Source: Fermentimonas sp.
GTDB lineage: Bacteria > Bacteroidota > Bacteroidia > Bacteroidales > Dysgonomonadaceae
Reading direction: 5' to 3'
DNA length: 64,000 nt
Assembly: GCA_028709385.1 (NCBI GenBank)
Contig: JAQVXD010000002.1
Coordinates: 43,721 to 107,720 of the forward strand
Position 1 is the stretch's first letter, and every line of letters begins with the position of its first letter. A program made the translations under genes and the position numbers. Positions 1-64,000 of the stretch are shown one piece after another. A model generated the notes under the pieces. The model was not told where the DNA came from and did no database searches. It saw only the letters and a program-made list of their open reading frames with translations.

Positions 1-1401
1 TCCGGATGCGAACTTGATGAGCGACTGGACGATTTGACAGGAGGTTATGAAGGTTACTTGATTGATAAAATCACCGGTGATTCTGTTACAACTGAATACT
101 ATGGTGCAAAGATAATGTTACTTGACCTGAAGTATGGTAATGTAGCTCAACCGTTAGTATACAATATCCTGCCTACCGGTGAATACAGGAATAGTAAAAT
201 CTATCCTTCAACATATAAAATATGGGCTGAAGGTCCATTTTACCAGCAAGATACGATTCAGGGAGACATAAATAGTATGAAGGAAATGAATCTTACTGTA
301 ACGCCAAACTTCAATCTTGATATTGAGAAAGTGGAACTAAAATATGGTATTGCAGCTGAAGTGACATATTCATATGTTTTAAATAACCCCCGCTCTACTA
401 CAGCTGATATCGGGATTGTATACGGTACAGATATATATCCGGGGTTTCGTACTGCTATGAACGAAACAGAGTCGGCAAGGACCTATAAAAGGATAAAAAG
501 CGGCATAACTGAGAAGTCAGGTAAGTTCACTGAAGTTTATTATCTGAATCCTAATAGTACATATTATATAAGAGCATTGGCAAAAGGCAACAACTCAGGT
601 GATTACTGGAATTATTCTAAACAATATGTTTTGAATACTACTGATGTTGATATTAGCAGTATTCCTATAGAAATGAAACAAGGGGTGACAAGTGCAACTT
701 CGGCTGTACTTCAATGGTCATTCCCCGGTTCTATTGTAGAAAATATTAAAGTTACTTATACCGACCGCGATGGAGTTGCTGTTGAAAGCATATTTTCATC
801 AAATGCTAAGTCTTATGTGGCCAACCTTGAACACAATTCAACCACTACAATTGGAGTGGAATTATTAACCAAGGGAGGTGTAAGCAGTGGAGTGAAAAAT
901 ATAAGTGTCACTACTAACGGCTTATCTGACTACTATGTCTTGGCGGCTCAACTGGGAAGACCTGAAAATATTCCTCTTTTTAACGACAGAGCTTTTAAAA
1001 TGTCTTTATCTAAGAGTCATGCCGAGATTAAGGGACCATCAATTGATCCGGGCTGGGTTGAAAGTCCGTTCAGAGGTGAATTCATCGATTGGTGGAACAT
1101 ATGGGCAGCTCCTACTAATATGCCTAAAAATGAGGATATTGAAAACTATAAAACATTTACCTTGTATGGTGAGGTACAAAACCTTCTTGATTTACTGCCA
1201 TTTGTAAATCTAGAGAAGCTTATTATTCTTCAGGGCGGAGATTTATTTGACAAAGGACTTACCATAAATCCTAACGTTGATTTGACAATACTTAAGAGTC
1301 TGAAAAAGCTCAATACTGTAGAAATTGGACCAGGGGTACCATTGAATACTACGCATTTCAGTAATGCAGGACTTGATAATTTGACGATAATTAAGAATTA
1401 A
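1..1401 (+). CDS. PUL-associated lipoprotein, 5'-truncated: DUF3823-like N-terminus, beta-sandwich/FN3-like middle, LRR-like C-terminus
   Basis: Frame is open from base 1 (SGCELDERLDDLTGGYEG), so a lipobox-like SGC lies at 1-9 and the true start is just upstream of the window. The 'GYLIDKITG...GEYRNSKIYPSTYKIWAEGPF' segment resembles DUF3823 proteins found after susD. The C-terminus has LxxLxxL repeats. Confidence 0.6.
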   Translation, partial: SGCELDERLDDLTGGYEGYLIDKITGDSVTTEYYGAKIMLLDLKYGNVAQPLVYNILPTGEYRNSKIYPSTYKIWAEGPFYQQDTIQGDINSMKEMNLTVTPNFNLDIEKVELKYGIAAEVTYSYVLNNPRSTTADIGIVYGTDIYPGFRTAMNETESARTYKRIKSGITEKSGKFTEVYYLNPNSTYYIRALAKGNNSGDYWNYSKQYVLNTTDVDISSIPIEMKQGVTSATSAVLQWSFPGSIVENIKVTYTDRDGVAVESIFSSNAKSYVANLEHNSTTTIGVELLTKGGVSSGVKNISVTTNGLSDYYVLAAQLGRPENIPLFNDRAFKMSLSKSHAEIKGPSIDPGWVESPFRGEFIDWWNIWAAPTNMPKNEDIENYKTFTLYGEVQNLLDLLPFVNLEKLIILQGGDLFDKGLTINPNVDLTILKSLKKLNTVEIGPGVPLNTTHFSNAGLDNLTIIKN

Positions 1402-1412
1402 TTTACAATAGA

Positions 1413-1465
1413 AATTTCTCTTTTGTCTTAAGTTAATATTAAAGCCTTAAGACAAAAGAGAAATT
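1413..1465. repeat. Perfect 20-bp inverted repeat (intergenic stem-loop)
   Basis: aatttctcttttgtcttaag (1413-1432) and cttaagacaaaagagaaatt (1446-1465), 13-nt loop. Confidence 0.9.
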
Positions 1466-1498
1466 CGATGAAAACATAAAAACATCAATTTATAAATC

Positions 1499-3352
1499 AT
1501 GAAGAAAATCATATACATTTCATTGTTATTGTTTATTTTCACAAATTACAGCTGTAACAAAGAAGAAGTAGCAGATACTGATGGTTTTAAGACCAAATCG
1601 AACATCGTTTTTGATGCAAAAACAGATAAGACTATGTACGAATTGGGGGAAAATGTTTCAATCTCATTTTCAATAAACAACCCATCAAGTAGTGCCACAC
1701 TCGAAATTAAAGAAGTAAGCCTTTTTGTTAAGAATCTGACAGATAAGGTTAATCCATTACATGAAATTGCAAAATCAGGTATTGTGGCAGAGAATTTAGT
1801 TGTAAACGCAGGAGAATCATTATCGTTGGATATTTCTGATTTTATCACTATCAGCAACTCAATTGATATTAATACTTCATGTGGAATTTATACGCAATTT
1901 ACTTTTGAAGATGGTACGACCGAGTCATCATTTGCAACCTATTTCAGAGTAGTTGATGACAACACACTCCATACATACAATATTGATGTTGATGACTATA
2001 ATGGTCTCCCAATATATAAACTTACCGGTGGTATGAGCTCTGAATTTGGGGTTGAAAAATCTTTAACTTCATTTGCAAAAGGTATATCTCACTCATGGTT
2101 TCCTAAAGATAATAATGGTCCGTTTCCTGTTTGGGCAAGTGTTGACTTTTTAGAATTATCCCTCCAAAAGACAGTAGATTTGTATAACGCTGTACTTGGT
2201 GGAGAAAATGTAAAGGTAAAAACTGTGATTTTAGGAACCGGTGTACCATCTGTACCATATATTTCAACAACAATGCATGCAGCTTACCTGCCTGTTCATT
2301 TTCTGGCATCTGTAAACAGTGTTGCGGAAGTAGAAGCAATTTTAGACTATGCCGAAAGAGAAGTTGGGGAGAGCTATGCAACTTTAGGATATGATGGCTC
2401 AATGCCTGAACCTGCTGTTGCATGGATAAAACTTTTAGAGTTACCCGAAATTTACAGAAAGTTTATAGAAGATCATGATGTTGAAGAAGTAATATTATGG
2501 GGCGTTGAAGATAATGTCCTTGGTGAGACGTGGGCTCGTAAAGTTATTAGAGAAAAACAAACATCTGAATACGGGACTGGATCTATTTACATACAATATA
2601 CCGGTCATGGATCGGAAAGTGACTTACTGAATCTTAAAAGCAGAATAAACGACTTTGATAATATTGTTCTTGAAGCCGAAACTAATATCCCTGACTGGGA
2701 AAGCGGGCTGTCTGACAATCAAATATCTAAACTGGTCAAAGACATTAATAACAATACTGACGCAACAACATATAGTGTCACTGCATTTGGGGACATGATT
2801 CATATTTATGATATTGCTTCATATCTGTCTCTGGAATATTTAAAAAAGAATGAGAGTGTTTTGGGAACTGCCACAATAGAAGCCGTCACACTTAATGAGT
2901 ACCTTACTTCAAACCCTCAATTTGAAATTACTCTGGGAAGAATTCCTCTTTTGTACTGGCAATTTATTCCTGCTCAATTCACAATTGATAGAATTTTTAA
3001 TGGTTATCTTGCCGGGGCTATTTCTAGTTATTATCCGGAAGTCACGATTCCTGTCCTCAAACAAAAGATATTTTATCTAAACTCTAATTATGGAAGAAAC
3101 GAACTAAAAACATCTTTGATTAATTATGGAGTTACCGGGGAAATAACTGCTAGACAAACATCGCACGATGTGTGGACAGGTAACGGTAGTTCTTTTAGTG
3201 AAGTATATGCATGGGTAATTATTAATCTTATAGGCCTGGATGAGTATCAAAGCAAACAATATCAAACTTTACCACTTACAATTAATGAGTTGGAATCGAT
3301 CTGCAGTAAGGTAGGAAGTTTCTCACAAGGGTTACACTTTAAACAATATTAA
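1499..3352 (+). CDS. Hypothetical outer-membrane lipoprotein: Ig-like N-terminal domain plus an unassigned domain of about 460 aa (paralog of 3377-4825)
   Basis: SpII signal MKKIIYISLLLFIFTNYS-C followed by acidic NKEEVAD. Shares many motifs with the next ORF. Confidence 0.8.
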   Translation: MKKIIYISLLLFIFTNYSCNKEEVADTDGFKTKSNIVFDAKTDKTMYELGENVSISFSINNPSSSATLEIKEVSLFVKNLTDKVNPLHEIAKSGIVAENLVVNAGESLSLDISDFITISNSIDINTSCGIYTQFTFEDGTTESSFATYFRVVDDNTLHTYNIDVDDYNGLPIYKLTGGMSSEFGVEKSLTSFAKGISHSWFPKDNNGPFPVWASVDFLELSLQKTVDLYNAVLGGENVKVKTVILGTGVPSVPYISTTMHAAYLPVHFLASVNSVAEVEAILDYAEREVGESYATLGYDGSMPEPAVAWIKLLELPEIYRKFIEDHDVEEVILWGVEDNVLGETWARKVIREKQTSEYGTGSIYIQYTGHGSESDLLNLKSRINDFDNIVLEAETNIPDWESGLSDNQISKLVKDINNNTDATTYSVTAFGDMIHIYDIASYLSLEYLKKNESVLGTATIEAVTLNEYLTSNPQFEITLGRIPLLYWQFIPAQFTIDRIFNGYLAGAISSYYPEVTIPVLKQKIFYLNSNYGRNELKTSLINYGVTGEITARQTSHDVWTGNGSSFSEVYAWVIINLIGLDEYQSKQYQTLPLTINELESICSKVGSFSQGLHFKQY

Positions 3353-3376
3353 TCACTATCAATTACAAGATGTTTT

Positions 3377-4825
3377 ATGATTAAATTATATATATCAATT
3401 ATATCAATTTTCGCTTTGTCTGCTAAGGTTTTCGCTGAAAACAGAGATGAATATTTCCAACAAAAAAAAGAATCCATACTTACTACATACGAAATAAACA
3501 AAGAAACTTACAAAGGAGTTGATGTTTTCACTTTAGATGGCGGTATGAGTGCTGAATATGCAGTGCAAAAATCTCTTTCAAATATGACTTCTGCTGTTAG
3601 CCACACCTGGAAAATTGGCAAAGGTGGAGGACCTGCACCTGTTTGGGGGGAAAAGGATTTTTTAATAAAATCAGCACAAAAAACGGTTGATCTTTACAAT
3701 AAATATCTTGGTTCAGATAAACCGATAGAAACAGTAATTATTTCTACAGGAGTCCCTGTAGTCCCCTATTTGTCTGCAGTATTAGATGCTGTTGTATTAC
3801 CATTTCACTTTTTAGTATCTGTTGATTCAATCAAAAGTGTACAATCTATCTTAGAATACTCAAATTCAAAAGGCTACCCTTCATATGCAACTTTAGGCTA
3901 TGATGCTTCTATGGCAGATGTGGGAGTGGCATGGATAAAATTTTTAGATGTGCCTGATATTTATTTGAAATTTATTAGAGATCACAAGGTGAAAAATGTA
4001 ATATTCCTTGGTGTGGGAGAAGGTGTGCATTCCGAATCATTTTGCAGAAGAGTCAGGGGTACGGGCGAACCTGATAAACATTACTCAAACGGTTCCTTGT
4101 ATATACTTTACACACAGAGCGGATCAGATTTTGATATAGAATCAATTTCTTCTAATATAAAAGATTACGATCCGGATAAACTAGAGGAAGGAAAAATGCT
4201 TGCAGACTGGGAAAGTGGTGTAGTTCAAGCGCATCTCGATACTTTTGTGGATGATATAAAAACAAAAACAAGTGCCAAACCATTCTCGATAATAAGTCCA
4301 TATGACATGTCGGACATGTATGACTTGGCTGCAGATATATCACTTGAGTATATTAATAAAAACAACATTGATTTTCAAGGAGTAATGTTTAATGAGTATC
4401 TGATTTCTCAACCCAAGTATGAATTAATGAACGGTAAAATCCCTCTGTTATACTGGCAATTCACTCCCGCATCAAGAATTGTGAACAGACTCAGTGACTA
4501 TATTTTACCCGCAGCTGAGGTTTATTTTCCCGATACTGATTTTAAAGAATTATCAATTCATGTAAATGCAAGGATTGGGAAATATGATATTATTAAAGAG
4601 CTGGAAAAAAAGGGTTTCACTAATATTACTAAAAGACTGGATAACGTAGAAGAGGTTTGGGATCTTTCAGATGGCATCAATTCTCCCTGTGAGTTTATAG
4701 TAGAAGAAATTGCAAAAGATGCAGACTCCTTTAAGAAAAAAATGGAGACACTTAAACCCCTAAATATAGAGGATTTAAATAAGGTTATTAGCAATATTGA
4801 AGGAATAACATTTAAAAGGTATTAG
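3377..4825 (+). CDS. Hypothetical secreted (SpI) protein, paralog of the C-terminal domain of 1499-3352
   Basis: Signal peptide ending VFA. Shared motifs GGMSxE, QKTVDLYN, TGVPxVPY, SYATLGYD, VAWIK, DWESG, NEYL, IPLLYWQF. Confidence 0.8.
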   Translation: MIKLYISIISIFALSAKVFAENRDEYFQQKKESILTTYEINKETYKGVDVFTLDGGMSAEYAVQKSLSNMTSAVSHTWKIGKGGGPAPVWGEKDFLIKSAQKTVDLYNKYLGSDKPIETVIISTGVPVVPYLSAVLDAVVLPFHFLVSVDSIKSVQSILEYSNSKGYPSYATLGYDASMADVGVAWIKFLDVPDIYLKFIRDHKVKNVIFLGVGEGVHSESFCRRVRGTGEPDKHYSNGSLYILYTQSGSDFDIESISSNIKDYDPDKLEEGKMLADWESGVVQAHLDTFVDDIKTKTSAKPFSIISPYDMSDMYDLAADISLEYINKNNIDFQGVMFNEYLISQPKYELMNGKIPLLYWQFTPASRIVNRLSDYILPAAEVYFPDTDFKELSIHVNARIGKYDIIKELEKKGFTNITKRLDNVEEVWDLSDGINSPCEFIVEEIAKDADSFKKKMETLKPLNIEDLNKVISNIEGITFKRY

Positions 4826-4855
4826 TTAAATAGAAAATTTGGAAGACTAATATTG

Positions 4856-4863
4856 TATCTTTG
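4856..4863 (+). promoter_or_regulatory. Bacteroidetes -7 promoter element (TATCTTTG) for the AraC gene
   Basis: Matches TAnnTTTG about 25 nt before ATG 4888. Confidence 0.55.
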
Positions 4864-4887
4864 CCGATAATAATTTGCAGAAAATCA

Positions 4888-6021
4888 ATGAGCAGCATTT
4901 TTATTATCGGCATTTTCCTATCGTTTTTCTTATCTGTTTTGCTTTTCACTAAAAAGAACAGATCTCTTTCTGATAAAATATTGGCTGTTTGGCTAATAAC
5001 AATCGGTATATATCTGGTCAACTATTACATTTATTTACAGGGTTACTGGGAAATATACCCTCATCTTGTTGGCTTATTACATCCGTTCCCTTTGCTATTC
5101 GGACCATTCCTGTATCTGTATGTGACATTTTCTATTAGAAAAGATCAATTTTTTCTGAAGAAAGATTTACTCCATTTTTTGCCGTTTGTCTTGGTTTATT
5201 TTCTCATGATGCCTTTTTATTTTGGCTATTCTGCAGAAGAAAAACTACGTGTAGACCAGATGGAAACAAATAGTGAGTTCCGAATCCTGATGATGACATC
5301 CCTCGTTTGCTTTGTTTTATCCGGTATAATTTACCCTATTGTTTCGTATCGTAAAATAGGAAAATATGAAAAAATGATTGGCCAAAACTTTGCTTATCAT
5401 GAGAAGATTAGTCTTAAATGGCTGAAATTTCTTATTCACGGGCTGGCCGCAATTGTACTTGCTGCAGGAATTCTTTACTTACTAACTGAGGGAATTGGAT
5501 TAAACTTCAGTTTTAATATTGATTTGATCATCTTTAGCTTGATTATTGGCTTCATCTTTTTGCTCGGTTATTTCGGAATAAGATATCAAGGTGTTTTTTC
5601 TGAAGGGATTAATCTTGAAGAGATTATAGAGCCCCAGGTAAATGGCGAATACAGGAAATCAGGACTGAAAGATTCAGAGGCAATTCAGATTAGGGAAAAC
5701 CTTTTATCGTTAATGGAAGATGAGAAACCTTTCCTTGAGCCTAAGCTTTCGCTGAGTGATTTGGCTGTAAAGATTGATGTATCACCAAATTACCTTTCGC
5801 AAGTCATTAACCAGTATGAGGGAAAGAACTTCTACTATTTTGTAAATAGCTACCGTGTAAATGAGTTTATCAAAAGGGCGAATATCAAGGAAAACAGAAA
5901 TTTGAATCTTTTGGGGATTGCTTATGATTCCGGCTTTAATTCGAAGTCGTCCTTTAATGATGTTTTTAAAAAAATTACAGGGAAAACTCCATCTCAATAT
6001 CTCAGAGAAGGGAAAAAGTAG
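4888..6021 (+). CDS. Membrane-anchored AraC-family transcriptional regulator (multi-TM N-terminus, C-terminal double HTH)
   Basis: About 7 hydrophobic segments, then 'PFLEPKLSLSDLA...NYLSQVIN...IAYDSGFNSKSSFNDVFKKITGKTPSQY'. Start moved to ATG 4888 because the promoter element overlaps TTG 4861. Confidence 0.9.
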   Translation: MSSIFIIGIFLSFFLSVLLFTKKNRSLSDKILAVWLITIGIYLVNYYIYLQGYWEIYPHLVGLLHPFPLLFGPFLYLYVTFSIRKDQFFLKKDLLHFLPFVLVYFLMMPFYFGYSAEEKLRVDQMETNSEFRILMMTSLVCFVLSGIIYPIVSYRKIGKYEKMIGQNFAYHEKISLKWLKFLIHGLAAIVLAAGILYLLTEGIGLNFSFNIDLIIFSLIIGFIFLLGYFGIRYQGVFSEGINLEEIIEPQVNGEYRKSGLKDSEAIQIRENLLSLMEDEKPFLEPKLSLSDLAVKIDVSPNYLSQVINQYEGKNFYYFVNSYRVNEFIKRANIKENRNLNLLGIAYDSGFNSKSSFNDVFKKITGKTPSQYLREGKK

Positions 6022-6087
6022 TATTTTTAATTTTATATTACTTTTGAATTATTAGTCTCAAAGACAGAACAATAACTATGTATAAAA

Positions 6088-6140
6088 GTCCGGCCTTATA
6101 AGATCGGACTCTTTTTTTGTCCGCATTTACCCGTTTGGAC
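6088..6140. promoter_or_regulatory. Tandem GTCC-N14-GGAC palindromic sites (candidate operator); copy 1 with its T-run may also be the araC terminator
   Basis: gtcc-ggccttataagatc-ggac (6088-6109) and gtcc-gcatttacccgttt-ggac (6119-6140), 31 bp apart, upstream of a degenerate -7 element CAGCTTTG (6162-6169). Confidence 0.5.
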
Positions 6141-6193
6141 GATGCACTTAAGATATTATCGCAGCTTTGCAGTCGAAATAAAAAAAATCAATT

Positions 6194-8575
6194 ATGTCCA
6201 ATTTATTTAAACAAAAAAACATGAGACTTCAAGCTATTGTAATTAGAATCTGTGTAATAATTTCTATGTTGGTATTTTTAAGTTTATCTCTATCTGCTCA
6301 AAATAATCAGACGGTAAAAGGAAAAGTTTTTGATATTGACACACATGAACCTCTCATAGGAGCTGCTGTTGTTATATTAGAATCTGAACCTCTCTTAGGG
6401 GGTACGACTAATTCAGACGGAAATTTCCTGATTGAGAATGTACCTTTGGGCCGTCACGATATTCAGGTTTCTTACATGGGATACAAACCTGTTTTAGTTA
6501 CTGAGCTAATGGTGACATCAGGCAAAGAGGTTGTTTTAGAAACAGGCCTCGCACAAAGCACCACTGAAATGGATGAATTTGTTGTAACTGCAAATTCAAG
6601 AAAAGATAAGCCTCTTAATTCAATGGCACTTATAAGTGCCCGCACATTTACTGTTGAAGAGGCCGGTAGATATGCAGGCGGAATAAATGATCCTGCTCGA
6701 CTTGTTTCTGCTTTTGCCGGGGTTTCAGTGGGTAATGTGCAAAACAATTCGATAATTGTTAGGGGTAATGCACCTCAGGGGGTGTCTTGGCGACTTGAGG
6801 GTGTTGAGATTCCTACTCCTCATCACTTTGCAGGAGCAAATGTTACGGGTGGCGGCTTTTTTACTCTTTTCAGCAGTCAGATGCTGGCTAATTCTGATTT
6901 TTTTACAGGAGCTTTTCCTGCAGAATATGGGAATGCAACTGCTGCTGTTTTCGATATGAAATTTAGAAATGGCAACAGGGACAAGCATGAGCATTCCGCT
7001 CAAATAGGTGTACTGGGAATTGATATTTCGTCGGAGGGACCTATATCTCGAAAAAACGGCTCATCCTATCTCTTTAACTATCGATACTCAACAATGGGTT
7101 TACTGCATGACCTGAAAATATTGCCATCGGATCAGCTCTTTAAATATCAGGACTTGTCATTTAAATTCAACTTCCCGACAAGAAAGGCAGGTACATTCTC
7201 GTTGTGGGGAATCGGAGGTATTGATAAAAGTACTGCTCCTGCTGAAAACGACTCTACTTTATGGGAACTTGACTACCATAGATTGGGAATGAACTGGGAT
7301 ATGTATATGGGGTCAGTGGGACTAAGTCATAAAATTATACTAAATGAGAAGAGCTACCTGCATTCTAACGCTTCTTTCTCAGGATCTGTAAATGATCTTA
7401 ACTCCGACAGGCTCGATAATGAGTTGACGTTGCAACCTGATATGAGACTTAAGAATGGATCATCAAATGCATCCTTATCATCAACACTAAATTATAAATT
7501 CAACCCAAATTTAAACATGAGAACAGGTATTGTTGCCAAGAATATATTTTACGATCTTGATCTGTCAGGAACTCAAAACTATATTCCTGAAACATATCAG
7601 TCACTTGTTAAAGAGGAATGCAAAGCTTATTCCGGTGAAGCTTTCATGCAATTTCAATATCATATTTCTCCTTCTGTAACAGCAAACGGAGGTATCCATA
7701 GCAATTATTTTGGTGTAAATGATGAGTTAACACTGGAGCCAAGACTTGGATTGCGATGGGCATTCCTGAAGGATCAGACATTTAGTTTGGGTTACGGTAT
7801 TCACAGCCGCAGCGAAGAACTGCGCTTTTATCTTTTAGAAGTTGATGGTAAACAGCCTAACAAACAACTTCGAACTTCTAAAGCACATCATGCAGTGGCA
7901 GGTTACGATTGGCGCATTAACAACTTTAGCCGCTTTAAAGCAGAAGCATATTATCAGTCTCTGTATGATTTTCCTGGAATGGAAAACAGCTCTTATTCAC
8001 TGATTAACTTCAAACAGGAATATACTTTTAATAAAGTACTTGTGAATAACACAGAAGGATATAATTACGGGATTGATCTAACATACGAGCGTTTTATGCA
8101 CAACAACTATTACTACTTGCTTACAGCATCTTTATATGATTCAAAATATAAAGGGGGTGATAATATATGGCATAACACCAGATACAACGGAAATTATGTG
8201 GCGAACGCACTTTTCGGAAAGGAGTTCTTTTTCAAAGAAAACAATAGGGTGCTTGATTTTAACATTAGATTGAGTGTATCGGGCGGAGAGCGTTACACCC
8301 CGGCTTTGAAAGATGAAACCGAAAGTCAGAAAAGAATTATTGAAGACGAAAGCCGGGCATACGAAAATCAGTTCCCTGCAATGGTTTACCTGGATTTTGG
8401 ACTGAATTACCGTATTAATCACAAAAAAGCATCAAGCCTTTTTTCAGTAAATATTAAAAATCTTGCAGGAACACCTGTTTATGAAGGTATCGACTATAAC
8501 TTGAAGACCGGAGAGATTCAGATTTCACAAAGCACCTTCATTTTACCTGTTTTAAGTTACAAGATTGAATTTTGA
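6194..8575 (+). CDS. TonB-dependent receptor with N-terminal carboxypeptidase-regulatory-like domain (start may be 6221)
   Basis: Signal peptide; 'VKGKVFDIDTHEPLIGAAV' domain; plug motifs 'DPARLV...IIVRGN...GAFPAEYGNA'; C-terminal YKIEF barrel signature. Confidence 0.9.
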   Translation: MSNLFKQKNMRLQAIVIRICVIISMLVFLSLSLSAQNNQTVKGKVFDIDTHEPLIGAAVVILESEPLLGGTTNSDGNFLIENVPLGRHDIQVSYMGYKPVLVTELMVTSGKEVVLETGLAQSTTEMDEFVVTANSRKDKPLNSMALISARTFTVEEAGRYAGGINDPARLVSAFAGVSVGNVQNNSIIVRGNAPQGVSWRLEGVEIPTPHHFAGANVTGGGFFTLFSSQMLANSDFFTGAFPAEYGNATAAVFDMKFRNGNRDKHEHSAQIGVLGIDISSEGPISRKNGSSYLFNYRYSTMGLLHDLKILPSDQLFKYQDLSFKFNFPTRKAGTFSLWGIGGIDKSTAPAENDSTLWELDYHRLGMNWDMYMGSVGLSHKIILNEKSYLHSNASFSGSVNDLNSDRLDNELTLQPDMRLKNGSSNASLSSTLNYKFNPNLNMRTGIVAKNIFYDLDLSGTQNYIPETYQSLVKEECKAYSGEAFMQFQYHISPSVTANGGIHSNYFGVNDELTLEPRLGLRWAFLKDQTFSLGYGIHSRSEELRFYLLEVDGKQPNKQLRTSKAHHAVAGYDWRINNFSRFKAEAYYQSLYDFPGMENSSYSLINFKQEYTFNKVLVNNTEGYNYGIDLTYERFMHNNYYYLLTASLYDSKYKGGDNIWHNTRYNGNYVANALFGKEFFFKENNRVLDFNIRLSVSGGERYTPALKDETESQKRIIEDESRAYENQFPAMVYLDFGLNYRINHKKASSLFSVNIKNLAGTPVYEGIDYNLKTGEIQISQSTFILPVLSYKIEF

Positions 8576-8680
8576 GTAATCGATCCATATCACACTTTGT
8601 CGTAAAAAGAAACCTTACAAAGGATTTTACCAAAAAGTAAATAAATGCATCTAATTATTTCATTTTATCAATTATTCATC

Positions 8681-8688
8681 TAACTTTG
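8681..8688 (+). promoter_or_regulatory. -7 promoter element (TAACTTTG) of the thr leader/operon
   Basis: Perfect TAnnTTTG ending 18 nt upstream of the leader ATG at 8707. Confidence 0.7.
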
Positions 8689-8706
8689 CATCAAATCTAC
8701 ATTAAA

Positions 8707-8781
8707 ATGTTTGAAATGCAGAGATTGTATTCAACATACTTAACTACAACAATGACTATGACCCCTTGGGGGGTTATATAA
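8707..8781 (+). CDS. Putative thr-operon leader peptide MFEMQRLYSTYLTTTMTMTPWGVI (24 aa)
   Basis: Translated by hand. Run ACT ACA ACA ATG ACT ATG ACC (TTTMTMT) at 8743-8763, lying between the promoter and thrA. Confidence 0.75.
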   Translation: MFEMQRLYSTYLTTTMTMTPWGVI

Positions 8782-8813
8782 TTTTTCACGTCCGTAAGCA
8801 GACACTGCTTTTT
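8757..8813 (+). terminator. Candidate attenuator hairpins in the thr leader
   Basis: tatgacccc/ggggttata stem (8757-8778) followed by taattttt; second stem aagcag/ctgctt (8796-8810) followed by ttt. Confidence 0.45.
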
Positions 8814-8898
8814 ATGCTAACCATTCGGTTTTTGCATTTAAAATCAACTTTTTATTATCAAATAATGCCGTTTAAATAACGGATAAAGTCTTTTACAG

Positions 8899-11343
8899 AT
8901 GAAAGTTATGAAGTTCGGAGGGACATCCGTTGGGAATCCCGAAAGTTTACAACAGGTCAAAGATATTATCACAAAAGAAAAAGAGCCGGTTATTGTTGTA
9001 GTTTCGGCACTTGCAGGTGTTACAGACAGACTGTTGCTTGCAGCAGATTTTGCGCTGAAAAGCAATCCCGGTTATAAGACACTGCTTGACGAAATAACTG
9101 AAAAGCACCGCATTGTAATAGAGAAGCTCGGCTTCTCTGACGAAGAGAAGCAACCATTGGTAAAAAAAACAGAACAGCTTTTCGATGAGTTGCAGAATAT
9201 CCTGCGGGGAGTATTTCTGATCGGCGATCTCTCTCAAAAGACATCCGACAAGATTGTTAGTTATGGTGAGCGCTTGTCATCGATTATATTAAACAGCTTG
9301 ATAACAGGATCACAGCTGTATGATTCGACTAAATTCATCAAAACCAACAAACAGTTTAAAAATCACATCCCTGATTTGAGTCGCTCCAATGAACTGATCA
9401 GGCAAACTTTTTCTGAAATGCCGCCTCCAAACATTGCTATTGTACCGGGGTTTATCTCTTCAAGTATTGATGATGATGACATAACTAACCTTGGAAGAGG
9501 CGGATCAGATTATACAGCTGCTATTATAGCAGCAGCGATGGATGCTACTATGCTTGAAATATGGACAGATGTGAACGGTTTCATGACAGCTGATCCCAAA
9601 ATAATTAACTCTGCTTATGTGATTGATGAGCTGTCATTCATCGAAGCAATTGAGCTTTCGAACTTTGGAGCAAAAGTGATATACCCACCGACAATATTTC
9701 CGGTTTATCATAAGAACATTCCTATTTATGTAAGAAATACATTTCATCCGGAAGAAAAAGGAACACTTATCCGGGATATCAAACCTACCAGTAACGGGAA
9801 GATAATCAAGGGTATCTCCTCTATTAATGATACTGCTCTGATTACTATTCAGGGACTTGGAATGGTGGGTGTTATAGGTGTAAATAAACGAATCTTTACT
9901 GCTCTGGCTGATAATGGTATAAGTGTATTCATAGTATCTCAGGCTTCTTCCGAGAACAGCACCTCTATAGGCGTAAGATCTCAGGATGCTCCTCTCTCTC
10001 AGAATGTACTTAATAAGGAGTTTGCGCATGAGATTGCGATGGGAAGTATAAATGAGATAATAGTTGAATATGACCTGGCAACTATAGCTATTGTTGGTCA
10101 GAACATGAAGCATGTACCAGGTATCGCCGGGAAATTCTTCGGGGCATTAGGCAGAAACGGTATTAGTATAGTTGCTCTTGCACAGGGTGCAGGAGAAACT
10201 AATATATCATGTGTTATATCCAAAACAGATCTTAGAAAATCTCTGAATGTTGTTCATGATTCCTTCTTCTTGTCTCCTTATCAGGAACTTAATCTTTTTG
10301 TTATAGGCACAGGCACTGTAGGCAGCAAGTTAATCGAGCAAATACGTAAGCAACTGTCAACACTAAAGGAACAAAATAAACTCAGAATTAATATAGTTGG
10401 TATTGCAAACGGCCGGAAGGCTCTTTTTAACAGGGAAGGGGTTTCACTTGACGGATACTACGAAACACTTATGGATAAAGGGGTCAAGAGCTCACCTGAA
10501 TACATACGGAACGAAATTATCAAAATGAATATATTCAACTCCGTATTTGTAGATTGCACTGCAAGTCCCGCAATTGCCGAACTTTATGGTGAACTGATGT
10601 CCAGGAATATATCTGTGGTTACAGCCAACAAGATTGCAGCGTCTTCAGATTACCAAAACTACAGTTATCTTAAGGAAACTTCTCGTAAAGCAGGTGTTAA
10701 GTTTTTGTTTGAAACAAATGTGGGTGCCGGTTTACCAATCATTAACACAATGAACTCTCTGATAAATTCGGGGGATAAGATAGTCAAACTGGAGGCTGTT
10801 CTTTCAGGTACACTGAATTTTATTTTCAACACCTTCAGTGAAGAGGTTCCATTCAGTAAAGCCGTGAGAATGGCAGTTGATGCTCAGTTTGCTGAACCCG
10901 ACCCGCGTATTGATTTAAGCGGACTTGATGTTACCCGAAAACTGGTAATTCTTTCACGTGAGGCGGGAGCAAAGGCTAATCAGTCTGACGTTGTTAAAAA
11001 ACTGTTCATTCCCGACAAGTATTTTGAGGGTTCGCTTGAAGAATTCTGGGAAACTGTTCCAGAACTGGACGAATCGTTTGAAGTGCGGCGCAAGGAACTG
11101 GCTAAACAGGGGAAAAGACTGCGTTTTGTGGCATCTTACGATAATGGTGCCTGTGAAGTAGGATTGCGTGAAGTAGAGAGCGGCCATCCCTTTTATGACC
11201 TGGAAGGAAGTAACAACATTATAATGATAACCACTGAACGTTACAACGAGTACCCGATGGTTATTAAAGGTTATGGAGCCGGAGCAAGCGTTACTGCTGC
11301 CGGTGTTTTTTCAGATATAATATCAATTGCAAACATTCGGTAA
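8899..11343 (+). CDS. thrA: Bifunctional aspartate kinase/homoserine dehydrogenase I
   Basis: KFGGTSV, LGRGGSDYTAA, two ACT domains, GTGTVG Rossmann motif, FETNVGAGLP, EPDPRIDLSGLDV. Confidence 0.97.
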   Translation: MKVMKFGGTSVGNPESLQQVKDIITKEKEPVIVVVSALAGVTDRLLLAADFALKSNPGYKTLLDEITEKHRIVIEKLGFSDEEKQPLVKKTEQLFDELQNILRGVFLIGDLSQKTSDKIVSYGERLSSIILNSLITGSQLYDSTKFIKTNKQFKNHIPDLSRSNELIRQTFSEMPPPNIAIVPGFISSSIDDDDITNLGRGGSDYTAAIIAAAMDATMLEIWTDVNGFMTADPKIINSAYVIDELSFIEAIELSNFGAKVIYPPTIFPVYHKNIPIYVRNTFHPEEKGTLIRDIKPTSNGKIIKGISSINDTALITIQGLGMVGVIGVNKRIFTALADNGISVFIVSQASSENSTSIGVRSQDAPLSQNVLNKEFAHEIAMGSINEIIVEYDLATIAIVGQNMKHVPGIAGKFFGALGRNGISIVALAQGAGETNISCVISKTDLRKSLNVVHDSFFLSPYQELNLFVIGTGTVGSKLIEQIRKQLSTLKEQNKLRINIVGIANGRKALFNREGVSLDGYYETLMDKGVKSSPEYIRNEIIKMNIFNSVFVDCTASPAIAELYGELMSRNISVVTANKIAASSDYQNYSYLKETSRKAGVKFLFETNVGAGLPIINTMNSLINSGDKIVKLEAVLSGTLNFIFNTFSEEVPFSKAVRMAVDAQFAEPDPRIDLSGLDVTRKLVILSREAGAKANQSDVVKKLFIPDKYFEGSLEEFWETVPELDESFEVRRKELAKQGKRLRFVASYDNGACEVGLREVESGHPFYDLEGSNNIIMITTERYNEYPMVIKGYGAGASVTAAGVFSDIISIANIR

Positions 11344-11378
11344 TTGATATCCTGGCAAAATAATATATAACAAGTCGT

Positions 11379-12587
11379 ATGAAGTATATAATAATTCTCG
11401 GAGACGGAATGTCTGACGAGCCAATTGCCGTACTTGGAAACAAAACTCCGCTTCAGGCAGCGCAGACACCCTACATGGATATGCTTGCCGGTAAAGGGAA
11501 AAATGGTTTACTTAATACTGTACCTGATGGCTTTTCTCCAGGCAGTGAGATAGCAAACCTCTCTGTATTAGGCTATGACATTCCCTCAGTATATGAGGGT
11601 CGCGGAGTACTTGAGGCTGCAAGTATGGGTGTAGAAATACTGCCGGACGAGGTAGCCATGAGATGTAATCTGGTCTGTATTGAAGGAGAAATACTAAAAA
11701 ACCATTCGGCCGGACATATTCCAACTGCTGAAGCAACAGAACTCATTCATTTTCTGAACGAAAAGCTGGGTGGTGATCAGTTTAGTTTTCACCCAGGTGT
11801 TTCGTACAGGCATGTTTTAAAAATTAAAGGGGGTAGTAAAAATATTATTTGTACACCACCTCATGATATTCCTGAAAAGCCTTATAAGCCTCATTTAATT
11901 AAACCGGGAAACAGTGATGCTGAATATACTGCAGAAGCGTTGAACAAGCTTATTTGTGCATCAAGGGAAATATTGACAGATCATCCTGCAAACAGAAAAA
12001 GAATGGCAGAAGGAAAAGATCCTGCCAACTCAATATGGCCATGGTCACCAGGATATCGCCCTAATATGCAAAGACTGACTGATATGTTTCCGATTAAAAG
12101 CGGATCTGTAATTTCGGCAGTTGACCTGATACGTGGTATTGGTGTATATGCAGGACTCGAAGTTATTATGGTAGAAGGTGCAACCGGTTTGTACGACACA
12201 AATTATGAAGGCAAAGCTGAAGCCGCAATTGAGGCATTAAAACAAAAGGACTTCGTATATCTTCATATTGAGGCCAGCGATGAGGCAGGTCATGAGGGAG
12301 ATGTGCCACTGAAGGTCAAGACCATAGAGTATCTGGATTCTCGTATAGTCAAACCAATATATGAAGAAATTAAAGACTGGGACGAACCTGTTACAATTGC
12401 AATTCTACCCGATCACCCTACTCCATGTGCAATTCGTACCCACACACGAGATGCAGTTCCTTTTCTTATTTGGCACAGGGATATACAACCCGACAGCGTA
12501 CAGACTTATGATGAATTTGCCGCTAAAGAGGGAAGTTACGGTTTACTGTTCGCCGACCAGTTCATGAAGACGATATTTAACATTTAA
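11379..12587 (+). CDS. ApgM-family cofactor-independent phosphoglycerate mutase-like protein (proposed homoserine kinase)
   Basis: GDGMSD, PGSEIANL, HIEASDEAGHEG and PDHPTP alkaline-phosphatase-superfamily metal motifs; located between thrA and thrC. Confidence 0.85.
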   Translation: MKYIIILGDGMSDEPIAVLGNKTPLQAAQTPYMDMLAGKGKNGLLNTVPDGFSPGSEIANLSVLGYDIPSVYEGRGVLEAASMGVEILPDEVAMRCNLVCIEGEILKNHSAGHIPTAEATELIHFLNEKLGGDQFSFHPGVSYRHVLKIKGGSKNIICTPPHDIPEKPYKPHLIKPGNSDAEYTAEALNKLICASREILTDHPANRKRMAEGKDPANSIWPWSPGYRPNMQRLTDMFPIKSGSVISAVDLIRGIGVYAGLEVIMVEGATGLYDTNYEGKAEAAIEALKQKDFVYLHIEASDEAGHEGDVPLKVKTIEYLDSRIVKPIYEEIKDWDEPVTIAILPDHPTPCAIRTHTRDAVPFLIWHRDIQPDSVQTYDEFAAKEGSYGLLFADQFMKTIFNI

Positions 12588-12611
12588 TTCTGATCTCTTA
12601 TTATTGAAAAC

Positions 12612-13916
12612 ATGCTATACTACAGTACAAAAAACAAGGATACCAAAGCAAGTCTGCAGGAAGCAGTAGTAAACGGATTAGCACCTGACAGAGGTTTATA
12701 TATGCCAGAACATATCCCTCAACTTCCTGCTGAGTTTTTTGAAGAAATTGTCAATAAAAGCCTACCTGAGATTGCTTCAGTTGTTGCAAAAGCCTTTTTT
12801 GGTGATGACATCAATAAAGACAATTTAGATTCAATAGTTACTGAAACTCTGAATTTCGATATTCCTCTAAAAGAAATTGATGAAGATATTTACGTCCTGG
12901 AGCTTTTTCACGGGCCTACTTTCGCATTTAAGGATGTGGGTGCACGTTTTATGGCCCGCATGTTATCTTTTTTCATAAAAGAGCGCAAACAGGATGATGT
13001 GAAGGTGCTGGTTGCTACCTCAGGTGATACCGGCAGTGCTGTTGCAAACGGTTTTCTGGGAGTTGACGGTATTCAGGTATTTGTGCTTTACCCTTCAGGC
13101 AAAGTCAGTAAAATGCAGGAAGCACAGTTTACCACACTCGGTCAGAATATTGTTGCCATTGAAGTTGATGGCACCTTTGATGATTGCCAGTCGTTGGTAA
13201 AATCAGCTTTTATGGATGAGGAACTTAATATACAGTTAAATCTCACCTCTGCAAACTCAATTAATGTTGCAAGATTCCTGCCTCAGTCATTTTATTACTT
13301 TTGTGGTTTTGCACAGATTGCAAAAACACTCAATGACAGAAACCTTTTGTTTTCTGTTCCAAGCGGTAACCTTGGCAACCTTACGGCAGGTCTTTTTGCA
13401 AAACGAATGGGATTGCCTGTAAACCGTTTTTTTGCTGCAAATAATAGGAATGATGTCTTTTATAAATACCTGAATACAGGTGAATATCAGCCAAAACCAT
13501 CAGTACAGACGATAGCAAATGCTATGGATGTGGGTGCTCCAAGTAATTTTGACAGGATTCTTGATTTATACGGAGGTCAGCATGAATCCATTAGTAGGGA
13601 TATAAAAGGATTCAGCTACAATGACTCTCAAATTGAAGAAACAATAAGTAATCTATACAAAAAATCAGGATACATACTTGATCCTCACAGTGCATGTGCT
13701 TACCAGGCTTTAAAAGAGGGAAAGAAACCTGGAGAAACAGGTATACTACTTGCTACTGCACATCCTGCAAAATTCAGAGAGACAGTGGAAAGATGTATTG
13801 ATTCGAAAATAGAGATTCCTGCAGATCTTGAGAAATTTACTCTTAAACAAAAGCACTCATATTCAATACCAAATGACTTCAATATTTTTAAAAAGGCGCT
13901 AATAAACCTGACTTAA
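12612..13916 (+). CDS. thrC: Threonine synthase
   Basis: ELFHGPTFAFKD (PLP lysine), ATSGDTGSA, SANSINVAR, VPSGNLGN, TAHPAKF. Confidence 0.97.
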   Translation: MLYYSTKNKDTKASLQEAVVNGLAPDRGLYMPEHIPQLPAEFFEEIVNKSLPEIASVVAKAFFGDDINKDNLDSIVTETLNFDIPLKEIDEDIYVLELFHGPTFAFKDVGARFMARMLSFFIKERKQDDVKVLVATSGDTGSAVANGFLGVDGIQVFVLYPSGKVSKMQEAQFTTLGQNIVAIEVDGTFDDCQSLVKSAFMDEELNIQLNLTSANSINVARFLPQSFYYFCGFAQIAKTLNDRNLLFSVPSGNLGNLTAGLFAKRMGLPVNRFFAANNRNDVFYKYLNTGEYQPKPSVQTIANAMDVGAPSNFDRILDLYGGQHESISRDIKGFSYNDSQIEETISNLYKKSGYILDPHSACAYQALKEGKKPGETGILLATAHPAKFRETVERCIDSKIEIPADLEKFTLKQKHSYSIPNDFNIFKKALINLT

Positions 13917-13969
13917 GTTTCTTTTTACTATTTTTGTTGCAAGTTAATTCATAAATGAATAGTATTTAA

Positions 13970-16891
13970 GTGAAACAACCCTTCCGTCCCATACTTGTTG
14001 TTTTAGTTTTAGCAATATTTTATCAATGCTCTTCAGTTAGAAGGACAAGCATTGCCGATATTACTTTACCTGAAATTTTACCGGACACCACTATTCAATT
14101 CCCTGATAACTTTGTAACAGATTCTCTTGTATCAGATTCTCTTATAACAGAAACAAATGTTTCAGAATTATCATCAGACAGTATTCTTTCTTTATCTGAA
14201 TCATCAGACGTAACAGCTGATAGTTTGAAGTTGCCTGCATCTCCTGTGGCGGATTCTACCAGTCTAGCCAGGGAAACGGCAGTAATTGATGAAGATTCTG
14301 TTGTAACTGCAGGTGAACAGGCACTTGAAGCTCCTGTTTATTATACCGCCCAGGATTCTATGATATTTACAGGTAATAATATGGGATATCTCTATGGTAA
14401 AGCAGATATAAAATATGGTGAAATGGCAATTAGCGGTGAAAAGATCACTATGGACCTGGATAGCAGTATCATCTCTTCCACATATGGAGTAGATTCATTA
14501 GGAGCAGAATTCGGACTTCCTGTCTTCACTGAGGGGGGTACAGAATATGAGATGAAAGGAGTACGTTATAATTTTGAAACAAGGAAAGCTTTTATTCGTA
14601 ATGTAATCACACAACAAGGGGAAGGCAATATAGTTGCAAATGAAGCGAAGATGAATGCCGACAACTCATTCTACATGAGGAATGCCAAATATACAACCTG
14701 TGACAAGCATGATCACCCTCACTTTTATCTGAATCTTTCAAAAGCCAAAGTACGGCCGGAAAAAGATGTTGTAACCGGTCCTGCATGGCTTGTAGTAGCT
14801 GATGTACCATTATTCCCCGTAGTGTTGCCATTTGCTTTCTTTCCGTTTACCTCAACATACTCATCAGGTATTATAATGCCAAGTTACGGAGATGAAATGA
14901 CAAGGGGTTTCTACCTGCAGAACGGGGGATATTATCTGGCTCTTAGTGACTACGTAGACCTGGCTATCACAGGGGAGATTTACACTAAAGGGTCATGGGG
15001 ATTGGGAACTCGCTCAAATTACCGCAAAAGATATAAATACTCAGGTAACGTAAATGTTTATTACCTGAATACGGTAACAGGTGAAAAAGAATTGAAGGAT
15101 GTTGTTCCTTCTGCATACTCAGTTGCAAAAGATCTTCGTATCAACTGGACACACTCCCAGGATCCAAAAGCTAATATGTATCGCACACTGTCGGCAAGCG
15201 TTAACTTCTCTACCAGCCGCAATAATCACCGCGACTTGAGTCGCCTCTATTCACGCGAAGCATCAAACAACACAAAAAGCTCAAGTGTAAATATTACACA
15301 GCGATTTCCGGACTCACCCTGGAGTCTATCTGCCACGATGAATATTAACCAGGTATCACGTGATTCAACGATAGCCGCCACGATGCCAAACGTGTCAATC
15401 AACATGAGTCGCATTTACCCCTTCAAAAGAAAAAATGCTGTAGGTAATGAGAAATGGTTCGAGAAGATTTCAATGAGCTATACCGGTGAATTCCGAAATT
15501 CAATAACAACAAAAGAAGACAGGTTCCTGAAGTCTAACTTGGTACGTGACTGGACAAATGGGATGCGTCACAATATACCTGTCAGCGCAACTTTCACTCT
15601 TTTTGATTTTATCCAGGTATCACCCTCTTTCAATTACTCAGAGAGATGGTATTCCGGTGAGTATAAGCAGGCATGGGACCCGGTGGCAAAAAGGAATGTT
15701 GACGTTGACACAATCCATGGTTTTAACCGTATATATGATTACAGTACATCCTTAAGTGCACAAACAAAACTTTACGGGATGTATACACCATGGAAAGTGT
15801 TCGGTGATAAAGTACAGGCAATAAGACATGTATTTTCTCCCAGCATAAGTTTAAATTACCGGCCAGACTTTGGTGATCCCAGATATGGATTTTACGAAAC
15901 ATATACTTATAAAAACGAGTTTGGTGAAGATGTGGAGTATACCTATTCTCCCTACTCCAAAATGATGTTCGGGACAGCTTCAAGAGGTAAGAGCGGAAGT
16001 ATAGGCTTCGATTTCAAGAACAATGTCGAAATGAAAATCAAGACCGACAAAGACTCTACCGGTGTCAGGAAAATCAGTCTGATTGATGACCTGGGTATCA
16101 ACTTTAATTATAACATGATGGCCGACTCCATGAAATGGAGTGATATCAATACGAACTTACGCCTTAAACTTTCTAAGTCATACACGTTGAGTCTCAATAT
16201 GGTTTGGGACCCATACACTTACGATTTAGACCAAAATAACAGACCTGTCAGAGTTGACAAGTTAAGACTCTTGAATGGAAAAGGTTTCGGTAAACTGAGA
16301 AGTACAGGTACCTCCTTCTCCTACTCTCTAAATCAGGATACATTTAAGAAATTATTTAACCGTGATACGGGTGGAGAAGATGAAGATCCGGATGCTGATC
16401 TTGAAAATCAATTACCTGATGACGGTACGATTGGCGAAAATCCTTATGAGACTGCCGGCAGATCAGACATGTTTGACAATACTGACAGCTCCATGGGTGA
16501 GTTCGATGAAGACGGTTATCTGAAGAATGCAGTAAACTGGAACCTGTCATTCAACTACTCTCTCAGGTATGGTTACGGCGAGTTTGATATCGACAGAAAG
16601 GAATATAAAGGCGCTCTTACACATAATTTCGGTATGAGCGGGTCAATACAGCCTACAAAAAACTGGAACTTCACATTTAACACCGACTACAATTTTGATA
16701 TGAAGAAATTCACTAATATCAATTGTACACTCACCCGCAATCTGCACTGCTGGAGCATGTCAGCAAGCTTTATACCAATTGGCCCGTACAAGTCCTACAA
16801 CTTTACTATTCGTGCAAACTCTTCAATGCTGCAGGATCTTAAATATGAGCAGAGGAGTTCTCCTTACGATCAGGGTATGAATTGGTATTAA
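13970..16891 (+). CDS. Putative LPS-assembly outer-membrane protein (Bacteroidetes LptD-like)
   Basis: Beta-jellyroll-like N-region 'YLYGKADIKYG', 'KYTTCD..HPHFY', long beta-barrel ending 'RNLHCWSMS...LQDLKY'. Confidence 0.8.
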   Translation: MKQPFRPILVVLVLAIFYQCSSVRRTSIADITLPEILPDTTIQFPDNFVTDSLVSDSLITETNVSELSSDSILSLSESSDVTADSLKLPASPVADSTSLARETAVIDEDSVVTAGEQALEAPVYYTAQDSMIFTGNNMGYLYGKADIKYGEMAISGEKITMDLDSSIISSTYGVDSLGAEFGLPVFTEGGTEYEMKGVRYNFETRKAFIRNVITQQGEGNIVANEAKMNADNSFYMRNAKYTTCDKHDHPHFYLNLSKAKVRPEKDVVTGPAWLVVADVPLFPVVLPFAFFPFTSTYSSGIIMPSYGDEMTRGFYLQNGGYYLALSDYVDLAITGEIYTKGSWGLGTRSNYRKRYKYSGNVNVYYLNTVTGEKELKDVVPSAYSVAKDLRINWTHSQDPKANMYRTLSASVNFSTSRNNHRDLSRLYSREASNNTKSSSVNITQRFPDSPWSLSATMNINQVSRDSTIAATMPNVSINMSRIYPFKRKNAVGNEKWFEKISMSYTGEFRNSITTKEDRFLKSNLVRDWTNGMRHNIPVSATFTLFDFIQVSPSFNYSERWYSGEYKQAWDPVAKRNVDVDTIHGFNRIYDYSTSLSAQTKLYGMYTPWKVFGDKVQAIRHVFSPSISLNYRPDFGDPRYGFYETYTYKNEFGEDVEYTYSPYSKMMFGTASRGKSGSIGFDFKNNVEMKIKTDKDSTGVRKISLIDDLGINFNYNMMADSMKWSDINTNLRLKLSKSYTLSLNMVWDPYTYDLDQNNRPVRVDKLRLLNGKGFGKLRSTGTSFSYSLNQDTFKKLFNRDTGGEDEDPDADLENQLPDDGTIGENPYETAGRSDMFDNTDSSMGEFDEDGYLKNAVNWNLSFNYSLRYGYGEFDIDRKEYKGALTHNFGMSGSIQPTKNWNFTFNTDYNFDMKKFTNINCTLTRNLHCWSMSASFIPIGPYKSYNFTIRANSSMLQDLKYEQRSSPYDQGMNWY

Positions 16892-16892
16892 T

Positions 16893-18164
16893 CTACTTTT
16901 TTTCACCCCAAAGCTTTCTCATCAGATCACTCATTTTCTTTTCGGCAGGAGTCGACTGAGCTTCCCAGAATATTGAGTTTTTTATCTCTTTAGGCAGATA
17001 TTCCTGTTTTACAAAATTATTATCATAATCATGTGAGTATTTATACTCTTTACCATAGTCCAGCTCCTTCATAAGTGAAGTTGGCGCATTACGAAGATGA
17101 AGAGGAACGGGAAGATTACCGGTCTGTTCAACTTTAGCTAATGCATTATCAATAGCAAGATAAGCAGAGTTGCTTTTTGGTGATGTTGCAAGATATATAG
17201 TTGTCTCTGCAAGAACAATTCTACCTTCAGGCCATCCGATTTTCTGAAGAGTATCAAAGCAGGCATTGGCAAGTAATAAAGCGTTAGGATTTGCCAGTCC
17301 GATATCCTCGGCAGCAGAGATAACCAGTCGCCGGGCAATAAACTTTGGATCCTCACCACCGGCAACCATCCTTGCTAGCCAATAGATAGCAGCATCAGGA
17401 TCGCTTCCCCTTATAGATTTGATGAAAGCAGAAATAATATCGTAATGCATTTCCCCGCCTTTGTCATAGGCTGCAGGATTCTCCTGTAAGCGTTCGGTAA
17501 CAATGCGGTCCGTAATAACTACCTCCTCATCCTCGTTTTCAGTTGCTACAGCAAGATCCAGTATATTCAGCAGTTTCCGGGCATCACCTCCCGAAAAACG
17601 AAATAATGCACCTGTTTCTTCAACCTTAATCTTCCTTTCCTTTAATATAAGATCCTCTGTTAACGCCCTGTTTAATAAAACCTCCAGATCCTTCTTCTCC
17701 ATTGATTTAAGCACATAAACCTGACAGCGCGAAAGTAAAGGTCTTATAACTTCGAAAGATGGATTCTCTGTAGTAGCACCAATTAATGTTACGGTACCTG
17801 TTTCTACTGCATTCAAAAGTGAATCCTGCTGTGATTTGCTAAAACGGTGTATCTCGTCAATGAAAAGAACAGGTGCTGCAGAATCGAAGAAACGGGTACT
17901 CTTTGCCTTTTGTATAACCTCCCTCACATCTTTTACACCGGAGTTGATAGCACTCAGTTTGTAAAAAGGAGCTTTTATAGTATTTGCTATAATATTGGCA
18001 AGTGTAGTTTTCCCCACACCCGGCGGTCCCCAGAAAATGATAGAAGGTATTCTTCCCGACTCAATCATACGACGCAACACGGCACCTTTACCAACCAGGT
18101 GTTCCTGACCAATAAATTCATCCAGACTTTGAGGTCTGAGTCGTTCTGCAAGGGGAGCACTCAT
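16893..18164 (-). CDS. rarA: Replication-associated recombination protein A (MgsA/RarA AAA+ ATPase)
   Basis: PLAERLRP, WGPPGVGKTT, FIDEIHRF, GATTENPSF, ISAFIKSIRGSDPDAA. Confidence 0.95.
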   Translation of the reverse strand: MSAPLAERLRPQSLDEFIGQEHLVGKGAVLRRMIESGRIPSIIFWGPPGVGKTTLANIIANTIKAPFYKLSAINSGVKDVREVIQKAKSTRFFDSAAPVLFIDEIHRFSKSQQDSLLNAVETGTVTLIGATTENPSFEVIRPLLSRCQVYVLKSMEKKDLEVLLNRALTEDLILKERKIKVEETGALFRFSGGDARKLLNILDLAVATENEDEEVVITDRIVTERLQENPAAYDKGGEMHYDIISAFIKSIRGSDPDAAIYWLARMVAGGEDPKFIARRLVISAAEDIGLANPNALLLANACFDTLQKIGWPEGRIVLAETTIYLATSPKSNSAYLAIDNALAKVEQTGNLPVPLHLRNAPTSLMKELDYGKEYKYSHDYDNNFVKQEYLPKEIKNSIFWEAQSTPAEKKMSDLMRKLWGEKK

Positions 18165-18333
18165 TTAAAACCTGTTAATATAAATTTGATTACTTATTCT
18201 ATCCACAAATATAACTAATTTCAACTTAATATTTATACTTACTGAAATTAGAAGCACTGTCGTATATTAAGGAAATAAATGGCACCTGAAAATTAATTTT
18301 TGTAACTTTGCCAGTTCAAAATCAATAAGTCAG

Positions 18334-19302
18334 ATGGAATTTAGCCCTTTGTTATCCATATTCGGGAATATGGATGAGCTCAATCAGATTCAGTTGAACT
18401 TCAATCAGGACAGTGTCAATTTTATGAACCTGGCTATCGCCTTTATAATGTTCGGCGTAGCATTAAGCATTAGACCTCAACATTTCAGAGCAGTTATCAT
18501 GCATCCTAAGCCTGTAGTGATAGGTGTAATTTCTCAGTATGTCCTTTTACCGGCCCTTACCTATTTACTGGTATTAATAATCAAACCTTCTACACCCGTA
18601 GCTTTGGGAATGATTCTGGTAGCAGCCTGTCCTGGTGGAAATGTTTCTAACCTGATCTCATCAATATCAAAATCAAATATAACACTTTCGGTGAGTCTTA
18701 CCACAATAACCACCATATTGAGTCTCTTTATGACCCCCCTCAACTTTGCATTCTGGGGCGGTCTTTATGCAAAACACTCTCCGCTGCTGGTTCCTATTTC
18801 CATTGACCCTATAGAGATGTTTCGTACGGTATTCCTAATTCTTGGCATACCCGTTATATTAGGAATGTTTGTTGGCATGAAATTCCCTAAGTTTTCAAAA
18901 AGAATGGATAAACCTATTCAGGCAGCATCAGTAATCTTCTTTGTAGGATTCATTGTTGCAGCTCTGGCAGGTAATTTTAGTATATTTTTAAATTATATCC
19001 ATCTTATATTCTTACTGGTACTTTTACATAACGGATTAGCTTTTTTTGGTGGATATACTCTCCCTAAAATATTTGGAGTCAGTGAGATTGATTGCAGAAC
19101 GATCTCAATTGAAACAGGAATACAGAATTCGGGACTGGGACTTGCCTTAATTTTCAATCCAAGGATCTTCCCGCCAGAGCTGCAATTAGGGGGGATGGCA
19201 ATGGTTGCCGCCTGGTGGGGAATCTGGCATATTATTGCCGGACTGATATTGGCCTTTTACTGGAGAAAGCGACCTGTTAAAACTGTCGCCGATACTAATT
19301 AA
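18334..19302 (+). CDS. Bile acid:sodium symporter (BASS) family transporter
   Basis: IMFGVAL, CPGGNVSN and SIETGIQNSGLG motifs; TAACTTTG at 18303-18310. Confidence 0.9.
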   Translation: MEFSPLLSIFGNMDELNQIQLNFNQDSVNFMNLAIAFIMFGVALSIRPQHFRAVIMHPKPVVIGVISQYVLLPALTYLLVLIIKPSTPVALGMILVAACPGGNVSNLISSISKSNITLSVSLTTITTILSLFMTPLNFAFWGGLYAKHSPLLVPISIDPIEMFRTVFLILGIPVILGMFVGMKFPKFSKRMDKPIQAASVIFFVGFIVAALAGNFSIFLNYIHLIFLLVLLHNGLAFFGGYTLPKIFGVSEIDCRTISIETGIQNSGLGLALIFNPRIFPPELQLGGMAMVAAWWGIWHIIAGLILAFYWRKRPVKTVADTN

Positions 19303-19364
19303 TCTGGTAAATATTATAAGTAATATACTAACTCCAAACTGGAGTTATTCTACAAAATAAAACT

Positions 19365-20675
19365 ATGCTATATAACTACGACTTTCGTTACTTTTTAGCA
19401 AAAATTCCTGTGAAATCGGCACTGAGGTTAAACTTCAGGAAGATGGTATTTATTGGAAGAAAAGAGAATGTTTCTAAAAACCGGCCGGTTATTTTTGCGC
19501 CTAACCATAGAAATGCATTACTTGACGCGTTGTTAATAGTATATGCAGGTTACCATACAAAACAGGTCGTTTTTCTTGCAAGAGCAGATATTTTCAAACA
19601 GAAGTTTGTAGCATGGATACTTCGCGGAATGCGTATTATTCCAGTATTCAGAATACGTGACGGGAAAGATAATCTCGATAAGAACAAAGATATATTTAAG
19701 AATGCTGCAAGGATTCTCAAAAAAAGAAACCCGATAGCCCTGTTCCCTGAGGGAAGACATAATCCAAAGCAGTCACTTTTGCCAATTCAAAAAGCAGCAC
19801 CTCGTATTGTTCTGCCAACCGAGGCTTCGGTCAACTTTGAACTAAACAGTCAGATTGTACCCGTTTCAATATACTACCGCGATATTTTCGGATTCCTTTC
19901 TGATGTATATATAACGTTCGGTACTCCTATTGAAGTTTCCAAATACAAGGAGTTATATGAAGAAAACCCCAGTCTTGCCGGGAATCAACTACGCCAGGAT
20001 CTTGAAAGAAGTTTAAAGTCGATGGTGGTAGACATTTGGAATGATGAGTTTTATGATGAATATAAATATGCAATCGACTGGAACGGAAACCGCATAGCAA
20101 AAGAAAAGTTTGCTGACAGGAAAGATGATTTCCTGCAAGCATCGCTGCTTATTGTGAGAAAATTAGATGATCTTTTCGAAAATAACCGGGATGAATTTGA
20201 TAAAAAGATTGCTGATTTCAGAGAAGCAGATAGAATACTCAAAGAGCATCATCTCAATTCAAAAGACCGCTTATGGAAACCAGCCACAAAAATTAATTTA
20301 ATTGCTCGTTTTGCAGGCCTGATACTAACAGCTCCAGTGATGCTTTTCGGTTTCCTGAATGCTATCTTCCCTCTGCTTATAAATAAGAAACTGCTAAGCC
20401 AGTTTAAAGATAATCAGTTTGTACCTTCGGTGAGATATGCATCAGGACTAATATTTATACCAATATTTGATCTTATACAGTCGCTTATTATAGGTGCAGT
20501 TAGCAAGGATTGGCTACTTGCACTTATCTATTTCTTTGTGATGCCGATTACATTTTACTTTGCCCTGTATTGGCGCAAATGGTGGAAAACAGCAAAAAGA
20601 GATGTAAAAGTTTATAAGTTCAAAAAGCAATTCAAACAAAAATGGGAACGTCTTGTACAGCTTATCAAACTTTGA
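19365..20675 (+). CDS. PlsC-like glycerolipid acyltransferase with C-terminal TM segments
   Basis: NHRNALLD (HxxxxD), FLAR, FPEG motifs. Confidence 0.85.
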   Translation: MLYNYDFRYFLAKIPVKSALRLNFRKMVFIGRKENVSKNRPVIFAPNHRNALLDALLIVYAGYHTKQVVFLARADIFKQKFVAWILRGMRIIPVFRIRDGKDNLDKNKDIFKNAARILKKRNPIALFPEGRHNPKQSLLPIQKAAPRIVLPTEASVNFELNSQIVPVSIYYRDIFGFLSDVYITFGTPIEVSKYKELYEENPSLAGNQLRQDLERSLKSMVVDIWNDEFYDEYKYAIDWNGNRIAKEKFADRKDDFLQASLLIVRKLDDLFENNRDEFDKKIADFREADRILKEHHLNSKDRLWKPATKINLIARFAGLILTAPVMLFGFLNAIFPLLINKKLLSQFKDNQFVPSVRYASGLIFIPIFDLIQSLIIGAVSKDWLLALIYFFVMPITFYFALYWRKWWKTAKRDVKVYKFKKQFKQKWERLVQLIKL

Positions 20676-20708
20676 CAGTCAAACAGTGATATTTATTTAA
20701 ACTCTCTA

Positions 20709-22961
20709 TTATCTCCTCTCTTTTAGATAATAGGTAATTTTATTTGCCTTAACCAGTTCCTCGTGACTAATTCGGAAGTTCCTGAAACGCTTGCCGTCAA
20801 TTTCAATTTTATCAATATAGACAGCATCATCAGTAGGACGAATTGTCTCGATTTCAATTGAATGACCGTTGTAGTGAAAGTCATCCAGATTTAAAGTAAC
20901 ACTGTCAAACACAGGAGCAGTAAATGTGTAAGAAGGATCAGTTGCATTATCAGGATAAAAACCCATCATTGTAAACACAGCCCAGGTGGACATAGTCCCT
21001 GTATCATCATTACCTGGCAGTCCGTCAGATGAATTCTTAAAATACTCTGCGAGCAGCTCCTGAGTCGTTTTTTGAGTGCGCCATTCCTCACCCTTAACGT
21101 AACTGAACAAGAAAGGGTAACCAATATTAGGCTCATTTGTGGGATCGTAGTGATCGTCGTCAAAAACCTCCTGAAGTTTATTTATAAACCTCCTCTTCCC
21201 TCCATGCATTTTTATTAATCCGTCGACATCATGCGGAACCATAAATGAGTAATTCCATGAACTGCCTTCATGAAATCCGGGTACCGCTTCAAAGTTCTCT
21301 CCCTGCTTTGGATTGAATGGAGATAAGAATTCACCGTTTGGAAGTATTGGTCTGAATACTCCATATTCAGGAGAGTAGTATCTCTTATAATTGAGTGATT
21401 GATTATAAAATCTTCTTGCATCATCCTCTTTCCCGAGAGCATTTGCAAACTTCGACAAAGCATTATCTGCAATATAATACTCAAGTGCATGTGACACGGA
21501 GTTGTCAAATTCGCCTACTAAGGGTATATAGCCCTTACTAATATAATCATCTATATCAGGACGTATGAAATTATCCTTACCCGGAGTGGTAGCCGATTTA
21601 TACATAGCTACGTATGCCGTTTCCACATCAAAATCGCGCAGCCCTTTCATCCAACTGTCCACAATCACAGGTATTGCGGGGTCGCCCTCCATAGTAAGCG
21701 TTTCTCTGCTATACAGCTCCCATCTTGGCAGCCACCCGCCCTCTTTGTACATATCAACCATTGAACGCACCATATCCAGCTGCTGTTCAGGATAAAGCAG
21801 TGTCAGTAATTGATGCACGTTTCTGTAAGTGTCCCAAAGTGAGAAAACTGTATATCGGTTAGCGTTGGTTTTTAATATATCGTCACCCTCCATTTCAGGA
21901 TACTCACCATTTACATCATTTAATATATTTGGGTGAATAAGAGCATGATAAAGTCCGGTATAAAAAACTGTCTGCTGATCGTCAGTACCGCCTTCCGCTA
22001 TTACTTTAGACAACGCATCATTCCATGCAACACGGGCACTTTCCTTTACTGTGTCAAAATTAAAGCCTCTCTGCTCCGTATCAAGATTCAAGCGTGCATT
22101 CTCAGTACTTACAAATGAAACACCAATCTGAACTTCAACAACCTCTTCCTCTTGAAGATCATAAGTAAAATAAGCTCCAATATCATCACCGGCAATATCT
22201 CTGCCATAACGGGTATATAACTTTCTTATTCCACTTGTTGAATCCCATTGAGCCTCGACACTCATTTCGCGCTGCATCTTCCAGTAGCCGGTTGATTCAG
22301 GTCTTTTGTTTACCCTCATCACAAAATAGATAGGAAATACTGCTTCAGGGTTGTAACAAAATGTACCAAGCAACTTCATTCCTTCAATTTCATTATCGCT
22401 CACCAGTCGCATCCATGCACCCGACTCATTAGTAAGTCCTTCACCCAAATTCAGGAGAATATTCCCCTTTCCTTCGGGGAAAGTGAATCGTGCTATACTG
22501 CTGCGGGTTGTAGCAGAAACCTCTGTTTTGATATTATATTTAGAAAGAATATTTGAGTAATAGCCCGGATAAGCAACTTCGTTGCTGTATTCACTTCCAT
22601 ACTCCTCATAGTTAACATTCAACTCCCCGGCTGTTGGCATCAGGAGCAGTGATCCCATTTCGGGACAACCTACTCCGCTTAGGTTTACATGAGAATAGCC
22701 TGTAAAAAACTTATTTACACTGGTATATGGAGTTGACCACCATTGTTTGTCCTTATCGAACCTGTTGAGGTCTGACCCCATTACATTAAACGGAGAGACC
22801 GACATCATTCCGTTTGGAAGAACAGGACCCGGATTGGTTGTCCCGTAATTTGATGTCCCTATAAACGGGTTAACTTTATCAACCGGTTCTTTTGCAAATA
22901 AAGCCAGATTTATAATAGTCCATGCTGTAAATGTTAATATCCAACTCCTGAAACAACTCAT
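20709..22961 (-). CDS. GH92 alpha-mannosidase
   Basis: VNPFIGT, HVNLSGVGCPE, FSLWDTYR, FHEGSSWNYSF, TNEP, LPGNDDTGTMSTW. Confidence 0.92.
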   Translation of the reverse strand: MSCFRSWILTFTAWTIINLALFAKEPVDKVNPFIGTSNYGTTNPGPVLPNGMMSVSPFNVMGSDLNRFDKDKQWWSTPYTSVNKFFTGYSHVNLSGVGCPEMGSLLLMPTAGELNVNYEEYGSEYSNEVAYPGYYSNILSKYNIKTEVSATTRSSIARFTFPEGKGNILLNLGEGLTNESGAWMRLVSDNEIEGMKLLGTFCYNPEAVFPIYFVMRVNKRPESTGYWKMQREMSVEAQWDSTSGIRKLYTRYGRDIAGDDIGAYFTYDLQEEEVVEVQIGVSFVSTENARLNLDTEQRGFNFDTVKESARVAWNDALSKVIAEGGTDDQQTVFYTGLYHALIHPNILNDVNGEYPEMEGDDILKTNANRYTVFSLWDTYRNVHQLLTLLYPEQQLDMVRSMVDMYKEGGWLPRWELYSRETLTMEGDPAIPVIVDSWMKGLRDFDVETAYVAMYKSATTPGKDNFIRPDIDDYISKGYIPLVGEFDNSVSHALEYYIADNALSKFANALGKEDDARRFYNQSLNYKRYYSPEYGVFRPILPNGEFLSPFNPKQGENFEAVPGFHEGSSWNYSFMVPHDVDGLIKMHGGKRRFINKLQEVFDDDHYDPTNEPNIGYPFLFSYVKGEEWRTQKTTQELLAEYFKNSSDGLPGNDDTGTMSTWAVFTMMGFYPDNATDPSYTFTAPVFDSVTLNLDDFHYNGHSIEIETIRPTDDAVYIDKIEIDGKRFRNFRISHEELVKANKITYYLKERR

Positions 22962-22994
22962 AATATATCCTTTCTTACAAATATTCTTTTATAC

Positions 22995-25619
22995 TTAAAA
23001 GACTTTATCTTCTAATTTCTTAATTACGGATTCTACTGCAGCACTCAATCCATCTGCATTTTTTCCGCCGGCCGTAGCAAAGTGCGGCTGTCCCCCTCCA
23101 CCTCCCTGAATCAGTTTAGCAGCTTCACGTACAATATTTCCTGCATGCAATCCTTCAGCAACAAGATCATCACTTAACATTACTGTCAGATTAGGCTTGC
23201 CATTTGCAGCTGTAGCACCCACAAAGAGCATCTTCCCTGGGAACTGACCTTTAATCTGAAATGCAATATCTTTTATAACTTCGGGTGAACCTACAGGAAG
23301 AATCAATTTAAAAACATCAACACCATTTATTTCGGTTTTCTTCTCAATAACTTTTTGCTTAACCTGCTCAGTTTTCTCCTTTATATAGCTTTGCAACTCT
23401 TTCTTCATCTCCTCGTTTTCTTCAATCAACCTATGAATTCCCTGCATAATATCCGGAACGTTATTAAGCATATTTTTGATATCCATAATTGCATCTTCCT
23501 TAGCATAAAGCCAATCCTCACACACTTTTGCAGTAACAGCCTCAATACGACGAACACCTGCAGAAATTGCACCTTCGCTGACAATTCTGAATGTGCCTAT
23601 TCGTCCTGTTGAAGAAATATGAGTGCCTCCGCATAACTCTATAGAAGTGCCAAATCTGACTGTGCGCACATCTTCGCCATACTTTTCACCAAACAGAGCC
23701 GTTGCACCTTGTGCTTTCGCCTCCTCAATCGGAACATGGCGATGCTCTTCAATAGAAAAGTTGCTCCTTATTTTCTCTGTTACTTTTCTCTCCACTTCGC
23801 GAATCTCCTCAGAAGTCATTTTCTGGAAATGTGAGAAGTCGAACCTTAACACCTCAGGTGAAACATATGATCCTTTCTGCTCAACATGGTTGCCCAAAAC
23901 CTCCCGCAGAGCCTCATGCATAAGGTGAGTTGCAGAGTGATTACACTCAGTGGCAGTTCTCTTTTCTGTGTCTATTTTAGCCGTCAAAGTACCTTCCAAG
24001 TCCTGAGGAAGCTTTTTAGTAAGATGAACAGCAAGATTATTCTCACGTTTTGTATCGAAAACTTCAATTTTTTCTCCTGATTCGGAAATCAGCCATCCAC
24101 TATCGCCAACCTGACCACCCATCTCGGCATAAAACGGGGAACGGGAAAGAACAATCTGATAGAATTCTGACTTCTTCTGCTTCACGGCACGATAACGAAG
24201 AATCTGAGTAGTGCTTTCAGTTTCATCATAACCGACAAACTCAGCTTCACCATCACGGACCTTTGTCCAGTCGCCCGTTTCCACAACTGCCGCATTACGA
24301 GCCCTGTCCTTCTGTTTCTGCATCTCAGCATTAAAGCCATCCACATCGGCTGTCATTCCGTGTTCACGCAAAATAAGCTCAGTTAAATCAAGAGGGAAAC
24401 CAAAAGTATCATATAGCTTAAAAGCAACTTCTCCACTCAGTACACCACCCTCTTTCTCAGGTAGGTTTCTTTCAAGTAACTTAATACCTGTCTCAAGAGT
24501 ACGTAGAAAAGACTCCTCCTCCTCTTTCATCACTTTTTCGATAAGACCCTGTTGTGCCTCAAGCTCAGGATATGCCTCACCCATCACTTCTATAAGAGTA
24601 GGAATAAGTCTGTACATAAACGGCTCATGCATATTAAGGAAAGTATATCCGTAACGAACAGCGCGACGTAAGATACGACGGATCACATAACCCGCTTTGG
24701 CATTGGAGGGAAGCTGACCATCCGTAATTGAAAAAGCAATAGTTCTTACATGATCAGCAATAACACGCATGGCAATATCAACTTTCTCGTCGACGCCATA
24801 CTCCTTACCGCTGACCTCACCAATTTTCTTTATAATTGTCTGAAACAGATCTGTATCGTAATTTGACTGAGTACCTTGTACTGCCATACAAAGTCTTTCG
24901 AAACCCATTCCGGTATCTATTACCTTTGCAGGAAGCGGCTCCAGTGAACCATCAGCCTTACGGTTATACTGCATAAATACAAGATTCCATATCTCAACAA
25001 CCTGTGGGTGATCTTGGTTGACTAATGTCACCCCGTCAACTTTCGCTCTATCGGCATCTGATCTTATATCTATATGAATCTCGGAACATGGGCCGCATGG
25101 ACCTGTATCACCCATCTCCCAGAAATTATCATCTTTACTTCCATTAATAATACGATCCTTAGGAAGATACTCTTCCCAATAAGTTGCAGCTTCATCATCG
25201 CGATCAAGATTCTCTTCCGGAGCACCCTCAAAAACGGTAGCGTAGAGTCTGTTCTTATCTAACTTTAAAACCTCCGTAAGATATTCCCAAGCCCATTCAA
25301 TAGCCTCTTTTTTGAAGTAATCACCAAAAGACCAGTTACCCAGCATCTCAAACATTGTGTGATGATATGTATCATGGCCAACTTCTTCAAGGTCGTTATG
25401 CTTACCGCTCACTCTCAGACACTTCTGCGAATCGGCCACACGCGGATATTTTATAGGTGAATTACCCAGAATAACATCTTTAAACTGGTTCATACCGGCA
25501 TTGGTAAACATCAGTGTTGGGTCATCCTTTATAACCATTGGTGCAGAAGGCACAATATGGTGCTCTTTCGACTGAAAAAAATCTTTAAACGATTGCCTAA
25601 TCTCTTTGGAGGTCATCAT
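22995..25619 (-). CDS. alaS: Alanine--tRNA ligase
   Basis: [38 protein letters not shown], editing NHSATH...ELCGGTH, C-terminal GGGGG. Confidence 0.98.
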
Positions 25620-25813
25620 AAACTATCAATTATTACTTAATAAAGCTTCGGGATAAGAGTATATTACCCTAAAACAGTGTACAAAAATACAGCAAAAACT
25701 TCTTATCCCCAAGTGAGTAGCAGAAAATGAAAAATATGAAATTGTACAAAGCAAAAATAGAGCTAACTTTGAGGGAAAATTCAGCAAAACTCAAATTTAA
25801 AGATGAGTATTTC

Positions 25814-26725
25814 ATGCCCCAAATAAACATAAATAAATGCCCCATCTGTGGCAGTTCAGAGACAGCAAAAGTATTTGATGCTGTTGATCATTTCTCTACA
25901 AAGGAAATCTTCCCGATTTGCGACTGCCTCAGTTGCGGTTTCCGTTTTACAAACAAATTCCCTTCAGAAGATGAGATAGGCAGATACTATGATTCACCCG
26001 ACTATATCTCTCACTCCGACTCGAAAAAAGGATTGATAAACCAACTTTATCATTTTTTTAGAAAGCGCATGCTGAAGAAAAAAGTGAATCTGGTTTCTAA
26101 AAGTGTGTCAGAGTCACAATCAATCCGCCTGCTTGACATAGGTTGTGGCACAGGTTACTTCCTTAATTCTGCAAAAGAAATAGGTCATAAAGTTTCAGGA
26201 ATCGAAAAAGATAATAAAGCAAGAGAATTCGCAGTCTTTAATTTTGGATTAGATGTAAAAAGTGAAGAGGAGTTATGGGAAATAGAAAACGAGTCTTTCG
26301 AGGTCATTACTCTCTGGCATGTTTTAGAGCATATGCAGAGCCTGAATGAGGTTGTCAGTAAGATCTATAACATTCTCTCACCCGACGGGATACTGATACT
26401 TGCACTGCCCAATCATCACTCCTATGATGCAAAAAAATATAAAGAATTTTGGGCAGCTTATGATGTACCGCGCCATCTTTGGCATTTTACACCCTATACT
26501 GTAGAAAAACTTCTAAGTAAGCATAAGTTTAAGATAGTAAAACAGAAAACTATGCCACTGGATGCTTTTTACATCTCTATGCTTAGCGAGAAGTATAAAG
26601 GCATTAGTAAATTAACTCAATATTTTAATGCAATTCTTTTTGGCAAAATAGGTTACCTGCATTCACTTTCAAATATCACCCAATCAAGCTCTGTCATTTA
26701 TATTGCAAAGAAAAGTCAAAAATAA
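25814..26725 (+). CDS. Class I SAM-dependent methyltransferase with N-terminal CxxC...CxxC zinc ribbon
   Basis: CPIC...CLSC, LLDIGCGTG, TLWHVLEH, YDVPRHLWHF. Start set at 25814 because TAACTTTG (25764-25771) lies inside the longer ORF. Confidence 0.85.
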   Translation: MPQININKCPICGSSETAKVFDAVDHFSTKEIFPICDCLSCGFRFTNKFPSEDEIGRYYDSPDYISHSDSKKGLINQLYHFFRKRMLKKKVNLVSKSVSESQSIRLLDIGCGTGYFLNSAKEIGHKVSGIEKDNKAREFAVFNFGLDVKSEEELWEIENESFEVITLWHVLEHMQSLNEVVSKIYNILSPDGILILALPNHHSYDAKKYKEFWAAYDVPRHLWHFTPYTVEKLLSKHKFKIVKQKTMPLDAFYISMLSEKYKGISKLTQYFNAILFGKIGYLHSLSNITQSSSVIYIAKKSQK

Positions 26726-27150
26726 AAGCTTGTTTTTTGTAGTCTTTACCATATTTATTCTTTTAATGATTGTTGTTTCTGAGTTAAAGAAAATCAACAA
26801 ACATTCTGCTGCTTATTATTATTAATCACTCAATTCCCAGAGTGTACTGCCAGATTAACAATGACTTATAATTTCATAGAATCTGTAATGTTTTGTAAGG
26901 TTTTTATAATTAACAGCACTTAAAATGTTTGTTATTGTGTTATATATTTGCGACAATATACATAAGTAGGCTCCATTATCGTTGCAGTTTACTGATCGGT
27001 GGTAGTTACATATAACAGACGTCATAATGTTAACAAAGTTGAATAAAAGATAGATTTATAAAACGTGGATGCACGTTATCATTTGTGTTTGGCGTAGTCT
27101 TGTTTATAGTGTCAAGTTAATTATCAAGATCATTTTAAAAATTATTGCTT

Positions 27151-28173
27151 ATGAAAAAAATTGTTCTGTTTTTCGCAGTTATTGCTATGTCGGCAATTAC
27201 TATCTCATTCTCTTCCTGTTCCAAAGACCTGAACCTTGTAGAGGAAGAAAGTGATAATGTATTGAGTCTTGTTGAGGAAGAAAGTGCTGTTGTAGTTAGT
27301 GGAGGTTTCAGGGCAATTGGAGTTCCACCATGTATAGACCTTTCATGCTTAGATCTCTGTGGTGAAGTACAGGAAGTTCGCCTAATGGCAGGACAACAGT
27401 ACGAAGCAGGTAAAGTTTACGTTGTCAATACCAGCGAAAAATTGTTTGTGGGTTATTTAACTACCGGAGATTGGAAAATGAGTGCAATCCATCTTTATGT
27501 GGGCGCTTGCGACATGTTACCTGTGAATAATGCAGGCAATCTTGTTCCCGGCAACTTCCCGCATAAAGTTGAATTTACCGAGTTACAATCCTTTTATTAT
27601 GTTGAAATCCCGCTTTCTGAACTACCCGAAGGTTGCGTATGTGTTGCAGCTCATGCAGAAGTAGTAAGAGTGGTTGACAACGAAATTGTACAAAGCGAAA
27701 CTGCCTTTGGAGAAGGTGATAAAGTGGGTAAAAACTGGTTTATGAAATTTGATTATTGCATTGCCGTTTGCGAAGATGAGCCGCCTGTAGAGGTATGCTA
27801 CCAAGACGAAACAGCTTGGGTTGCTGGCACAAGGTACGTAACAAAAGGAAATTGGGCAACCTATACTCCTTATGTTGCCAATACTACCGTTGATATTTTT
27901 GCAGGTCAGAATTACCTGGTGGGAACAGCAACTTTTTCTGAAGTGGTGGATGGTAAAGTAACCATTACTCTCGCCGCACTCAACGGAGCCCGGTTACAGG
28001 ATGTTGCCGAGTCAGTAAAAATTCAAGGGTACAATGCGACACCTCCAAGCAAAAACCCGGCACCCGGCAAGTTTACTACTTATAAGGGTACTGAAACAAC
28101 TGTAACAGTTGATGCATTCGCATTTTACGGAATTCATTTAGATGTTCAACGTGTAATAGATTGCCCTGAATAA
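27151..28173 (+). CDS. Hypothetical Cys-rich lipoprotein with an internally duplicated unknown domain
   Basis: SpII signal ending FSSC. Two units: MAGQQYEAG...VPGNFP...CVAAHAEV and FAGQNYLVG...APGKFT...YGIHLDV; ETAF/ETAW motif twice. Confidence 0.75.
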   Translation: MKKIVLFFAVIAMSAITISFSSCSKDLNLVEEESDNVLSLVEEESAVVVSGGFRAIGVPPCIDLSCLDLCGEVQEVRLMAGQQYEAGKVYVVNTSEKLFVGYLTTGDWKMSAIHLYVGACDMLPVNNAGNLVPGNFPHKVEFTELQSFYYVEIPLSELPEGCVCVAAHAEVVRVVDNEIVQSETAFGEGDKVGKNWFMKFDYCIAVCEDEPPVEVCYQDETAWVAGTRYVTKGNWATYTPYVANTTVDIFAGQNYLVGTATFSEVVDGKVTITLAALNGARLQDVAESVKIQGYNATPPSKNPAPGKFTTYKGTETTVTVDAFAFYGIHLDVQRVIDCPE

Positions 28174-28185
28174 CGGCATAAAAAG

Positions 28186-28217
28186 CAAAAAAGGCGGATC
28201 GGTTCCGCCTTTTTTTG
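28186..28217 (+). terminator. Rho-independent terminator (bidirectional type)
   Basis: caaaaaaggcgga-tcggt-tccgcctttttttg. Confidence 0.85.
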
Positions 28218-28361
28218 TTTCAGTAATAAAAAATTTTTAACCCATTCTCATCAATATTTTAATTGAGTAAATTTATTTAAAGTAAATGGAAAACATTTGT
28301 TGATTCTTTTATAAAACTGTATTTTTGAAAGTTTACAATTAATTACTAACTGCCGGAAACT

Positions 28362-28760
28362 ATGGGCAAAAGAAAAAAACCAATACAGTTTAACGATAAG
28401 AGACTATACTACTCTATCCAGGAGGTGGCGGACCATTTCGCGGTAAATGTCTCTTTACTTCGTTTCTGGGAGAAGGAGTTTGAAAACATCAGACCTAAAA
28501 AGACTGCCGGAGGCACTCGTCAGTTTACCCGTGAAGATATACAGCAGGTTGAGATTGTTTATCATCTTGTTAAAGAGAAAGGAATGACTCTTGAAGGAGC
28601 GCGACAGTCGCTCAAAACAAAGAAGGATGATGAAACAAAACGTGTTGAAGTGCTTGCCAGGCTTACTGACATTAAGAAGGAGCTGCTGATGCTTGAAGAA
28701 GAATTTGATAAATTACACGAAAAACAAAAATACAACAAAACAATAAAAACTGAAGAATAA
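28362..28760 (+). CDS. MerR-family HTH regulator (short Bacteroidetes type)
   Basis: YYSIQEVADHFAVNVSLLRFWEKEF...GTRQFT...GMTLEGA. Confidence 0.88.
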   Translation: MGKRKKPIQFNDKRLYYSIQEVADHFAVNVSLLRFWEKEFENIRPKKTAGGTRQFTREDIQQVEIVYHLVKEKGMTLEGARQSLKTKKDDETKRVEVLARLTDIKKELLMLEEEFDKLHEKQKYNKTIKTEE

Positions 28761-29998
28761 TGAAAAAACGCTGTGTTAAATTACTCTTAATCTCACTTGT
28801 CCTGATTATTTTACCCACTATTTCATGCTCTCAAAATAAATCCCAAAAGGATGCACAAAGCAACTCTCAACAAATAATGGGTGAAGCTGCTGAAAATAGA
28901 GTGATAATGGGAGCTGAAAGAACAGATTTATATTTCCCTTTGATAGAAGGTAAACGGATAGCTGTAATGAGTAACCAGACAGGCATGGTTGGTGAAGAGC
29001 ATCTGGTTGACATGCTAATTCGGGAAGATTATAATGTAGTTGGCATCTTTTCTCCTGAACATGGTTTCCGGGGCACGGCAGATGCGGGAGAGCATGTTGC
29101 AAGTTCTATTAATGAAAAAACCGGGACTCCCATCTGGTCCCTTTACGGAAGCGGTGGGGGAAAACCTTCTGCCGAGAATATGAACGAGTTTGATGTTCTG
29201 ATTTTCGATCTGCAGGATGTGGGACTCAGATTCTACACATACTACGCGAGTATGGCACGACTAATGGATGCTTGTTCAGAACACAACAAGAAAATGATTG
29301 TACTTGACAGACCAAATCCAAACGGTATGTATGTGGACGGACCGATTCTGGATATGAAGCACAAATCGGGTGTAGGCTGGCTTCCAATACCTGTTGTTCA
29401 CGGCATGACACTTGGGGAATTAGCAATAATGATCAATGGAGAAAAATGGCTCCCTGATGGCCGGCAGTGCGATCTGACTGTTGTCACTATGGAAAATTAT
29501 ACTCATCAGACGCTGTATGAATTACCAATATTCCCCTCGCCCAACTTGCCCAACATACATTCAATTTATCTTTACCCTTCAACTTGCCTTTTTGAGGGTA
29601 CTGTAATGAGTCTGGGCCGAGGCACCTCTTTCCCTTTCGAAGTATACGGGCACCCTGATTATAAAGGCTCTGCCTTTTCATTCACCCCTCGAAGTGTTCC
29701 GGGCGCAAAGAATCCCCCGCTGCTTGATAAACTGTGCTATGGCGTTGATCTTCGAAATATTCCCGATGAAGAAATTATAGATAAAGAATTCGATCTCTCC
29801 TACGTAATTGATGCATATAAAAATCTTGGAATAGGCGATAAATTTTTCACACCCTTCTTCGAAAAACTTGTCGGTGTTGACTATATCCGTCAGGATATCA
29901 TGGCTGGCAAATCAGCTGATGAAATAAAGGCCAAATGGAGTGATGATGTTGAAAAATTTAAATTACAAAGGAAACCCTATTTATTGTATGAAGAATAA
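28760..29998 (+). CDS. Exo-beta-N-acetylmuramidase NamZ family (DUF1343) lipoprotein
   Basis: Lipobox ISC; FSPEHGFRG, FDLQDVGLRFYTY, LDRPNP, HGMTLGELA, PSPNLP. Confidence 0.88.
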   Translation: MKKRCVKLLLISLVLIILPTISCSQNKSQKDAQSNSQQIMGEAAENRVIMGAERTDLYFPLIEGKRIAVMSNQTGMVGEEHLVDMLIREDYNVVGIFSPEHGFRGTADAGEHVASSINEKTGTPIWSLYGSGGGKPSAENMNEFDVLIFDLQDVGLRFYTYYASMARLMDACSEHNKKMIVLDRPNPNGMYVDGPILDMKHKSGVGWLPIPVVHGMTLGELAIMINGEKWLPDGRQCDLTVVTMENYTHQTLYELPIFPSPNLPNIHSIYLYPSTCLFEGTVMSLGRGTSFPFEVYGHPDYKGSAFSFTPRSVPGAKNPPLLDKLCYGVDLRNIPDEEIIDKEFDLSYVIDAYKNLGIGDKFFTPFFEKLVGVDYIRQDIMAGKSADEIKAKWSDDVEKFKLQRKPYLLYEE

Positions 29999-30021
29999 AT
30001 ATTACTGAGTTTAACTCGTGT

Positions 30022-30068
30022 AAAAAAAAGGGTGCTGCTATCAAAGTATAGTCAGCACCCATTTTTTT
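30022..30068 (+). terminator. Rho-independent terminator
   Basis: gggtgctg (30030-30037) and cagcaccc (30053-30060), flanked by an A-run and a T-run. Confidence 0.75.
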
Positions 30069-30116
30069 CTCTTGTTTGCAGGAAAATCAAATATAACTCA
30101 TTCAAAGATCACATAT

Positions 30117-30166
30117 AGATCGCTTATACATACCTTATATACAGATAAGCTATGTATAAGCGATCT
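30117..30166. repeat. REP-like intergenic palindrome built from GCTTATACATA-type units
   Basis: agatcgcttatacata (30117-30132) and tatgtataagcgatct (30151-30166) form perfect 16-bp arms, with inner cttat/ataag. Confidence 0.7.
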
Positions 30167-30351
30167 TTGTATTATGTCAGATTCTTGTTACACTTTGTTA
30201 TCTAGAAATCAGAAAAATTACTCTTTTTTAATAGAATTGTCATATTTTCAACTATCTTTGCGAAAAGCGTAACAGAGAAGCTGTTATCACACCAAGTTGA
30301 TAACAAAGAAATCATCCGTTATAAAATCAAAACATCTAAAAACATTTTATC

Positions 30352-31413
30352 ATGAGATCATCTACAGCCATAAGTTTAATTGTAGCAATTTTCCTTGTAT
30401 GTTTTACATTTTCGTGCAGTGAAAATAAGCAGGGTGCATCTTCAGAACTACCTAAAAATGACGTTTCTGCATATTTGGGTCAGTGGACTTTCGATATTGC
30501 CAACAGTTCTGTAGGCTGGCTCCAGGTAAGACAAGAAGAGGGCTATCTGGATGCTGATATAATGTGGGTTGCCGGAAGCGTCTATTACGGTTTACCTTAT
30601 GTATTTACTGCAGGGGACAAATTGATTTTGGGAAGAAATCCGAGAAATATTGTATTATCAAGAGATGTAGAGGGTGAGCCACTATTAACGAAGAGCTACC
30701 CCACCTGGATAGAGCTTAAAAGTGAAGGGGATAATATTTCGGGATATTATTTAAGCCCTAAAAGAGATGGACTGGGAATAGATTCTGTTTATTTCGAAGG
30801 CAGTAGATTACCTGATATGGAAGTTGCTCCCGATATGTCTGATATAGTATATGGAGAACCCATAGCACTTATTAATAATGACGATCTGACCGGTTGGCGG
30901 TTGATAGAGGAAGGAGCCGAAAACGGCTGGTCGGTTACAAATGGTGTTTTGATAAATAATCCTGTGCAAGCCGAAGGTCAGCCTCACATAAGTTACGGCA
31001 ATCTACGTACAGAGAATGAATTCGAAGACTTCAACTTAAAAGTTGAAGTTAATACTCCTCCTCAAAGCAACAGTGGAATTTATCTTCGAGGGATGTATGA
31101 AGTGCAGGTAGCTGACTCATATGACCGCCCGTTAAACTCAGGTGGCAGTTTGGGTGCTATCTACACAAGAATCGAACCCGGCGTGAAAGCTGAGAAACCG
31201 GCAGGAGAATGGCAGGATCTGGACATTACACTTTATAAACGTCATGTAACTGTCATTTTGAATGGAGTTACTATAATCGACAATCAGCCGGTTTACGGAC
31301 CTACAGGTGGAGCTATTCAATCGGATATTTCTGCTCCGGGGCCAATCTATCTTCAGGGTGATCACACTGGTATATCTTACAGAAACATAGTTTTAACCCC
31401 GATTGAAAATTAA
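30352..31413 (+). CDS. DUF1080 (3-keto-disaccharide hydrolase/hydratase family) lipoprotein
   Basis: Lipobox FSC; LTGW, FEDFNLKVE, SNSGIYLRG.YEVQV.DS, GEWQ, GPIYLQGDH, YRNI. TATCTTTG at 30253-30260. Confidence 0.9.
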   Translation: MRSSTAISLIVAIFLVCFTFSCSENKQGASSELPKNDVSAYLGQWTFDIANSSVGWLQVRQEEGYLDADIMWVAGSVYYGLPYVFTAGDKLILGRNPRNIVLSRDVEGEPLLTKSYPTWIELKSEGDNISGYYLSPKRDGLGIDSVYFEGSRLPDMEVAPDMSDIVYGEPIALINNDDLTGWRLIEEGAENGWSVTNGVLINNPVQAEGQPHISYGNLRTENEFEDFNLKVEVNTPPQSNSGIYLRGMYEVQVADSYDRPLNSGGSLGAIYTRIEPGVKAEKPAGEWQDLDITLYKRHVTVILNGVTIIDNQPVYGPTGGAIQSDISAPGPIYLQGDHTGISYRNIVLTPIEN

Positions 31414-31428
31414 ATAGTTTTAAAACGT

Positions 31429-32787
31429 ATGAAAACACAAAACTCAAATATAATCAGCAGAAGGGATTTTATCAGTACCTCTGCTCTGGCAATTGGCGGG
31501 TTAACAATCGTTCCGGCTCATGCAGTATCTGGTTTAGGTCATCAGGCTCCCAGCGACACTTTGAATGTTGCCGGTATTGGAATCGGGGGAATGGGACGAG
31601 GTGATATAGAGGACATTGGGAAAACAGAAAATATTGTTGCACTTTGTGATGTGGACTGGAACAATACTGTAAATAACGTTTTCAGCATTTACCCTAAAGC
31701 GAAGAGATACAAGGATTATCGTGTGATGCTGGATAATCAGAAAGATATTGATGCTGTAATTGTTGCAACACCTGATCATACTCATGCCATTATCAGTATG
31801 GAGGCGATAAGAAGAGGTAAACACGTTTACACTGAAAAACCTCTGACACATACTGTATATGAGGCGAGAATGCTCACTGAAGCCGCCCGGAAATATAAAG
31901 TGGCAACACAAATGGGAAATCAGGGACAGGCGGGTGACGGTCCCCGCAGATTACAGGAAATGATTCATGACGGTGTGATTGGTGAAATCAGGGAAGTTCA
32001 TGTTTGGACAGATCGGCCAAACAGAGGATTGTCGGATACATACTGGCCACAAGGAGTAAGACGTCCTGAAGATACACCACCGGTGCCTGACACTCTCGAT
32101 TGGGATTTGTTTACAGGTCCGGCGCCATTACGCCCGTACCATCCTTCTTATCATCCTTTTAAATGGCGTGGATGGATAGATTATGGTACAGGAGCACTTG
32201 GAGATATCGGTTGCCACTCCTTTGACTCTGTTTTCAGAATTCTCAAACTAAAATACCCAACAAGTATTCAGGGTACATCAACATTGGTAAACGGTGAATC
32301 ATTCCCGTTGGGTTCTATTGTTACCTATGATTTCCCGGCTCGTGATGATCTGCCTCCCTTGCGCCTTACATGGTATGACGGGGGGTTACGCCCTCCTCGT
32401 TTAGCTGATATAGATCCTGAACTTCAAATGGGTGCAGGTGGCGTTTTGTATATTGGCAGTAAAGGTAAGATTTTAGGCAATCGAATTTTACCACAATCAC
32501 TGAACGATTCTTATACAAGGCCTGAACCTTATATTAAATCTTCTCCCGGACACAGGCAGGAATGGATCCTTGCATGTAAGGGAGGTGATCCAGCAGGTTC
32601 AAATTTCGACTGGGCAGGACCTTTAACAGAAACTGTTTTGTTGGGTAATATAGCGCTTAGACCTGAGCTTAGGGAAAAAATGAGTTTTCAGAATTTGAAT
32701 TTTGACCCTGAAAAACTAGCTTTTCCGAATATGCCTGAAGCAGATCAGTTTCTGCATTATCAATATCGTGAAGGTTGGAAATTATAA
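31429..32787 (+). CDS. Gfo/Idh/MocA NAD-dependent oxidoreductase, Tat-exported
   Basis: SRRDFI twin-arginine motif; GIGIGGMG, ATPDHTHA, HVYTEKPLT, QMGNQ, GALGDIGCH. Confidence 0.92.
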   Translation: MKTQNSNIISRRDFISTSALAIGGLTIVPAHAVSGLGHQAPSDTLNVAGIGIGGMGRGDIEDIGKTENIVALCDVDWNNTVNNVFSIYPKAKRYKDYRVMLDNQKDIDAVIVATPDHTHAIISMEAIRRGKHVYTEKPLTHTVYEARMLTEAARKYKVATQMGNQGQAGDGPRRLQEMIHDGVIGEIREVHVWTDRPNRGLSDTYWPQGVRRPEDTPPVPDTLDWDLFTGPAPLRPYHPSYHPFKWRGWIDYGTGALGDIGCHSFDSVFRILKLKYPTSIQGTSTLVNGESFPLGSIVTYDFPARDDLPPLRLTWYDGGLRPPRLADIDPELQMGAGGVLYIGSKGKILGNRILPQSLNDSYTRPEPYIKSSPGHRQEWILACKGGDPAGSNFDWAGPLTETVLLGNIALRPELREKMSFQNLNFDPEKLAFPNMPEADQFLHYQYREGWKL

Positions 32788-32883
32788 CTTACTTTATTTA
32801 CCAAATAGTTTTTGTACTTTTGCAGTTTATTATTGATTGATAGAGAATGTAGCTATTCTCAACTAAGTATAAGTTTTAATCAA

Positions 32884-35511
32884 ATGGAAATTGCAAGCAA
32901 ATACAATCCTGCAGAGGTTGAAAGTAAGTGGTATGAATACTGGATTAAGAATAATCTGTTCCATTCAGAACCGGATGAGCGTGAGCCGTATACTATAGTA
33001 ATACCTCCGCCAAACGTAACCGGTGTACTCCACATGGGGCACATGCTAAACAACACTATTCAGGATGTATTAGTCAGACGTGCACGTATGCAGGGAAAAA
33101 ATGCTTGCTGGGTGCCGGGCACCGATCATGCTTCAATTGCTACTGAGGCTAAAGTTGTTAATAAACTGGCTGTTGAGGGAATTAAAAAAAGTGATCTTAC
33201 AAGGGAAGAGTTTCTGGAACATGCTTGGGATTGGACACGGGAGCATGGAGGTATTATACTTCAACAACTGAAAAAACTGGGTGCATCCTGCGACTGGGAC
33301 AGAACTGCTTTTACAATGGATGATATTCGCTCTGAGAGCGTACTAAAGGTGTTTTGTGATCTGTATGATAAAGGTTTGATTTACCGTGGTGTAAGGATGG
33401 TAAACTGGGATCCTAAAGCATTGACAGCTCTTTCTGATGAAGAGGTAATCCATAAGGAGGTTAACGGAAAGTTGTACTACCTGAGATACATGATTGAGGG
33501 AGATGATGAAGGCCGTTATGCGGTTGTCGCTACTACACGCCCGGAAACAATAATGGGTGATACTGCTATGTGTATCCACCCTGATGATCCCAAAAACGCT
33601 TTTCTGAAAGGCAAAAAAGTAATTGTTCCACTGGTAAACAGGGCTATCCCCGTTATTGAAGACGAATATGTTGATATCGAATTTGGAACCGGATGTCTGA
33701 AAGTTACCCCTGCCCATGACGTGAACGACTATATGTTGGGTGAGAAATACAACCTTCCCTCTATTGATATATTTAATCCTGACGGTACTTTAAATGAGAA
33801 TGGCGGCCGCTATGCAGGAATGGACAGGTTTGATGTTCGTAAGCAGATTGAGAAGGATCTTGGAGAGGCAGGATTAATTGAAAAGACAGAGCCATATACT
33901 AATAAGGTTGGTTTTTCTGAGCGTACAGATGAAGCAATTGAGCCTAAGCTATCGATGCAATGGTTCCTGAAGATGGAAGATCTTGCTAAACCTGCTGCTG
34001 AAGCTGTAGAGAATGACACAATCCGCTTTTTTCCCGAGAAATATAAAAATACATACCGCCATTGGATGGAGAATATTAAGGACTGGTGTATTAGTCGCCA
34101 GCTCTGGTGGGGTCATCAGATTCCTGCATACTTCCTCCCTAAAGGGGGTTATGTTGTTGCAATGTCTAAAGAGGAGGCTTTTGCAAAGGCTAAACAGCAG
34201 GTGGATTATGAAATAACTATAGATGACCTGAAGCAGGATGAGGATGTACTTGATACATGGTTTTCATCGTGGTTGTGGCCAATATCTGTTTTTAATGGAA
34301 TAAACGAACCTGATAACAAAGAAATCAACTATTACTACCCTACTAACGACCTTGTGACTGCACCTGAGATTATTTTCTTCTGGGTGGCACGCATGATAAT
34401 GGCAGGATATGAATATCGGAAAGAGCCCTGTTTCCGGAATGTTTATTTTACAGGCATTGTTCGCGACAAACTGGGCAGGAAAATGTCTAAATCTCTGGGA
34501 AATTCGCCAGATCCGATAGAGTTGATGGAAAAATATGGAGCTGACGGTGTTAGAATGGGAATGCTGCTTACATCACCTGCGGGCAACGATTTACCTTTTG
34601 ATGAGTCGATGTGTGAGCAGGGACGTAATTTCAACAACAAAATATGGAATGCTTTCCGATTAGTTAAAGGGTGGGAAGTTGACAATAATACATCTCAGCC
34701 GGAATCATCTAAGATTGCAGTTGAGTGGTTTCAGAGTAAACTGTCAGAAACTATTACCGAATTGGAAGATCTTTTCTCAAAATACCGCCTTTCAGAAGCT
34801 CTGATGCTGCTTTACAAGCTTTTTTGGGATGAGTTTTCTTCATGGTACCTTGAGATTGTTAAACCTGCTTATCAGCAGCCTATCGACAGTGTGACCTATG
34901 AAGCCACACTAAGCTTTTTTGATGATTTGCTTCGGTTACTACATCCGTTTATGCCATTTATCACTGAAGAGTTATGGCAGGCGTTATACAACAGGGAAGA
35001 AGGTGAAAGTCTGATGATTTCTTTTCAGCCAGATGCAGGAGACATTAACAAAGATCTGTTATCTGATTTCGAAGATGTTAAACATATTATTTCAGGTATA
35101 AGAACTATACGTTTGGATAAAAACATTCCGAATAAAGAGGAGCTAGAGCTGGACATTGCAGGTATTCATACCGATTCGTTTAACAGCATCATTTCAAAGA
35201 TGTGCAACCTTACCTCAATCAAACAGGTCTCAGAAAAACAGGCCGGGTCGGCAGGATTTCTTGTAGGCACCACTGAATATAGTGTTCCTCTTTCTGAAAG
35301 TATCGATACAGAAGCTGAACTGCAAAAGCTTGAAGCTGAACTTTCTTATACTGAGGGATTCCTGAAATCAGTTGAGAAGAAACTGAGCAACGAAAAGTTT
35401 GTCCAAAACGCAAAACCTGAAGTTGTTGAGAATGAACGCAAAAAACAGGCTGACGCCGAAAGTAAAATAACATTGATAAAAGAAAATATTGCATCAATTT
35501 ATAAAAAGTGA
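32884..35511 (+). CDS. valS: Valine--tRNA ligase
   Basis: [34 protein letters not shown]-terminal coiled coil. Start MEIASKYNP at 32884, after TACTTTTG (32815-32822). Confidence 0.98.
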
Positions 35512-35565
35512 AAAATTGTTCGCTTAAGTACATTAACCTCTTCTGAAAAGTAAAATTTAAATGCC

Positions 35566-36426
35566 ATGATAAAGGATATATTGAGTTACATTTCTGATAC
35601 TGTATCAGAGGACATCAACTCAACCAGGGCGGTAACCGGAGGATCAATCTCTTCGGCTTATCTGCTGGAAACTTCAAACAGGAACTATTTCCTGAAAATA
35701 AACAAAGCTCCGGTAGCAATTGAAATGTTCCACGCGGAACAAAAAGGACTTGATGCGATAGAAAAGACCGAAACAATTTCTGTTCCACATGTGCATTTAG
35801 TAGATTCATTAGAGGGCAAAGCATTTATACTGATGGATTATGTGGAAAACAGACGTCCCGATTCGAATGATTATGCGAGACTTGGCAGGGAATTAGCTTC
35901 ATTGCATATGATAAAGCAGGATAATTTTGGATTCAGCTCGGATAACTTCATAGGGAGTCTGCCTCAAAAAAATCGAATTCACACGAACTGGGTAGAATTT
36001 TACTGGGATGAGAGAATATCACCACAGCTGCAATTAGCTCTTAATGCAGGTTTATTATCCAAAAAAGAGATTCCGGCGAAAGAGAAGAGTATTGAGATCT
36101 TCAACCGCTTCTTAACTGACGTTACACCATCACTTATACATGGTGATTTATGGGGAGGTAATTACCTTATTTCTGAAGAAGGTACACCTTACCTAGTAGA
36201 TCCTGCAGTTTACAGAGGCCACTCAATGGTTGATATTGCTATGAGCAAACTCTTTGGCAGCTTTGGGGATGAGTTCTATAATGCATATCACGAAATTATA
36301 CCTAAATCAGAGTTTCACGATGAACAAATTGACTTGTATCAGTTATATTTCCTGCTGGTTCATCTTAATTTATTTGGGCGCGGATATTATTCTTCTGTTT
36401 CAGAAATTTTGAAAAGATATTTTTAA
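35566..36426 (+). CDS. Fructosamine/ketosamine kinase family protein
   Basis: GGSIS, FLKIN, FGFSSDNFIGSLPQ.N, PSLIHGDLWGGN, DPAVYRGH..DIAM. Confidence 0.9.
   Translation: MIKDILSYISDTVSEDINSTRAVTGGSISSAYLLETSNRNYFLKINKAPVAIEMFHAEQKGLDAIEKTETISVPHVHLVDSLEGKAFILMDYVENRRPDSNDYARLGRELASLHMIKQDNFGFSSDNFIGSLPQKNRIHTNWVEFYWDERISPQLQLALNAGLLSKKEIPAKEKSIEIFNRFLTDVTPSLIHGDLWGGNYLISEEGTPYLVDPAVYRGHSMVDIAMSKLFGSFGDEFYNAYHEIIPKSEFHDEQIDLYQLYFLLVHLNLFGRGYYSSVSEILKRYF
35726..35741. promoter_or_regulatory. Degenerate parS-like site inside the fructosamine kinase gene
   Basis: tgttccacgcggaaca, one mismatch from the palindrome at 42503. Confidence 0.45.
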
Positions 36427-36527
36427 TATATTTTGCTGAATTTAAAATATATTGTACATTTACTTTGTTAATTTTAACATGGTTTCAGGTGTATAATTCT
36501 ATTTTTAAACTCTTTAAATTCAACTAA

Positions 36528-36821
36528 ATGAAGAAAAAAATAATTCGATTAACCGCAGTACTTTTTGCAGCGCTGCTGATGAGCTCATGCTATTCGTACA
36601 CAACCGTTGTTGGAGATGGCGCACAGGGAAATCAACAAATTTCGAAATGGAATCATTATCTGATTGGGGGGTTGGCTCCGATTGGTGTATCTGATCCGGC
36701 AGTGTTAGCCGGTGGAGCACAAGATTATACTGTTAAAACGGAAATGTCATTTGTTAATGGTATAGTTAATTTATTAACCGGTGGAATTTATTCGCCAACT
36801 ACTACTACAATATACAAGTAA
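36528..36821 (+). CDS. Bor/Iss-family small lipoprotein
   Basis: Lipobox SSC; NHYLIGGL...SFVNGIVNLLTGGIYSPTT resembles the lambda Bor/Iss pattern. Confidence 0.75.
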   Translation: MKKKIIRLTAVLFAALLMSSCYSYTTVVGDGAQGNQQISKWNHYLIGGLAPIGVSDPAVLAGGAQDYTVKTEMSFVNGIVNLLTGGIYSPTTTTIYK

Positions 36822-36848
36822 ACCATATATTGTAGTAAATCTTATTTT

Positions 36849-36873
36849 GAAGACCGGTTATTTATCGGTCTTC
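36849..36873. terminator. Stem-loop between convergent genes
   Basis: gaagaccg (36849-36856) and cggtcttc (36866-36873). Confidence 0.65.
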
Positions 36874-36908
36874 TTAATTTATCAATATCGTTGAGTTAAA
36901 TATTCCTA

Positions 36909-37712
36909 CTAAAACTGGAGATATGGTTTAAGTCGCTCAATATCTTCCGGAGTAAATTCAGCAAGCATTGAGAGCTCATCAATACTATTAATACTCCCCT
37001 TCCTTTCTCTTAGATTAACAATAGTTTTTACCTGCTCATAGTCAAGATATGGATGCCTGAGCAAATCACGAAACTCCAGTTCGTTTATATTCAGTTTACT
37101 ATAATTACTATCCTCGAATATATATATTTCTATCCTCCAATACAACTCATCATCGATACCATACACTTCCATAAGCTGCTCTTTATGTACATATCCGCCT
37201 AAAAGATTTTTGTACTTAACAATGCGTGAGGCATAAACGCTTCCTATACCCGGGATTTTTTTCCATTGAGTTGTATCCGTCTCGTTTAACCGGATTGACT
37301 CGCCTGCTTTTAGTTTTTCTGTTCGCGGGTAATTTGTAGCCTGTGTGTAAGGAAGTGATGAGCTTTCTATCGATTCGGATGATTCTTTTTCATCATTGAT
37401 AAAATTGTTGCTTTGATCATTTAATAACCTGCTTTGACTCTTAAAACCATCAGCTTTCTTTTTTTGTGTGTAAGATGTTCCGGGGCTGCTTGTAGGTTTT
37501 ACATTTGGTATAGAATAATCCTTTTTATTTTGAGATTCTCTGGAATTTGAGAACTCGTCTATAATGGAGTCATTTTGATTTATAAAAGATTCTGATGATT
37601 TTTTCTGACTTAAGAGAGTATTAAGTATAAGAGTTAGTAAAATCAGTATCAGCAGGAGAAGTACTGCTGACCGGGTTCCTCTGTTGTAATAAAAAAAATC
37701 CTTCCAGTTCAC
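36909..37712 (-). CDS. ComEA-like helix-hairpin-helix DNA-binding membrane protein
   Basis: N-terminal TM; LNETDTTQWKKIPGIGSVYASRIVKY..LLGGY; second unit LNINE...LLRHPY. Confidence 0.85.
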   Translation of the reverse strand: MNWKDFFYYNRGTRSAVLLLLILILLTLILNTLLSQKKSSESFINQNDSIIDEFSNSRESQNKKDYSIPNVKPTSSPGTSYTQKKKADGFKSQSRLLNDQSNNFINDEKESSESIESSSLPYTQATNYPRTEKLKAGESIRLNETDTTQWKKIPGIGSVYASRIVKYKNLLGGYVHKEQLMEVYGIDDELYWRIEIYIFEDSNYSKLNINELEFRDLLRHPYLDYEQVKTIVNLRERKGSINSIDELSMLAEFTPEDIERLKPYLQF

Positions 37713-37837
37713 TTTGATTGTGTTAATCCATAAAGTTAGTAAATTATATTTCCTCCTTGTTCATAATTCCATTAAATTGTATCTTTGATTGATTTTATTT
37801 AGAATGTCAACTTAATAATCGACGAAACAGCTCAACA

Positions 37838-39070
37838 ATGGTCCTTAATTATATCTGGGTAGCTTTCTTTCTAATAGCTTTTATTGTTGCATTGACAAAG
37901 CTAATCTTCTTTGGTGATGTTCAGGTATTTACTGATATCATGAACTCAACCTACGACACAGCAAGAACAGGATTTGAGATTTCTCTGGGACTAACAGGGG
38001 TACTTTCGCTTTGGCTGGGAATTATGAAGATTGGTGAGAGAGGGGGTATGATTGAGCTGTTCTCGATAGCTGTTGCACCTCTATTTTCAAAGCTTTTCCC
38101 GGATATTCCCAAAAACCATCCTGCTTCAGGATCAATGCTGATGAATTTATCAGCAAATATGCTTGGACTGGATAATGCCGCTACACCTTTTGGATTAAAG
38201 GCTATGCAGGAGCTGCAGGATATTAACCCAAAGAAAGACCAGGCATCAAATCCTATGATTATGTTTCTGGTTCTGAATGCATCGGGACTTACATTAATCC
38301 CGGTAACAATAATGGTTTACCGTGCTCAGATGGGTTCTGCTAACCCGGCTGATGTATTTATTCCTATAATGATTGCCACTTTCGTGGCTACATTGGTAGG
38401 ATTAATTGCAGTATGCCTCAAGCAGCGTATCAATATTCTAAATAAAGAGATTCTTGGATTCCTGCTTATAATGGGAGGTATAATTGCAGGCACAGTATTC
38501 ATTTTTCAGTCAATGCCTCAGGAGCAGGTAAGCATTGTTTCCAGTCTGGTTGCCAACATAATTCTCCTCACCATTATAGTATTGTTTATAATTAAAGCAA
38601 TGCGTCGTAAGATCAACATTTTTGAATCATTTATTGATGGGGCAAAAGAAGGTTTTAAGACTGCTGTATCAATTATTCCTTATCTTATTGCAATACTGGT
38701 AGGAATTGGCGTTTTCCGTGCATCAGGAGCCATGGACTTCCTCATGGAGGGGATCAGGAACCTGGTTGGCTTAACCGGTATGGACACCCGATGGGTTGAC
38801 GGGATACCAACTGCACTAATGAAGCCTTTAAGTGGCAGTGGGGCAAGAGGAATGATGATTGATGCTATGCAGACTTTTGGCGCTGACTCGTTTGCAGGAA
38901 GGTTGTCAAGTGTGCTTCAGGGTGCCACTGATACAACATTCTATATTGTCGCAGTATATTATGGGGCTGTAAATATTAAGAACACGCGTTATACAGTTCA
39001 GTATGCACTACTGGCCGATTTGGCGGGTGTAATTGCAGCTATACTTGTAGCATATCTGTTTTTCGGTTAA
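37838..39070 (+). CDS. SpmA/SpmB fusion (nucleoside recognition 'gate' domain) membrane protein
   Basis: ANMLGLDNAATPFGLKAM, KPLSGSGARG, TDTTFYIVAVYYG; TATCTTTG at 37780-37787. Confidence 0.88.
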   Translation: MVLNYIWVAFFLIAFIVALTKLIFFGDVQVFTDIMNSTYDTARTGFEISLGLTGVLSLWLGIMKIGERGGMIELFSIAVAPLFSKLFPDIPKNHPASGSMLMNLSANMLGLDNAATPFGLKAMQELQDINPKKDQASNPMIMFLVLNASGLTLIPVTIMVYRAQMGSANPADVFIPIMIATFVATLVGLIAVCLKQRINILNKEILGFLLIMGGIIAGTVFIFQSMPQEQVSIVSSLVANIILLTIIVLFIIKAMRRKINIFESFIDGAKEGFKTAVSIIPYLIAILVGIGVFRASGAMDFLMEGIRNLVGLTGMDTRWVDGIPTALMKPLSGSGARGMMIDAMQTFGADSFAGRLSSVLQGATDTTFYIVAVYYGAVNIKNTRYTVQYALLADLAGVIAAILVAYLFFG

Positions 39071-39081
39071 TAATAGTAAAC

Positions 39082-39525
39082 ATGGCAATATCTTTTCAGG
39101 TAGAAAACGTTAAAATACCCGATATCAAGAAAAGAAAAATATCGGCTTGGATAAAAGCTGTGGCAGGGAGTTACAGCAAGAGTATAGGTGAAATAGCTTA
39201 TCTTTTTTGTGATGATGAAAAAATACTCGAGGTTAATAGACAATATCTCAAGCATGATTTTTACACTGATATTATCACTTTCGACTATAGTGAAGGAGAT
39301 CAAATATCAGGAGATATATTTATCAGTCTTGATACAGTTAGATCAAATTCACAATTGTATACTACTGATTATCAGGAAGAACTGCATCGTGTAATTATTC
39401 ATGGCATTTTGCATTTATGCGGACTTGATGACGGAACGGAAGCTGATCAAAAGAGTATGAGAGACGCAGAAAACAAAGCCTTGAAGTTGCTGAATCTGAA
39501 TGAGTGGCAATTTACAAAAGGATGA
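39082..39525 (+). CDS. ybeY: rRNA maturation endoribonuclease YbeY
   Basis: TDIITF, GDIFIS, IHGILHLCGLDD. Confidence 0.93.
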   Translation: MAISFQVENVKIPDIKKRKISAWIKAVAGSYSKSIGEIAYLFCDDEKILEVNRQYLKHDFYTDIITFDYSEGDQISGDIFISLDTVRSNSQLYTTDYQEELHRVIIHGILHLCGLDDGTEADQKSMRDAENKALKLLNLNEWQFTKG

Positions 39526-39566
39526 ATCGTACAGTTAATTGATAACATTTGTAACTTTAAATTAAT

Positions 39567-40517
39567 ATGCCCTACCCTTTTACATTCATGTTTTATAATA
39601 CCGAGAACTTCTATGATACCGAAAACGACCCGTTAACTATGGATGATGATTACACTCCTGACGGATTCAGGGAGTGGACCTACGTACGATACCTTGAAAA
39701 GTTACAAAAAATGACTAAAGTTGTCAGGGATATTGTAGCTCCTGACATACCAGATATAATTGGTCTGGCAGAGATTGAAAATAAATCAGTAATGACAGGT
39801 ATATTGGATAGTCTGAGAAATAACGGGATAACCGGGTACAGCTTTATTCATTATGACAGTCCTGATGAAAGAGGATCAGATGTTGCCTTGATATACAATA
39901 CCCAAACTTTTACAGTAAAGGATTCCAAACCGATAACAGTTCGACTGCCGGGTATAGAAGACAGGACTAGGGATATCCTTTATGTAGCCGGCAAACTTAA
40001 AAATGATGAGACAATTCATCTATTCATTACACATTTCCCATCCAGGAGTGAAGGCAGGGAGAAATCAGAAAGAAGGCGTTATTTTGTAGCAAGTGAACTA
40101 AGGCACGAGGTCTACAGAGTATTAAGCTCCAATCCATCTGAAAATATTGTTATCATGGGAGATTTCAATGATACTCCGGATGATAACAGTATTGATGAAG
40201 TCCTTGGTGCGAAGAAGAAATTTGAAAAAATCGATCCGCTTAAACTCTACAATCTGTTATATCCGAGATATAAAAAGGGAATTGGAAGCACATATCATGA
40301 TGGCTGGCAGTTGTTCGACCAGATAATTGTTTCGGGTAGTTTGTTATTATCAGAAAATATTATTTGTAAACCCGAATTTGCAGATGTTTTTAATCCCCAA
40401 TATTTATTACATTTTGACAGTAGGGGTCAGGCAAAACCCAACAGAACATATAGCGGAAATTACAAAGGAGGCTATAGTGACCATCTGCCTGTATTTATGC
40501 GTATAATGCTGAAATAA
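39567..40517 (+). CDS. Endonuclease/exonuclease/phosphatase family protein
   Basis: YNTENFYD, GLAEIEN, HFPSR, MGDFND, FDQII, GYSDHLPV. Confidence 0.9.
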   Translation: MPYPFTFMFYNTENFYDTENDPLTMDDDYTPDGFREWTYVRYLEKLQKMTKVVRDIVAPDIPDIIGLAEIENKSVMTGILDSLRNNGITGYSFIHYDSPDERGSDVALIYNTQTFTVKDSKPITVRLPGIEDRTRDILYVAGKLKNDETIHLFITHFPSRSEGREKSERRRYFVASELRHEVYRVLSSNPSENIVIMGDFNDTPDDNSIDEVLGAKKKFEKIDPLKLYNLLYPRYKKGIGSTYHDGWQLFDQIIVSGSLLLSENIICKPEFADVFNPQYLLHFDSRGQAKPNRTYSGNYKGGYSDHLPVFMRIMLK

Positions 40518-40618
40518 AGCTCCTTCCGCTGTTCTTATCTGTAATTAACATCCAACATAAACGTAACGTTTTCTTTTTTAGTATCTTTGGAACTTAAATA
40601 AAGTGCAAAGAGTTAAAA

Positions 40619-42493
40619 ATGGATTTTAATTATGACATAATAGTAGTCGGCGCAGGACATGCCGGTTGCGAAGCAGCAACAGCAGCAGCTAACCTGGGTT
40701 CAAAAACATTGCTTATAACGATGGATATGAACAAAATTGCCCAGATGAGTTGTAATCCTGCAGTCGGCGGCATTGCTAAAGGACAAATTGTTCGTGAAAT
40801 AGATGCTTTGGGCGGTCAGATGGGAATCGTAAGCGATAAGACAGCTATACAGTTTCGCATGCTTAACCGCTCTAAAGGTCCTGCAATGTGGAGTCCGCGA
40901 GTACAAAGCGACAGGGTAAAATTTATTGAAACCTGGCGAGAAATAATTGAAAACACTCCAAATCTTGCTATGTGGCAGGATATGGTAACAGAACTTATAT
41001 TTGACGGAGCAACAGTAATCGGAGTTAAAACCCGTATGGGAGTTGAATTCAGAGCTAAATCTGTTGTTTTAACAAACGGTACATTTCTTAATGGTTTGAT
41101 CCATGTAGGCAAAGTGCAAATTGGCGGAGGCCGTATCGGTGAACCTGCTTCATATGGGATGTCGGAACAGTTGCGAGATTTCGGTTTCAAAACAGACCGT
41201 ATGAAAACGGGTACACCTGTTAGAATTGATGCTAGATCTGTTGACTTCTCAGTGATGGAAGAACAAAAAGGTGATGATGATTTTCATAAATTTTCTTATC
41301 TCCCCGATGTACAGAGATCTTTGGATCAAAAAAGCTGCTGGATTTCATACACAAATGAAGAGGTGCACGAAGCTTTACGAGAGGGATTGGACGACTCACC
41401 GCTATATAATGGCCAGATTCAAAGTATTGGTCCTCGTTACTGCCCAAGCATAGAAACTAAAATTGTAACCTTCTCTGATAAAACCAGCCACCAGTTGTTT
41501 TTAGAACCAGAGGGTGTAAATACTAATGAGTACTATTTAAACGGTTTTTCCTCTTCCCTACCCTTGCAAACTCAGTTGAAAGCACTACAGTTGGTACCCG
41601 CTTTCAGAAATGTTCATATCTTCCGCCCTGGATACGCAATAGAATATGACTTTTTTGACCCAACACAACTAGAGGCCACTTTAGAAACTAAGATGGTAAA
41701 GAACCTGTTCTTTGCAGGTCAGATCAACGGGACAACAGGTTATGAAGAAGCAGCCGGCCAGGGACTGATTGCAGGAATAAATGCGCATATAAACTGTCAC
41801 GGTGGATCGTCATTCACTCTGAGAAGAGACGAAGCATATATTGGTGTACTGATCGATGACCTTATAACCAAGGGTGTGGATGAACCCTACAGAATGTTCA
41901 CCTCTCGTGCTGAATACCGGATTCTTTTACGTCAGGATAATGCCGATGAGAGACTTACTGAAAAGGGGTACAATCTCGGACTTGCTACATCAGAAAGACT
42001 TAACTTCCTCCTTCAAAAAACGGAAACAGTAAATATGATTAAAGAGTTTGTTGACAAGTTTTCTGTTAAAGCAGCTCGTATAAATCCATTTCTGGAAAGT
42101 ATTGGTACAGCACCATTGAAGCATGGGGTAAAACTTGTTGATTTACTAACCAGACCACATATCGATCTGCAACTAATAGCTCAGGAGATAGATCCGCTAA
42201 GAGATTTACTGGACACAATCACTGACCGGAAAGAGGAAGTAATAGAATCGGCTAACATTAAAATTAAATATAGCGGATATATTAAAAGGGAGCAGATTAT
42301 GGCGGACAAGATCACCCGTTTGGAAGACATTTCAATTAAAGACAAATTCAATTACAATGAGATACAATCCTTGTCCACAGAAGCACGACACAAACTAACA
42401 CGAATAAATCCCGAAACTATTGCACAAGCAGGACGTATACCGGGAGTTTCACCTAATGATATTTCTGTACTTCTCATTCTATTAGGCAGATAA
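40619..42493 (+). CDS. mnmG: tRNA uridine-5-carboxymethylaminomethyl(34) synthesis enzyme MnmG (GidA)
   Basis: GAGHAGCEAA, MSCNPAVGG, GPRYCPSIE, AGQINGTTGYEEAA, EPYRMFTSRAEYR. Confidence 0.98.
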   Translation: MDFNYDIIVVGAGHAGCEAATAAANLGSKTLLITMDMNKIAQMSCNPAVGGIAKGQIVREIDALGGQMGIVSDKTAIQFRMLNRSKGPAMWSPRVQSDRVKFIETWREIIENTPNLAMWQDMVTELIFDGATVIGVKTRMGVEFRAKSVVLTNGTFLNGLIHVGKVQIGGGRIGEPASYGMSEQLRDFGFKTDRMKTGTPVRIDARSVDFSVMEEQKGDDDFHKFSYLPDVQRSLDQKSCWISYTNEEVHEALREGLDDSPLYNGQIQSIGPRYCPSIETKIVTFSDKTSHQLFLEPEGVNTNEYYLNGFSSSLPLQTQLKALQLVPAFRNVHIFRPGYAIEYDFFDPTQLEATLETKMVKNLFFAGQINGTTGYEEAAGQGLIAGINAHINCHGGSSFTLRRDEAYIGVLIDDLITKGVDEPYRMFTSRAEYRILLRQDNADERLTEKGYNLGLATSERLNFLLQKTETVNMIKEFVDKFSVKAARINPFLESIGTAPLKHGVKLVDLLTRPHIDLQLIAQEIDPLRDLLDTITDRKEEVIESANIKIKYSGYIKREQIMADKITRLEDISIKDKFNYNEIQSLSTEARHKLTRINPETIAQAGRIPGVSPNDISVLLILLGR

Positions 42494-42502
42494 TACAATA
42501 AA

Positions 42503-42518
42503 TGTTCCACGTGGAACA
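42503..42518. promoter_or_regulatory. parS chromosome-partitioning site
   Basis: Perfect 16-bp palindrome tgttccacgtggaaca fitting the widespread parS consensus, immediately after mnmG. Confidence 0.85.
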
Positions 42519-42545
42519 ATACGAAGTAACTAATTAATAAAAACA

Positions 42546-43070
42546 ATGAGCATAGAAACACTAACAAAATCTGTAAGAAACATCCCTGATTTCCCAATTC
42601 CCGGAATACAGTTTAAAGACATCACTACCCTATTCCAGTCGGCTGAACATTTAAAAGAGCTGAGTGAAATATTATTTGACCAGTACAAAGACAAAGAAAT
42701 TACGAAAGTTGTGGGTATTGAATCCCGCGGTTTTTTTATGGGTCCGGCAACTGCAATTAAACTAAATGCAGGATTTGTTCCGATTCGTAAACCGGGAAAA
42801 CTACCTTATAAGGTAATTGAGGAAACTTACACGAAAGAATATGGAGAAGATGCGATACAGATTCATGAGGACTCTTTAGATAAAAATGATGTCGTATTAC
42901 TCCATGACGACCTCCTTGCAACAGGCGGAACAATGGTTGCTGCATATAATCTTGTGAAAAAACTTGGGGTTAAAAAAATCTATATTAACTTTTTGATTGA
43001 ACTGGAGGATTTAGAAGGTCGTCAGCATTTTCCTTCAGAGGTTGAAATAAATTCAATTATTAAATTTTAA
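42546..43070 (+). CDS. apt: Adenine phosphoribosyltransferase
   Basis: IPDFPIPGIQFKDIT, GIESRGF, RKPGKLP, HDDLLATGGT. Confidence 0.96.
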   Translation: MSIETLTKSVRNIPDFPIPGIQFKDITTLFQSAEHLKELSEILFDQYKDKEITKVVGIESRGFFMGPATAIKLNAGFVPIRKPGKLPYKVIEETYTKEYGEDAIQIHEDSLDKNDVVLLHDDLLATGGTMVAAYNLVKKLGVKKIYINFLIELEDLEGRQHFPSEVEINSIIKF

Positions 43071-43103
43071 TCTCTCAACTTGTTGAATATACATTGTTAA
43101 GAA

Positions 43104-44906
43104 ATGAACGATGACATTAGAAATACACTTGCGGTGATTCCTAACCAACCGGGTTGTTACCAGTTTTTTGATGATAAAGGAACGGTAATATATGTTGGTA
43201 AGGCTAAGGATCTGAAAAGGCGTGTTTCTTCTTATTTCAATAAAAACCATGATCATCCTAAAACAAGGATATTAGTACGTAATATACGGAATATAAAATA
43301 CATTGTTGTAAATACAGAAGAAGACACTTTCCTGCTGGAAAACAATCTTATTAAAAAACTGAAACCGCGTTACAATGTAATGCTGAAGGATGATAAGACC
43401 TACCCTTCTATAGTAATTAAAAATGAATTCTTCCCCCGTGTATATAAAACCCGCAATATTGTAAAAGATGGCTCTAAATATTATGGCCCATATACATCTG
43501 TACTTTCAGTAAATGCTCTTCTTGAAATAGTAAGAAAGGTTTATAAAATAAGAACATGCAGACTAAACCTTTCTCCTGAAAATATTGCAGCTGGTAAATT
43601 TAAGGTATGTCTGGAGTATCATATAAATCGATGCAAAGGACCTTGTGAAGGACTACAATCATTGGAAGATTACAATAATAATATTAGTGAAATAAATGAA
43701 ATACTTAAAGGAAATGTTTCAATAATCGAAAAACAAGTGCTTGCCAGAATGGATGAACTTTCTGCAGAAATGAGATATGAAGAAGCACATGAACTTAAGG
43801 AAAAACTGCTTTTAATTCAAAACTTCAGAGAAAAATCACAGGTGGTCAGCAATATAAATTACAATCTTGATGTCTTCTCTTTTGAAGAAGATGAAAACTC
43901 TGCTTTTATTAACTATCTCCATGTTGTAAATGGAGGAATAAATCAAGCCTATACATTTGAATATAAAAAGAAACTTGACGAGAGTCCTGAAGAATTGCTT
44001 GGCTTAGGAATTATTGAAATGAGACAACGTTTCGGGAGTAACTCGAAAGAGATAATTGTGCCATTTGTACCTGATCTAAAATTAACAAATGTTGATTTTA
44101 CTATCCCTCAGAAAGGTGATAAAAAGAAATTAATGTCGCTTTCAGAAAAAAATGTAAAGCAGTATAAAATTGATAAACTGAAGAAAGCAGAGATGTTAAA
44201 TCCTGAACAAAGGGTTACAAGAATTTTAACCACCGTTAAAAAAGATTTACATCTGAAAGATCTTCCATTACATATAGAATGCTTTGACAATTCCAATATT
44301 CAAGGCACTAACCCCGTAGCTGCATGTGTAGTTTTTAAAAAAGTCAAACCTTCGAAGAAAGATTACAGACATTACAATATAAAAGGCGTTATAGGGCCCG
44401 ATGATTACGCATCAATGCGAGAAGTTGTTGAAAGACGCTATTCTCGGCTGCTTAACGAAGGTGAATCTTTGCCACAACTCATTGTAATTGACGGCGGTAA
44501 GGGTCAATTAAGTGCTGCTGTAAATTCTCTTCAGAAAATTGGGCTATACGGAAAAATAGCAATAATTGGTATTGCAGAACGATTAGAAGAGATTTATTTC
44601 CCTGATGACCCTGTTCCTCTCTATATTGATAAAAATTCAGAAACACTAAAACTTATTCAGCAACTGAGAGACGAAGCTCATAGATTTGGTTTGACTTTTC
44701 ACAGAAAAAAAAGGAGTAAGGCACAAGTTACTTCAGAACTTGATTCAATTAAAGGTATAGGTAAAGAAACAAAGAAAAAATTATTGTTACATTTTAAAAG
44801 TACTAAAAGAGTAAAAGAATCCGGTAAAGATGAAATAATAAATTTGCTTGGGAAAAACAGAGGGGAAATTATTTGGAATTGGATAAACAGTAAAGAAAAA
44901 AAATAG
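43104..44906 (+). CDS. uvrC: Excinuclease ABC subunit C
   Basis: GIY-YIG 'PGCYQF..IYVGKAKDLKRRV', ECFDNSN, DDYASM, IDGGKGQL, RDEAHRF, HhH. Confidence 0.97.
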   Translation: MNDDIRNTLAVIPNQPGCYQFFDDKGTVIYVGKAKDLKRRVSSYFNKNHDHPKTRILVRNIRNIKYIVVNTEEDTFLLENNLIKKLKPRYNVMLKDDKTYPSIVIKNEFFPRVYKTRNIVKDGSKYYGPYTSVLSVNALLEIVRKVYKIRTCRLNLSPENIAAGKFKVCLEYHINRCKGPCEGLQSLEDYNNNISEINEILKGNVSIIEKQVLARMDELSAEMRYEEAHELKEKLLLIQNFREKSQVVSNINYNLDVFSFEEDENSAFINYLHVVNGGINQAYTFEYKKKLDESPEELLGLGIIEMRQRFGSNSKEIIVPFVPDLKLTNVDFTIPQKGDKKKLMSLSEKNVKQYKIDKLKKAEMLNPEQRVTRILTTVKKDLHLKDLPLHIECFDNSNIQGTNPVAACVVFKKVKPSKKDYRHYNIKGVIGPDDYASMREVVERRYSRLLNEGESLPQLIVIDGGKGQLSAAVNSLQKIGLYGKIAIIGIAERLEEIYFPDDPVPLYIDKNSETLKLIQQLRDEAHRFGLTFHRKKRSKAQVTSELDSIKGIGKETKKKLLLHFKSTKRVKESGKDEIINLLGKNRGEIIWNWINSKEKK

Positions 44907-44908
44907 AA

Positions 44909-45361
44909 ATGCGAGTTTTAATACAGAGGGTATCAGAGGCATCTGTTCAAATAGATGGAGAAATAAAGAGCAAGATAGATGAAGGCCTATTGATTTTTGT
45001 TGGTATAGAAGAAAATGACGGAAAAGAAGATATAGATTTTTTAGCGAAAAAGAGTGTTAATTTGCGTATATTTGATGACGAAAACGGAGTGATGAATCGT
45101 TCAATATTAGATTCCGGAGGGGATATACTAGTTGTTTCTCAGTTCACCTTACATGCAAGTACAAAAAAAGGTAATCGACCTTCATATATTAAAGCTGCCA
45201 AGCCCGAGATTTCGATACCTTTGTATGAAGAATTTTGTGCAGAATTGTCCAAATTGCTTCATAAGCAAGTTCAAACAGGTGAGTTTGGAGCAGATATGAA
45301 AGTAAAACTTCTGAATGATGGTCCTGTAACTATATGGATTGACTCTAAAAACAGGGAGTGA
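44909..45361 (+). CDS. dtd: D-aminoacyl-tRNA deacylase
   Basis: QRV, SQFTL, GNRPS, NDGPVT. Confidence 0.96.
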   Translation: MRVLIQRVSEASVQIDGEIKSKIDEGLLIFVGIEENDGKEDIDFLAKKSVNLRIFDDENGVMNRSILDSGGDILVVSQFTLHASTKKGNRPSYIKAAKPEISIPLYEEFCAELSKLLHKQVQTGEFGADMKVKLLNDGPVTIWIDSKNRE

Positions 45362-45423
45362 GGTTTTTTACTCTATAATTTTGGTTTAATTTCTTTTTTT
45401 TAACCTCTGTAAATAGATAATTT

Positions 45424-45753
45424 ATGACTATTCGTGATGCACAAATAAAGGTAGATGAATGGATTAAAACGTATGGGGTGCGTTATTTTGGCGAACTTAC
45501 CAACATGACTTTACTAACTGAGGAAGTGGGTGAGTTGGCACGAATTATGGCAAGGACTTATGGGGAACAATCATTCAAAAAATCTGATTTATCAAAAAAT
45601 CTCTCAGAAGAAATTGGTGATGTTCTCTGGGTATTGATATGTATTGCTAATCAAACTGGAGTTGACCTTGAGGAATCTTTTCGTAAAAGTATGGAGAAAA
45701 AAACAGCAAGGGATGCCACAAGACATTTGGATAATGAAAAATTAAAATCTTAA
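45424..45753 (+). CDS. MazG-like nucleotide pyrophosphohydrolase
   Basis: LTEEVGELAR...EEIGDVL. Confidence 0.9.
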   Translation: MTIRDAQIKVDEWIKTYGVRYFGELTNMTLLTEEVGELARIMARTYGEQSFKKSDLSKNLSEEIGDVLWVLICIANQTGVDLEESFRKSMEKKTARDATRHLDNEKLKS

Positions 45754-45804
45754 TCTACGGTGTTGAAAAGGAAAAATATTTAACAAAATAAATAACCGAA
45801 TTAA

Positions 45805-46677
45805 ATGGAAGATAATAAATACTTAGAAGCTTTGAAAAAGCATCCGCTGAAATTTTCAGATGAGGAAACAAAAACAAGAGTTGAACAGCTTCTTGCATCT
45901 GAGTTTGACAAAAACAACGTATATGAGGTTTACAAAACACTTTACACTTGCATTGATCAAACATCACTAAACTCAACTGATACTAAAGAACATATTTGGA
46001 ATTTCACAGAAAAAATAAACTCTTTTGAAGGTTCTGACCCTGAGATAAGCAATGTTGCTGCTATCTGTGTTTACCCAAATTTCGTACAGACAGTGAAAGA
46101 ATCACTTACTGCTGATGTAAAAATAGCATCAGTAGCAGGAGGATTTCCATCCTCTCAGACTTTTATAGAGGTTAAGGTAGCAGAGGCTTCGCTGGCTTTA
46201 TCAGACGGTGCGGATGAAATTGATATTGTTATAAATGCAGGACTGTTTCTGGATGAATATTATCAGGAATTTTCCGAAGAGATATCAGAGTTAAAAGAGG
46301 TTTGTAAAAATAGAACTCTCAAGGTGATATTGGAAACCGGCGCACTGATTACTGCTAAAAATATACACAATGCAGCAATTTTATCTATGTACTCAGGTGC
46401 TGATTTTCTTAAAACTTCGACTGGTAAGGGTTATAACGGAGCTACTCCTGAAGCTGTTTTTACGATGTGCCATGCAATAAAATCTTATTACAAAGCAACT
46501 TCTAATAAAATTGGAATTAAAGTGTCCGGTGGCGTTTCCACACCTGAAGATGCAGTGAAATATTATACAATTGTAAATGAGATACTTGGTGAGGAATGGT
46601 GTAATAAGGAACTATTCAGAATAGGTACAAGTAGTCTGTCTGACAAACTTTACAATAAGATTGCAAAAGAGAGATAA
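45805..46677 (+). CDS. deoC: Deoxyribose-phosphate aldolase
   Basis: AAICVYP, GADEIDIV, LKVILETG, FLKTSTGK, KVSGG, FRIGTSSL. Confidence 0.95.
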   Translation: MEDNKYLEALKKHPLKFSDEETKTRVEQLLASEFDKNNVYEVYKTLYTCIDQTSLNSTDTKEHIWNFTEKINSFEGSDPEISNVAAICVYPNFVQTVKESLTADVKIASVAGGFPSSQTFIEVKVAEASLALSDGADEIDIVINAGLFLDEYYQEFSEEISELKEVCKNRTLKVILETGALITAKNIHNAAILSMYSGADFLKTSTGKGYNGATPEAVFTMCHAIKSYYKATSNKIGIKVSGGVSTPEDAVKYYTIVNEILGEEWCNKELFRIGTSSLSDKLYNKIAKER

Positions 46678-46684
46678 TTATTAA

Positions 46685-50095
<3,411 letters not shown>

Positions 50096-50193
50096 ATTAA
50101 TATAGATATAGATATAGCTTTAAATTAATTTAGAAAGAAGATTATTATAAAGCTGGAAAGAAGATTAAGAGAAAAAGAATATATTTGAGTATT

Positions 50194-50224
50194 AAGGCGG
50201 ACAATTATCTTGTCCGCCTTTTTT
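50194..50224 (+). terminator. Rho-independent terminator
   Basis: aaggcggacaa-ttatc-ttgtccgcctt followed by tttt. Confidence 0.85.
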
Positions 50225-50316
50225 GGTGTCAATCTTAATAAATTTGTAACAGGAATAACTAAACAAAAGCATATATGTAATGTTTTATGATATTATACAA
50301 ACATAAAATTTAGACA

Positions 50317-51888
50317 ATGAAGAAAAACTTAACAACACTAATACTCTTAATAGTAATAAGTATAGCTGCTTATTCACAACAGGTGGCTAAAGGGTATGTG
50401 TATGATGATGTTAACAAAAACGGTAAAAAAGATCGTAAAGAGATAGGTATCTCAAGTATAGGCGTTTCTAATGGCAGAGATGTTGTTTTAACTGATGAAG
50501 ACGGTTATTATTCAATTACTGTGAATGAGGGGAACACTATTTTTATAATCAAACCTTCAGGGTATGAGATTCCGGTGGATAAGGATTTTATCCCACAGTT
50601 TTATTATCACTATAATCCTTTGGGATCTGATAAGGATTTTGAGTTTAAAGGTATAGAACCTACAGGCAAATTGCCTTCATCAATAGACTTTGCACTTTAC
50701 AAATATGATGAGCCTGATAATTACAGTGTTGTAGTTTTTGGAGACCCTCAACCCTACTCTATTGAGGATCTTGATTATTTTACAGAAAAGATTGTCAAAG
50801 ATGTAGAAAAAAAAGAAAATACATTGTTTGGCATAAGTCTGGGTGATATCGTCGGTGATAACCTGAACCTCCAACCGTTTTACAAAGAGCGTATGAGACT
50901 TTTACAGCTTCCCTGGTACAATGTCATGGGAAATCACGACATGAATTATGACGCAACATCTGATATTCTGTCCGACGAGACATTTAAAAAGAATTTTGGA
51001 AGTGCGAATTATGCTTTTAATTATGGCAACGCTCATTTCATCATTCTTGACAATATTCTATATCCTGACCCAAGAGACGGAAGAGGATACTGGGGCGGTT
51101 ATCGACTTGATCAACTGCAGTTTTTGGAAAATAATCTTAAAAACGTTCCAAAGGATAAGCTGATTATTCTCTCTCAACATATTCCAATGAAAGATAATTC
51201 CGGAAATTCATATCGCCTTGAAGACAGACAGAGAGTTTTTGATATGTTACAGGAGTTCGATAATGTTTTAATAATGTCAGCACATACTCATTTACAGCAA
51301 CAAATAGAGTACACTGAAATTGAAGGTTGGAAAGGTAATAAACCGTTGCATGAATATAATGCAGGCACTACATCCGGTGACTGGTATTCAGGAAAGCACA
51401 ATGAGGAAGGTTTACCTGACGCAACCATGCGGGATGGTACACCACAAGGCTATGCTTTTCTTAATGTAAAAAATAATAATTACAATATAAATTATCAGGT
51501 TGCAGGCAGTGACAGAGATCATCAAATGAACATTTATGCTCCAAAAACTGTACAACATAAAGGAAGAACGACTTCTCAGATTGTTGTCAACTTTTTTATG
51601 GGCAGTGAAGGTGATAATGTAAAATACAGAATTGACGACGGCCAGTGGAAAGATATGCGTTATACGCAGGCAGTTGATCCTAGTTATAATCTAAAGCTTA
51701 TTGAATGGGACCTTACAGAGGAATTACTTTCGGGTCGCCGTCCATCTAACGCAGTAAACAGCACGCACCTTTGGTATGGTCTGCTAAACCTTGATCTTCC
51801 GGTAGGAGAGCATAAAATAGAGGTGGAGGCAACAGACAGATTTGGAAAAACATACAGGGGTGTGAAAACATACATGATTTTAGAATAA
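50317..51888 (+). CDS. Secreted calcineurin-like metallophosphoesterase with N- and C-terminal accessory domains
   Basis: GDPQ, LGDIV, GNHD, HIP, AHTH, GDWYSG, DGTPQGY. Confidence 0.9.
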   Translation: MKKNLTTLILLIVISIAAYSQQVAKGYVYDDVNKNGKKDRKEIGISSIGVSNGRDVVLTDEDGYYSITVNEGNTIFIIKPSGYEIPVDKDFIPQFYYHYNPLGSDKDFEFKGIEPTGKLPSSIDFALYKYDEPDNYSVVVFGDPQPYSIEDLDYFTEKIVKDVEKKENTLFGISLGDIVGDNLNLQPFYKERMRLLQLPWYNVMGNHDMNYDATSDILSDETFKKNFGSANYAFNYGNAHFIILDNILYPDPRDGRGYWGGYRLDQLQFLENNLKNVPKDKLIILSQHIPMKDNSGNSYRLEDRQRVFDMLQEFDNVLIMSAHTHLQQQIEYTEIEGWKGNKPLHEYNAGTTSGDWYSGKHNEEGLPDATMRDGTPQGYAFLNVKNNNYNINYQVAGSDRDHQMNIYAPKTVQHKGRTTSQIVVNFFMGSEGDNVKYRIDDGQWKDMRYTQAVDPSYNLKLIEWDLTEELLSGRRPSNAVNSTHLWYGLLNLDLPVGEHKIEVEATDRFGKTYRGVKTYMILE

Positions 51889-51987
51889 TGAGTCGACTCT
51901 GCCGTTTTGTCTGCTTTTTTACTGATTTATCAAGGTTTTATTGAATAATTGCGCCATATTGACATCTTTTAAGCGTTGTTTTTCTAT

Positions 51988-52002
51988 CGGCACATCATTT
52001 GC
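51988..52002 (+). promoter_or_regulatory. Candidate sigma54 (-24/-12) promoter of hsp20
   Basis: cGGCACatcatTTGC has exact GG-N10-GC spacing and fits TGGCAC-N5-TTGC except at the first base. Confidence 0.5.
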
Positions 52003-52050
52003 CGATATAATATTGTAAGTTAAATAACAATTAAAGAAAGGATAAATATT

Positions 52051-52476
52051 ATGGCAATTATTAGAAGAACAAACAGCTGGTTACCAAGTGTTTTTAATGA
52101 TTTTTTTGGTAACGAATGGATGGAAAACAGTACAAAATCTGTTCCTGCTGTAAATATTCAGCAAAATGACAAAGGCTTTACTGTAGAGGTAGCAGCCCCC
52201 GGAATGACCAAGGAAGACTGTGACGTGAGGCTGGACGAGAATAATAATCTGGTTATCTCTTTTGAGAAGAAATCAGAAAATGAAGATAAGGACAACAAAG
52301 GTGCTTATCTAAGACGAGAGTTCTCATATTCTCAATTCAAGAGAACAATGCTTCTTCCGGATGATATCGATAAAGATAAAATTTCAGCTAAGGTAAAAGA
52401 TGGTGTACTAAACGTCGAAATACCTACTCTTAAAGAGAAAAAAACATTAAAGGAAAAACTGATTGAAATTAAGTAA
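52051..52476 (+). CDS. Hsp20/alpha-crystallin small heat-shock protein
   Basis: PAVNI, VAAPGMTKED, RREFSYSQFKR..LPDD, DGVLNVEIP, C-terminal IEI. Confidence 0.95.
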   Translation: MAIIRRTNSWLPSVFNDFFGNEWMENSTKSVPAVNIQQNDKGFTVEVAAPGMTKEDCDVRLDENNNLVISFEKKSENEDKDNKGAYLRREFSYSQFKRTMLLPDDIDKDKISAKVKDGVLNVEIPTLKEKKTLKEKLIEIK

Positions 52477-52513
52477 ACAGTATAGCAGTATTTAAATCAG
52501 TTTAAATTATAAT

Positions 52514-52544
52514 GGGTGGATTATTTTATTAATTCACCCTTTTT
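52514..52544. terminator. Terminator between convergent hsp20 and polyprenyl synthase genes
   Basis: gggtgga...ttcaccc followed by tttttt. Confidence 0.6.
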
Positions 52545-53521
52545 TAATTTGTTCTGTTCCTGAGATATGAAAGAAACGTTTTCATATACATCTTAACTTC
52601 ATTGTCATATTTGAATGCCGATATGATTTGTTCAGCCTCTTCAAGAAGAATATCTATCTTTTTATTTGCCTCATCAATACCATGGTACTTTTTGGTGAAT
52701 TCGAGTAACGTTTCGATATTTTCTTCACTGTATTCTCTTAAGTTAAGTATATCAAGCATTGAAGAACTGTCTGATTCTGGTGCATTCTTGAGTGCATATA
52801 TAAGAGGCAGTGTAATTTTCCCTTCCCGGATATCTTTACCGGTAGGCTTGCCTACATCAACTTTAAAGTAGTCAAATATATCATCTTTGATCTGAAAACA
52901 TATTCCAAGTATAGTACCTATACGAGTAAATTGAGAAATGAGCTCTTTTTCAGCACCTCCGGTAATAGCTCCGATAGCAAGACTTGCCCGAATCAGTGAT
53001 GCAGTTTTTTTATCGATAACTTCGAAGTAAGCATCCTCATCAATTATGACCTCACTGGCAAGAGAATACTGAGCAAGTTCTCCGGAAGCAAGATTTTGTC
53101 CTAGCTCGGCTATTATTTTAACTATCTCAAGATTTTTTGTTTTAACACTCTCTGCTAATGCAGTTGAAAGCAGATAGTCTCCTACCAGAACTGCTCTTGT
53201 ATTATCATAAACGGCATTCATTGACCTTCTTCCGCGACGTAAATCAGAACGGTCTATAACATCATCATGAACAAGAGTTGCTGTATGCAAAAGCTCTATT
53301 GTTACGGCTCCATGGTATGTTTCGGGGGTTATGTTTCCGCATGCTTTAGCAGTCATCAGAACTAAAGTAGGTCTCAAACGTTTTCCATTTGTACTAAAAA
53401 CGTATGAAATCATTTCTGAAAGAAGTGGGTTTTTGTTTTTAATTGATTCTTGCAAATATTTATCGAAAACAAACAACTCTTCCTGAAGAAAATCCTTTAT
53501 TAGCTGACTTTGATCCATCAC
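52544..53521 (-). CDS. Polyprenyl diphosphate synthase (IspB/HepT-like)
   Basis: GKRLRP, LVHDDVID..RRG (first aspartate-rich motif), KKTA, FQIKDDIFD (second). Confidence 0.93.
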   Translation of the reverse strand: MMDQSQLIKDFLQEELFVFDKYLQESIKNKNPLLSEMISYVFSTNGKRLRPTLVLMTAKACGNITPETYHGAVTIELLHTATLVHDDVIDRSDLRRGRRSMNAVYDNTRAVLVGDYLLSTALAESVKTKNLEIVKIIAELGQNLASGELAQYSLASEVIIDEDAYFEVIDKKTASLIRASLAIGAITGGAEKELISQFTRIGTILGICFQIKDDIFDYFKVDVGKPTGKDIREGKITLPLIYALKNAPESDSSSMLDILNLREYSEENIETLLEFTKKYHGIDEANKKIDILLEEAEQIISAFKYDNEVKMYMKTFLSYLRNRTN

Positions 53522-53615
53522 ATACTAAATTAAACGTACAAAAGTAAAAATAATTCTACTCATAGCAACAAATATTCGTAACTTTACCACTCCTAACGCT
53601 ATTTTAGAGAAATTT

Positions 53616-56432
53616 ATGAACAAGAACAGACTTTTCCTACTCGACGCTTACGCATTAATATACAGAGCCTATTATGCATTTATAAAATTCCCGAGAATTG
53701 ATTCGAAAGGAAGAAACACTTCTGCAATATTTGGTTTTATAAATACACTTGAAGAGGTTCTGAATAAGGAAAATCCTACCCATATTGCAATTGGATTTGA
53801 CCCTGAAGGCCCTACTTTCCGTCATAAAGAATATGAGCAATATAAAGCCCAAAGGGAAGCTACCCCTGAAGTGATTAAAGCTTCTATCCCCTTTATTAAA
53901 GAAATTATAAAAGCATATAATATCCCAATACTTGAAGTACCCGGATATGAAGCTGATGATGTAATAGGGACAGTTGCAAAAAATATGGACAGAGAACTTT
54001 TTGATGTTTATATGATGACGTCGGATAAAGACTATGGCCAACTTACAGAACCAACAATTTTTATCTACAGACCAAAATATGGCGGGAATGACTATGAGAT
54101 ACTGGATGATAAAAAAGTTGTAGAAAAATATAACATCGAATTCCCGTCACAGGTGATTGATTTACTTGGATTGATGGGTGACAGCTCTGATAATATTCCA
54201 GGATGTCCGGGTGTAGGTGAAAAAACTGCTGTGAAACTACTAAAGGAGTTCGGTACAATTGAAAACCTGCTAGAAAATACAGATAAACTAAAGGGGGCTT
54301 TGAAGCGTAATGTTGAAGAAAACCGTGAGCAAATTCTGTTTTCAAAGTACCTTGCAACAATTAAGACGGATGTCCCTATTGAAGTTAGTAGTGACGATTT
54401 GTTGCTCAAAGAAAAAAATGAGAATGACGTTAGAGCTATATTTGAAGATCTGGAGTTCAGAACACTGCTTACTCGTATTTTCAGACAGGAGGAAGCTGCA
54501 AAAAGCTCTGATGTAGCTGTTCAGGGCGAATTATTTGGTGCAAATCCATCTTACAAAGAAACAACTGAATCTTCTGATTCTAAGTCTCATATAGAATCCG
54601 ATACAAACAATATATCCGATTTGACAGATATTCATACAACCAAGCATGACTACAAAATGGTTGTTACTGAAAAGGAAATGCAATCATTATGCAAAGTTCT
54701 ACTTGAACAGGAATCGGTCTGTTTTGACACTGAAACTACCGGCATGGATCCTTTACAGAGTGAATTAGTTGGTATGTCATTCGCATACAAAGAGGGTGAA
54801 GCATATTATGTACCAATATCTGATAAGCAGGATACAGCACAAAAACAGGTAGATATATTTAAACCCTTTTTTGAGAATGAAAAGATAGAAAAAATCGGTC
54901 AAAATATTAAATATGATATTCTTGAACTGCGAAATTACAGGATTAAGGTTAAAGGAACGTTGTTTGACACCATGGTAGCTCACTATTTGATTAATCCGGA
55001 ACTCCGCCATGGTATGGATTATATGGCCGAAACATACCTTAACTATAAAACTATCCACATAGATGAGCTGATTGGTCCAAAAGGCAAGAATCAAAAGAAT
55101 ATGAGGGAAATAGACCCTTCAATTGTATGTGATTACGCCTCAGAAGATGCAGATATAACACTAAGACTCAAAAACATACTGGAAAAGGAAATTATAAAGA
55201 ATAATCTCAACAGACTTTTTTATGATATAGAGAGCCCGTTGATTTATGTTCTTGCTGATATGGAATGGACGGGGGTGAGGTTGGATCTTGAAGCTCTGGA
55301 AGAACTGTCTAAGCAATATACAGGTGAACTTGAGCTGATTGAAAAAGAGATAATAGAAATGGCAGGGATTGATTTTAATATCAACTCACCTAAACAGACA
55401 GGTGAAATCCTTTTTGACAGACTTAAGATAATAGATAAACCTAAAAAAACAAAAACAGGGCAATATAAAACAGGGGAGGAAGAGCTAGAGAAAATCAGAT
55501 CTAAGCACCCAATAATAGGCAAAATTCTGGAACAGAGGGGAGTGAAGAAACTACTGAATACCTACATTGATGCGTTTCCCCTACTTGTGAATCCTAAAAC
55601 AGGTAAAATTCATACCTCCTTTAACCAGACAGTTGCTGCAACAGGTAGATTAAGCAGCACAAATCCAAACCTTCAGAACATACCAATCAGGGATGAGAGA
55701 GGGAAAGAGTTGAGAAGAGTTTTTATCCCTGACGACGGCTGCTTGTTTGTTTCTTCGGATTATTCGCAAATTGAGCTAAGGATTATGGCTCATCTTAGTG
55801 GTGATGAAAATATGATAGAAGCTTTTAATAAAGGCCAGGACATACATTCTGCTACTGCTTCCAAGATATTTAAAATTCCTCTGGAAGATATTGATCAGGA
55901 TATGCGCAGAAAAGCTAAGACTGCAAATTTTGGTATTATTTACGGTATAACACCCTTTGGTCTGTCGGAAAGACTCACTATACCGCGTTCTGAAGCAAAA
56001 GGTCTGATTGATGAGTACTTCAGCACATTTTCAGGTGTTAAAAAGTATATGGAAGAAAGTATAGAAAAAGCCAGGGAACATGGTTATGTTGAAACTTTAT
56101 ACGGACGTAAAAGATATTTACCGGATATAAGTTCGCGCAATGCAACCGTAAGGGGGTTTGCCGAACGTAATGCTATTAATGCTCCGATACAAGGTAGTGC
56201 AGCTGATATAATCAAAGTTGCAATGGTCAGAATCTTTAACAGACTTGAGCAGGATAATAAAAAGTCCAAAATGATATTACAGGTTCATGACGAATTAAAT
56301 TTCAATGTCGTTCCGGAAGAACTTGACTATATACGTGAGATGGTTGTTGAAGAGATGGAAAATTCATTTAGTATGAATGTTCAACTTAAGACTGAAATTG
56401 GAGTGGGAGAAAACTGGCTGGTTGCACACTAA
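53616..56432 (+). CDS. polA: DNA polymerase I
   Basis: 5'-3' exonuclease (YEADDVIG, GDSSDNIPG), DTET exonuclease motif, TGRLSSTNPNLQNIP, DYSQIELR, QVHDEL. Confidence 0.98.
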   Translation: MNKNRLFLLDAYALIYRAYYAFIKFPRIDSKGRNTSAIFGFINTLEEVLNKENPTHIAIGFDPEGPTFRHKEYEQYKAQREATPEVIKASIPFIKEIIKAYNIPILEVPGYEADDVIGTVAKNMDRELFDVYMMTSDKDYGQLTEPTIFIYRPKYGGNDYEILDDKKVVEKYNIEFPSQVIDLLGLMGDSSDNIPGCPGVGEKTAVKLLKEFGTIENLLENTDKLKGALKRNVEENREQILFSKYLATIKTDVPIEVSSDDLLLKEKNENDVRAIFEDLEFRTLLTRIFRQEEAAKSSDVAVQGELFGANPSYKETTESSDSKSHIESDTNNISDLTDIHTTKHDYKMVVTEKEMQSLCKVLLEQESVCFDTETTGMDPLQSELVGMSFAYKEGEAYYVPISDKQDTAQKQVDIFKPFFENEKIEKIGQNIKYDILELRNYRIKVKGTLFDTMVAHYLINPELRHGMDYMAETYLNYKTIHIDELIGPKGKNQKNMREIDPSIVCDYASEDADITLRLKNILEKEIIKNNLNRLFYDIESPLIYVLADMEWTGVRLDLEALEELSKQYTGELELIEKEIIEMAGIDFNINSPKQTGEILFDRLKIIDKPKKTKTGQYKTGEEELEKIRSKHPIIGKILEQRGVKKLLNTYIDAFPLLVNPKTGKIHTSFNQTVAATGRLSSTNPNLQNIPIRDERGKELRRVFIPDDGCLFVSSDYSQIELRIMAHLSGDENMIEAFNKGQDIHSATASKIFKIPLEDIDQDMRRKAKTANFGIIYGITPFGLSERLTIPRSEAKGLIDEYFSTFSGVKKYMEESIEKAREHGYVETLYGRKRYLPDISSRNATVRGFAERNAINAPIQGSAADIIKVAMVRIFNRLEQDNKKSKMILQVHDELNFNVVPEELDYIREMVVEEMENSFSMNVQLKTEIGVGENWLVAH

Positions 56433-56884
56433 TGCTTGACGGCTTTGCTGAATATGGCTACTGGGGATTGTTGCTTGCTTCATTTCTTGCAGCAACTATT
56501 CTTCCATTCAGTTCGGAAGTGGTTTTTGCAGCTCTGATTGCAGCCGGACTGGACTTATGGACTCTGATATTATATGCCACAATAGGGAACGCTGCCGGGG
56601 GTGCTACATGTTATTATCTGGGACGTTTAGGTAAAGTGGGGTGGATTGAAAAATGGTTTAAAATTAAACCGGAAAGTATAGAAAAAACAGTTCAAAAACT
56701 TCAGGGTAAAGGAGCACTGATGGGTTTCTTTGGATTTCTGCCTGCAGTCGGCGATGTGATTCTGGTAGCATTGGGTTTTATGAGAGCAAATACAACTGTA
56801 GTTATGATTAGTATGGCTATCGGAAAGTTTTTGCGATATCTGATTATCGGTTATGGTACCGGGGAAATTATAAACTGGATTTAA
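56432..56884 (+). CDS. YqaA/DedA-like (VTT domain) membrane protein
   Basis: SFLAATILPFSSE, GN..G...Y.LGR, GKFLRY; TAATG overlap with polA. Confidence 0.85.
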   Translation: MLDGFAEYGYWGLLLASFLAATILPFSSEVVFAALIAAGLDLWTLILYATIGNAAGGATCYYLGRLGKVGWIEKWFKIKPESIEKTVQKLQGKGALMGFFGFLPAVGDVILVALGFMRANTTVVMISMAIGKFLRYLIIGYGTGEIINWI

Positions 56885-56934
56885 AAATTTCTTAGTTTTT
56901 TGTCAATTTCACTAATTTAAGAAGTTAAGAAGTA

Positions 56935-57714
56935 ATGTCAACAATATTATTTAAAGAAATAGTTTTCGGTCCTGTGCACAGTCGCAGGATGGGAAGTTCA
57001 CTGGGTATCAACCTACTGCCATACGACGGCAAATTATGCTCATTTGACTGCATTTACTGTGAATGCGGATTTAATAAAGATTTTCGCACAAAAACAAAGC
57101 TGCCTGACAGAGAAAATGTTAAAGCAGCTCTCAAAGAAAAGCTGACACTTCTTAAAAAAGAAGGCACAACGTTAGATGTGATAACTTTTGCAGGTAACGG
57201 TGAGCCGACGATGCATCCGGATTTTATTGAAATAATTGAAGATACAATAGAACTGCGTAATCAGTTTTATCCTCAAACGGAAATAACTGTACTTTCTAAT
57301 GGTATGCATTTAAAGAATCCCGGAGTTTTTGAAGCACTTAAGAAAATAGAAAAACCTGTTCTTAAACTTGATTCAGCCTTCGATGAGACAGTCAGGCTTA
57401 TTGACCGCCCTAACTCACCGGATTACAGAGTAGCAAATCAAGTTGAATTATATAAAAAGTTCAACGGTAACTTTATTCTTCAAACAATGTTCCTTAAAGG
57501 TGAGTTTGAAGGAAAGCATGTAGACAATACAACGGAAAAAGAGATTTCAGCATGGCTGGAGCTCCTTAGGTCGCTTAAACCGAGAGAAGTGATGATTTAC
57601 ACCATCGACCGGGAAACACCGACAGAAGGCCTCGAAAAGGCTTCATCCGACACTCTCCAAAAAATTGCATCCAGGGTGGAAGACCTCGGAATTAAGACAA
57701 ATGTTGCAGGGTGA
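56935..57714 (+). CDS. Radical SAM protein of unknown function
   Basis: FGPVHSRRMGSSLGIN, CSFDCIYC (CxxxCxxC), FAGNGEPT. Confidence 0.88.
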   Translation: MSTILFKEIVFGPVHSRRMGSSLGINLLPYDGKLCSFDCIYCECGFNKDFRTKTKLPDRENVKAALKEKLTLLKKEGTTLDVITFAGNGEPTMHPDFIEIIEDTIELRNQFYPQTEITVLSNGMHLKNPGVFEALKKIEKPVLKLDSAFDETVRLIDRPNSPDYRVANQVELYKKFNGNFILQTMFLKGEFEGKHVDNTTEKEISAWLELLRSLKPREVMIYTIDRETPTEGLEKASSDTLQKIASRVEDLGIKTNVAG

Positions 57715-57774
57715 ACAAAATACCTGTTCAACGGTTATCAAAATAGACTGTATAAATTCAAATTTTAATAGATT

Positions 57775-58017
57775 ATGAAAATTTCCGTTGATATAAGCTA
57801 CTACCCACTTAAAGAAGAGTACAAAGCCCCGATAAAAAACTTTATCAAGGCTTTAGAGGAAAATGATAAAATAACTGTTAAAACAAACAGAATGTCAACA
57901 CAGGTTTTTGGTCCATTTGACGAAACCATGGAAGTAGTCACAAAATGCATAAAAGATGCTTTTGAACTGCCGGAATCAATTTTCATACTTAAAATCATAA
58001 ATATGGACCGAGAATAG
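57775..58017 (+). CDS. Small YkoF/thiamine-binding-like protein
   Basis: ISVDISYYPL...MSTQVFG pattern of this ferredoxin-fold family. Confidence 0.65.
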   Translation: MKISVDISYYPLKEEYKAPIKNFIKALEENDKITVKTNRMSTQVFGPFDETMEVVTKCIKDAFELPESIFILKIINMDRE

Positions 58018-58022
58018 TAATT

Positions 58023-59642
58023 TTATTCCTCTAAAAAACTGCAAAACTCTTTATAGCGAAAGTATAGTTTCTCATAAGTCTCCCTATACTCTTTACGAGG
58101 ATTATATTCGGTAAGTACACCCTGCCCCATAGCTGACTGTGCCTTTTCGACTGACTCGAAAAGGCCGGTTGCAGTTACAGCACACATAGCAGCACCTAAA
58201 GCACCTGCCTGTTGTGCAGTAGCAACTTTTATCGGTATTCCCATTACATCTGACAGAGTTTGCATTACATAAGAAGCCTTCAAGGAAATTCCACCGACAC
58301 CAATTACTTCGTTAATCGTTACACCCTCATTTTCAAGGTGCTCCAATATTGCTCTTGACCCAAAAGCTGTCGCTTCTACAAGGCTTTTGAATATCTGGGC
58401 AGGTGTTGTTCCTAAAGTCAAACCAGCAAATCCGCCTTGTACACTGGGATTGTTAAATGGGCTTCTACGTCCGTTAAACCAATCATTAGCAATCAGATCA
58501 GTCTCTCTAATTTCGAGTCGTGATGCCTCTTCAGTGATTCTTGATAATATCATTTTTTCGACGGATTCCTTTTCTGGCAGAGATTCTATTGTCCAGGAAA
58601 GAATATCCTTAAACCAGGCATATACATCACCAAAAGCAGATTGTCCTGCCTCAAGACCGGTAAGACCAGGAATAACAGAACCATCAACCTGCCCGCTGAT
58701 GCCTTTTATATTTTTTCCATCTAAATTTTCAGTTGAAGTAACAACAATATCACAAGTAGAAGTACCAATTATCTTAACCATAGTATTTACACCAATACCT
58801 GCACCAATAGCTCCGGCGTGAGCATCAATGATTCCCACCGAAACATGAACGCCTGGAGGCAATCTAAGCCTTTCAGACCACACTTCAGTTATTCTCCCAC
58901 ACAACTGATCATTTGTGTATGTGTCGTCGCTAAAACGCCCTGCAAATGCATTTAACAGTGGGTCTAATGCTGTAAGGAATTCCTTAGAGGGGTAACCACC
59001 CCACTCTGCTGCCCACATACCTTTATGTCCGGCAGCACACCTGCTCCTTTTTACTTCCTCTGGCTTAAGATTACCTGTCAAAAGAGCCGGAATCCAGTCA
59101 CAATGTTCAATAATTGAATAGGCTTTGGATCTTACTTTTTCATTAGTACGAAGTAAATGCAATGCTTTAGACCAGAACCATTCAGGAGAATAAGCACCTC
59201 CGGAACGTGACGTATAATTTATTTTCCATTTTCCTGCCAGATTGTTTATTTCTTCAGCCTCACGAATAGCAGTATGATCTTTCCACAAAACAAACATTGC
59301 ATCAGGATCATCCTCAAATTCAGGAAGCAATGCAAGTGGTATACCATTTGAATCTGTCAGGCATGGAGTACTTCCGGTTGTATCAATTCCTAAAGCTGTT
59401 ATATTTTCAATCTCACCTGGCGTAAGATTTTCAATCAAGCCATGTATTACTTCCTCTAAAGATTCTATATAGTCTTTGGGGTGCTGTCTATAACGGTTTG
59501 AAGATGCGTCACAATAAAGCCCCTCTTTCCAGCGGGAATAGAAGGATGTAAATGAAGCCAACTCTCTCCCTGTTGAACAGTTGACAGCAATTCCCCGGCA
59601 CGAGTCAGTTCCATAATCTATTCCGATAACAATCTTTTCCAT
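58023..59642 (-). CDS. araB: Ribulokinase (FGGY family, AraB-like)
   Basis: GIDYGTDS.R, GIDTTGSTP, LWKDHTA, YSPEWFWSK, CAAGHK, IIGTSTCD, EAGQSAFGD, DWFNGRRSP. Confidence 0.85.
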   Translation of the reverse strand: MEKIVIGIDYGTDSCRGIAVNCSTGRELASFTSFYSRWKEGLYCDASSNRYRQHPKDYIESLEEVIHGLIENLTPGEIENITALGIDTTGSTPCLTDSNGIPLALLPEFEDDPDAMFVLWKDHTAIREAEEINNLAGKWKINYTSRSGGAYSPEWFWSKALHLLRTNEKVRSKAYSIIEHCDWIPALLTGNLKPEEVKRSRCAAGHKGMWAAEWGGYPSKEFLTALDPLLNAFAGRFSDDTYTNDQLCGRITEVWSERLRLPPGVHVSVGIIDAHAGAIGAGIGVNTMVKIIGTSTCDIVVTSTENLDGKNIKGISGQVDGSVIPGLTGLEAGQSAFGDVYAWFKDILSWTIESLPEKESVEKMILSRITEEASRLEIRETDLIANDWFNGRRSPFNNPSVQGGFAGLTLGTTPAQIFKSLVEATAFGSRAILEHLENEGVTINEVIGVGGISLKASYVMQTLSDVMGIPIKVATAQQAGALGAAMCAVTATGLFESVEKAQSAMGQGVLTEYNPRKEYRETYEKLYFRYKEFCSFLEE

Positions 59643-59646
59643 ATAT

Positions 59647-61092
59647 TTAATTTACTGGTTCTACATCTTTCTTTCTTGCAATAGTCAGACTATAGAAAGT
59701 TATAATAATAAATGCTATAGCAGGAACCCAATAAGCAAATCTGATTTCTCCTGATTGATCTGATAGAATACCCTGCAACTGGGTTAACAGAGCAGCTCCG
59801 GCTATAGCCATTACCATTCCTGAACCTGCTATTTTGGTATCTTCTCCAAGATTTCTCATACCAAGACCATAAATTGTTGGAAACATTGCTGACATAAATC
59901 CGGAAATTGACATTAATGCATAAATACCAATAAATCCATCAGCATAGATTGCTAATAAGGAGGCTGTTATTGCAAGTATACCCAACCCTGACAAAATATT
60001 TACGGGCTTTATGTACTTCATTAGCCATGTACATATAAATCGCCCTATTACGAAAAGTATTAAAGATAATATGTAATATGTTGCTCCTGCTTGTTCTGCA
60101 GTGCGTGGAAGCAGTGCTTCAATACCCAGAGCCTCTGTTAAACTATAGAAACCACCGGCTATTGGCTCAACTCCTCTGAGGGCATTAATTACTTCATCCT
60201 GTGAGGGATTAACACCCAAACCTGCAATTACAGAATCAAAATTGAGTGTTTGCATAGCGTAACGTATGATAAATGACCAAACGGCAATCTGTGCTCCCAC
60301 ATAGAAAAACTGTGCAATCACTCCCCATATATAGTTTTTATTCTTTCTCAATCTTCCCCAAGTTGCTTTTAAATTCAGACTTTTATCATCATCTTGAGAT
60401 TTTGGCATTTTGGTAAATAATATCAATAAAAATAAAACAAGCATGATAACTCCCAAAATCATATAAGCCGTAGTTACTGCATTGAGTTCATTATATTGAA
60501 CAGAAGCTAATTCAGATCCGCCTAAAGCGGCTCTATCATCAGCCGTCATAGTATTAAGCTGAGATAAGACAAAGATCTGACTAACAAGTACACCGGTCAG
60601 AGCACCGAAAGGGTTAAACGATTGCGAAAAATTAAGTCTTCTTGTAGCTGTTATAGGATCACCCAAAGAATAAACGTATGCATTTGCTGATGTTTCCAAA
60701 ACAGACAATCCTGCAAAAAGAACAAAAATTGCAAAGAGATATGTTGCGAAACTTAATGGTGAACTTATATTATTGGCCAGCATTGCAGGATAAAAAAGCA
60801 TTGTTCCAAGTACACACAGCCCCAATCCCAGAAGTACACCGGATTTATAAGTATGCTTTTTAATAAAAATTGCACCCGGAAGAGCAAAACAGCCATATCC
60901 GAGCAAGTAACAGACAACCTGTATCCACGCAGTCTGAGTATCTGTAAGACTCATAATGCGCTTAAATGCAGCAAGCATTGTGTCCGTCATGTTATTAGGA
61001 ACTGCCCAGATAAAGAAAAGAGCTGTAAGAAGAATAAACGGGAATACTATCCCTGGCGGCACTAATCGATGTTTTTCTGTCTTTATATTCAT
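59647..61092 (-). CDS. FucP-like sugar:H+ symporter (MFS)
   Basis: LETSANAY, RRLNFSQSFNPFG, AQFFYVGAQ, FMSAMFPTIYG, VMAIAG. Confidence 0.88.
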   Translation of the reverse strand: MNIKTEKHRLVPPGIVFPFILLTALFFIWAVPNNMTDTMLAAFKRIMSLTDTQTAWIQVVCYLLGYGCFALPGAIFIKKHTYKSGVLLGLGLCVLGTMLFYPAMLANNISSPLSFATYLFAIFVLFAGLSVLETSANAYVYSLGDPITATRRLNFSQSFNPFGALTGVLVSQIFVLSQLNTMTADDRAALGGSELASVQYNELNAVTTAYMILGVIMLVLFLLILFTKMPKSQDDDKSLNLKATWGRLRKNKNYIWGVIAQFFYVGAQIAVWSFIIRYAMQTLNFDSVIAGLGVNPSQDEVINALRGVEPIAGGFYSLTEALGIEALLPRTAEQAGATYYILSLILFVIGRFICTWLMKYIKPVNILSGLGILAITASLLAIYADGFIGIYALMSISGFMSAMFPTIYGLGMRNLGEDTKIAGSGMVMAIAGAALLTQLQGILSDQSGEIRFAYWVPAIAFIIITFYSLTIARKKDVEPVN

Positions 61093-61195
61093 TTCTAGTA
61101 TTTTAGAAGATATTACTTTAATTTCTAGTGTATTTGATTTAGTCTCTTTTTTTTGGTGCTAATCAGAGAATTTTATTTAGAGAAACATTTAAAAA

Positions 61196-62443
61196 TCAGA
61201 AAACAGTTTTTACTGTTTCAAGACTAACACCTAATAGTTTTTCAGCAATCAGCGACAACTTACCCTCATCACCGACGAAATGAAATACGTTATGATTGTG
61301 CGAGAGAGACTCACCGGGATTGAGGAATGCAGCCGGTGAACTACTTTCCAGTTCGAGGAACGGGCCCATTATGCTGCCATCTTCCAATGGACCGTCGTTA
61401 TAAGCATTGAGAGCATCACCAACCAGAGGATCACTCTCTGGATTCCATTCCTGATTAAGATAAACAGAATTTGGATCAACATCAAAAGTAACCACCGTCA
61501 GTCTTTTAGAAATAGGATCATAATTACCTGCAATACCCTTTGTTCTATGTGCATTCATACCAAGTTTGCCTCTTGATTTGCCATCGGTTTTAAAATAGAT
61601 AATACCATCATTGTCAATCAACCTGTCAGCAGGTATTTGTCCAAAATAATCTGACTTAACAACTTCGTCTGATTTTATGACATCACCCTCATTATAAGGT
61701 ATTACTGTAACTGCTGAATCAGAAGGATTGTACATATCCAGCATCCAGATACATACAGTTCCGGTTTCCGAATTCCACTCAAAATCATTTTTATTTGTAA
61801 TTGTATTCAGAGTTGAATAAGCAACAGAGTTGACACCTTCGGGCAGATCAATTTTTAATCTGTTCTGTATCTCTTCTTCTGTTAATAATGAGATAGTGCG
61901 TTCTACTGATAAATCAAGCTCAGAACCTTTATAGTTATTCAGCTCTATATCTTTAACAAAAGTAGCCTCACTTCCTGAAGCATTTTTTATTTCCCACTCT
62001 TCAATATCAATAGCTTTGGGTGTGTGCCAGTTATCATACACCTGCTCGGTACCCGGTTCAAAAAATATTGAATAACCCCCACCTTCCGGGCCTAGCCAGA
62101 AACGGTTTTCTCCGCCAAAACCATTCATATGTTCATCTACTACACCCGAGTCGAAGAAATTGTAATTTACAAACCCGTGACTATTTCCTTCGAGTCCGTT
62201 TGCAGTTGAAGTAAATACCTTTGCCTGATACTTAGCTGAGAGAATAACCTGTGCCTTACCGTCATCTGATTTTAACAGTATGATACTATCTTTTTCTGAC
62301 AGATAATTCAGATCATATCCGAATGTCCCCTTTTCATACTCTTTTTCCATATTTTCTGTAGTTTTTTTATTTCCAGTACAGGATATTGCTATCAATCCAA
62401 ATATTAATAAAGCAGTAATCCGATAAATACTTTTAAGTTTCAT
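61196..62443 (-). CDS. DUF6786-like lipoprotein
   Basis: Lipobox ISC; GTFGYDL, YQAKVFTST, GGENRFWLGPEGG, NAYNDGP, GPFLELESSSPA. Family recalled from memory. Confidence 0.65.
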   Translation of the reverse strand: MKLKSIYRITALLIFGLIAISCTGNKKTTENMEKEYEKGTFGYDLNYLSEKDSIILLKSDDGKAQVILSAKYQAKVFTSTANGLEGNSHGFVNYNFFDSGVVDEHMNGFGGENRFWLGPEGGGYSIFFEPGTEQVYDNWHTPKAIDIEEWEIKNASGSEATFVKDIELNNYKGSELDLSVERTISLLTEEEIQNRLKIDLPEGVNSVAYSTLNTITNKNDFEWNSETGTVCIWMLDMYNPSDSAVTVIPYNEGDVIKSDEVVKSDYFGQIPADRLIDNDGIIYFKTDGKSRGKLGMNAHRTKGIAGNYDPISKRLTVVTFDVDPNSVYLNQEWNPESDPLVGDALNAYNDGPLEDGSIMGPFLELESSSPAAFLNPGESLSHNHNVFHFVGDEGKLSLIAEKLLGVSLETVKTVF

Positions 62444-62444
62444 A

Positions 62445-64000
62445 TTATTGTTTATTTAAGTTCCCAAACTTGTCAAGAATCCTGTTATAAGCTTCTGCAG
62501 CAGCACCATTTCCCCAGTCGTATATTGTAAATTCGCCCATTCCTTCTCCTTCGGGTCCGGTTCTGCCACCATGTCCATAATTTTCCATCATGAATCCATA
62601 ATCTTCTTTTCCAAAAAAAGGATATACTTTTTCCCACTGCTCTTTAGTTTGAGGGTTCTCGGGACTATACATCATCACAAATGAAGCTTTAAGAGCAGCA
62701 TGTCCTCTCTCGAGATACTCCTTTGATTCAAGCAACTTACCATACTGAAGTATAAGTTCGGCAAAAAGACTTTGTCGCGAATCATTCCACTCAGCATCAG
62801 CATTAAGTACGCCAAATCCTCCTAAAACATTAACATACATAAACGGAGGTTGCCACGAAGCCTGTGTCATCAGCAACTCATCCAGTGTACGTTGTCCATA
62901 CTGCAAATACTTCTTTTGGCCTGTAGTCTTAAAGCTTTCTAAAAGTGCTTCTGCAGTCCAGAACATAGAGAAATTATTATGTTTATACATGTTGTTTCTC
63001 TCAACTTTATTTCCCACTAAATGATCTGAGCCATATCTTGAACAGGACCAATAGGTTTCGAAATCTTCCCATCTGCCTGATGGTATTATTTCCTCTATAA
63101 CCACATCCATAGCCTTAAGTGCAGCTTCACGATACCTGTTTTCTCCGGTCAACTCATAAAGTTTTAAAAGAAAAGTAACAGACATTGACGTTTCGGGAGA
63201 TCTGTTTAAATGACTCATAGGCTTCAGAGTATTCAGATCGAGCCATCCCGGGAAGAAACCCTCATTTGATTGAATAGACAGCAACGATTCAGCATATTCT
63301 TTAGCATAGTCAAGCAACCTTTCATCTTTCTCAAGTTCATCAAACCAACGAAGCATAAGCAGCGCTGTCCAGCTCATATCCAAAATATGAAACGGCGATT
63401 CTGCCGGATTCCAGGTGTAGGGATTACGGTTTGAGTTGCCCCAATAATGGGTTTCCCAACCACTGCTGCGATTATACTTTTCGCCTTCAATTTCCTCCTG
63501 ATGCATTTCTGTACCAATCAGCCCATAAAAGAAGCCTTCCTTCATAGGAAAAGAAAGCGCCAGCTCCTTTGTAAGTAAAGCTTTTTCTTTGAGTGTCGTG
63601 TTACCTGTACGTCTTGCATATCTATACAAGCCGCTTGCAGAGCGAAGCGAACTAAACCATGCCTGATTCCACACAGATCTGAACTCCCGTTCATTTATTT
63701 CACCAGGATAATTAGGACTCTGAGTTACATTAACGATGAAAACGGGAGAACCCACTCTCCTGCCCTTCAGTTCAAACTCCTGCCACACACTTTCACTCCA
63801 GCTGTTAAATGCCCAGTTATATGTATGCTCAACATATTTTTCCAAATCCTCATTAACCGGATTACCGGATAAATAAAGTTCATGTCCCCAATTAGTCCAA
63901 AGAAAAGCTAAAGCTTTTCTGAATGGATTATTAACAGAGTCTAAATCATCTGAAAAAATTAAATAAAATCCTATTTCTACTATACCTTCTGGAAAGATTG
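62445..64000 (-). CDS. Hypothetical protein, 5'-truncated; probable (alpha/alpha)6-barrel carbohydrate-active protein
   Basis: Frame stays open to the window edge (IFPEGIVEIGFY...NPFRKALAFLW...). Helix-pair repeats 'LLKLYELTGENRYREAA' and 'LLESFKTTGQKKYLQYG'; rich in Trp and acidic residues. Confidence 0.6.
   Translation of the reverse strand, partial: IFPEGIVEIGFYLIFSDDLDSVNNPFRKALAFLWTNWGHELYLSGNPVNEDLEKYVEHTYNWAFNSWSESVWQEFELKGRRVGSPVFIVNVTQSPNYPGEINEREFRSVWNQAWFSSLRSASGLYRYARRTGNTTLKEKALLTKELALSFPMKEGFFYGLIGTEMHQEEIEGEKYNRSSGWETHYWGNSNRNPYTWNPAESPFHILDMSWTALLMLRWFDELEKDERLLDYAKEYAESLLSIQSNEGFFPGWLDLNTLKPMSHLNRSPETSMSVTFLLKLYELTGENRYREAALKAMDVVIEEIIPSGRWEDFETYWSCSRYGSDHLVGNKVERNNMYKHNNFSMFWTAEALLESFKTTGQKKYLQYGQRTLDELLMTQASWQPPFMYVNVLGGFGVLNADAEWNDSRQSLFAELILQYGKLLESKEYLERGHAALKASFVMMYSPENPQTKEQWEKVYPFFGKEDYGFMMENYGHGGRTGPEGEGMGEFTIYDWGNGAAAEAYNRILDKFGNLNKQ

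Follow-up and report, generated by a model that had tools for sequence, protein, structure and literature searches.

Results and Discussion

The thrA gene of Fermentimonas sp. was found to be preceded by a leader that is, judging by its sequence, very probably a ribosome-sensed attenuator. Its elements are a short open reading frame (ORF), seven threonine and methionine control codons within it, and a hairpin, H1, whose 5′ arm is formed by the last of those codons. The window, meaning the whole stretch of DNA analysed, was 64 kb long, and the leader and the operon behind it comprised the following features.

8681-8688, + strand: promoter element TAACTTTG, Bacteroidetes-type -7, from sequence reading; TAnCTTTG and its spacing to the ORF were conserved across 12 aligned leaders of the genus
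8716-8781, + strand: leader ORF in its conserved form, 21 codons and stop, present in all 22 of 22 genus loci having enough upstream DNA
8743-8763, + strand: control codons ACT ACA ACA ATG ACT ATG ACC (TTTMTMT), a unique run
8757-8778, + strand: hairpin H1, 9-bp stem and UUGG loop, -11.7 kcal/mol, terminator-like in a consensus scan
8779-8795, + strand: TAA stop, T-run (8782-8786) and spacer (genus consensus TAAATTTTCACATCCG), nearly invariant in the genus
8899-11343, + strand: thrA, bifunctional aspartokinase/homoserine dehydrogenase (Pfam AA_kinase, ACT, Homoserine_dh)
11379-12587, + strand: phosphoglycerate-mutase-like (PGM-like) gene within the thr operon (Pfam PhosphMutase, Metalloenzyme)
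12612-13916, + strand: thrC, threonine synthase (Pfam Thr_synth_N, PALP, THR4_C)

Leader ORF and thr operon

The preliminary description of this region had placed a short Thr/Met ORF (8707-8781) behind TAACTTTG and 117 nt before thrA, and sequence reading confirmed this arrangement; transcription would start just 3′ of the promoter element. The 24-codon length given there was correct for an ORF opened by the in-frame ATG at 8707 and closed by the TAA at 8779-8781, but the 8707 start did not hold across relatives, which keep the second ATG instead (8716, M-Q-x-L-Y-S-T-Y...); ATG 8707 was absent or out of frame in several of their leaders. From the leader stop to the thrA ATG (8899), the 117 nt occupied 8782-8898. 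TTTMTMT was the sole Thr/Met run of at least five residues in the six frames of the 64-kb window, in which about 0.0009 runs of at least seven residues were expected by chance.

The argument that ThrA stands at a branch point, feeding both threonine and methionine, held in this genome: the sole match to the Homoserine_dh domain was ThrA, and MetA-type and sulfhydrylase enzymes were found, so that a route from homoserine to methionine exists. The PGM-like gene of the operon is, we presume, a probable alternative homoserine kinase.

Conservation of the leader

A conserved Thr/Met-rich ORF upstream of thrA, as expected in relatives from the preliminary description, was recovered throughout the genus, in half of the genera of the family and in several Bacteroidales families. 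Within Dysgonomonadaceae, a covariance model of the leader (R1) matched 21 of 41 genomes, representing 11 of 21 genera, and the other 10 of the 21 genera sampled gave no match. Five of these no-match genera were examined; thrA was present in all of them, the leader was absent in four, and the fifth retained a decayed remnant. The leader also occurred in other families of Bacteroidales, with sporadic matches in Flavobacterium and Solitalea. Of 27 exact matches to the hairpin in a sample covering the order, 15 preceded thrA by 82-241 nt, and these came from at least 8 families; among named genomes 68 of 80 hairpin matches (85%) lay upstream of thrA. The core of the leader was always a Thr run adjoining an ACCCC-N4-GGGGU hairpin, and start, frame and stop were retained across species while the Thr codons changed synonymously.

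The hairpin on the control codons

H1 was the only strong hairpin of the leader, the others reaching -4 to -6 kcal/mol. Its universal core, ACCCC-N4-GGGGU, lies at 8761-8774. Among family variants the stem was invariant and the loop free: no change in ACCCC/GGGGU, not even a compensatory swap, was seen in ~100 species, and the ninth pair of the stem covaried (C-G in seven, U-A in three). The stem was kept while the Trp codon of the encoded "PWGV" was replaced by a stop or by Cys, Arg, Gln, Leu or Met. Because the Trp position was so freely replaced, a function of PWGV as a peptide, including as an arrest peptide, was ruled out; by this pattern of substitution, H1 is constrained at the RNA level and the PWGV peptide is a by-product.

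Such strict invariance with a free loop exceeds the needs of a generic hairpin, which would suit a palindrome that is functional in itself, for example as an RNA or DNA site bound by a protein or as the 3′ end of a small RNA, with an incidental ORF and no tRNA sensing. We regard that explanation as highly improbable, since every clade kept an in-frame start, a run of synonymously varying Thr codons and a stop 0-5 codons past the hairpin, since the clade-specific additions of Met or Ile suited the pathway, and since the matches in named genomes were so largely linked to thrA.

H1 followed by TAATTTTT passed the terminator consensus scan, but it overlaps the ORF and its U-tract is interrupted. 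The T-run after H1 was typical of Dysgonomonadaceae; Tannerellaceae and some minimal leaders had none, and the leaders did not support a T-run or pyrimidine tract as a general feature downstream of H1 (mean of 4.51 vs. 4.48 in control windows). No pairing partner for the stop, T-run and spacer (8779-8795) was found in the leader or the thrA start region.

Amino acids probably read by the leader

Among 82 distinct leaders, the share of Thr at positions -1, -3, -5, -6 and -7 before the hairpin was 100%, 87%, 54%, 45% and 60%, respectively, and the use of Met peaked at -2 and -4. Met codons were specific to Dysgonomonadaceae and Tannerellaceae; other clades added Ile, for example those resembling Marinilabiliales. 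Base pairing within the H1 stem partly dictates two of the codons, Met at -2 and the final one (Ile/Met). Met at -2 is therefore not free evidence for Met sensing, which rests mainly on Met at -4 and on the interchange of T and M at positions -2 to -4 in Tannerellaceae (TMT, MMT, TTT, MTT). These codons suggested that tRNA-Met is probably sensed beside tRNA-Thr.

Structure downstream of H1

The preliminary description had treated the 117 nt before thrA as plain non-coding leader. The length was borne out; the plainness was not, as three more hairpins conserved in the genus (H2-H4) were found there, together with a conserved block.

8796-8810, + strand: hairpin H2 (AAGCAG-ACA-CTGCTT), then TTT; terminator-like in the consensus scan but weak, -4.7 kcal/mol
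8814-8837, + strand: hairpin H3 (ATGC-T-AACC / GGTT-TTT-GCAT); compensatory change, A-U in six and U-A in four
8840-8853, + strand: conserved AAAATCAAC, then a T-run; conserved block in the genus alignment
8868-8882, + strand: hairpin H4 (CCGTT-TAAAT-AACGG), 16 nt before the thrA start; 87% of cells paired, one compensatory pair

In other subclades of the genus, H2 took a different form and its T-run was not kept. Pairing of the 5′ end (AAAUUUACAU with AUGUAAAUUU) and a CAUC/GAUG closing helix were rejected as not conserved or too short.

An alternative helix between the lead-in and 5′ arm of H3 (8811-8822) and the 3′ arm of H1 with the stop region (8772-8781) allowed the genus-specific leader to be drawn as a classical three-helix switch, with H1 as 1:2 and H3 as 3:4. 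A stalled ribosome would let region 2 (8772-8781) pair with 8811-8822 and prevent H3, and a ribosome at the stop would cover region 2, so that H3 would form as the OFF signal. The truncated-transcript fold of the stalled state formed exactly this helix, enclosing H2; duplex energies were -5 to -9 kcal/mol in most species of the genus, 82.5% of cells were paired as compared with 24-50% in slid registers, and the stop codon lies inside region 2, as in enterobacterial attenuators. However, the helix was derived from the same sequences on which it was scored and had zero compensatory changes, and its mean z against shuffles was only about -0.9. H3 has no U-tract and is thus not a canonical terminator, and it was nonexistent outside the genus, where the ORF and H1 still occurred. 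We therefore consider the three-helix switch unlikely.

Search for an antiterminator and other switches

No conserved helix of at least 5 bp competing with H1 was found in the leader comparison, and duplexes of H1 with the rest of the leader equalled those of shuffled controls. Full-length minimum-energy folds with ribosome masks, run for 11 clades, gave no state-specific terminator. The trp leader of the same genome also failed in these full-length masked folds, and truncated-transcript folds were therefore used instead; these detected an antiterminator in the his leader of the same genome, which served as the positive control, and a weaker one in the trp leader. The claim that the leader is an attenuator reading Thr and Met thus found support in its conserved control codons, but the geometry is not classical: no antiterminator was detectable beyond chance, and the strong hairpin overlaps the control codons.

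Two further switches were rejected. For an Erm-style translational switch, no pairing with the thrA start beyond that of shuffles was seen in 68 leaders, the mean z being +0.1 for the control codons with the H1 5′ arm and +0.6 for the H1 3′ arm with the spacer. For frameshift read-through at hungry codons, the -1 frame was open from 8715 to 8879 in the window, and 12 of 24 species of the genus, as compared with 4.6 expected, kept it open up to the last 30 nt before thrA. In 68 multi-clade leaders, open alternative frames numbered 16 against 10.3 expected and 20 against 13.2 expected. The excess was small and present in both alternative frames, and the nearest relative was closed in both.

Proposed mechanism

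The reading that we favour is a leader-peptide attenuator of the thrA/PGM-like/thrC operon in which the ribosome occludes H1, and we judge its chances to be about even. We infer ribosome stalling, a terminator or pause role for H1, and the direction of the response, as follows. Transcription would begin right after TAACTTTG, and a ribosome would translate the leader of 21-24 codons. When charged tRNA-Thr, and probably also charged tRNA-Met, is scarce, the ribosome would linger on the seven control codons. These run straight into the 5′ arm of H1, and a lingering ribosome would keep that arm single-stranded; H1 could then not form, RNA polymerase would proceed into thrA, and the freed 3′ arm may pair with the H3 lead-in. 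H1 (and H3) would fold if the leader is untranslated or if Thr and Met are abundant; in the replete state the ribosome would finish at the stop directly past H1 and depart. With H1 folded, most transcripts would end or stall within the 117-nt leader. In Dysgonomonadaceae the 9-bp stem of H1 leads into TAA and a T-run, so that H1 resembles an intrinsic terminator or a hairpin-dependent pause site.

The occlusion model meets a kinetic objection: a fast ribosome close behind the polymerase would also block H1, and the sign of the model would therefore be right only if ribosomes in the replete state are not close at the moment the polymerase passes the T-run. A Rho-dependent mechanism needs no antiterminator, and its sign comes out right: Rho would load on the naked untranslated leader of 80-340 nt and halt the polymerase, ribosomes stalled at the Thr/Met codons would shield the RNA, and H1 would act as a pause hairpin synchronising ribosome and polymerase. 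Some leaders of the family had H1 as the sole terminator-like hairpin, with an AU-rich spacer of ~60 nt, and the ORF was C-rich relative to G (22% vs. 13%), but that bias is mild and an automatic consequence of ACN codons. Upstream-ORF-dependent Rho attenuators with a shielded rut site, in one case inside the upstream ORF, are documented, with tnaC, speFL and cruR as precedents (PMC12360218). Rho would nevertheless not explain why the H1 stem is so strictly invariant in sequence, and as an account of this leader it appears quite unlikely.

A doubtful but serious possibility is attenuation without classical helix competition, in which H1 would be recognised whole, either by the transcription machinery or by a factor; candidates would be an RNA-binding protein, Rho, or some factor for pausing or termination. 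The universal part of the leader is the Thr run and H1, with the stop inside the hairpin or shortly past it; no antiterminator was detectable, and some clades also lack a terminator, so that the leader could be a mechanistically new switch. If true, ribosome-sensing switches of a new type would be widespread among Bacteroidales, with scattered cases in other Bacteroidia.

Relation to known leaders

An Rfam cmscan of 8400-9100 with E values up to 10 yielded three chance-level matches, all to unrelated families. Neither of the two relevant models matched there: the Thr_leader model (RF00506) had no match at the leader, and the Bacteroid-trp model (RF01692) matched contig C78 of the same genome rather than the thrA leader region. 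In enterobacterial thrL (Thr_leader), starvation stalls the ribosome and read-through rises, and the same logic would be expected of the Bacteroidales leader. In both, a short Thr-rich ORF directly precedes thrA, and the control-codon region forms part of a hairpin. The second amino acid is Met in the Dysgonomonadaceae leader, whereas in thrL it is Ile, and the Bacteroidales leader has neither a clear antiterminator nor a separate GC-rich terminator; its only strong hairpin shares sequence with the control codons, and the stop comes immediately after that hairpin.

Vitreschak and colleagues reportedly predicted, in 2004, Thr, Ile and Met codons in the thrA attenuators of Pasteurellales, and Thr and Met control codons before thrA may thus have been predicted earlier in that order. 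Those attenuators reportedly share with the present leader Met codons and a single bifunctional ThrA feeding Thr, Ile and Met, but they belong to another phylum, are unrelated in sequence and reportedly have a classical terminator/antiterminator layout.

The same genome carries a Bacteroid-trp leader (RF01692; contig C78, 50.5 bits) and a leader with four His codons before a hisG-like gene. Like the thr leader, both encode leader peptides and follow a promoter of the same Bacteroidetes type. Unlike it, both have a separate strong intrinsic terminator (at least 11 bp, GC-rich, with a U-tract) and, in truncated-transcript folds, stall-specific pairing with the 5′ arm of that terminator; for his this pairing amounted to -15.1 vs. 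-0.9 kcal/mol.

In pyrBI and pyrE of E. coli, the leader ORF extends through the attenuator hairpin itself and there is no antiterminator. Ribosome position acts directly on hairpin formation there, as proposed here; those leaders sense the speed of the polymerase (UTP level), a close ribosome giving read-through, whereas the thr leader would sense the speed of the ribosome at codons located on the arm of the hairpin. The tnaC, speFL and cruR leaders (PMC12360218) similarly have a short upstream ORF and a stalled ribosome that decides transcription through a long untranslated spacer, but they encode arrest peptides that respond to small-molecule ligands, whereas the thr leader is constrained at the RNA level and its signal would be codon-specific tRNA charging. 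No arrest-peptide conservation of the tnaC type was found among the leader variants, in which the Trp position was variable.

Full-text literature searches turned up no account of a thr leader from Bacteroidota, and Rfam holds no such family; the preliminary description had known of no experimental account of this logic in Bacteroidales. Bacteroidota leader-peptide elements in the searched literature were only computational or transcriptome predictions (trp, his, ilv and aromatic operons). The principle of ribosome-mediated attenuation is textbook knowledge; the sequence family, and the layout with the hairpin on the control codons, are uncatalogued.

Implications

Almost nothing about amino-acid control of expression in Bacteroidota has been shown experimentally, and the leader lends itself as a test case, being compact, simple to mutate and widely conserved, with relatives in model organisms such as Parabacteroides distasonis. 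The leader family could also merit an Rfam entry of its own. Its study would bear on ribosome-coupled attenuation in a phylum without Shine-Dalgarno-led initiation, and on how a switch whose one hairpin sits on its control codons could operate. With Met or Ile as the second amino acid, the leader would read out, lineage by lineage, the branches of the aspartate pathway that are coupled to ThrA.

Leader ORF and the threonine operon

The preliminary description of this region, a promoter element and a short ORF set 117 nt (stop to ATG) before thrA, was confirmed by re-reading the sequence. The following features were located:

8681-8688, + strand: Bacteroidetes-type -7 element TAACTTTG, from sequence reading
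8707-8781, + strand: leader ORF of 24 codons, ATG at 8707 and TAA at 8779-8781, from sequence reading
8743-8763, + strand: control-codon run TTTMTMT, from the six-frame search of the window
11379-12587, + strand: phosphoglycerate-mutase-like gene (metalloenzyme superfamily) between thrA and thrC, in the expected place of thrB

The thrA gene encodes a protein of 814 aa that combines aspartokinase, ACT and homoserine dehydrogenase domains, and it is followed by the phosphoglycerate-mutase-like gene, which we take to be probably the alternative homoserine kinase of Bacteroidetes, and then by thrC. TTTMTMT was the sole Thr/Met run of at least 5 residues in the six frames of the 64-kb window, where approximately 0.0009 runs of seven would be expected. 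No Rfam family matched the leader region at E values up to 10. The thr leader is a real element, and control of the thr operon by a ribosome sensing amino acid supply within it, as proposed from the sequence at the outset, is very probable. The sensor half, a translatable ORF with Thr plus Met codons abutting a stable hairpin (H1, 8757-8778, core ACCCC-N4-GGGGU), is well supported.

Conservation and distribution

Comparison of thrA loci fetched from 24 congeneric species and from 6 further families revealed the conserved short Thr/Met ORF that the preliminary description had suggested seeking in relatives, in 22/22 genus loci with enough upstream DNA. Its core in the genus was M-Q-x-L-Y-S-T-Y, 1-4 variable residues, the Thr/Met run, P-W-G-V and one further residue, and M-[LIV]-Y-[NS] recurred at the N-terminus of leaders from other families. 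The conserved start was the second ATG in the window (8716); the first was missing or out of frame in several genus species. Thr codons varied synonymously among ACT, ACA, ACC and ACG between species, which constitutes a coding signature. Counting back from H1 in 82 distinct leaders, Thr occupied codons -1, -3, -5, -6 and -7 in 100%, 87%, 54%, 45% and 60%, and Met occupied -2 in 59% and -4 in 30%.

The hairpin core was sought in 401 genomes drawn evenly from the order, which yielded 27 matches versus ca. 11 with a reversed control. Fifteen of these matches, from at least 8 families, were situated 82-241 nt upstream of thrA. When named genomes were scanned for the core preceded by two Thr/Ile/Met codons, at least 119 stretches matched, and 68 of the 80 loci among the matches listed lay 81-343 nt upstream of thrA. 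Carriers among the matches listed were Proteiniphilum, Fermentimonas, Petrimonas, Limibacterium, Anaerorudis, Parabacteroides (including P. distasonis) and other Tannerellaceae, together with Carboxylicivirga, Saccharicrinis, Salinivirgaceae, one Flavobacterium and Solitalea. Within Dysgonomonadaceae, a covariance model built on the core (R1) matched 21 of 41 genomes, covering 11 of 21 genera; among ca. 150 genomes from the rest of the class it matched only once. Of the family genera without an R1 match, the five examined all possessed thrA, four being leaderless and one carrying a decayed remnant. In that remnant (L201, G587 contig C68, upstream of thrA), the LYSTY segment was kept, the Thr run was gone, and only a residual CCCU...GGGG hairpin was left. 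Given its spread across families, the genera without it and its position before thrA, the leader element is old and patchily distributed, and its linkage to thrA is strong.

Constraint on RNA and peptide

Sequence variation indicated that the apparent PWGV motif is an RNA-level constraint. The ACCCC/GGGGU stem never varied and the four-base loop was free (UUGG, UUAG, CUGG, CCGG, CCAG, UUGC, UUUG, CAUG); the Trp position was therefore interchangeable, reading Trp, stop, Cys, Arg, Gln, Leu or Met. A UAG within the loop closed the ORF in four species of the genus, and the 3' arm and its flank were still kept. Within the family, the H1 stem was 9 bp (8757-8778, -11.7 kcal/mol), and its ninth pair, joining the Thr-codon wobble base to the last codon, covaried (C-G in seven species, U-A in three), a coupling that accounts for the peptide ending in Met or Ile. 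TTGTATTCAACATAC (8724-8738, encoding LYSTY) was invariant in the genus, third codon positions included, and a search for a pairing partner for it and for the post-H1 spacer found none.

Comparison of the genus leaders further indicated that the 117-nt leader is not featureless within the genus:

8779-8795, + strand: spacer after H1, genus consensus TAAATTTTCACATCCG, nearly invariant in the genus
8796-8810, + strand: hairpin H2, genus leaders
8814-8837, + strand: hairpin H3, genus leaders, one compensatory pair
8840-8853, + strand: conserved AAAATCAAC and T-run, genus leaders
8868-8882, + strand: hairpin H4, genus leaders, one compensatory pair

For H1, H3 and H4 jointly, 90% of cells paired versus 32-48% in slid registers, with one compensatory pair per helix. 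H2-H4 were weak (-4 to -6 kcal/mol) and were not found outside the genus, downstream structures in other clades being different or almost absent. On the minus strand, H4 (8868-8882) read as terminator-like (CCGTTATTTAAACGG, then a T-rich tail), a score that is probably incidental, as no convergent gene ends there. Relative to the leader, the -1 frame (8715-8879, + strand) stayed open from within the ORF up to a point 20 nt short of thrA. Among 24 genus species, 12 had this frame open until 30 nt or less from thrA, versus 4.6 expected from shuffles, an excess not seen in the wider multi-clade leader set. The open frame is probably a side effect of leaders that are structured and poor in stop codons.

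Output of the leader

Two other leaders of the same genome served as references. The his leader, of classical type (G000 contig C43, ca. 37248-37400, + strand, outside the window) lay 242 nt before a hisG-like gene and encoded four consecutive His codons followed by F-x-x-C-S-Q-A, resembling the his leader peptide of Flavobacterium psychrophilum (supplement of PMC9723704). Its GC-rich terminator had 11 bp and a U6 tract, its 3' arm mimicked by the ORF 3' end, and its antiterminator folded at -15.1 kcal/mol with the ribosome stalled versus -0.9 kcal/mol once it had reached the stop codon. The trp leader (L058:1501-1680; G000 contig C78, 49929-50110), an Rfam Bacteroid-trp match of 50.5 bits, contained two Trp codons side by side within an ORF of 18 codons, and its strong terminator was separate. 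Its antiterminator was absent from full-length minimum-energy folds and present in truncated-transcript folds, in which this leader behaved similarly to the his leader. Because both antiterminators were recovered, the method can detect such switches.

In the thr leader, enumeration of conserved helices in the genus alignment found none of at least 5 bp competing with H1 except G-U-only pairings, ribosome-masked folds of 11 clades gave no state-specific terminator, the best duplex of the H1 3' arm and spacer with the remaining leader equalled shuffled-partner duplexes, and no pairing with the thrA start region was found. The sole candidate helix joined 8772-8781 (H1 3' arm and stop region) to 8811-8822 (H3 lead-in and 5' arm) at -5 to -9 kcal/mol. 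A switch among H1, this helix and H3 is unlikely: 82.5% of cells paired versus 24-50% in slid registers, but the helix was derived from the same sequences and contained no compensatory change, and H3 has no U-tract.

The chances are about even that H1 itself is the terminator or pause site and is blocked by direct occlusion. In the window's family, H1 with the TAA and T-run resembles an intrinsic terminator, although the T-run is not universal, and stalling at the final four or five control codons would place the ribosome over the H1 5' arm. We infer that H1 would also be covered by a fast ribosome that trails the polymerase closely, so direct occlusion has the right sign only on condition that, at that moment, ribosomes in the replete state are not tightly coupled to the polymerase. 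A Rho-dependent output escapes this problem, the stalled ribosome shielding leader RNA as in tnaC, speFL and cruR (PMC12360218), but it leaves the invariant H1 stem unexplained and is more doubtful still than the switch through H3.

Known leaders and the amino acids read

The thr leader shares its logic with E. coli thrL, but its layout differs and it falls outside RF00506; as in pyrBI, the ORF runs through the attenuator hairpin. Vitreschak et al. (2004) reportedly predicted some attenuators in Bacteroidetes/Chlorobi and, for Pasteurellales, Met codons in the leaders of thrA. Leader peptides of Bacteroidota are known as predictions, namely Bacteroid-trp (PMC2864571) and the ilv, his and aromatic leaders of F. 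psychrophilum (supplement of PMC9723704), and a B. thetaiotaomicron transcriptome paper notes only sORFs "reminiscent of leader peptides" (PMC7366714). The literature searched described no thr leader in Bacteroidota, nor was the peptide motif found there.

Ile (and Ser) was the second amino acid read in Marinilabiliales-like groups and one further family; in Dysgonomonadaceae and Tannerellaceae it was Met, codons -2 to -4 being TMT, MMT, TTT or MTT. In the genome (88% complete), no homoserine dehydrogenase domain was found other than that of ThrA, and a homoserine acyltransferase of MetA type and two enzymes of sulfhydrylase type are also encoded; the reading of Met beside Thr is therefore physiologically sensible.
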